64,000 nt of DNA, from the NCBI GenBank assembly GCA_002633005.1, contig NMRA01000047.1, positions 831,326 through 895,325 on the forward strand, read 5' to 3'. The stretch's first letter is position 1; each line of letters opens with the position of its first letter. The DNA comes from Phoronis australis (Eukaryota > Animalia > Phoronida). The position numbers and the translations under genes were made by a program. This document shows positions 1-64,000 of this stretch, piece by piece. The notes under the pieces are model-generated. The model saw only the letters and a program-made list of their open reading frames with translations, made no database searches and had not been told where the DNA came from.

Positions 1-284
1 CTTTTCTGATGTTGAAATTGTTATCTTTATAGTGTAAAAATGACTTGAGACTAATGAATGTAAGCTGTTCACAGACTAAACTTTTATAATGAACTCAGAA
101 TGTGGGTTTGTGTGCGTGTGCGCAATTACAGAACTGGTTTTTATTGCCAGTGTATTTTATAATCTTTATAATGATCAAATGACTTCTGTGGTGTTTTTAG
201 CTCGTCATACATTTATGATTATTATTTTACGAAGTGGTCATGTGTGACTGTCACCTGTTTGATTGACACACTGCTTTGTGATTC

Positions 285-507
285 TAGGAAAGGGGTTGTA
301 TTTCAGCTTGTGTCTATGTCAGACAGTAATAGGAAAGGGGTTGTATTTCAGCTTGTGTCTATGTCAGACAGTAATAGGAAAGGGGTTGTATTTCAGCTTG
401 TGTCTATGTCAGACAGTAATAGGAAAGGGGTTGTATTTCAGCTTGTGTTTATGTCAGACAGTAATAGGAAATGGGTTGTATTTCAGCTTGTGTCTGTCAG
501 ACAGTAA
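285..507. repeat. 45-bp minisatellite, ~5 copies
   Basis: Unit taggaaaggggttgtatttcagcttgtgtctatgtcagacagtaa; explains the repetitive ORFs 244-507 and 263-511. Confidence 0.95.
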
Positions 508-1913
508 GTGAGCCAGTAATTCAGTGTCAGTGGGTGTATGATTGGATTTTGAATGTGTAAGCGGAACTTGCATGCTAATTCCTTATCTCTGTGATTGCTT
601 GCCCAAATCACTTAGAAGCACAACATGAAGCCACAATGTGAATATGAAGTAGGTTGAAAATTCCCAAATGTTTTTAAGAACATTAAGAACGAGTTTTGCT
701 GCAAAAATGATCCACTGCAAGTATCGTGACATCGTGCTGGGTAATAACACTGTATGATGCGGGCTATGGGAGCCTGCGAGGTACGTTATTTGTGCAGAGG
801 TCACCTATTTCCAGCATTTTTGTTTTCACGTTTACAAGTTGTCATTAAATACAACGGCACTTTGTTTATCGTAGATGATGTTCAAATAGCGTTGTTTTTT
901 AGTTCCTGATATGCATTAGCATAGGTAGGAGCATGCAAGTACATCTTTAAGGGAATAGCTAAAAGGTCAGTTGATTTATTTTGTGGATGATCCCAAGTAA
1001 CACAGTCATTAAAATGAAAAATACTGGAAAAGTGCCACTTACATTAAGTTAGTGTGTGACACATATACTGGCAATAGTTGGAAATAACGCTGTCTTCACT
1101 ATATTCGAGTTGAAGACAGCAGTATGTGAATACATATAGTCTGTAACCCGAGAGGTGATGGTAGGAGCATGCACTGGCTGCTTCTTAGTTTTGTCTTGCA
1201 TTTTGTATAAATTGGTTTTTGTTCGTGGATAACTAGCATTTTTTATTAGAAGCAATAAGTGTAAGTTTATGTTGTTTTAAGCAAAAGTTGGCGAGCGAGA
1301 GATTTCTATTAGATCTGTCATTTGTTTTAGCTCTTATTTTGAGCATGTTGTGCACTACAGTATTATTGTTCGCTTTATTTTGGTTACAGCCTTTTATGTT
1401 AAGGAGTCCATATATAAATATAGGCATATCTATGTTTTTGCATATTAATGACACTTGGCAATGCTTCGAAAGCAATAACTGGAAGCGTATGTATCAAGTG
1501 TTGGAATGATTGAGAAATTTAACATGTTTTAACACCAAACTGCTCATTTTTTTAAACGAGAGAATGTCGTTGTGGTTTGAGTGATTGCAAAATCAATTTC
1601 TAATCTTGGCATTGGCTTAACTAACACTTTCTGGTCATCATCAATCATCTGGTGTCTGCTGCAGTGCAGAACTGGTGTTGTTTTTAAAAGACTCGATGAC
1701 GGAATTGACGTGACAATCTGTATTCGTTCGATATTTGAGCTGCAGTTCAACTTTGTAGAGGCCTGTACGCACTTAGCGATTGGTTGGCAAAGTGTCCAGC
1801 AGTTGTTGTAACGCTTCTGTAGACACTTTGCGACTCGTGGCCTGGAGGTCAAAACAAAAATGGTGTAAAGAAAGCGAGCAAAGACTTCCGGGGTTTTTAC
1901 CACAAATTTTAAT

Positions 1914-2073
1914 CATAGGCGGATCCAGAGAGTGTCAAGGGGGTCCGGACTCCCTTTTTCCCTTGAGTTTAGTATCAAATCTAGAATTTTCAAAATGTTG
2001 ATTTGGAGCCCCCTGTTACAAAAAATCCTTGATCTGACCCCCTCCCATTTAAAAAATCCTGGATCCGCCCCTG
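1914..2073. mobile_element. Short hAT-like MITE (GGCGGATCC termini); related copies near 39463-39625 and 60415-60638
   Basis: Termini cataggcggatccag ... ctggatccgcccctg; the 60415 copy has cagaggcggatctac ... gtagatctacccctg and shares internal sequence with the 39463 copy. Confidence 0.65.
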
Positions 2074-2289
2074 TTAATATCTTAATATCTCCTTCGAATT
2101 TTAATTCGCACAGCTTGACACAACACTTATGTAAAAATAATTGCAGGCGGTCTGATACACGTTGTACCAGACGTGCGCAGGCCTCGCATGTGGGCCCATT
2201 GCACTGATCACCTGGAAATATTTTTATGCTTTATTAATATGTGGTTAAAAGGAGCTTAGTAGCTAGAAACCTGGCTCAAGGGTTTAGCA

Positions 2290-2360
2290 GTGTGACATGG
2301 TGGGACTCGAACCCACGACCTTGAGTAAAGAAAGCGGGCACTTATCAACCTCACTGCCTC
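2290..2360 (-). mobile_element. tRNA-derived SINE-like head
   Basis: Minus strand has a B-box GGTTCGAGTCCC with no complete cloverleaf; similar decayed heads at ~6010-6060, ~19600-19670, ~62590-62660 and ~62985-63040. Confidence 0.5.
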
Positions 2361-3379
2361 CTCTTGACACAACAACACTTGGCATTGTTGATCTTTCGTG
2401 ATTTGAATGCTGAATCATCAATACGCATGTGCATTTAATTTCCTTCGGTCACCAAGTTCTTTTTTCCGAGATGTCCTCACTATGCAAAGGGGTTTTCTCA
2501 ATGGCTGCATAACAGACCTTGATGCGTGTTTGATGTTGATTGACTGGTCTAGTGTATTCATAAGCACTGCAAGGAATTGTTGCTTGTGTTGATGACAAGA
2601 GCATTGTAATGCTGTGTAATGCTCAGTGCAGCTTCACATGTTGCAGGTATACTTCTGAATTTTCTCCCTACTTTGTAAGTTTCCTTGTTCATAGAGCTAC
2701 GCATAGCATTAAAGCTGCATTCCATCCAATCACTAACTTGTTCTTGATCTTGTTATTCTCTGCCTTCATTGCCAGTAAGAATTTGGTCAATTTTAGATTT
2801 GACTACACTAATCATTCCCACATGTTCATGTGTACTCACCCTCATCTAAGAGCCAAGGGAAGAGACGTGATGTCTTTCACACACTGTAGTTCACTGTCTA
2901 CTCGAGCTGATTTTCTGGGTATGATGTCACTAAGTCGAAGTCAAGAGTGTCTACAAAATGCCTCACCAGTCAAGTGTTAGTGTAATGTTTTGAGTATCCA
3001 TTCTTGGACTGTACTTTCAATTTAAAAGAAAACTGCTTCAAGTAAAACTTCAAAGTAAGATAAGTAAACGAAGCGATTTATTAAGGCGAAACTCACAGGT
3101 GAGCTCTATTAAAATAACATAACCATAGACATCAGAAGTGGGAACTTGATTATTTAATGACTGTTGTTGAAACATGTCAAAACATTAACACACCGTTGCA
3201 TGAAACGCAATGTCTCAAGGTAATAATTTATTTTATTATGTAAATTGCACTCCATGTACCTTTGAAAGCAAGTGTAGTAATTGCAGACTTGTAGCTTTGT
3301 ACTGCGCTAAATGTCAACTCTACCTTGTGTAAAGGATTGTTTTAAAAACCAGAACACCTGCATTGTGGTTTCATTTTAA

Positions 3380-3843
3380 GGTTATGTATGGTCTTATCGA
3401 CAAGTTAGGGCATTCACCCAAATATCTACAACATTTCGTAAGTTATTTTTTGACAACAGAAAACCCGTAGAATTTAATTTGTGACTTTAATCCAATCTGT
3501 CTTTGATTGAGTCGTGTCTTTTGGTAAAATTTGGCATAAAAGAAAGGTACAGTCGTGGCAAAACAAGGGTAGCATGACCATATTTTGTTTTATTATTCAA
3601 GATGAACTCTCAAAAATGCAGTTACAATTTTCTAAGTTATCACTTTGTTTTCGTTTTAGGCATTTTTTTCATAAAAGTCCCATTTTATGATGGTCCCTCA
3701 AGCAGAAGATCAAATTGCAAAAAAATCCTAACAGCCTTCTGGATAAGTGTCTGAAAATTTCACGATATGAATCCGAGCAGTCATTTCTGAGTTATTGTGT
3801 TCCGTAGTCAAATTTGGGAATTTTTCTAGGGTCTTGCATAACT
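3380..3843. mobile_element. TTAA-flanked non-autonomous DNA transposon (Kolobok/piggyBac-like); inverted relative at 23002-23554
   Basis: ttaa|ggttatg ... cataact|ttaa; the second copy, just after the DTYMK stop, is tcaa|ggttatg ... gtaacc|ttaa with reverse-complement internal similarity. Confidence 0.6.
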
Positions 3844-4313
3844 TTAATATATCTTTTTTGAAAGTGTAATTTTGCGTCATGCGAGCATGGTTGCAATAGC
3901 GTCATGATTTTCAAAATGCCGTTTACGTAATCTCAGTTTCAAATGGTTTGATTTTAACTTTGCAAGTTATATGCAAACCTACATTGTGATAATTAAAATT
4001 CAGGGATGAATGAGTTTTTGGTGAGGGTTTGGTGTTATGTATGTACAGAGGTGTTTTGAATACCTATGTGGCAGTGCTTTCACGCATTCTTTGTGCAGTT
4101 TTGTCTGCTGGAGTATTTCAAGTAATAAATAAAACAAAGGATAAGTCTGTATTTTTCTGTCAATTGCTTTGCTTCATATTTAAACTTCGAGTTAATCGGT
4201 CAAGTAATACACAAAGTAAAATTGTCTGGATTAATGTTAAAACTTAGATTTGCAATCTGTTATAAGAATGAGGTTCACAGAACATTATACGGTTTGTTTA
4301 TTTTGACGACCGT

Positions 4314-4766
4314 CACATGAGCATGTGTTAACAAAACACCTTGGGTCTATAATACACATGAGCATGTGTTAACAAAACACCATGGGTCTATAATACACAT
4401 GAGCATGAGTTAACAAAACACCTTGGGTTTATAATACACATGAGCATGTGTTAACAAAACACCTTGGGTCTATAATACACATGAGCATGAGTTAACAAAA
4501 CACCTCGGGTCTATAATACACATGAGCATGAGTTAACAAAACACCTCGGGTCTATAATACACGAGCATGTGTTAACAAAACACCTCGGGTCTATAATACA
4601 CATGAGCATGTGTTAACAAAACACCTCGGGTCTATAATACACATGAGCATGTGTTAACAAAACACCATGGGTCTATAATACACATGAGCATGAGTTAACA
4701 AAACACCTTGGGTCTATAATACACATGAGCATGTGTTAACAAAACACCTTGGGTCTATAATACACA
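4314..4766. repeat. 41-bp minisatellite, ~11 copies
   Basis: Unit cacatgagcatgtgttaacaaaacaccttgggtctataata. Confidence 0.95.
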
Positions 4767-5315
4767 AGTCTTCAGCTTCCACTTCACAATTGCTGAATAA
4801 AGATTTGCCAAGTAAATATGAGTGCATCAAAGTCCAGAAATAATTGATTCTGAAGGTATCTCAGTAACTATCAGTTTTTTCAGATAGTTGTGAGTGGCAT
4901 AAGACCAGATTTCTGAACTAAACCTGCCAACTCTGTATGTTCTCAGTGGACAGAGTCTATGATCATACACACAAGCCGTAACCAACATTGGCATCACTAT
5001 TTACCAGTGGTACCTTAGTCTTCTGGGAATTCCATGTGCAAATATCGTAATTGTAAATCTGTTGTCTATGATCTATGATGAAATAGACCCCAGTAAATAC
5101 AGTAAACCTCACAGATCCAACTGAATTGAGATTTATCTGAGTTTAGAAGTGATAATCGATTTATTTGGAGGTTCATGCATACACAGAACTTTTTTTAAGC
5201 AGAGTTTTACTGAATACAGCTTTGCCCAATGATGTTTAATTAATATAAAAAAGACAACTGAATAACTTCAGACTGAATCCACATCAGTAAAGACAAAGAC
5301 ATCTTGAATAAATCC

Positions 5316-5321
5316 TTTATT
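5316..5321 (-). terminator. Likely COQ2 polyadenylation signal
   Basis: AATAAA on the minus strand about 810 nt after the stop, followed by a GT/T-rich tract (gatgtctttgtctttact). Confidence 0.6.
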
Positions 5322-6130
5322 TAAGAAATCTTGGCCAGTATAAACATTGCACACAAACACTGAACAGCTTTGCTTTACTGTCTTATCTCACTTCAGACCA
5401 TGCGACATTGCAAAACATAACATATGTTTTAAAGACAATTAATCATTAACTCTGGTACTGGGTATGTATACAGAAGATACCTCTACATGGTCATACCTGG
5501 TCACATCACGCAACATAGTATTTACAAGTCAGGAGTACCAGCACAGGTCTGTATAGAAATCTTTTGACTAGTAATTCCAAGATCACATGATATGACCATG
5601 TTTGACTGTAGAGGCATCAATTCTGTGCAAACGTATTTGAACACCAGCATGACTTTGCACCAACTGAACGTATACTGCACCCAACGAGACGCTAAGAACT
5701 TGGTGCCAAAATGCCTGGTCATTTCCAAGCCATAAAGATTTTGCAAACATTTGCATCCAACTAAGCCATCATTACACATAGGCTCTCACCAGATATTCAC
5801 CGGTAAAATGGTAAACTGAGTCCATCAGATTTCATTACCATTTACAACGCAGTGGATGAATTATTACAATCACTATCTTCAATCAACTACCCCAATCTAA
5901 GACTGTCACAAACCCTGAGCACCTCCAACTACTCTTTGATTTTTCTTCCTGATTACGACCAAACGCAGTCTCGACGAGAAAACGATGATACCACAGACAA
6001 CCAAAAAGTCTGGCCCAAACCAGGATTCGAACTCATGACCTTAACTATTGGCACTAGAAAACACGTGAGAAATTATCCAGCCTTAATTCAGTCACGCCAG
6101 TATTTCCTCCAGATTTTCACCATCAGTTTT

Positions 6131-9100
6131 CTAAGTCTTGGCCAATGTTCCCAACACTATTCCGAGAAACAACAACGCACCCAGTCTACTGTTGCTCTTG
6201 AACTTGCTGAAGCAGTCATCCGGATCATCAAGGTCGACTGTGTAGATCTGATGGAAACAGTACGCCATTAAAGGAATACAAACTAACTGAAAATTTACAA
6301 CACTGTCACTTTTGATTGGTTCCGAATAAACTACAGATACACTAGAATGTTAATAGTAGCATAATGCTTTAACCATGCACAAAGTACTGATGACGATGAC
6401 ATCTTATAAACTGACTTCCATTAAAGGCAATATGCTCCGTAGCAAATGTTCTCTGTGATGTGAAATAATCAAGCACAGACACAGTGACCAATCAATGGCG
6501 CAGGATTACAAAATCAAAATGAGAGCTACTAAAAACAGTGCTTTCCCGTGGTCTTTTACAAATGGGTACACACTTTCACTGAAATCAAGTGCAGGTTGGG
6601 ACAAGAGTGGGAATCGAATTGCAGTCACAAATGAGAGATAGAACCATTGCAGAAGCGCATTGCTAATGGTTTTGTTCAGTTATTGCATGCACACTTACTA
6701 ATATTTCCAAGGATCACCTGATAAGCGAGATAAGCCCCAACCAGGCCAACAGAGATGTAATAGGGCAGGCTCTGATTATAGTCAGAGGCTGGTTATACAC
6801 CATCAGACTACTGACACACCTGAGAAAGATGATGCCCAAGCTGGCCCACAGAGGGCAGGCACTCATCACAGTAAGAGGCTGGTTATACACAATAAACTAT
6901 TGACTCACCTGGTGAGCGAGATGAGTTCCCACCAGGCCTACACAGACATAGTATGGCAGGCTCTGTTCACACATATAGCCAGACAGAGCCAGGTTGCACA
7001 CCATCAGACCACTGAAGCCCGTCAGCCAGTACTTCGTCTGGGCACCAAACCGCAGTGCAGTTGACTTAACACCAACTAGGATGTCATCTTCTTTGTCCTG
7101 GAATTCGAAGCATCAGCGTGCCGTCAGTTTCTCATAAAAACAACATTTTTTCAGTAAACGTTACGACATGTACACTAGGTTGGTTTTCAGCTTACTTATA
7201 CAGTTACCCTAATTCTTCATCTATTCCACACACAATATGGCCGAAATGCACCATTATATTTTGTACAATTTGTCACACAATAACAAAAATTAAGAAATTT
7301 TAGTCTACTAGCTTTTTTGTACTGTGGAGATGTAATAAAATAACATCATGTCAAGCTGACATTATTGGCAGTAATTTAGTCAGACTTTGATGAAAAATGG
7401 AAAATGACAATTTTGCCAATTATTTTCGTGCAAAATAAGTGATGATTTACCATAAGACCAGTTATTAACTTGAAGTAATTATAAGTTATTAATTACAAGT
7501 AGGTGCCACATATTTAATTTTGTTTACAAACAGTTGTAACAACAAGAGGAATTTCCTTGCACATAGTTAGCTATCTTCACAAGGCTGAAGTCAGAGACTA
7601 TAAATATTTAAATAGCGCTTTTTGCATTCTTCAATACTAAACACTGATATTACTTTCCCAAGGCTGCCTTTTAAATATCTAAAAAGTCTAACTATCAAGA
7701 CCGATTGAGTTGCAATTGTCTAATGAAGTAAAAAATACCTTTTGCACATTGTAAATATACTCTGGATTTCATCTTATTTTGCTTTCTAAAAATGAAAATT
7801 GAATTTGACCTTTTACTAACACAAATTGGTCTCGTAATATTCCTTAACACGATAGTATTCTGTTTCCATTACCAACCCAAATCAAAGGTGGCGCATGCAT
7901 TTTGGTGACGGAAATAGAATCCCATCAGGGTAAAGAATATCATGAGGCCATTTAATAGGGTACAATGCTCAACAATTCAATTTTTGTTTTTCAGTCAACT
8001 AATGAAAGTGAAATTCAGCGCCGTGCATTCAACTGTAATTCCAAGCATGTGGTAAGTTTAAACTATGTTGCAAGTATCGTATGAAGCAGAAAGAGCAATA
8101 AATGTTACAGGGACAAACAAATCCTTTGTAAAGCACTGAGCCAAATAAGCACAAAGCGAGAGATGAAGCCTGCATGAAACTCAGATTCAAAAGGCTTACA
8201 ACAGGCTGGGAATATTAAACATGAAACAAAGTCTAGCAGCCAAGACACTGTTGTCACAGGAACAGGTATGTAACCAGTCATCAAGTGAATAAATATTCAC
8301 ACCAAGCTAAAATTTTCGTTCGCAAACGTTCGGAAAACAAACCGAGCCAACTGAGCACGTGTCAAATATTTACTCACTTGATGAGCGTATATGGTATCGT
8401 AGATCAGGGTCCACGCTATGCCGGACATGTAGAGGGGGATGACTGCGCCCCACGCGCAGGAGCCCTGAACAGCTGACCAGCCTAACAGAGCTCCCCAGTT
8501 GAAAGTTAGCCCTAAACAAAACAGGCGGAAGCAATGAGATAACGTATAATAGCTGTGGTAGAACAAGCGTCGGAAACAGAGTGTACATTGGCAATGACTA
8601 CAACAACGACGATGTGAGGCAGGCATGACAGGGAAACACCGACCAAGATGAAAGAATGCAAGCCATGTGAGAAGAAGATACAGTCTTGTACTGAAGAGTT
8701 AAGATTATAATGATTTGAAGCAGTTTTTAAAATCTCCTAAAATATGCAGGGCAAAAGTCTGATATAAGAAATTCAAACGTAGGACATGGGGTGTAAAAGG
8801 TTCTCTATAATATTCCAATGTTCGAATTTAGCGCCAGCTGATTTTGCTGGTGTCTCTCGTAGGCTTCAAAACAAGCAACACAAAACTACTTGCAATTACT
8901 TATGTGGGGTTTGAACTTCAAAAAATTTTAAATTCGTAGATTTTGCTTCAAATTTCAAAAGCTAAAAACAAAAACATGCTATTAAGATTGAAAGCTAAGT
9001 TCTGGCAAATTCAATGATTCAATTACTAAAATTGTCAGTTATTCAAACATGACAAACATTTTTCATGCAACAGCCATCAAACCAAGATTTAAGTTCTGAT

Positions 9101-12100
9101 AGCATCATCAGCGGCTCGTAAAAGATGAACTCTTGTTATAGCCTCAAACCAACTTAGCACAAAAGGAACACCAAGTGCAGCTAGGTAGCTCAAATGTGAC
9201 ACAGGTTATATAACAGTAGAATGTTATTAAAGTAGGCTCGTAAATCTGGAATAGGCAAGCATGTACAAGTCAGTAGATACAATCCACTACCATGCCATTC
9301 GTTGTTATAGTCACTACCGGCAACACCGCAGGACATAACAGAGGACCGATGGCCTCTGTCTAACCTGGTGGGCGTAAATGCTGTCATACACGACTGTGTA
9401 GAGGACACAGGCCATGTAGAGTGGCAGTACAGGCCACTGGAGTGCGCCGTGACACGCTGACCACCCCAGCAGGACACCCCAGTTGAGAGTGACACCTGTT
9501 GGTGGGAGATGGAATTAAAGTTGGGTGGAGAGATGAAACAAAAGCTTCAAAAAATATCATATCTTTAAACTTTTTATAATCTTAATTTACGCATGCCTTC
9601 TTCCTGCTAGATAAAAACTATTTTATAACTGTACAGCATGTTATAAACGGATTTCAATGCTCAAGTTTGTATAATTTGGGATAGGACTCCAGATGAATTC
9701 AACTGAGCTTAAATATTGCGTATTTACACAATACAACAGAAACGTCACCTTGTCTTGAATAAGTTAGACGACCCCCTGACGCATAATCTAATGCTTATGC
9801 TTTCTGTAAGGTTCAGAGAACTGCCTTGTGCAACATGTATACTCACCTAATACTACTTGAGGCCAGTAGGTATACCTCTTGGCCAACGGATAAACAAGTA
9901 CTAAACCCATGGAACTGGCACCTAGGAAAACACTGTGAAACAAAGAATAGAAATTATATTGTCATCAATTTACTCCAGTGTTATTCAATAAGGCCTGAAC
10001 ATTTGTTGTGAGTTCTTGAGGTAAAAAAACGCATAACACTTACTGCAAGAAAATACGTCTCGACGTGTCCATTCTCAGATTGAAAATGAAGTCTGAGCAT
10101 GGCAACAACTAACAGTCATGGCCAAAGATTGAAGTCGCTAAATTGTCAATGACAGGCTCATCATAGTAACTGACAGACTTGCGTATTGAAAGCAATATTC
10201 CTGGAGCACTAAACAGTTACTAGCATAAACATTGAGACTTTAAATCTAGCGTACATACCGCCTTTAAAAAACAGGAATGACAGTGTTATCATGGTTAACG
10301 AACATTGTTTGTCACTTAATACGCTGGAGTACAAAATACGTGACACAAAACTTCCATTCTTATAAAATGAAATATATACCGTACAAATTTCATTCAAAGC
10401 AAGATCAAGAAACAAGCTTATTCAACTTTTAATTCTAAAGTTAAGTTTTGCCCTATTGAATCGACACTTCAAACATATTTGCAATACTTAACCGAAGACA
10501 CAAACCAATAGCTGATCTTCATTGCACTCATGGGAAACGCGATTGGCTTATTTTGAATGGAATTTCCAGAGTGCCATTTTTGAATTTCAGGGTTGGGCAT
10601 GCCCAGTAAAATCCATGACTTTCCGACAAATTCTTTTTTTTGCCTGCTGAGGGTTTGTATGTTCTTCTTAGTAACAGAAAACAACTCCTATCATGGCAAG
10701 GAAAACTTTTGAGGGACTGTTCCTGCAACCGCCAGAAAAGCACTAACTTGTTAACCATCGTAATCATCCACGTGCATCTTATTTTGACTAATCAATGTTG
10801 TTGAGTTCTAACAATGTAAGGTTGTGCAAATCTACTGGTTGTCTACTTATAGAACACAATGCTGAGCTGTCGCTTTGATCTCATGTGATTTGTCTATCAT
10901 GTATTCAACATCTCCAATTATAATTTAGGGATTGAGAACAATTGCTGATAACACATTTCACATACATACAATGTCCAAGATTTCGATGATAAATCAGTCT
11001 ATGCTTTTTTAGCATACATACAATGTCTTACATTTCAATAATAAACGAGTCTATCATCATCAAGGAAACAGAAAACCCTTCAGTAATCATTCTCAGTTCT
11101 CAGCTAACTAGGCCAAAAATAACATCTGAAAGAATTTGAAGATGCTTAACCTTGGGATTATCAGTTTGAAGATCACGCACATGTCTTCCTTAACAGCTAA
11201 CTGCTAAGTGGCAAAAAATGCAGCAAAATACGAAGAAATAAGAAAAACACAACTTTTGAAAAGAATATATTTATTGCACTGACAATTTTGGCCAGATTCA
11301 AAAATACGAGGACTTGCTACATGTGAATGGGTGATGCAGTAGCTGTGAAACCCTACCTGTACCATACATGTGAGGGGGTTATGCAGTAGCTGTGAAACCC
11401 TACCTGTACCATACATGTGAGGGGGTTATGCAGTAGCTGTGAAACCCTACCTGTACCATACATGTGAATGGGTGATGCAGTAGCTGTGAAACCCTACCTG
11501 TACCATACATGTGAGTGGGTTATGCGGTAGCTGTGAAACCCTACCTATACCATACATGTGAGAGGGTGATGCAGTAGCTGTGAAACCCTACCTATACCAT
11601 ACATGTGAGTGGGTTATGCGGTAGCTGTGAAACCCTACCTATACCATACATGTGAGAGGGTGATGCAGTAGCTGTGAAACCCTACCTATACCATACATGT
11701 GAGTGGGTGATGCAGTAGCTGTGAAACCCTACCTATACCAGTTGAGCTGGAGCAACAAGCTCAGTGAAACGGACAGTTGGAGGCCTAACAAAGTCATAGC
11801 TTGGAACATGCCAAGCTCACCGCATGCTAGAGGCCGGTCTTTGGTGCGATAGACCTATAACAAGACAGAATAATTACTGATGTTTTTATACTTCCTCCTA
11901 TACTTGCAGAATTGACCTATCACAAGCTCCAACCCCTTGCGAAATGTCGACAAACAAACAATAAGTTTTACCAAGCAACGTGTAGTTTGTCGGGTAAAAT
12001 GGCGGTTTGGAAACGAAGGTGTCAAGAATGCTGCGTTCTGATTAGTCACTTAAGCCGTCACTCAAAGTCCTGGGGACAGATCAATTATGGAATCGTGTAT

Positions 12101-13785
12101 GTCCATTAATACAATACAATACAATGACTTTCTCCATTCTGAACAAACCCCATTTTTTACACACAGAGATAAATTTGTGAAGCAGGAACTTCCTATCGTT
12201 CCAACATGAGGTCCGCTCTACTGAAATTGTTTTGGATATTAGGGAAATTTACCGCTACAATACAGCAACGTTAAAACTGAGCAATATATCACAGTGCTCA
12301 CGATACATATTTTTACCGCTAGAGATTCCAATTCACTAAGCAGAACTCATTGAAAAGGCAGTTTGCATATGTGCATGAATTTAGTGCAAAAAAAGACAGA
12401 TTCTTTATAAAAACTGAAATGCAGGAATAATCATTGAAGATCCAGAAGACCTTTGGCTTGTTCATAACTGGTGTAAAATGAAACAAAACGGTGTTCTGTA
12501 GCAACAAAAAGGAATCTAAATACTAGCAGTCGCATTTAATGGCGTTTTTGCATAAAAAGACCAAAGACCAGTGCTGCATCACTTGGAAGTTGTGTGAAAT
12601 GATTATTCACGTTTGCAACACGTCCAGGTAAATGATAAAAAATCAAAATTCATGTCATTGGTCTCCAAAATTAGTGCATTTCTTTGGCATCAAGCAGACA
12701 TACAAACTCACCATTTTGTCAAACTCCCTGTCGTACATGTCGTTGATAATGCAACCAGCGCCTCTCATGAAGAATGCCCCCGCCCCGAATAAAGCCAGTA
12801 GCTTGAAGTCGGGTAGATGACCAGGCGCTGCAGCCAGCCCTATACTCCAGGTACACGGCCAGAACAGTAACAAGGTACCTGTAAAAAGTCAGCAGCATCC
12901 ATGTGAACAGTCACTGTTCCTCATATTTGCACTAGATTACAATATGAAGTTGGGTCATACAATAATTGTACAATAAAGAGTTTATCACATCAAAAAATAT
13001 CGATTGGTATTCAGAGTATTAAGAATTCAATTTGCTGCACTTTAATGATAAAATGTGAAAAGAATATCAAAAGTTAAAATCAGCATCTGTGAAAAACTAT
13101 ATGATCTTGCGTTTCCAGGCCCACAACCCCAATAGAGGATGCTGCTTTCCACAGGCAAACAAAAATACCCAGCACATGCCTTAGGTAACTAAGTTTTGGT
13201 ATATTCATAAACATGGCAATTACCTGAACAACGATCACAATCTATCACTGAAAAGCAGAATTACTCTCCATCGTCATCACTCACCACAAAGATAACCATT
13301 TTGAACCCTAACAACTGAACATTCAGTTCCAGATTCCAATGCTTACCTATTGGTTTGTCAAATCTAATCAACCTCAGGTAAGGTTGAACAGAAAGAGGCG
13401 AGGCATCTAACACTGCTCTAGGTGACAGACTGAACTGTCTCTGATACAACAAAGCCCTTGATAAACTATTCCGAGAAAGCAGATGGCCACGATTTGTAAC
13501 TAAAGTGGAGAAGTCACTGACTGCTCTTCCACTTGCCGCAACTCCATTGGATAAACAAATTCCATCCAAGTATGTTCTATTGCTAAGGAATGTGGAGTGT
13601 TGATAAGGAGGGTGCTGCACACAGCTGAGTTTATGAGACAGTAGTCGACACTGCACACAATGGTCCTTGTACAACGCCTTTTGCTGAAGTGATGGTAAGG
13701 CAGGTGTCGACGTCAGCACAGATGATGGGACTAGTATTGTTCGTGACACTAGTGTCTTAGCCATTGCAGTACTTAGTAATGCCAT
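6131..13785 (-). CDS. COQ2: 4-hydroxybenzoate polyprenyltransferase, mitochondrial (UbiA family); 7 coding exons with a mutually exclusive exon 5
   Basis: Hand-spliced exons, all GT-AG and phase-consistent: 13785-13347 (ATG, long presequence ...[13 protein letters not shown]), 12878-12712 ([13 protein letters not shown]...[18 protein letters not shown]), 11854-11733 ([12 protein letters not shown]...), 9932-9847 (...[17 protein letters not shown]), either 9495-9365 or 8511-8378 (...YDxIYAHQ), 7097-6909 ([18 protein letters not shown]...), 6247-6131 ([12 protein letters not shown]...TAG). Gives 417 aa (a exon) or 416 aa (e-like exon). Both UbiA Asp-rich motifs are present (NDxxDxxxD; YDxIYAHQDxxDD). 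Confidence 0.97.
6715..6903 (-). pseudogene. Two decayed tandem copies of the 3' half of COQ2 exon 6, including its donor site
   Basis: The ~6715-6815 copy reads ...[20 protein letters not shown]|gtga versus the real [20 protein letters not shown]|gtga, with a 10-nt frameshifting deletion upstream; the ~6816-6903 copy is more degraded and also ends CAG|gt. Confidence 0.8.
7760..8018. repeat. Long imperfect palindrome (fold-back MITE-like) in the COQ2 intron after exon 5a
   Basis: Left arm ...aaaattgaatt...tggtctcgtaatattccttaacacgatagtattctgtttccattaccaa pairs with right arm ttggtgacggaaatagaatcccatcagggtaaagaatatcatgaggcca...aattcaattttt, ~26-nt loop. Confidence 0.7.
8378..8511 (-). CDS. 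COQ2: COQ2 exon 5 'a' type (canonical, ubiquinone-type), 134 nt
   Basis: tttgtttag|GG...CAA|gtgagt; encodes (G)[44 protein letters not shown], with the canonical TFNWG and [12 protein letters not shown] motifs; phase 1 in, phase 0 out. Confidence 0.95.
9365..9495 (-). CDS. COQ2: COQ2 alternative exon 5, 'e'-like (putative rhodoquinone-type), 131 nt
   Basis: ccaccaacag|GT...CAG|gttaga; open frame (G)[43 protein letters not shown]; same phases as 8378-8511; 25 of 44 aligned residues identical; no stop or frameshift. Confidence 0.88.
11320..11740. repeat. 47-bp minisatellite, 9 copies, overlapping the COQ2 exon 3 donor
   Basis: gtgaaaccctacc recurs every 47 nt from 11345 to 11721; the last unit contains the real exon end TGGTATAG|gtaggg. 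Confidence 0.95.
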
Positions 13786-14889
13786 CTGTGATCTAAAAAA
13801 CACAGTTTGCTTTAGTAATTCTACATTCACCATTCATGATTGAATACTGCATGGGTCTGTCTCATGAAGTCATTTAAGATTTAAGTCAGAAATTTGGTCT
13901 TCAGCTTCCACTACACAAAATGCAATAAAGCTTTTATCGTGTAATTGATAACGCTCAAGGAATAATTTACAGAAATTACCTCAGTAACTAGCAGATGTGG
14001 ATATCTTGCCAGACACTTTGTAAGTTTGCCTCACTCAGTTTTAATTATTGTTCAGAAATAGTTAGTGGAGCGTAAGGACAAATTTCAGTCTAAATCACCC
14101 TCATCTCCCCAATGAGATTATATAGAATGGAATAGCAGTGGTAGTAGTAGCAGTAGCAGTAGCTGCAGCAGTAGTTGTAGTATATTTGTTTATAAAAGTG
14201 AGGCGCTTAAATGTAAACAATTTGTACAAGACATGCAGTACTACACCATACAAGTCTAGATTCATCATAACTCAGGGAACTGCATTCTTTAAAGTGGAAC
14301 AGTTAAACTACTAATGGCACATTCATTGATGTAACTTGAAAATCTATGAACTAAGATAAAGTATTATTTATCAGTCATCTTTCAAGAATGGGAATGAAGA
14401 CATTTTCGGCCACTTCGGGATATTTTGCATAGTATAAAAGGAGTTTAGGACCTTGGTAAAAAACAAGATTAAAAATAACAATTGTTCAAACCAGAAATGT
14501 AATGCAGTAAGCAAATTTCAAAAATGTCCGCTAGTCTAAGTCACTCCTTTCGCTAACTTTTTGTCACTTTGATAATTGTTGTCAATAGCCAAGACACCTG
14601 TCAATTTGAAATTGAAGTCCCAGCCTCTTCACATAACAATCTCATTTGAGAAAAGTAATTATTTCTTGAAAAAAGGCAATAAATGAAACACTGACTCAGC
14701 GTTTACATAGTGCAATTTGCTCACAGCATCACAACTTCGTGTTTAAAGAATTGTCAATTTCTTTTTATAAAAATTAACTAAAACCGTTCAAGACATCTTC
14801 AGTAACATAAGCCATCATGACAAAAATATGATCATAAATAGTAACATTGTTGTTTGATTGATTACATTCGCTAGACAGTAGTGGACAAT

Positions 14890-15020
14890 AGTCCGGCAAC
14901 AGGGTCCCTCATTTATAATTGATTTGAGAACCAGTCACTACCACTGAATAACGGGCATTAGTCAGTGGGAATAACTGATTGTCAAATCAGGGACTCATGT
15001 ATCTGACTATTACCCACTAG
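14890..15020. repeat. Dispersed palindromic repeat family (gagaaccagt...ccactgaat); other copies ~30725-30810 and ~58200-58300
   Basis: Shared core ttgagaacca...ccactgaat...ggc...gttctcaaaat in three places. Confidence 0.6.
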
Positions 15021-15484
15021 ACTCACAAACTTTGAACAGTTCGTAAGTAGGCCTAGGACTTCTTAATATGCCTGTTTTCAGACTTTTTTGGCACCGGGGT
15101 CGGTCATGCGTTCAGTTGCTAGCAAAAACCAAGAGGACCAATGAGGAATAAAAAATCTCTCATAAGTCAGGCATGCAAAAGTTGGATATTTGCTTAACCA
15201 ACTGTTTTAGTTTGTGCACTTGTTCTTCTGGACCAGGGATCTAGGCTAGGGCCTAGGCCCTCGCGTAGGGCATAGCCTAGGGCCATAGTGGGGTCTAACC
15301 TCAGCACTGTAGTGGGAAGTGGTCTTATAAAGCAGTCCTTTACTCTGAGAACCAGGGAATTACCGTGCATATAAGAAGCCGATTTTACAAATCAGAGTTC
15401 TGGTGGACTCCGAACACATCAGGATAAGTTGCAGACAACTGAACAAGATCGTCAAGATCGATAAAAGACAGATTAGCCGATTAC

Positions 15485-15640
15485 CTGATGATCTAGCCTT
15501 GGTGCAAAGCTGTTACTGAATTACTAGTAGTAAATATACAGATTGGTGCAGACGTAGGTAAAAAATGACCAAATAAACACAGCGAGGTGACGATCAACAT
15601 CAGAACTACCCTCGCTGTGTGCAATTACGGCGTCTATGTT
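15485..15640 (-). other. COQ2: Candidate non-coding first exon of COQ2
   Basis: The ATG exon is preceded by acceptor-like tttttag atcacag|ATG (13795-13786), implying an upstream UTR exon; a CAG|gtaatc donor lies at 15485/15484 near the shared promoter. The 5' boundary is a guess. Confidence 0.4.
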
Positions 15641-16006
15641 AGAAATAATACACGGTGTTGCCTAGATGTATTTTGACAAGTCTTCATACAGCTAGCAGGC
15701 TGGATAGTCAATGATCTACCAAAAACAGCACTATGCAGAAGATTGCTAACCATATGAAATTTATAATTATCAAGTCATCGATGCGATTGTAATTCTAGTA
15801 GGCTTGATACCGAACTCTGGAACATCTTATGTCCAGGGTGCGTGCCCTTCGACAACCTCGCGAACGACCTTCTTCCAAACTTCTTCCTGAAAATCTCTAG
15901 CCACAAGAGAGAACAAGACTTTCGTTTATTCATGGAAGGATTCTCTCAAGAAATTAAGTTTATGAATGACAAGTGACATAATTGAAAAAAATGTTATCTA
16001 CTTGCA

Positions 16007-16157
16007 CCAATATTGGCAGTTATTTGAATTTTGTATATATGTCTGAAAATGTAAACCTTCATTAGCTTTGAGACTATACAATGCATCTGTCTATTGGAGA
16101 TAACGAAACGGTATTTTGGCGCGATGTTTTGGCCCAATCAGCTATTCTCGCGCCAAA
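16007..16157. promoter_or_regulatory. Cell-cycle-type (E2F/CCAAT/CHR) promoter between divergent COQ2 and DTYMK
   Basis: Inverted E2F sites TTTGGCGCGA (16115-16124) and TCGCGCCAAA (16148-16157) flank CCAAT (16134-16138); further CCAAT/ATTGG at 16007-16016 and 16093-16097; CHR-like TTTGAA at 16023-16028; 60-210 nt upstream of the DTYMK ATG. Confidence 0.65.
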
Positions 16158-16219
16158 TTTGTCCCTCCAAAGTATTAACAACTTTTTTTTCGGCAGCGTC
16201 GACTGAGCTGAGAAGAAAA

Positions 16220-19200
16220 ATGTCTGTTAATAGGGGTGCATTGATTGTTTTAGAAGGATGCGATCGCTGTGGTAAATCTACACAATGTAGAAAGTTGGTG
16301 GACGTTTTGAATAAACAAGGATTTAAAGCAAAATTGTGGAGATATCCAGGTTTGTATTTGACATTTAGCCTACTAATTTATTTGTAATGTAGGCCTAATA
16401 TGATCATCTTTGTATTTGCCTTGCTGTATGTAGACAGTGACCACCGTCTCTAGCCGACTATTCAGCTAGAGGCGTGTCTTACCTGCATATTGTGTTGGTG
16501 CAAATCCATCTGACGTCAGCCTCGCTCTGTTTCCAAGCGCCCAGGTAGGCTACATGATGCATCTTCAAAGAAGTTTGAAGTGACCAAATTAGCTTGCAAA
16601 ACATCACATAATTGTTTTTAGAACATTCAGTATGAAAAAACTAGGGGTTTTAAACAATAATCCACACATTTTTTGAGATTAATGAATCAATAAAAAGTAT
16701 TGAAGTTAGGGTGAGCAAACCAAAATTTCAAGTTTAACAAAATTACATGAAGAGGCATTCAAATGAAAGCCCTCATTGAGTATAATTCGCTGCTTTTTGA
16801 ATTTTTAAAAACGGTTGAGGGGTTTTGATGCTACAGGCATTTTTGTCGCCCCAAAATAGGCCCTTTTCTGGAATTCGGTGTTTAAAATTCGGAATTGTGG
16901 TCAACCAAGAGTTTAAGCTTGATTTATTTTAACAATATAGTTTATAAACTACTAAAAATGAGCTAACTTGTTCTTACTGTCTTGTATTTTAAGAATAATC
17001 AGCTAAATTTGTGAGAAGTTGTACCTGTGATGATTACTAAGGTGTTCAAAATTGGAAAAAAACAACTCGACTTAGTTTTTTTCTGCTTTGTGACGCTGCG
17101 TTTTTCATTCTGAGTGCAACTTCAAGACCCTATATTTTAAAAAAGGACACACATAGAACTCTGAAACTTTCAGGATGTCATAACATCATCATAGAAAGGT
17201 CACTGAAACATTAATGCTCCTGTATTAGTAAATGCATATTCAAAAAAGTAATTTTAAATTTAAAAAAATCTCAAAATTGAACAATCTTGTAGAATCGGCA
17301 ACTTTTCACGATTTATTGAATGTATTTTGCTATATATCAAAAACCGTTAAAGATTTTTGCCTAATTCTTTTTTTACCATGTTGTTCTAACACTCAGACAT
17401 CATGTCAACACCTATAACAGGACATTAAATTTGAAAAACTTATTAGAATTTGAAATTGAAAAACCTACGAAAATTATAAAATTTTAACGTTTGCGGCATG
17501 TATGACGTAATATCTCAAAAACCGTACAAGATTTTTGCCTAATTTCTTTTCCTGTGTCACTACTAACTCTCAGTCATCACTTTGACACCTAACACAGCTC
17601 ATTGAATTGGAACATAAATTTAAAAAATTGAAAATAAACTCATGAAAAACCATTACTTTTTAATTTCCTCGGGTGCGCATTTTGCCATAACTCCAAAATC
17701 CTCCAAGATTGCTCTAATTTAAGTCTGTAGAACTAAATGCTCTACCACCATATCAACNCGAGTGAACCAATTCGGGATCGTTTTTTGTGCGAACGCCAGA
17801 TCGCGGTAAAGTTTAAACTTCAATTTTTTAATTATTTTTATCTCCGATTTCAAATTGGTTCACCCTGACAAAAATGCAGAATTTTATGCAGTTTAAAATG
17901 ATATATTAATCAGCGAATTTCATTCACGGACTGCAATGCTACGCCCGAAAATCCGACCCCCACTGAGCTGTCACAAAATTTTACGGAAGTGACGAAAATG
18001 CGTGTGTAAGCCATTTTTAGTCAAAAATTTTAGTATTTCATTTAGGATGAGTGAATGTGTGTTGGACATGCATGGAAAGACGAAGAATCAGTGTTTATCA
18101 TCATATCAATTTTATTCTTATCGAGTAATGATAAAAAGAGATATGACAGTTTGAAAGTCTAGAAAAATGGCCGATTTTGTCGATTCCAGAAAGTCGGCCA
18201 TTATGGTTTGCTCACCCTATTGAAGTTGGACAGTTTTACCGAACTTCACTTAGTTGTTTTCGATAGCTTGTGTTCGTAAGTTCAAATTAATATTAAGTCG
18301 TGGAAGCCAAACAAAGGTAAAAATCTCAAGGTTTTCATTAATGTCCAGGTGAAAATTTGTTTTTTATCATAAACTCATGATGCCATGTACAAAAATGCAC
18401 AATGCTCCCATGATTGAGATGTTTTGTCTTCATTTTTGCAGCATCTGGCTATGCTGTAAGCCTCCACCTCATTGACTCAATTATGACAACTCAGTGTATG
18501 AAAGGACTGAATTGTGGGTAGGCCTAAATATTGAAAACTGCGCATGTCCGATGGAGGATTCGTTTTGAGCGACAGGCCAACAGCTCTGTAACCGTTTAAC
18601 TTGAATAAGTAGTAAACAGTTTTCCGTGCAGTTAAAGGTGGTTTTGCAAAATCTTTTTTCTGGCTATCGTATTGGAGGTTTCCTGTGAATGAAGACGAAT
18701 TCAGAAGTATTTTGCTAGAAATATACATGTGGAATATTGCAAAAACAACCAAGTTTTGTGAACAAGATTTTAGATAACCTCACTGAATATTTGATTCCAC
18801 GTTGAACGCATACGGGGTCTTGTGATTAAGCGTATAAAATTCCAAGTTGACGCTGTCATTGACACTGGTTTGTGGTAGGGACATGACGTAGTATTCACTT
18901 TACTTTTTTATAAGGATTTCAAGGAAATTTGAAAACCATTTAAAACAAGAAATCTCAGGAGAACCACGTTTATGACCAAAATCGGGGAATTTGGTGATTT
19001 GTAATTAAAAAGCAACATATGTGTTAGAATTATGGTGTTTATGTGAATTTTATTCGAATTCTAAACCTTGTGAAGTCAAATTCCTTCCATTTTCCATTAT
19101 TGTAGAAAATCTTGGGCTCTAAGAGTGGTTAAAGGAAAAATTTCGAAAAATTCTGCCTGCAGAAAGGAATTTGGTCTCTAAATATATTTCTTTACTTTTC

Positions 19201-22200
19201 AGAACGCAGTACAGAAATAGGGAAAGTTATCAGCGACTACCTGGAGAAGAAGAATGACCTTGAAGACCATGCGGTTCATCTTCTCTTCTCAGCCAACAGA
19301 TGGGAGAGCGTGTAAGGGTGTCACAGTAATTCAGTAAATATTTAGAAATTTTCGTTGCGTCGAAATATTTGTGTTTCGCCAATAATTGAATTACAGGGTT
19401 AGCTAAGAGCTTTATCAGAGAAGACAACTTGTACTATTCAATGCCGAAAGCCGAGAGGCCAGATTCCGGACATAATAACAATTTGAACTCGTTTTGAATT
19501 TTAATTAAGCCTTGATGATGGACAGTTTAGAGGTCATTACATCATGTCTTTTGCTAATGCGGTTAAAGGGACATTACCTGTGAGAAATATAATTTTCTGA
19601 GGTCAGCCTCAGCGTGGAGACGAACCAGCCCCCACATGGTTGCAGTCATACGCTCTGCTGGCTCAGCTATACCCACAAAAAACGGATCTTGTTGTTTTAT
19701 AGCTCTGGTCTAAGGCATTAACTTCACGAACTAGTTATCTTCCGTGAAATTTAGGATTAACTAGGTCAGGAATGACATGCTCAACATTGACTCTTTGATC
19801 AGCGCATTTTGCAGTGAATAGAAAACTCACTGAAAGGCACACTTGTCATTGAAGAAGTTTTAAAGATACTTTTAGTGTCTTATTTGCTTCGTTTGTATTC
19901 TACACCATTCATAACACAACATTTGCGAAATAGAAAAACAATTATTTTGATAATTCTTCTGCTCCTAAGTAAATGTAGAATTTCCATTCGCGCTACAGTC
20001 CTCTGCACGTGTCACTGAACTTTTATGATTTACATTCTTCCAGACCAGAAATGAAAAGGCTTCTGAACAGTGGAACAACTTTAGTTGTTGACAGATATGC
20101 TTATTCTGGGGTTGCTTTTACTGCTGCTAAAGAGGTACGTGATTCACATCCTCAGGTTCTACTTTGTAAAGATTCAAACACAACCCTCTAATTGCGGGTT
20201 GTAGTTTTGCATCGTAATCCTACATCGCAGTAATTCACAGTGAGTTGAAGATTATTTACAATTCCAGAGCATAGCACTATTATTATTTTTTCAACAACAG
20301 AATGAAAATAACTATAAATCTTTCAATTAATGAAAACAACGGATTTAAAACGGCTTGACATGTTTTGGTGTCGTTTATTTATAAACATCATCATCAGAAG
20401 AGAGAACATAGTAGCCACCTACCTAGACAGGCCCAACAACAAGTGATGAAACACAAGACACAATCAGTAACAGGAGGTGACGATAAACTAGATCAACAAT
20501 GACAACCTGTGGTATGCCAGTTGCCTATTGAGGTTGGGCTTGCACCAAGTGATATGTAGAGCCTTGTGAATTTTAAGCTCCTTTTGTTGTTTCTGCTTGG
20601 TCTATTAAAGTGTAAATTGCAAGGTCTAAGTATGTTAAATTGTAATAATATTTTCAAGATATTGTTAGTTGGATATATCTTCTTCCAATTATCATNCTGT
20701 ACTCACTGGGATCCATATTGTTTTCTTTGTGTTCCCCAACACCACGTCACAGATGTGTAACGAAGGAAAATGGCGCCGTTTCTATTTTCCGTTACAACAA
20801 TGGCGTTACAACGCCACGGCAACAAATATGTAAATAACTTTTTATAGCGACGTACAATTCAGTTAATATTAAGAATATAGCAATAATAATTATAAACATG
20901 AATTTAGGGCATATTGTTGTTCAGATTGGTTGAGACCTTGCAATTTACACTTTAAAGCAAAGTCATTGAAAGAGCATTGCTCAGGACAATGATTGGAGCT
21001 GTGCAGATGAATATTAACATGTGGACCTTTGTCAGAATTTAGATGTTCCCTGGTCCTGGTTTTCAAATGGCGAACAGTTTCGCCAGATAACTGGAGACAT
21101 ATCCAGCACAGATAAATTCGTACACTACCCTGGACCGTAGACCCATAGGAATTTTGTCCTTAGACTTAAATAAATTCGACAGTTATAGGGACTTGAATGT
21201 TAATACAAAGTTCTCTTAAGTTAACACAGTAATCATTCTCCAATTTGTTGAGTTTTCGTTGAGCAATGTTGGCGTAAAGCCCAACATAGGGTACTTTGAA
21301 GTACTTGTAGTTAATTTTGTCTACAGGATGAATATCATCAAGATTACCTTGCAATCTTGCGTTCAGTACCCTATTGACTAATTCTAGGGGATAGCGATTC
21401 TTTTGCAAATTCGTTGTAAGTTGTTTAATATCAGAATTAAATCTAGCCCATGTGTTGTTAATGCTACATACCCTGTCTATTAAGAGTGTTACTGAGACCT
21501 ACTTTATAAACAAAGGATGTGATGCTATGAAAACAACTGTTTCTGAGGTTAGGGGTCAAGTTCTCAGGAATCGGTTCATGGCCTCTTTTGCAAGGCTTGG
21601 AATTTTCCCCGGAAACGTGGATTTCCGCTTTTTTCAAATGTTCTGTCCGCCCATTTTATTATATTTCTGCGTAAAAAAATCTTATTTGATATAAAATGTC
21701 CGCGGCAAATTCCTTTCCTACCGCGGCATTGCCGACGACGTTCACCTCGAAGAGCGGGAGTTGCTCTTTATGTTTCGGAGGAACATAAATTGTCAACATT
21801 GCCGGGGCATCTGGGATAGCGTGGTGGGATTTTCGATGGCGTCTCGTGTGATTGTAAACCGCGGTGACAAATACTGCGGCTCTGCAGCCAAAAATGTGTG
21901 GGGGTGGGAGTGGACGGGCGAGCTAAAAAGACGCAAACGCGTGCTACTGATGGTGGTAACGTTTTTTTTTTCTTTTTTTAGTTCTGCCGATTTTTGTGGG
22001 CGAAAGGTTCACATCGACTACTTCAAGGCTGGATAGCGCGCATGTTTTGTGCCGTTCTTTGTCATTGGTCATTCCAAGCCCTGCTTTTGATATAGCTATA
22101 ATAGACCCAGCAGTGACTTTCGACCCCCCCTCCATTGCAGTTTGCAGCCGCTTAACCTTGCCCACATATCTTCATTGGAAACCAGTTGACACACTGCTGA

Positions 22201-22966
22201 TTTAATTCACCTGATGAATTCGCATATGGACTTTTCAAGACTACGAACGAAGACAGTTTGCATTTTTTTCCACTCTTGTTTCCTGAAATGACGTCATGCG
22301 AACAAAATCCAAAATATTCTCGATAACCGAAATCACAATGTTTTACATTCACAAAATATGAGCTTTTAGAATCAAAACGTGTTTCAGGGTTTTGACTTGG
22401 ACTGGTGCAAACAGCCCGACATTGGTCTACCCCAGCCAGATTTGGTGATGTATCTGACTCTCAACGTAGAGATCGCGGCAGGCCGCGGGTCTTTTGGGAT
22501 GGAGAGGTATGAGAGAACGGACTTTCAACAGAAAGTGGCCGAAAACTTCCAAAAGCTTCGGGAAACTGATTGGAAGGTAAGTTGTTTGCAGAAGAAGTCT
22601 GGTTACGCCATTCATTATCCGCCAGATAAACTAGACAAAGAGTTGTAAGTTTAACGAGTTTAATTCGCAGCCGACAACACAACGAGGCGGAACCGGAAGG
22701 GCTCTCACGAAACACAGTCTTACGAATAACAATGCAATGGCGCTGGTTTTACATTTTTCATAGAATATTCATTTTTATTTCAGATTGTAGATGCCAGTCG
22801 CACCATTGAGGAAATTCATCTTGACATTAAACAGTTGGCTTTGAAAACCATCGAGAACTCTAAGACTAAAGAAATTGGGAAACTGTGGACTAAAAATGAG
22901 AACTCAATGAAAAGGAAGCTAAATGATTTGACCAACATGAATAATCACACTGGTGTGAAAGCTTAG
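16220..22966 (+). CDS. DTYMK: Thymidylate (dTMP) kinase, 5 exons, 233 aa
   Basis: Exons 16220-16349, 19203-19311, 20044-20134, 22388-22576, 22784-22966, all GT-AG and in phase; P-loop [55 protein letters not shown] motifs. Confidence 0.97.
16708..18218. mobile_element. ~1.5 kb non-autonomous DNA transposon in DTYMK intron 1
   Basis: Perfect TIR agggtgagcaaacca / tggtttgctcaccct; flanked by the 9-bp direct repeat attgaagtt (16699-16707 and 18219-18227; 7 bp if termini are read as TAGGG/CCCTA); internal ~180-bp subrepeats; no transposase ORF. Confidence 0.85.
20354..21545 (-). mobile_element. Decayed, 5'-truncated Penelope-like retroelement (RT thumb + GIY-YIG endonuclease remnant + pseudo-LTR) in DTYMK intron 3
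   Basis: Minus-strand frames read ...[19 protein letters not shown]...YFKVPYVG...[36 protein letters not shown] with stops and frameshifts, typical of PLE GIY-YIG regions; relic hammerhead at the 3' end. Confidence 0.75.
21591..22083. mobile_element. CAGGGCTTGGAAT-terminated MITE family with 6-bp TSD, copy 1
   Basis: caaggcttggaat ... attccaagccctg, flanked by cttttg on both sides. Confidence 0.75.
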
Positions 22967-23724
22967 CTTTAGCCCTCTTGGCATTAGTCTTATTGATTCA
23001 AGGTTATGGAGGACACTAGAAAAGTGAAAAGTGTCCAAATTTGGCAAACTTCAAAACATCGTATCGCAGAAATGGATGATCATGTTCGTGTGAAATTTTA
23101 GATACTGTGCTTTGTGCACTGTTCTCCTAAACACTGTTAGAAATTTCACTAAGTAATTTTATAAGGTTTGGTAGAGTACAAATTGATTGTTTCTTATTTT
23201 CACAAGAAAAGTGTTAGTACCTTGACAGTGGAAACTATTGGAGACTGGTTGTGAAAATAAGAAACAATCAATTTGGTGTTAGGAATTGTTTTAAAATGTT
23301 CCACTTTAGAAAACAGTAACAGCGTTTTTGAAATTTCGTCTTGAACATTTGTTTTGCTCTCGATGTACCTTTTTTGCTAAATTTTACTAAAAAAACATGG
23401 TCAAGTGACCCAATTAATAACAGATTGGTAAAAAGTCAAAAATTAAATTCTACATAGTTTCTACTTTCAGAAATATATACTTAAATTGATTTAAAGTCTA
23501 TAGTTTTTTAGATATTTGGCTAAAGACATCACCATGTTAAGGTCTTATGTAACCTTAAATAACAAAGATTCATTGAACTGATGACATGATACCCATATTT
23601 GTATTTGTGCTCATGTAATTTCTGGTCTAACAGGTGCTTTTGTGTATTCATTGTTTTGTGCAGTCAGCAAGCTGACTTTTTGTGACATTTTACGTGCATA
23701 AGCATCTTTTTATCAAATGATTCA

Positions 23725-24290
23725 GGGCTGTTCCAGTAAAATCTGTATGGGAGGGGGGGAAGGCACCTTTTTTCGCACCCACCACCCATATTTTTTATTT
23801 ATTTCTTCAGCCTACCACCCGTAATTTTTTATAGGTTTGAAATGCAACCACTCGTAATTTTTTTTTGTTCTTGTGGTTGACTGCACAGGCGCTTGAGTTT
23901 ATCTGTTCCTCCGTCACTACTAACGTCATTCATTACTAAGAAAACATGTTTCTATATATGGTTATTAGCCATCGAGAAATTCGAGCACCTGTGGTTAAAT
24001 GGTGTTATGGGCATGCGGATAAGGAGATCGGAGGGAGTGAAAAAGTCGGAGCTTTTTGCAAGTTGCATTTTTGTTTCAGTTTTTGATTCTGTGCGGATTG
24101 TTTATAAAATTTACTAAAATTACCCACCATCAAACATTTATGGCCCAATGAAACAACAACGACCTGTAAATTTTTATTTTTTTGAAGTACGACCACCAGC
24201 CATTTTGAATTTAAATCAAATGCAACCACCCATAAATATTTATTTCAGTTTCCTTCCCCCCCTCCCACACAGATTTTGCTGGAACAGCCC
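23725..24290. mobile_element. PIF/Harbinger-like MITE
   Basis: ~38-bp TIR gggctgttccagtaaaatctgtatgggagggggggaagg / ccttccccccctcccacacagattttgctggaacagccc; 3-bp TSD TCA. Confidence 0.85.
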
Positions 24291-25018
24291 TCAACGGATT
24301 TCATTGTGATGCGATGATTTTTTTTCTAATTTTTTTCCTTATAATTAGATTAATGTATTTAGCTGGTTGGTGCATAGTAGTAATAATGTTTGTGTTTCAT
24401 GCATTTTAAAAGATACTAAACCCTGTTTTGATCATTTCAATCAATCGTTCTGTCACCCTGCTAATGCATCATTTGCATCAATCGTTCTGTCACCCTGCTA
24501 ATGCATCATCTGCATCAATCGTCCAAGTTAAAGGCAGGAATCGACTGAAGGCTCATATTCCCCATTTCACAGATTGTACATTATGGTCCTTGGTGGGTCG
24601 ACTTTTCCAACAGTTGCTGTGTAATGCACTAAAAGTGTAGGTCATGCTTGCCTGTTTATAGTAGCAGACTTTAAATGGAGTTCTCAAAATTTCCTCAAAA
24701 CTTTGAGGGTTGCCGAGGGTTACAGAACATTATTTTGTTTCAGAGAACTTTAGAGGAAAGTCATTTTTAGTATCTGCTAATAGGCTAAAACTGGGTTTGG
24801 TATCCTTTTTAATCATTGCCATAGTGTTACTTCAAATGACATGAAAATCCATCTTCATTTAAATGACTAATGCCTCAACCTCAAAATCTAATTGATTTCG
24901 TTAGGTCCATTTCTGTGTTAAGTTGATTACACGTAGTCTGGTAAATGTAATTAGAAACCTTTGGTGATTGTCAATGTACAGCTTTGTTTCAGTCATGTGT
25001 TCCACTTGTCTCCACTTT

Positions 25019-25261
25019 CAGGGCTTGGAATTTTCCTTTTATAAGACGATTTCCTCTTCGGTTTTGATTTCCTCTCATTTGATTTCCTGTTTCCCCTTTT
25101 TTCGTCTCTTTTTTATCGTTATTTAGATTTTATCCACGCGAAAACGTTTATTTCAGTTTAATTTTACAACACAAAAAATATTTCTTTTGCGCAAGCCTAT
25201 TTGTGAAATGATACATCACCTCGAAAATTTTCCTATTTGTCATTGGTTATTCCAAGCCTTG
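25019..25261. mobile_element. CAGGGCTTGGAAT MITE, copy 2
   Basis: cagggcttggaat ... attccaagccttg; flanks cacttt/gacttt (6 bp, 1 mismatch). Confidence 0.7.
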
Positions 25262-26813
25262 GACTTTCCACAGGGCCCACATGCTAACCATTACTAATAT
25301 ATTTGTTGTAAACAGATAGGGTTGTCCTTAAGAATCACTTCTATTGTGCGGAATGTTTTTATTTACATTATAAATATAATGATGTTATTACTCACCACTC
25401 TTGTATCTTATAAATAATGTTGAGGCTTTATTGTTTTCAACAACTTGTGTGTTTACCTAAACTCAGTAAATGTTAACTGCTGCTAATGTTGTGTTGTGCA
25501 GAGAACGAATTCCTGGTGACATTCTGTGACAAAACTTGCTTGCCTGAAATTCTGTAACATTTCGACTTTTTTGACCACCTACTTTACAATAGTGTACTAA
25601 AGCTGGGAAACAGCTGTCACAGTGCAACTAACACGGAGCTGATCTGGTGCAAGTGTGGGTCTGCGCGTGTGTGAACACGACTGACATGGAGCAAGTTGAT
25701 ACTACGGCAGCAATTTTTGACACCAGCTTGAGAGGTAGAACGAGTTACACTCACTCAATTAGTTGCTCCAGTGTCAACTACATGACTCTAAATACAACTG
25801 GGGCAGGGTGGAGAGGGATCATCTTTGGCATTCCACTTTTTTGGATGTTCGCTATTGTTTATGTGAGCATGCACAGACAGTTTCAGTGTAAATGACTTGC
25901 TGATCTAATATCGTGTAAATGTAGCTTAGGTCGAGCAAGTCACCATGACAACTGTTCCTCTACATGTAAAAACAGATTTTAAAGCGACTCAGTTCCGAGT
26001 AGTACTAATGTTTATTCACTATCTTGAGATATTAAGAAAATGCAGTATTTTTACTTTTCAGTTCTCACCATGTGTATTGTAATCTGTTGAGCCAAGTAGG
26101 CCATCTGTTTTATTAGATTTACAATTATTTTTTGCTACATCTAGTGGTGGTTCATTTTTTCACAAATTTTAAAATTATGGAATTCACCATTATCTATGAC
26201 AAATACTGTGTCTTGCATAAAGCAAAGTTGATGTGACTTATTCATGCAAAAAGCTTTGAAAACGGAGACTTCCCTATGACTTCTTGAAAATTTTGAGATG
26301 TGACAAATTGTGACTTGCCATTGAACACAGTTCCATTCTCTGATTATATGAAGTGTGACTGCAACAACTGCATGAATTGCTTTTGCATTTATATATCCAA
26401 AACAATACTAGGGCCAAATTTAACTACAGTCTATCATCTTTGTCCCATAATTGGGAGTTGCGAATGAAAGCTTGTGGTTTTGCAAAGTGCTTTGAGAACT
26501 TGTGCATGTCAATGATATCCAAGGAACCAAAGAGGAAAAGTTCCTGTCCCTCATAAATGTATGATCAGCTGCATTCATCTAGCACTAAGTGAAAAAAATC
26601 TTCACATACCGGTATATATTTTATTTCATTTATGGTATTTAATTTGAATTAACTAAACATAGAACAAATGTAGACAACAGAGTGTATGACGTTTGAAAAC
26701 ATGGTGGTTTTGACATCCCAAGACAATCCTATTACTTGAGCACCTGTGGACAGCAAAAACGCAGTTGAATTACATGGAAGTAGTTTTCCCACCGTCACCT
26801 GTGCTGTGAAATA

Positions 26814-27024
26814 GAGGGTTTCAAGTGACCCGTGGCAATAAAGAGGAAATTTTTCGAGATGAAGAATCGGTCCACAAATAAATGATAGAAATATTTTTGT
26901 GTTAAGAATTTAACTGCAAGAAACGTATTTTGCAAAATAATGATAAAGGAAACTGGTAATCAAATCAGGGTAAATTGAAATAAAAAAGAGGAAATGCTTT
27001 TAAAAAGGAAAATTCCAAGCCCTG
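26814..27024. mobile_element. CAGGGCTTGGAAT MITE, copy 3 (reverse orientation)
   Basis: Ends aaaattccaagccctg; exact 6-bp flanking duplication gaaata (26808-26813 and 27025-27030). Confidence 0.7.
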
Positions 27025-28979
27025 GAAATAGCTTCAGTAGAACCTTACTTTGCCAAACAATATGAAACAATTACGGTACCCGTGGCGGCATTCTTTGAAT
27101 CTGTTTTTGGAGTATCAATGTAGTGACGTAATTTTGAATGGCTCAAAAGCTGGGTATCATGGACATTCTGGTGCATGCATCAGTTTACTTCTTCAACACA
27201 ACCCAGTTTGACAATGTGGCTCTACATGGTAACAGTTTCAGTGAAATATGATCAAAAACAGGTAATTTGATGTGTGCTTGGAAAGGACATTGAACCTATT
27301 AGCTTTTGCACTTGCGAGATTTCACACCAGTAACTATAATCATGAGCGTGGCATGTGTTTTTCCACACCCTGTACCCTGCTCTTGGCCCACGGACTGCAG
27401 TGGTAGGAATACAATGGCCCAGTTGACATAGCTAGACCTTACACAAGACTGGCTGTGAACAGATTGCCATAACTTCCCATGGCGTATTCACGATTCACTG
27501 CATCCAATCTGTTAAGTAGAGGTTATGGTTTGGCTGTCAAAAATGCAATTTATTTAGAAACCAAGAAATCCTGTGTACTTTGAGGAATTTGCTAGTTCTA
27601 ATTATTGTAATTTAGGGTAGTTCTGGGCAAACTGCAGGCCTCTAATCAGATTTCGTTTCCGCAACACCTGCCTGTCACTCTTTATCAGTAGTCCCTCTCA
27701 AAGCTCAGTTTAGCTATACTAGTAGTTTGACTTTTGACATTCTCAGCCATACATCATTTGAGTTTACACAAATTACAGGTTTTTGAATCAACATTTATGT
27801 TCTTTAGTTGTCTTTCTGGCTCACAAAATTTAAAAAATGGAGAAAGGAAAGAAATGATACTCTACTCTAAAATCCAATTGCCTAGTTGATTTCTTCTCAC
27901 AAACAACAATCTTATAACTCCAGCTATTGTACATTATATTTTTGTAATAAACATTAAAGAAGCCATTAACAGATCACTCAAGATCTCTCGAATACAGGCC
28001 ATAATTGATCAACTCGGGTGCATCCCTTAAAAAACCTGGCGGGTCGAGAATTTCTCATGAATACCAGTTTTTATGAAGGTTTGGAGCACCGAAGTTTCAA
28101 GGCATGGCAAATATGAGTAGTGTAAGTGTATTTTGAAACATATCCATGGAGTGTGAGGAGGATTTGTCAGATTAAGTGTATACCTGTTTGTTGCTCATTT
28201 GAAGATGTTTTCATAGCCCAAGAGAAATATGTCCAAACGGTAAGAGAGGGCACATTTATGAGTCTAGTAATCCTGAATAACATCCTACTTGTGAGATTCC
28301 CAGCTGAGAAGGAAGAGGGACAAAATACCATCTTGTGCATAATCTAGTATAAGGCCTACAACCTTTCAAGTAGAAAACCTACATGTCATCTTACAAATCT
28401 TGAGACTGATTCCTATTCTGTAGTAACAGGAAAAAGCTGTGACATCAACAGAAATGGGTCAAGAATTGATCTTGCTTCTCATATCGCAAAAGGTATATTT
28501 AGGGCCACCGCAGACAGAGAGCTATGCGCCTTGAATGTCAATAAGCTCGACTCATAGCTCACAGCTGTGGCAAAATGATCTGCAAGGATTTTTCCTCACA
28601 AGGCGGTGAGGTGAATGTGTCATTTGTTGAATTTCTTTCACCTGGCGAGTGGGCATGGTGAGATATGTTCTTTACCGTTTATGAAAATTAATTGTAGCAT
28701 CACTCAGCAACAACAGATCTCCGACACTCATTGCAATCGTGTGTACTACATTTTAGTTGTTTACTGCGGATCACTGCCTCCCTGTGTGCAAGAAACAATG
28801 GTTCAAGTACATTTCACTACAGGAGCACAGTTCAGCTCGAACCTATCCTGTGCTGACCCTTATATAATCTGTCCCTTTACCTCTGGCTGTGTTGTTACCT
28901 CTGCAGTGTTTTATATCAAAACCCATTATCCCTTCGGAAATTTCATGTTATGAAAAATAACACTTCATCTGGATCATAA

Positions 28980-28985
28980 TTTATT
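28980..28985 (-). terminator. Likely PSMD1 polyadenylation signal
   Basis: AATAAA on the minus strand about 330 nt after the stop; a second AATAAA lies at 29252-29257. Confidence 0.55.
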
Positions 28986-29316
28986 GATACAAATAGTTAA
29001 AACAACACCTTTACAGACATCCCCAATCGACTATTTTCGTTGATAAATCTTCCAGCCTTTCAACATAGAACTCGCTGGTTGTTGACAAAACCACGAAATC
29101 TTGTAGGGGTGTGAAAATGCACATTTGTTGCAAATGAAAATATAATGATCATTAAGTTTGCAGTGCAGTAACCTGGCCTTCAACCCTAACTAACATTAGA
29201 AGAAAAATGTTGAACTACAAATATTAAAAAAGTCAATAGAATTGACATATTTTTATTCTAACAAGTTCATCATATCCAGGTGTGCCTTGTTTAGCTGAAT
29301 CTATGTGAACATTTGT

Positions 29317-46955
<17,639 letters not shown>

Positions 46956-49900
46956 TTAGTGCACTATCAACAAAGTAATAGTAGAGGCAAGTTCATTGCA
47001 GATAAAAAACACCATGATGCCTCTAGTGGGTGTTACATTAGTTTGTTGTCTGTTGAAACTGCCGCACATGAACATCACCATTTCCTAATTTATTGTTAAT
47101 CCAAAAAAGCCGAGCAAAGTTGGTTTTGGTCTCTACCTAGAATCCTTTTGAGATTTGGGCTCACTGAGTATAAAAAACGAATGTCCGCATCAATTTCTCA
47201 TGTTTTTGAAAAGATGCACAAGGCACGTAATGGTATCTGGCAAGGCTTGAAATGTCATGATTTGATAAGAGATAAGAAAAAACATTCTGCACCATTTTTG
47301 CTCGTCTCAGGTAGATTTTGTTATTGTAAAAAGTGAGCAGCTAAAAATATTGTACCACATAGTCAATTTATAAAAAAAAAAACAAATCAGAACCAACAAT
47401 GATTTTTTGGCCTAATGACAGCTTCATCAGAACTGTTCACTTGCAATTTCACTGCCCCCTACTGGGGAAAATGAGTGGTAAGAGATGCAATTTCACACTC
47501 AATGTATTACAAAACTCACACTCGAGTTAAAGGTGCATTTAGCACCTGGTTAAAAGACAAAACCGAAAGAGACCACTTACTTCTATAAAGTTGTTCTCAT
47601 ATTATACATAGCTTATAATTTGAGTTGGTAACAGAAACAGAATCCTATCCCAGAAGGAATGGGAGAAAGATTTTATGAGAGTACAGCGCCTAATTCCATT
47701 CATATTTTTCTAGCCAGCTAAATGGGGTGGAATGCAGCTTTAAGGTCAACCATTTTGCATTATTTTGGTTCATCAATCTCCGCTCGTCAATCACCAACTC
47801 TGACAACTTGTCATGCTGGATCCATTCAACTGGTCATCAAAACTAATCATAGGAGGTTGACTATAGGAAATCACACCCACTAATTGTTTGTTTTGAAATG
47901 CTACATTAGCAATCACAGCCACAGTCATCACAGCCTTCACAAACCCACATGTAGAGGCACATCCACACAAACAACTTAAGTTAATTAAATAGAGTTTGAT
48001 TTCACCTCTCCACTTCTGGCCACAGAATTGTATGCAAATTTTGAAAAGCATGCACTTAAGTCCCACTGGCGATACAACACCCTTTCTGAAAACCATGTTT
48101 GGTTCACGTTTTGGGGAGAAGTCCTTTTAGTTTAAAATGGCTCTATAACAGTCAAAATAGTATGTCTGAGTACACACAATACCACCACGAACCGAATAAA
48201 GCTCACAGATTGCTTTAGCACAAAGATTAACTCCAAAACGTGATTTATTCCAGTTTTGAAGTTTGTGATTTTGGCTTGACCTAATTAATACAGCGTGTCA
48301 TGAGGTAAATCCGGAAAAGAAAATCATGCTGAAATGATGACTCTGAATATCTTACAGGATTGTGACATGGAAATGACTGCAATGACACTTGCCTGTTATA
48401 TTTTCTGTGAGAAACCAAAGTGTGCTGTCTGAATAGGGGTCATTGCACAACCGATGGAAAATAACTTATGACACAGATTGAAAATTATGGAAATTATTCA
48501 TACTAAAAACTGGTTGGTCTCCTCCAGGCTTAATGCACAGATGGTTCTGATGGACACGTTTGAAAGACCAATTTACCGCCTGAAGAGTTTGTACACTTGA
48601 ATGAGATCCCATATTTTTTTCATAGAATGCCAGCAGAGGTAAAAAAAATCTCAACAAACGTCTTCGGGTCTTTTTATTTGAATTTGCACACATCTATTAA
48701 GCAAATAAAGATAGGAAATGCCCGGAAAAAGGTTATGTCCAATATTGAGGCAATGGGATTAGTAAACTACTTTTGCACTCAGCGATCAGATAACCAGACC
48801 CTCATCAGACAAAATCTTGATCCAAGACATGCTGGACAGCATCAGTGTATAAGACTATGTGAGCGGGTCAGTCAGTGTGAAAGGTAAATTTCAGTCCTCA
48901 GTCAAAGCGAACAGTGCAAGTTGACTTGGCAGAAAACAGGCAGACTTAACAGCACAGCGTGGATATCAAGAACGTCATCAGATTTACTGGCAGGTGTCAC
49001 CACTAGTAACAGCATGCGCCGTTGAATTACTTGACTTTTTTCAAATAAGCATCACTCAAGAGCTTTCAGTACTTCATTCTTAAATCTTAAGGCAATTTAT
49101 TGTACAACAAACAAATAAACAAGTTCATTGGAGTGATATGCATACTAGTCAGCAACACACAAGCTGCTCCTTATTTAGATGAATAGTATACTACTATTTC
49201 ACAACTGAGGTATCAGGGTTATGTAACAGGCTATGAAATTTAAACAGAGAAGAACTTGTCCAGTGGCTCAAATTAACAGTTTACATGGAACCTATTCTAT
49301 GTAAAGGCCTTATGACAGACATTTAGTAAACAAACAATGCAATCATTGTTTTCTGATTGGACTCGGTGACCGTAACAGACATCTGGGTGGACGTCAATCA
49401 AAAAATGTTTTTAAGTCCCTTCTGAAGTGTATGAATTTGTCAGCAAAAATAATGAAAAGGTCTGTGCATCCTAAAATTGGAGATTTCAGCTCTTCCCAAA
49501 AGACCTACATCCAAAGTTTCTTCAAATTATTTAGCAAATAGTGAGAAGGCCAAAATACTGACATTAAAACTACAATTGGTATAATCCAAACTTGTTCAAA
49601 AATGGGCACTTGAAGTGTCATGCTATCCTAGGAAGGAATTATCTATGAAGCTTTTGGTTTTGAAGATTTTTTAGATATGGAGGCAGGCAAACATATGCGG
49701 ATGCCAGCTCACAGAAGACAAACAATAAACAGTTAGTCTTTTCTAATCAAACAGCTAATAGAACAAAATCTTTTGATCAGCCCATTAGCATTCTAATCAC
49801 ATTCCTAGCTACATTACGCAAGTGCAGAATCCTTAGAAAAATAGAGACAATTGAAAGGTCAGAATCGGTCAACACATCTTAAAAGGGACACAGAAAAACA

Positions 49901-51384
49901 ATATAAAACCTTCCTCAAAAGTAAACAAAATGTATCGAGTTCACAGAAATGTCGGAAAATACCGAAAAGAAGTATTTCAAGATCCCTGCCCTAACTTCTA
50001 TGTAATGTTAACAGAAACTAAACCTAGCCAAATTAATACGTTCAAATTTTTGAGACAAGGATATGCTTTTCTAATTATCAACAAAATCAAAAGGTTTCAT
50101 TTCTAAAATCTATTAACCCCCACCTCTAGCCTACTTACAGTGGTACCAAACTGTAAAAAACCAGCGATTGCTGCAGGAATAACCCAATGAACCAGAAGAT
50201 TTTAGAAACGATATTACCACAGCACCACCTCACAGAGATTTTAGGAAGGCAAAGGGTGCTTCCTAACAGCTGACTTTTGAAATAGCCGTGCCTTACTGAA
50301 AGGCGCTATCCCCCCAGACGGCGACCATGTCTTTGGTTTCAACGTAGTGGTACAAACAGTGTTTTAATACCTTTCCTGCTATCATTAAGCCTGGTAAATT
50401 TCCATTGCTGTGCCGTGGGGTGAACTACTGACGCAAATATGAAATGTCTGCTATTAAAAAATTTTTGTAGGCAGAATTCCCTACATGTAGACATCCTCCA
50501 GGAAAATGTCTCTAAAAGTTGGCACCATGCTTAAGGAAATATCTCTAACCTTGAACACTACAAGGCTAGTGTTACTAGGATTCCCTAATCTTGAGATAAA
50601 ACAAATAAAAGTTCAGTTTGGCCACGTTCTTTTTTAAAGCTCATGACATAGCACACTAAAGCCAACTAGGGCGTAGCGTGGAAACCATGCAAGTTATGGT
50701 AATTCATCGCTTATTTTGTGCAAAAATAATTTTCAGTCCAAGAAGTCAGTCCATGCAGTCGGTCCACGAATCCGGTCCATGAATCGGGTCCAGCCAGTCC
50801 GCGCAGTCTGTCCGCACAGTCTTTCCCATCCTTTTCTCATGAGCCCAATTCTAATCTCACGAGTGGTGATCTTTTGTCACAAACCAAAATTTTGTTCTTG
50901 CTAACTCAGTTCTAGTCTCGTCAGAAAAGAACTGCACTAGTGAAAAGGGATGCAGTTAAGGAAAGTCTTCACTTATTTAGCACACAATACGGTCGACGAG
51001 TGAAATTTGATTTTTGCCAAATACCTCAACAAAGGGAAGAATAAGAACATTGTGGTCGATTACTAACATAGTTTGAACTGTATGGGTGTCACAAGACAAC
51101 ATTTGGTAAAGTTCCCTTTGACTCCAGTAAAGGTGAACAGCGTTTGAAAAATGGAAAAGGACAATTGTGACAATTGTTTTTGTGCAAAATAAGGTAACAA
51201 TTACAATAAGAACGCCCGAGCAAACTATGAGGAAGGATGACATGCAGCCATGTATTCCGAAAGCCGGCAGATTTTTCGCCGTAAGTACCTCACCAATGAC
51301 TAACATTTATACAAGATATCTGATTTATACACGACTACATTATACCGTAATTAAACTCATTGGCAACATTTCCATTCCAATTCA

Positions 51385-51985
51385 AGGAATTCCTCTATCC
51401 CAAGGGTAGAGCAACACATTAAAGGTGATTAGTAATAAAACGCTTAACCTTCAAGGTCTTAGGCAGTCATTTTATGCTGCTACCCCATTAATAAACTGGC
51501 TAAGACACTAGCGTTTCGTGGTAACCAAGATGCCACTAACGTGAATGATTGCAAATGGCGCATTTGCTGTAGCTTTGCTGACGGTTCAACTTACCGCAAA
51601 ACTGTGGGGGCGCTTTCACCACGGGCATTTTTCTTGTCAGATTGCTTACTTCAAAGGAGATACAGGCAGAGGGGAAGGAGATCTNAGGAATTCCTCTATC
51701 CCAAGGGTAGAGCAACACATTAAAGGTGATTAGTAATAAAACGCTTAACCTTCAAGGTCTTAGGCAGTCATTTTATGCTGCTACCCCATTAATAAACTGG
51801 CTAAGACACTAGCGTTTCGTGGTAACCAAGATGCCACTAACGTGAATGATTGCAAATGGCGCATTTGCTGTAGCTTTGCTGACGGTTCAACTTACCGCAA
51901 AACTGTGGGGCCGCTTTCACCACGGGCATTTTTCTTGTCAGATTGCTTACTTCAAAGGAGATACAGGCAGAGGGGAAGGAGATCT
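51385..51985. other. 300-bp direct duplication joined by a single N (probable assembly artefact)
   Basis: 51385-51684 and 51686-51985 differ at one visible position and are separated by N at 51685. Confidence 0.85.
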
Positions 51986-54746
51986 GTGTTCACACTTGAG
52001 CAAATCAATTTATCCACGAGAGCGAACCTAACCTCGGTCCGATATCAATTTTCGCTTCAAAAGTGATCTGGTTGATAAGGAACTGGCACATCTGTCAGGC
52101 TATAAATGCCAGCATTTTGCCATTGGAAAACTGCCGGATTTTTTGCCATTCATGCGAACTCAGTTAAACCAGCTCTCAGAATGGACTGTTCCACAACTGG
52201 AGATGAAACTAATCATAATCATATCACGGAAGAGCCCACTTGAACATCATCAAAGTACATAAAATGTCACTCTTGCTCTGCAGAATGAGCCAGTTAATCT
52301 TAAATGCTGCAACTTCTAAAGGTAAGTAACAAATTCATTTTATTTGAATTGTATTTTTGGCAAAATTGGTGCTACACTGAATAACTTAGTAAAAAAAAAT
52401 AAAATGAAAAATGCACTGTCCATCAGCAAAACTATAGTTAAACTATTACTACAATCCCATTTATAAAACTTTCTAAATTTTCATAAAGAGTACCCTAAAA
52501 CTGACCACTAGAAATTCAACTATTGAAATTCAGATGCTTTTTTACACACACACGCACAAGCACACACACACGCGTGCACACGCACACGCACACACACACT
52601 GACACACCAGTGTTGCATTGAACGAAAACTTGTAAGAAAAATTGGAAATGAGCACAGCTAGAGAAATGTAACTTAATTTCTTAATGGGGTCTAGTATTCA
52701 TGATTGAGAACTGAGTCTCTATCCCAAGGCTTTGATTTTTGGACCAACTCTTCCAAACAACTATTGTATTCTAAGAAATGTAATGAATTTCACTACAATT
52801 GCAAGATTAACTTTCATAGGCTAGTGCTACAGGGTCATTCCTGTATTTGATTACCAAGTAGACAACACAGGTTGAAAAAAACAACTTCATTTTGACTTCC
52901 AAGAAACAATGAGTATAATTAACAAATGAATGTTACACATGGGTTTCATAACCAGAGCTCTTGAAGCCAAATTCACTGCGGCAGTTTTTTAAATACTGAT
53001 AGTTTATAGGCCCCTTCATACTGACTTAACTCCAGTCTGAGGAAGCGTCATGTAAACTGCCAAGTTAACTGAACGTTTATAAGTTTATAACAGACATGAA
53101 AGTAAAGTAAGTATGGTTGAAATGTTATGCTTCTGCAACAAATAATCTAGTTTCCAACTAGATTTCACAATAGTTGGCAAAATCCCCGATGGGACAGATA
53201 GTAGTCCCAGGTTAGGGAAAACTCAGCTTCACATAGATTATTCTCTAGGGATAACCAAGAGATGGGAGCAGTCTAACTGGTGCTTTACCATCATTTGATA
53301 TTAACTGTCATCAATTGTTTAAGACAGCAATCAAAAGACACAAGCAAGTGGAATTTTGGAGCCTAAAGGGAGGTCAAACCAAGGGAGAGATTGAAGTCAA
53401 TCATACGTAGGTTACCAAAGTGAAAACATGGCAGGTACTATAGTCAAGGTTCTTCAATTACACAAGGCNCCCCCCCCCCCCCCCCCCCCCCCCGGCATAA
53501 ACGACATGTGACGGCGAGCCAAATTATGCAGTATGCAAGTCTGTTCTTTGCAAGCCTTGAAATCACCCCTAATTTGTCTAAGGAACAATTTTAGACAAAA
53601 GTCATTAAGGTTCAGTGGTAAAAATTAAACTCTGTTTTTCATGATGGAGAGCAGGTTTATAGCATCTTCAATGAAATACTCATCATTTAAGCACTGTTGT
53701 CCCGAAGACCTTTGAAAAATAGATAAATGAAAATTTCAGCAATTATTTTTCTTTGAATTCAAAGGACTCAGCTTTACCAATTTAAAGAACATATTCTATA
53801 AAGACAACGAGAAGGGGAGACATTTTATTTCATGACGTCTTTCACACTGCTGAGGTTTAATCTCATTATGTCTCACCCACTATCGTTTTACATTAAGTGA
53901 GATAACACTAGATAACACGCACACCACAATAATAAATTATGAACCTGCTGTGTAGTGTGTACTAATGACGTGAAGTCACGCAATTCATTGTTTCATGTAA
54001 ATATCAGCAGAAAGGGGTGATCAACGTTTGTTTAAGAGAAGACATTAGTAATGACATGCAATGACGAAGGTAAAGATAAAGAAATTCCAAGAAAAGAATA
54101 CAGCTGACAGAAACACTTGCAGATACTTTTTTATGACCGACATATGTCTCGACGCTAAAATGGTGTATCGTAAGGTCAGTTTCGAGAGATCAAAAGTAGC
54201 TAATGTTTCATGTAGTCCCACAAAAAAATTCTTTCTCAACCTCACAAGTCCTGACAGAATCCAGATTTTGTTTAATTAGGTATATGGTACTAAAGATGCT
54301 GGGCATGTCTGTCTGTCTCGGGTAGGGGGGGGGGGGACAAGGTAACTTCACTGTTTTTGACGAGAGAATGCAGCTGACGTAAATTTGAAACAATCTTATA
54401 AGCAATCAACAGTACATGACGACTTGACCAACTCAAGAACATAGACCTAGTGATTTTTTAATTGTCAAACATATGTCATCCAGAGGATTTATAGTACATT
54501 GAACTCTTTTGTGGAGGCCTTAACTCCAAATAACAAACTTTAATATGGGACTCGAGACATTTGGTTCATTGGAAAAGCCACTCTTCAAGCATGGCAAAGT
54601 AGTCTACATTCAGTACTTCCTGGCAAAGTCAATTTTTTACCAAACTGTTATTTTTCCCTCTTCAAAGAAATTGCAATTTATATTTTAAGGCACTGCTTGA
54701 TGACAATAACAGATTTTCATGCCCAGCTTATTTATGACAGAATAAT

Positions 54747-55033
54747 GTTGTCCCTTTCCATCAAGTGGCCTACTACATAAGGAGTGACAAATAAGTTGTC
54801 CCTTCCCATCAAGTGGCCTACTACATAAGGAGTGACAAATAAGTTGTCCCTTTCCATCAAGTGTTCTACTACATAAGGAGTGACAAATAAGTTGTCCCTT
54901 TCCATCAAGTGTTCTACTACATAAGGAGTGACAAATAAGTTGTCCCTTCCCATCAAGTGGCCTACTACATAAGGAGTGACAAATAAGTTGTCCCTTTCCA
55001 TAAAGTGGCCTACTACATAAGGAGTGACAAATA
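54747..55033. repeat. 51-bp minisatellite, ~5.6 copies
   Basis: Unit gttgtccctttccatcaagtggcctactacataaggagtgacaaataa plus variants; explains ORFs 54685-55110 and 54732-55043. Confidence 0.9.
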
Positions 55034-58000
55034 AAACCAGCACCCATCACACAGCCTCGAATTTTCCTAGTCAGAGGAGCCACGTCAAAGATTTTACGTT
55101 TTGACTGCATTATGGCAGAGGGTTTAAACTAATCTGCACAACATGAAGATGTACAGAAGGGGAATAACCGGGTGCCTTCCAATCAACCTTGGCTGACTGA
55201 CACTGACACGTCTTGGTTAAATCTGACAAATGGACAAAAAAGTGTCCTGGTACTGCCAATGTAAAGCTGTTGGAAGTCAACCATAAATCAATGTAAGCAT
55301 AAATCTAGTTATTGATGGCCCTGTAATTAACAGTACAACTATACACCCCCCACCCCATGCTCCATGGCTTCGGCAATCTTCAGCTATTTTACACATATAT
55401 AATCGTCAAAATCGTCATTTTTCTATTTTTCAAATGTTGATTACTTTGATGTACATAATAGAAACTTTAACATATTTTTTGGCTTTTACACAGTACCCAA
55501 CAAACACTAGATCAAAATTTTATGAATCATTATTTTTTTAAGAAATTTGTCAAAATAAAAATTTGGTTTTCTACTATGTTCTGTGCTGAATACCTGAAGA
55601 GTAACAGTTACTGTAATACAAATGAACAAGAAAACGGAAATAACACAATTATGCAAATAACACAATTATGCAATTATCCAAAAGTTGACTCAACACAAAA
55701 ATATAACAAACAAAACGCACCACTCATCTGGTATTACTCGTGTTAAACCTCTAAAAAATATTTGTTTATGATAATACGTGTAGAGCAATAACATTGATAT
55801 CTATTCTAAAAACAAGAAAGACTTCAGGAATGCAGACTTGCCCCAAAGGCACTGTAGTTCTGAGTCCATCCACATTTGCTTTTAGTACACTTATTTGTGA
55901 ACAACTTAGAAACACGTGCACCCTGTCAGAGACACAGCTCAGCCAAACCACCCCGAATGGCAGAGATGATCCGACAAAGTGAGGGAACAGGTGACTTATG
56001 TAGAATGATGCAATGGGCCCCCTGGCTGAGGGACCTAAGCATGTCTGATGCAACATGCATCGGATCGCTTGCTCTATTTCATATAATTGATGAATCTATG
56101 TATTTAATCAAATATCTACAAAACTAAGATTTTTAACCCATAAATGTTCACATTTTCTTAAAGTACAATGCTAATAGAACTAGATTTTTCATTTTTCATT
56201 CACCAACTTGCAATTAATTGGGTGACATGACTCTGTCTGAAATTGCAGCAGGGACTCTCCTGTCCACTTAATGCAAGACAATACCCAACCACCCACTCAC
56301 CCCCTGCCCCCTCCCCCCAGCCCCTGTACTGAGGAAGTCAGATAACCAAGACCACCTAATGCAGTCTCCCCTGAACCATGTAAAAATAGGATTATGCAAT
56401 GGAACCACCAGCTTCCACTTAGTGTAGAAGGGGGACTATAAATATTTATTTAGCTGAAGATGGTACTTTGGGAAATTGGAGTTATGGAGTTGGGCAGATA
56501 GCACACTTGGCTCCCTACACTCAAGTCATTCACAGACCCCCCCAACTAACAGGGGAGATAACACCCTGGTGTATGGCACACCAGCCATGCTTCCATCATC
56601 AGATTTGTGTCAAAACATGTCACTCAATCACCGAACCTTTCCAACTTAGGAACACAAGTTACGTCAGAAAATTCAACATTATGGTATATTTTCAACAGAA
56701 AAAAAACATTAAAATATGAGGCAATATCCTGCTATCATGAGACAAAGCATCATTGTTATTGGATGAGATGAACACATTAATTGCCTTGAAATTTGAATGG
56801 AAATAAACGATAGATCATTTTCATTACTGGGTTATCAATGCTGTATTCTATTGATAGACCTGTTTTTGTTTTTGAATGACAGTTGTTATTTTCAAAGAAA
56901 CGTAAAAATAGTTATGTTATCACATTGTCAAATAGATCATTTACGAAGTAGCTTTAATTGCAGACAGAAAACCAAAACGAAAACACTTGTCAACAGATTT
57001 GACAAAGTGAGTAGGTTAGAATACTTTTGAAAAAGCATTTGTCATAAATGAAACAAAAAATAAGCCACTAAGACCTATTGTGTGATTATGCAATTTCCAG
57101 TCTGGCAGAAGTGTTTCTAAATACCAAACTGAGCACAGCAAGCTGAGACATCTGATGCAGATAGTTATAAAAATGTCAACTTTTGTGACGTCAACGTCAA
57201 ACGTACTATACCATAACGGATACTTTAAACTAGCTGAGTATCGATCTTTCTTGACATGATGATTAATTCGATATTTGACGCAACTGAAAATTAACTTCAT
57301 GAAACATTTGGCTCAAATTGCTTCCCAACAAAACCTACAATGTTCGTACTTGGACGCTGAACTGGGTCAAATTATTAAATGAGTTGTAATCTATATCAGA
57401 GTCCACTGAAATGATCGCTTGATGTTGTATCCCTTCATTGCTGCAACTGGGACAATACCGCTGCAAATGCAGTCCGGCTCAATACAATGTAATTTGAAAA
57501 AAATATAACATGAAACCGATACATGATTAAATATTGATGGCTTTAAAGCGACACCGTCAATTAGATGGAAATCCACACGCTCAACTTCCATCATTCTGTG
57601 AATCCTCAGAGTGAAAGAGAGATCAACACAAAGCTCGATTACGCACAAACAATGAATCATTTTCATAGCAAATGTTCTGAAGGTAATTGTTTCACAACCA
57701 GTTTACAAATGCATAAACGGCTCAATAACACAACAAAAATACCAAAGACAATCGTCTCCCCTGCATTCAGGAAAAACGCGTCACTTTGACAAGAGATACA
57801 AAAAACAATACTGTGTCAGAACAATCAAATAATAGAGTTAGTATGTAGTTAGCTCTGACCATCCAAATAGCAGATGAGAGCAAAACCACAGGGGAGATAA
57901 TCTGGTCCTGGTACAATATCTGCAGCTTCAACTTTTATCAATACCAGCTAACCAAACTAAACTTTGGAAATAGGATACAGAAAGAAGTGGACATGATTAA

Positions 58001-61000
58001 CTTGAAAAACAAATAGGTTACATAACAGACAGGTTTGACAACCCTTGATGTTTAGTAGGTTGGGAATATAAATGTCAAATGTACATATTTAGAAACATTA
58101 ACAAATCAATGACTGTAAAACCACCAAAAATGCACGTTTTATTCAAAGACCCATCAACCAAATTTTATGAACATAAGCCGCATTCACTTGACCTCAATGA
58201 ACCCTTACAGGTGTGCCGCATTTTGAGAACCAAACTTCTCCACTGAATTGCGGGCACTAACTGGTTCTCAAAATCCAGGGCCCCTGTAATGGACTGTTGC
58301 CAGGCACTGAAAGAGAAAATATTTCATGCCAACTCAATAAACTAACACGAAAAAACGACATGATGTCAAACTCAAGTTCGCAAATGGATGCCATAACTTT
58401 TGTTCACGTTGCGCTCGTTCGGAAGGTCAAAGACTATCAGTCTCCACCAATGTTTCTATGCTTTTGATATGAAGAAATAAGTGCATGAAGTTGCAAATTT
58501 TCTGTTTTATTATCATATCTTTGTGAGGGGGACATGAAAATCAAAAGCAGATCATTCCAAAAAGCGGCTCTCAATGAAAAGGGCACAACGTGAACTGTTG
58601 CTAACTCAGGTCACTAAAAGTTGGCAGACGATCACGAAATGATGTGCATGTTTTTGTGTTGGTAATAGTTTACAGTCCAAAATTGAAGTAAGTCTTAAAA
58701 TTAACAAATTCTCGGTGAGTGTACCTACTCAGCCAGCTGTACATGACTCAATGCCATTTTTATACAGCATCCTACAAATTTTTAACGCTCACGATCACTT
58801 ACATTCAGTCTAAAGCCTCATTTTAAGTATGTCAATTGAAATACCTCAACATTAACGCGAGCGGACTCGGTAAAAGTATTATAGGGACTTGATAATTTTC
58901 TAACAAGGTAACAAGAACCACAGAATCTTTAAATTGACTGGAGTCAGAATAACTTGAAAAACACCAACAAAAATATGCGCAACTAATTTTATTAAGCCAG
59001 GCTTCCCCAAGTATGGCTTTGGAGAAGATGCACTGTATTTTCCGATATCACTCAAAGATTCATACCTAAGGACATGAACTTGGTGTGACAGAGAAGGCAA
59101 ACCTGAATCTAGTGATTTCTAGGACTTCAACACAGGCCTGGTCACCAGGTTTGTTTCCAGATTCTTGGCAAACTGTCAGAGCATGGCAATCAGACAACAA
59201 TGAAGAGACCTCCAAACACTATATAAAAGTAGGCAGCTCACATTTCAACGATCTCGCATTGATTGGTGGATATTCTTTAAGCTTCATTTTAGTCAAAAGC
59301 TTTAAAAAGCAAAAATAAATGCAAACCAAATTGATCAAAACGTACTCCTGTGATGCTCTTCCAATTTTCTTTTTTTCAAAGACCAACAAGATTTAATTAA
59401 ACGTTTTAGAATGATTTTCAATTTCTGGCTGAATGATACCCAATACCGCTTTTCATGACATAAGAAAAATTGATAATGAAAAACACAAATGCATATTGGG
59501 CTGTGGCTTACAAAATATTCGTAGTTTAGCGAAGTCTGTCAATTAACTGAGACTTGTGCAACACTTTAAATTGTCAAAAACATTTTTTAAAAGAAAGTGT
59601 ATCCTAAAATGTCATTTCCACCACCAAGTTGAACCCAACAGCTAAACCATTTAAGAAAATAAAATGGGTGGCCATTTTTTCCTTAATAGCAATAAATTTT
59701 CAATCAGAGCATTCATAATTACCAAAATTGTCCTTTTTTTCTTTTCGGAAGGTTTACTGCATTGCCACAAATACCCTTCATGCTGTCCCACACGTATGTC
59801 TGTTATGATAATGACCAAATAAATTACTCTTAACATCTGTTTTAGAAGAAAAATTAGACAAACGAAATTTCACTTCCCAGAAAAGCAGATTCACTTACGC
59901 TAAAGGTTTGAATCAGTTTGCTTGGATGCATTTTCGTCACACAATAGCAATACTGGAAAAATACGACAAAACTAAAGGAAACCATGATGCAAGTTGAAGC
60001 TTTATTGAATGAATTCTAAAGAGATACTTTAGCATACAATAAAGACATGCCACAAACAAACAGATAAGGACACACATTTCCTGATAAGAAAATCTGAACA
60101 AAAAATAACCAGACTTGCAATAATCATTGTCGTGCTTGACAAATGCTCGATCAATCACTCACTATCGCACCACAGAACAGGAATGATATATTTGCGATAC
60201 CGTTGAGAGAATGATGAGGAATAACTCCAACAAAGTGTTGCGCGTGAATGGCTCCTCTAAACAGGTGACTCAAGGTCAAACTTGGCATTTCGGGTAAAAC
60301 ATTCACCCTATTCATCAAGACCCAAGGGCATATTAATCCCCATTAATGCCTTAATGCCCTCAGTGAAAAAAGTTCAGTTCTTGTCACTGCACGTAATCAT
60401 GTGCCCGAATGCATCAGAGGCGGATCTACGGGGGGGGGGTCAGAGAGTTCAAACCCCCCTCGGGACAGAATCAAAAATAAAAATTGAAAAAAAAATTGAC
60501 AGAAAAACGAAATCATCTACTAAAAACACAAAAAAATCTTACATGGGAGGGGGAAACCCTCTCCTGACCTTCCTTCCCCTCGGCACGGATTCGCTCGAAT
60601 CCTAAACCCCCCTTACTAAAAACGTAGATCTACCCCTGTGAATTAAGTAAGTTAACATCTAACAAAAAGCTAAAAGTACAACACAAAGCAACACAAGACA
60701 GCTCTGTTAGTATACCAAGAAATGACAAACACATATTCTTGAATGTACAATTCAGCACAAAAACACCAGTTGATAAAAACAAGAACACAAAACAGTGAAA
60801 AGCTACGGCTGAATGAGGACACAGGGCACCGCTTGTTTATTTGAGAGGACGGAGCACAACCAATTCTAAGGTGAAATTTCATGCCACCTTGCCTACTATG
60901 CTTTGCAGTTGAAACACAATAGCCAAGCAGTTTTTGCTGTAAGCTGCTGATAAACAATGTATAGCTGTTCTCACAACCTTAGGAGTTCGGTGGTGAGTAC

Positions 61001-63332
61001 GGATTGCGTTTTATTTTGATGTTTTACGCAAATGGAAAAAAACGGAATGTTCACTTACAGAGACATCACGATATAAGCACTGAAGGATACCCTGGTGGAC
61101 TCATGGTAGGTTCAACCATAGTGCTGACAACAGCAGTCCGACTAATCATCACGTCTCTGGCGTGACAACTAATTCTGCTAACAGCAAAAATGACAGGTAA
61201 TAATTACTATAGGGGAAAAATCCTTTTTACACAAGGGGCTTACCATAATCACCTTCCTAGTTTTCCTGTTCATTCAACTTTATTCATAGATACGGGGAAA
61301 GGTCACTGTGACAATGAATTTGGCCTCCGGTCAGCCTTCATGGCGAGGAATTACGGGTCATTTTGTCTGAATATTTTTGGCGTTCCTTTAACTTGAGGAC
61401 TCCAGTCTTTAGAAAGGCTATGGCAGCATTATTCACCAGTACATATTCAAACAGTTTCCTTAAAACCTATAACTTAAGACATTGGTTTCTTTATCAATGT
61501 CTATTACTTTCACTTTGTTCGTCAACATTAGCTATTTTCAGCAACAGTGCAATAAACATTTTAAGCAACTATATCAAATTAAAGGACCTGATCTATTGGT
61601 GGTATTGGAATGACCCACTAACACAAATACAGAATCAACAAATCGATCGCGAATTCTTTTCCAATGAACTCTACAAACCAAACCAACGTGGAAACACTAT
61701 AAGTTTAGATTTTAAAACACTATAATTTAAATTCTAATACCTGGTTCCACGTCAGACATAAAGAGTAATTGTAAAAAAGTTATTAACGATTCTTGCAGTA
61801 TCAAATCCATAGAGATGCAGTAATGAAGTATGAATGACACTGCTTCTAAAACAGTCTTCATGTGCCAATTAGTTAATTACTAAACCATCGTGTGACGTCA
61901 ATATGTCAAAGAAAACAAAGCATCGTTAATATGATGTCCATAAACTGTGGAGAGCATATTTTGAGCCTGATGTATAAGAAATTTTACCTGAACATTTTTG
62001 CTTGGAGGAATTGGGCCAGTCATGGTTTTTAAAATGACGGTTAAATGATCAAGCTAGAATATCAGTATGTGTGGATATGTCCATATTTTTGCTATGTTTG
62101 TGAAATAACTTGAATGACGGTTAGCTGAACAAAAAAAAATCAGAGATCATTACTTTCATTTCACTTATTTTGTATTTTCTATCTATTACTTTTAATCGTA
62201 TTGTCAAAATAAATGACCTTATATCGCCTACCTTGGTCTCCTTTTCATCTCAGATAACAAGCTTGCAACGCGCGTATCATTTATATATTATTCGGGACAT
62301 GTGTCAATCATAATAATTCTTTTAAATTTTCATTTTCCACCAGAATACAAAGCCGAGTCAACAGCAGTTACAGGAGCAGTATTGTTTTTACATCTGGACA
62401 ACAATACTGGGTTATTGTTGGATGAGGCACACTTTTTGAAGTTATCAGCTTTTACCAAAGCTACAAAACAACAAAATCCATCGTTTTATTAAAATTTGCC
62501 AATTCTCGCCATTGGTTACCTGACATTGACCGAGACCAAGACCAGTGTCTCCACCAATTCAATTCACTTAAAGTAGTCTGCCTAAGACTGAATTGGATTT
62601 AGGTTAGAAGAGCATCGGGTGCAACACAAGAGTTTCAGGTTCGATTCTGCACCGAGACCAACTTCAAAACAAGATTTTTATTGCCAAAAATGGTCCAACT
62701 TAACCTTGGATCTGTATATTTACTACAGAGTGATTAATTTCCTCTTTAATTTCCAAAGTCTTCTTTGTTATGGCAGTTCATTTATGCATGGGGAATCGCT
62801 GGGGGAAATACGCCCATTAGCAGCCAATAGAAATTATAAGACATTGTAGCATGGTGTGTTAACAAGTGCTGACCACTAAACCAATAACATTGCCTGGCAA
62901 TTAAAACTTCTCCTCGCGGCAAGTAGCACCGATCAATGACCAGACATGAAGTGATATTATCCACGAGAATTTTTTTGCAAGATCAGCCCCAACATGGAGT
63001 TGAACCTGAAACGCTCTGTTGGCCAAGCTTAATCCCACTCGGTGTATGGCAGAGTATTTTAACCAATTAAATCGCAAGCTTCAATTTCAGCGAATGTCTG
63101 GCAGACAACGGCAAGAATTGACGATTCGTAATAAAATCACAAAACGCAATGAATTTAATTGTTTTATAGCTCTGGTCAAAGCTAATTAATTCAAAAGTCT
63201 ATTCCATATAACAGTGATACCAAAAATTGCCTTTTTTATCTGGAAACCAAGGCAAATAGGTGTGTGGTGATTTAAATTCCAGAACTTGGTTTAAGGCCTC
63301 ATTCAAAACACAGGAAGCAAGATATTTTAAAG

Positions 63333-63595
63333 CCACAACGCGCCCACAATGCACAATGCACTTACAATGTCCTCACAATGTACTCAAATGCGCCCACAAT
63401 GTATCTACAATGTATCTACAATGTATCTACAATGCGCCCACAATGTATCTACAATGCACCCACAATGTATCTACAATGCGCCCACAATGTATCTACAATG
63501 CGCCCACAATGTATCTACAATGCACCCACAATGTATCTACAATGCGCCCACAATGTATCTACAATGCGCCCACAATGTATCTACAATGCACCCCC
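63333..63595. repeat. 11/22-bp tandem repeat
   Basis: acaatgtatct/acaatgcgccc alternation; explains three overlapping repetitive ORFs. Confidence 0.9.
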
Positions 63596-63816
63596 AATAC
63601 AACTAACCACTAATTCCTACTCAGATTATAATTCAAGACCACAGGCTCGAAAACAGGAAAAATGCTTTGGCATCAATGAGTGACCTACTTACAGCATATA
63701 CACAAGTACACACGGTTCTATTTCAACTCAAAACATCGACAATGGAAACAACTAACAACATTACTACTGTCTTTGGTTTCCACTGACTTGATGTTTGGAC
63801 ATGTGTATGCATGCGT

Positions 63817-63919
63817 GTGCATATGTTGGTGTGCATATGTTGGTGTGCATATGTTGGTGTGCATATGTTGGTGTGCATATGTTGGTGTGCATATGTTGGT
63901 GTGCATATGTTGGTGTGTG

Positions 63920-63951
<32 letters not shown>

Positions 63952-63953
63952 TG
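63817..63953. repeat. 15-bp tandem repeat followed by (GT)n/(GCGT)n microsatellite
   Basis: gtgcatatgttggt-type unit ~6 times, then gtgtgt.. gcgt.. Confidence 0.9.
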
Positions 63954-64000
63954 TAAACGGACGCTTGACAAAGATCAATTTGCTCCGTGTCAGTTGCGCT

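Follow-up and report, generated by a model that had tools for sequence, protein, structure and literature searches.

Does the COQ2 gene in this stretch of DNA (the window, 64 kb in full) carry the splice switch by which some invertebrates alternate between ubiquinone and rhodoquinone, and what might decide which exon is used? Such a switch is already published, and the additions made here are modest. According to Tan et al. 2020 (PMC7434440), alternative coq-2 exons 6a and 6e occur in nematodes, flatworms, molluscs and annelids, with e upstream of a in every species listed there and lengths of 131 and 134 nt in Crassostrea, Biomphalaria, Capitella and Ascaris; the same paper reports that deletion of exon 6e abolishes rhodoquinone. 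Our main reading, to which we assign a probability of about 0.78, is that COQ2 here yields two mRNAs, one with the e exon and one with the a exon, that the e isoform likely serves rhodoquinone and the a isoform ubiquinone, and that two predicted RNA stems likely bias the choice.

The gene lies on the minus strand, as do all features below. Its first coding exon (13347..13792) has an ATG near 13785 and a putative N-terminal presequence, and is followed by a second of 167 nt (12712..12878; Pfam UbiA, 1.2e-12), a third of 122 nt (11733..11854; RNA junctions and scripted splicing) and a constitutive exon of 86 nt on the 5' side of the cassette (9847..9932; RNA junctions and junction reads). The cassette itself consists of an e-type exon (9365..9495; 131 nt, 43 aa) and then an a-type exon (8378..8511; 134 nt, 44 aa). 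On its 3' side are a constitutive exon of 189 nt (6909..7097; RNA junctions; top match Lingula COQ2, at 67%) and the last coding exon, whose coding part up to the stop spans 6131..6247 (RNA junctions). Position 13792 is joined from either 15485 or 15751 in RNA, and with these extra 5' exons the "exon 5" of the original prediction is a count of coding exons only. Within the window there was no third copy of the alternative exon and no Rfam match.

As had been predicted, the two exons are intact and homologous, both running from phase 1 to phase 0 between valid splice sites (acceptor ...caacag and donor CAG/gttaga for e, 9495-9365; ...gtttag and CAA/gtgagt for a, 8511-8378). Pfam UbiA matches both peptides weakly, single exons scoring below its cut-off. 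The peptides are identical at 25 of 44 residues, 13 of which are encoded by different codons, and the nucleotide differences fall 15/7/25 at codon positions 1/2/3. This is the pattern expected for an old duplication under purifying selection, which the original prediction had also proposed. Scripted splicing with a single exon yields a protein of 416 aa with e and of 417 aa with a. Including both leads to a stop at 316 aa, 317 nt before the last junction, and omitting both to a stop at 275 aa, 175 nt before it. A productive mRNA must thus hold exactly one of the two, as anticipated, and the wrong products would probably be removed by nonsense-mediated decay.

Raw RNA reads from three runs (X1, X2 and X3, with about 18-19% of each covered) contain all four junctions that the original prediction had proposed as a check, in 44 reads. 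In the order X1/X2/X3, the e exon is joined upstream (9847>9495) by 2/2/10 reads and downstream (9365>7097) by 1/3/2, and the a exon upstream (9847>8511) by 3/4/2 and downstream (8378>7097) by 4/1/10. Pooled, 20 reads are e-type and 24 a-type, an e share of 20/44 (95% interval 0.30-0.61). Neither the joint that would include both exons (9365>8511) nor the one that would skip both (9847>7097) was listed, at a threshold of three reads per run. At this low read depth, the e and a exons are used one at a time in mRNA. The pooled upstream joints favour e (14:9) and the downstream joints a (6:15), with small counts (p = 0.04); in run X3 the e:a ratio is 10:2 upstream and 2:10 downstream (p = 0.003). 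Part of this discordance may stem from read-through into the introns that follow the two donors. A pseudo-exon or an assembly artefact is ruled out by the spliced reads together with the synonymous divergence.

The pair resembles the published 6a/6e system (PMC7434440) in the enzyme segment encoded, the position of e before a, the lengths of 131 and 134 nt, the exclusive junctions and residue 204 (C. elegans numbering), which is Leu in the e exon and Phe in the a exon. Given the same exclusive arrangement in worms and molluscs, this animal likely makes rhodoquinone through a splice-controlled quinone switch. By analogy with C. elegans genetics, the e isoform would prenylate 3-hydroxyanthranilate and so start the synthesis of rhodoquinone, which would support fumarate-reducing anaerobic respiration, and the a isoform would prenylate 4-hydroxybenzoate towards ubiquinone.

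One part of this identification needs correction. The third residue from the end of the e exon is Ala243, as in the a exon, and not the Ser243 found in 23 of the 24 other e exons of the panel and described as invariant by Tan et al. 2020 (PMC7434440). With Leu204 yet Ala243, the two-residue e signature fails, a point the original prediction had missed, although its assignment to coq-2a/2e is borne out by Leu204, by the RNA junctions, by the exon tree and by the order and lengths of the exons. The exon has six of eight e-leaning column states (Leu3, Val7, a one-residue gap, Cys30, Val31 and Tyr33), and at column 10 it has Gly in place of the e-leaning Ala. Among 148 representative matches, 26 segments have Leu204; 3 of these also have Ala243, one being from the snail Bradybaena. 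The Alvinella pompejana genome paper (PMC12403961) likewise describes tandem e and a exons in annelid COQ2, and treats the first residue as diagnostic and the Ala/Ser site as lacking a clear pattern in annelids; the COQ2 of the window differs in falling outside the Capitella clade in our trees.

Ala243 and Gly10 are a-type states, and this raises the question of whether the exon could be a true e orthologue with drifted specificity, making mostly ubiquinone precursor or both products, so that splicing would tune the quinone pool rather than switch it. In keeping with this, Lautens et al. 2021 (PMC8659336) describe a test, by cyanide survival, of the double mutant F204L;A243S alone, and a scheme in Tan et al. 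(PMC7434440) draws COQ-2e as a marginal user of 4-hydroxybenzoate. The exon is nonetheless intact, is spliced about as much as a and retains six e-leaning states including Leu204, while Ala243 recurs in other e exons and varies in annelids according to the Alvinella paper. Such drift seems improbable, and a functional switch is the better account.

The exon tree addresses the origin of the pair. In a panel with 24 other e exons, in which e and a labels were assigned by residue 204, all 25 e exons, that of the window included, form a single clade (99.2/100), which keeps an SH-aLRT of 98 once both published diagnostic columns are removed. The nearest named exons to the window e exon are bivalve and gastropod e exons (70-74%), and the window a exon has a mean identity of 0.71 to a exons against 0.50 to e exons. 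This grouping supports placing the upstream exon in the known coq-2a/2e system, and the pair most likely goes back to an old protostome duplication and did not arise anew in this animal. A duplication of the a exon within this lineage, convergent on e-like residues, would fit the retention of Ala243 and Gly10 and a tree joining window e with window a, which an AU test on 42 columns does not reject (p = 0.185); independent origins are also cited for mrp-1 exons by Tan et al. (PMC7434440). It would have to explain six e states held in common, the one-residue gap among them, an order and lengths that are those of molluscs and Capitella, and one e clade in both exon trees, and we regard it as very unlikely.

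Inheritance of an old pair also fits two further isoform pairs. As annotated in RefSeq, Lingula anatina (XP_013411841 / XP_013411857) and Lineus longissimus (XP_064636309 / XP_064636310) each have two isoforms that differ in carrying an a exon (44 aa) or an e exon (43 aa, Leu204); both e exons have Ser243, in contrast to the Ala243 of the window. Structure prediction from the Lingula e isoform sequence alone reached a pLDDT of 37, too low for use. Neither these e exons nor rhodoquinone in brachiopods or nemerteans turned up in the literature searched; subscription papers and bioRxiv supplements may list more phyla. In a metagenome scan, 76 of 80 loci were parsed, of which one was e-type and none tandem, most being single-copy with Phe204. 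Tan et al. 2020 (PMC7434440) do not decide between a single origin of the e exon and several. The common order, length and gap, and a single e clade with brachiopod and nemertean members, lead us to lean towards one origin.

The lineage of this gene possibly lies outside the four phyla of Tan et al. (PMC7434440). From a panel without hemichordates, cephalochordates, priapulids or phoronids, one COQ2 tree groups the gene with spiralians (85/85) and another leaves it in a polytomy of which echinoderms are also part. In none of three trees does it fall within the sampled molluscs (clade support 82, 84/88 and 94/92), the Capitella clade, the vertebrates or the echinoderms, nor does it gain a supported sister. 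Seven AU tests rejected no placement (p 0.10-0.63), the best fit being with molluscs, and the gene has 6 of 10 mollusc-leaning and 3 of 9 echinoderm-leaning residues. No hemichordate, cephalochordate, priapulid or phoronid was among the 120 matches listed, which is weak evidence against annotated groups and uninformative on phoronids. A search with the constitutive exon 3' of the cassette likewise gave no close relative, Lingula at 67% being the best. A PSMD1 exon from the window had no usable match in the ESM Atlas, and a PDB query, its reference probably out of frame, matched nothing. We lean, from the COQ2 trees, towards a spiralian COQ2 outside the sampled molluscs; the deuterostome host entertained in the original prediction gained no backing and is a long shot.

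Yue et al. 2013 reportedly deals with RNA-structure-assisted mutually exclusive splicing, a mechanism that may also operate in this cassette. Stem A is predicted to pair a 5' arm lying over the a-exon 5' splice site (8363..8384; 7 exonic and 15 intronic nt) with a 3' arm in the intron downstream of exon a (8278..8299). It has 22 uninterrupted base pairs, 3 of them G-U, at a predicted -26.3 kcal/mol; its local fold has z = -4.4, with equal stability in 1 of 200 shuffles, and opening the a-exon donor would cost 20.4 kcal/mol against 1.6-8.2 at six other COQ2 donors. The predicted stem B has a 5' arm 46 nt past the e donor (9286..9318; a 20-bp core at 9318-9299 plus an inner extension) and a 3' arm that ends 78 nt before the a acceptor (8590..8632). 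Its core is uninterrupted, with 3 G-U pairs and a predicted -29.8 kcal/mol; with the extension it reaches -41.4 against -25.1 on the opposite strand, and pair probabilities are at least 0.95. Stem A would mask the a donor, stem B would loop out the greater part of the e-a intron, and both likely bias exon choice.

Similar long-range intronic pairing beside a two-exon cluster is described for Dscam exon 17, Mhc, 14-3-3zeta and MRP1 in the part of PMC6071210 that treats such systems. Two differences from that account are that one predicted stem directly masks a splice donor and that each arm has one strong partner, with no competing pair; competing docking/selector pairs were rejected, since at each of the four arms the second-best partner is weaker by 12-18 kcal/mol. 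An origin of stem B from transposon ends was also rejected: the arm sequence occurs at two places only within the window, with no further copy, and its G-U pairs are strand-asymmetric.

Exclusivity could also be achieved without RNA structure, through splicing factors and nonsense-mediated decay, the stems being chance inverted duplications. We give this somewhat less than an even chance, and it competes with the proposed mechanism only, not with the quinone switch. Both wrong products have early stops, and six such stems (span up to 1 kb) occur on the whole minus strand, four of these long inverted repeats lying elsewhere in the window. The two in the COQ2 cassette, unlike the other four, are confined to the mRNA strand, where their mismatches are G-U compatible, so that the opposite strand is weaker. 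Both exceed all 100 shuffles of 7098-9846, none of which gave a 20-bp stem, and one arm sits exactly over a donor. A steric version of the stem-B model fares less well. The candidate branch point of exon a (8534..8538; its A, 8535, lies 24 nt from the acceptor) is a consensus match only. From the e donor to this region the linear distance is 830 nt, of which about 100 nt lie outside stem B, and steric hindrance is described below about 60 nt (PMC13762713). The graph distance for the e-a intron, 44, falls within the 35-82 spanned by five control introns, a comparison that does not single this intron out and gives the steric version no support. Another intron also has a long-range helix, with 19 confident pairs against 37 in the e-a intron. 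A term search of Tan et al. (PMC7434440) found no discussion of such stems, and they offer a concrete lead on exon choice, which the literature found does not explain.

In summary, the additions are an e exon with Leu204 and Ala243, two predicted RNA stems, and e exons in Lingula and Lineus RefSeq isoforms. The first is a natural exon that splits two signature residues so far tested only together in the literature found, and it is relevant to the question of which of them governs substrate preference in this enzyme, a proposed anthelmintic target. A broader scenario is unlikely but worth stating: the host belongs to a phylum without a described switch (phoronid, brachiopod or similar). If so, and taken with the Lingula and Lineus e exons and the one e clade, splice-controlled synthesis of rhodoquinone would be ancestral to protostomes and would have been lost in many lines, Leu204 would be sufficient without Ser243, and stems A and B would be the first known cis-elements that set the choice between ubiquinone and rhodoquinone.

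The minus strand of the window carries a complete animal COQ2 gene, with DTYMK head to head (both starts lie near 15900-16200) and PSMD1 nearby. At its 5' end, two alternative upstream exons (15485 and 15751) are spliced to the first coding exon at 13792. Between constitutive exons of 86 nt (9932-9847) and 189 nt (7097-6909) sit an upstream alternative exon of 131 nt (e, the type linked to rhodoquinone; 9495-9365) and a downstream one of 134 nt (a, linked to ubiquinone; 8511-8378). As originally predicted, these are homologous and intact, each running from phase 1 to phase 0 with AG/GT ends, and 25 of 44 residues are identical. Different codons are used at 13 of these 25, and nucleotide differences at codon positions 1, 2 and 3 number 15, 7 and 25, such that third positions dominate. 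Including a single alternative exon yields a full-length protein of 416 or 417 aa, while both or neither places a stop 317 or 175 nt ahead of the last junction, which bears out the claim that a productive mRNA needs exactly one. Nonsense-mediated decay, described as an established mechanism in PMC6071210, would clear both frameshifted forms.

Both exons are used. Raw reads from three RNA runs under the same species label (X1, X2 and X3) were mapped to COQ2, using 18-19% of each run, and the four exclusive junctions proposed as a check were all present. Reads in X1/X2/X3 numbered 2/2/10 into e (9847>9495), 1/3/2 out of e (9365>7097), 3/4/2 into a (9847>8511) and 4/1/10 out of a (8378>7097), totalling 20 for e and 24 for a (44 reads). 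No e-to-a or skip joint was listed in the three runs, although joints with two or fewer reads per run go unlisted and would escape. Depth in X3 is consistent with exclusivity (~16 on e, 13-14 in bins partly covering a). The e:a ratio differs between upstream and downstream junctions (pooled p = 0.04; X3 p = 0.003). A contig run, X4, covered the last two COQ2 exons only.

Sense-strand reads also enter the introns past both alternative donors. This read-through is non-specific, because intron 9933-11732 is also partly retained. Past the e donor (9275-9364) reads drop near 9275; past the a donor (7385-8377) they drop near 8200, followed by low depth to ~7400. This pattern may reflect slow splicing or transcripts with 3' ends in the introns. 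Repeats occur elsewhere in the gene. The intron after the 122-nt exon, partly retained in RNA, bears a tandem array of ~45-nt units (11340-11735) that starts at and repeats that exon's donor. Degraded partial copies of the 3' part of the 189-nt exon lie in the following intron (6720-6905), one ending at a donor-like site near 6720; no reads fell over 6502-6852. Dispersed repeats at 11910-12080 and 7395-7426 attract many reads on both strands.

RNA structure may also contribute to exclusivity. The cassette (both alternative exons and flanking introns) contains two predicted stems, both uninterrupted and formed by the mRNA strand. In stem A, 8384-8363 pairs with 8299-8278 (22 bp, -26.3 kcal/mol; local fold z = -4.4); it spans the a donor, whose opening cost is 20.4 kcal/mol vs 1.6-8.2 for the six other COQ2 donors. 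Stem B pairs 9318-9299 with 8609-8590 over 20 bp, reaches -41.4 kcal/mol with its inner extension and encloses ~730 of the 853 nt separating e and a. A 20-bp stem arose in 0 of 100 cassette shuffles. The whole minus strand holds six stems of this class; A and B include G-U pairs on which they depend, so that they lose stability on the opposite strand (-21.0 and -25.1), whereas the other four are near-perfect and appear on both strands. These four inverted repeats (23-39 bp; 40332-40738, 23738-24277, 23179-23275 and 20605-20955) are probably the ends of small DNA transposons. Several observations weigh against a simple stem-driven model. Exon a splices well even with stem A over its donor, no competing partner was found for any arm of either stem, and the effective donor-to-branch distance in the e-a intron is not shorter than in control introns. 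The predicted stems are a lead on exon choice rather than a result.

Exon type was assessed using residues 204 and 243 (C. elegans COQ-2 numbering), which Tan et al. 2020 (PMC7434440) define as Phe204/Ala243 in a and Leu204/Ser243 in e. In the species given there, e always precedes a, and 131/134-nt lengths are reported for Crassostrea, Biomphalaria, Capitella and Ascaris. The window pair agrees with that description in order, lengths and residue 204, but has Ala243, 39 residues past 204 and third from the exon end, in e and a alike. For comparison, 52 other exon peptides (24 e, 28 a; none from flatworms or leeches) were chosen by hand from search matches and pattern-parsed, with labels set by residue 204. 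The window e exon has six of eight e-leaning states, lacking Ala10 and Ser42 (the latter in 23 of 24 other e exons), and its mean identity is 64% against e exons and 56% against a exons; for the window a exon the means are 50% against e and 71% against a. The window e exon and the 24 others form a single clade (99.2/100) that persists without both diagnostic columns (SH-aLRT 98). Sisterhood of the window's own two exons was not rejected over 42 columns (AU test, p = 0.185).

Leu204 with Ala243 is rare, not unique: of the 26 segments with Leu204 in 148 representative matches, 3 have this combination, one of them from the snail Bradybaena. The Alvinella paper (PMC12403961) already calls the second site inconsistent. 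In Lautens et al. 2021 (PMC8659336), F204L;A243S in COQ-2a jointly rescued cyanide survival; a literature search found no single-mutant test. The predicted coq-2a/2e identity is supported by order, lengths, residue 204, the exon tree and junction reads but not by residue 243, and lacking the strict two-residue signature, the window pair is classed as a variant.

The best protein-collection matches to the window COQ2 share 67% identity by exon and 70% in the constitutive region. One tree places it within spiralians (85/85), beside Owenia and molluscs; in another, Lingula, Lineus, Owenia, echinoderms and molluscs share a polytomy with it. AU tests rejected none of the placements. Four residues that are nearly fixed in molluscs are absent from it, among them the NYG Tyr of exon a (present in 12 of 13 molluscs), yet six others that lean towards molluscs are shared. 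By inference, the gene is very probably spiralian. An early-branching annelid or a mollusc outside the sample is judged slightly more likely than not and would fall within the switch's known range; a different spiralian phylum is given a lower chance of roughly three in ten, and a deuterostome is improbable.

Among parsed proteins, in which annotation can miss an exon, only a-type was found: 4 from Lytechinus pictus, 2 from Strongylocentrotus, 5 from Apostichopus (of 6, the remaining one not parsing), 2 from Liolophura and 3 from Octopus. All sampled echinoderm COQ2 (P0149, P0150, P0171, P0223) have Gly243 and the crinoid Anneissia has Met204, natural variants at both substrate-site positions. 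At a locus outside the window (L003:272-1813, with 271 nt upstream covered), an e-type exon leads directly to the next constitutive exon, and no a-type exon lies between them; the order may be reversed, or the a exon lost. This exon is 88% identical to that of P0202, a COQ2 protein that clusters with Capitella.

In summary, the window pair is expressed and is a genuine example of the coq-2a/2e switch already in print. We put the probability that it works like that system at close to four in five, with rhodoquinone synthesis and hypoxia control putative. In a 2026 preprint, coq2e is still given as the starting point of rhodoquinone synthesis in animals, and further routes are noted for sponges and for vertebrate tissue. 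Searches for rhodoquinone with brachiopods returned the Alvinella paper only, and with nemerteans nothing. RefSeq isoform pairs differing by exactly the alternative exon are annotated in the brachiopod Lingula anatina (P0122/P0002) and the nemertean Lineus longissimus (P0157/P0260), the shorter isoforms carrying a 43-aa e exon with Leu204/Ser243. Both groups fall outside the four phyla named by Tan et al. for coq-2a/2e.
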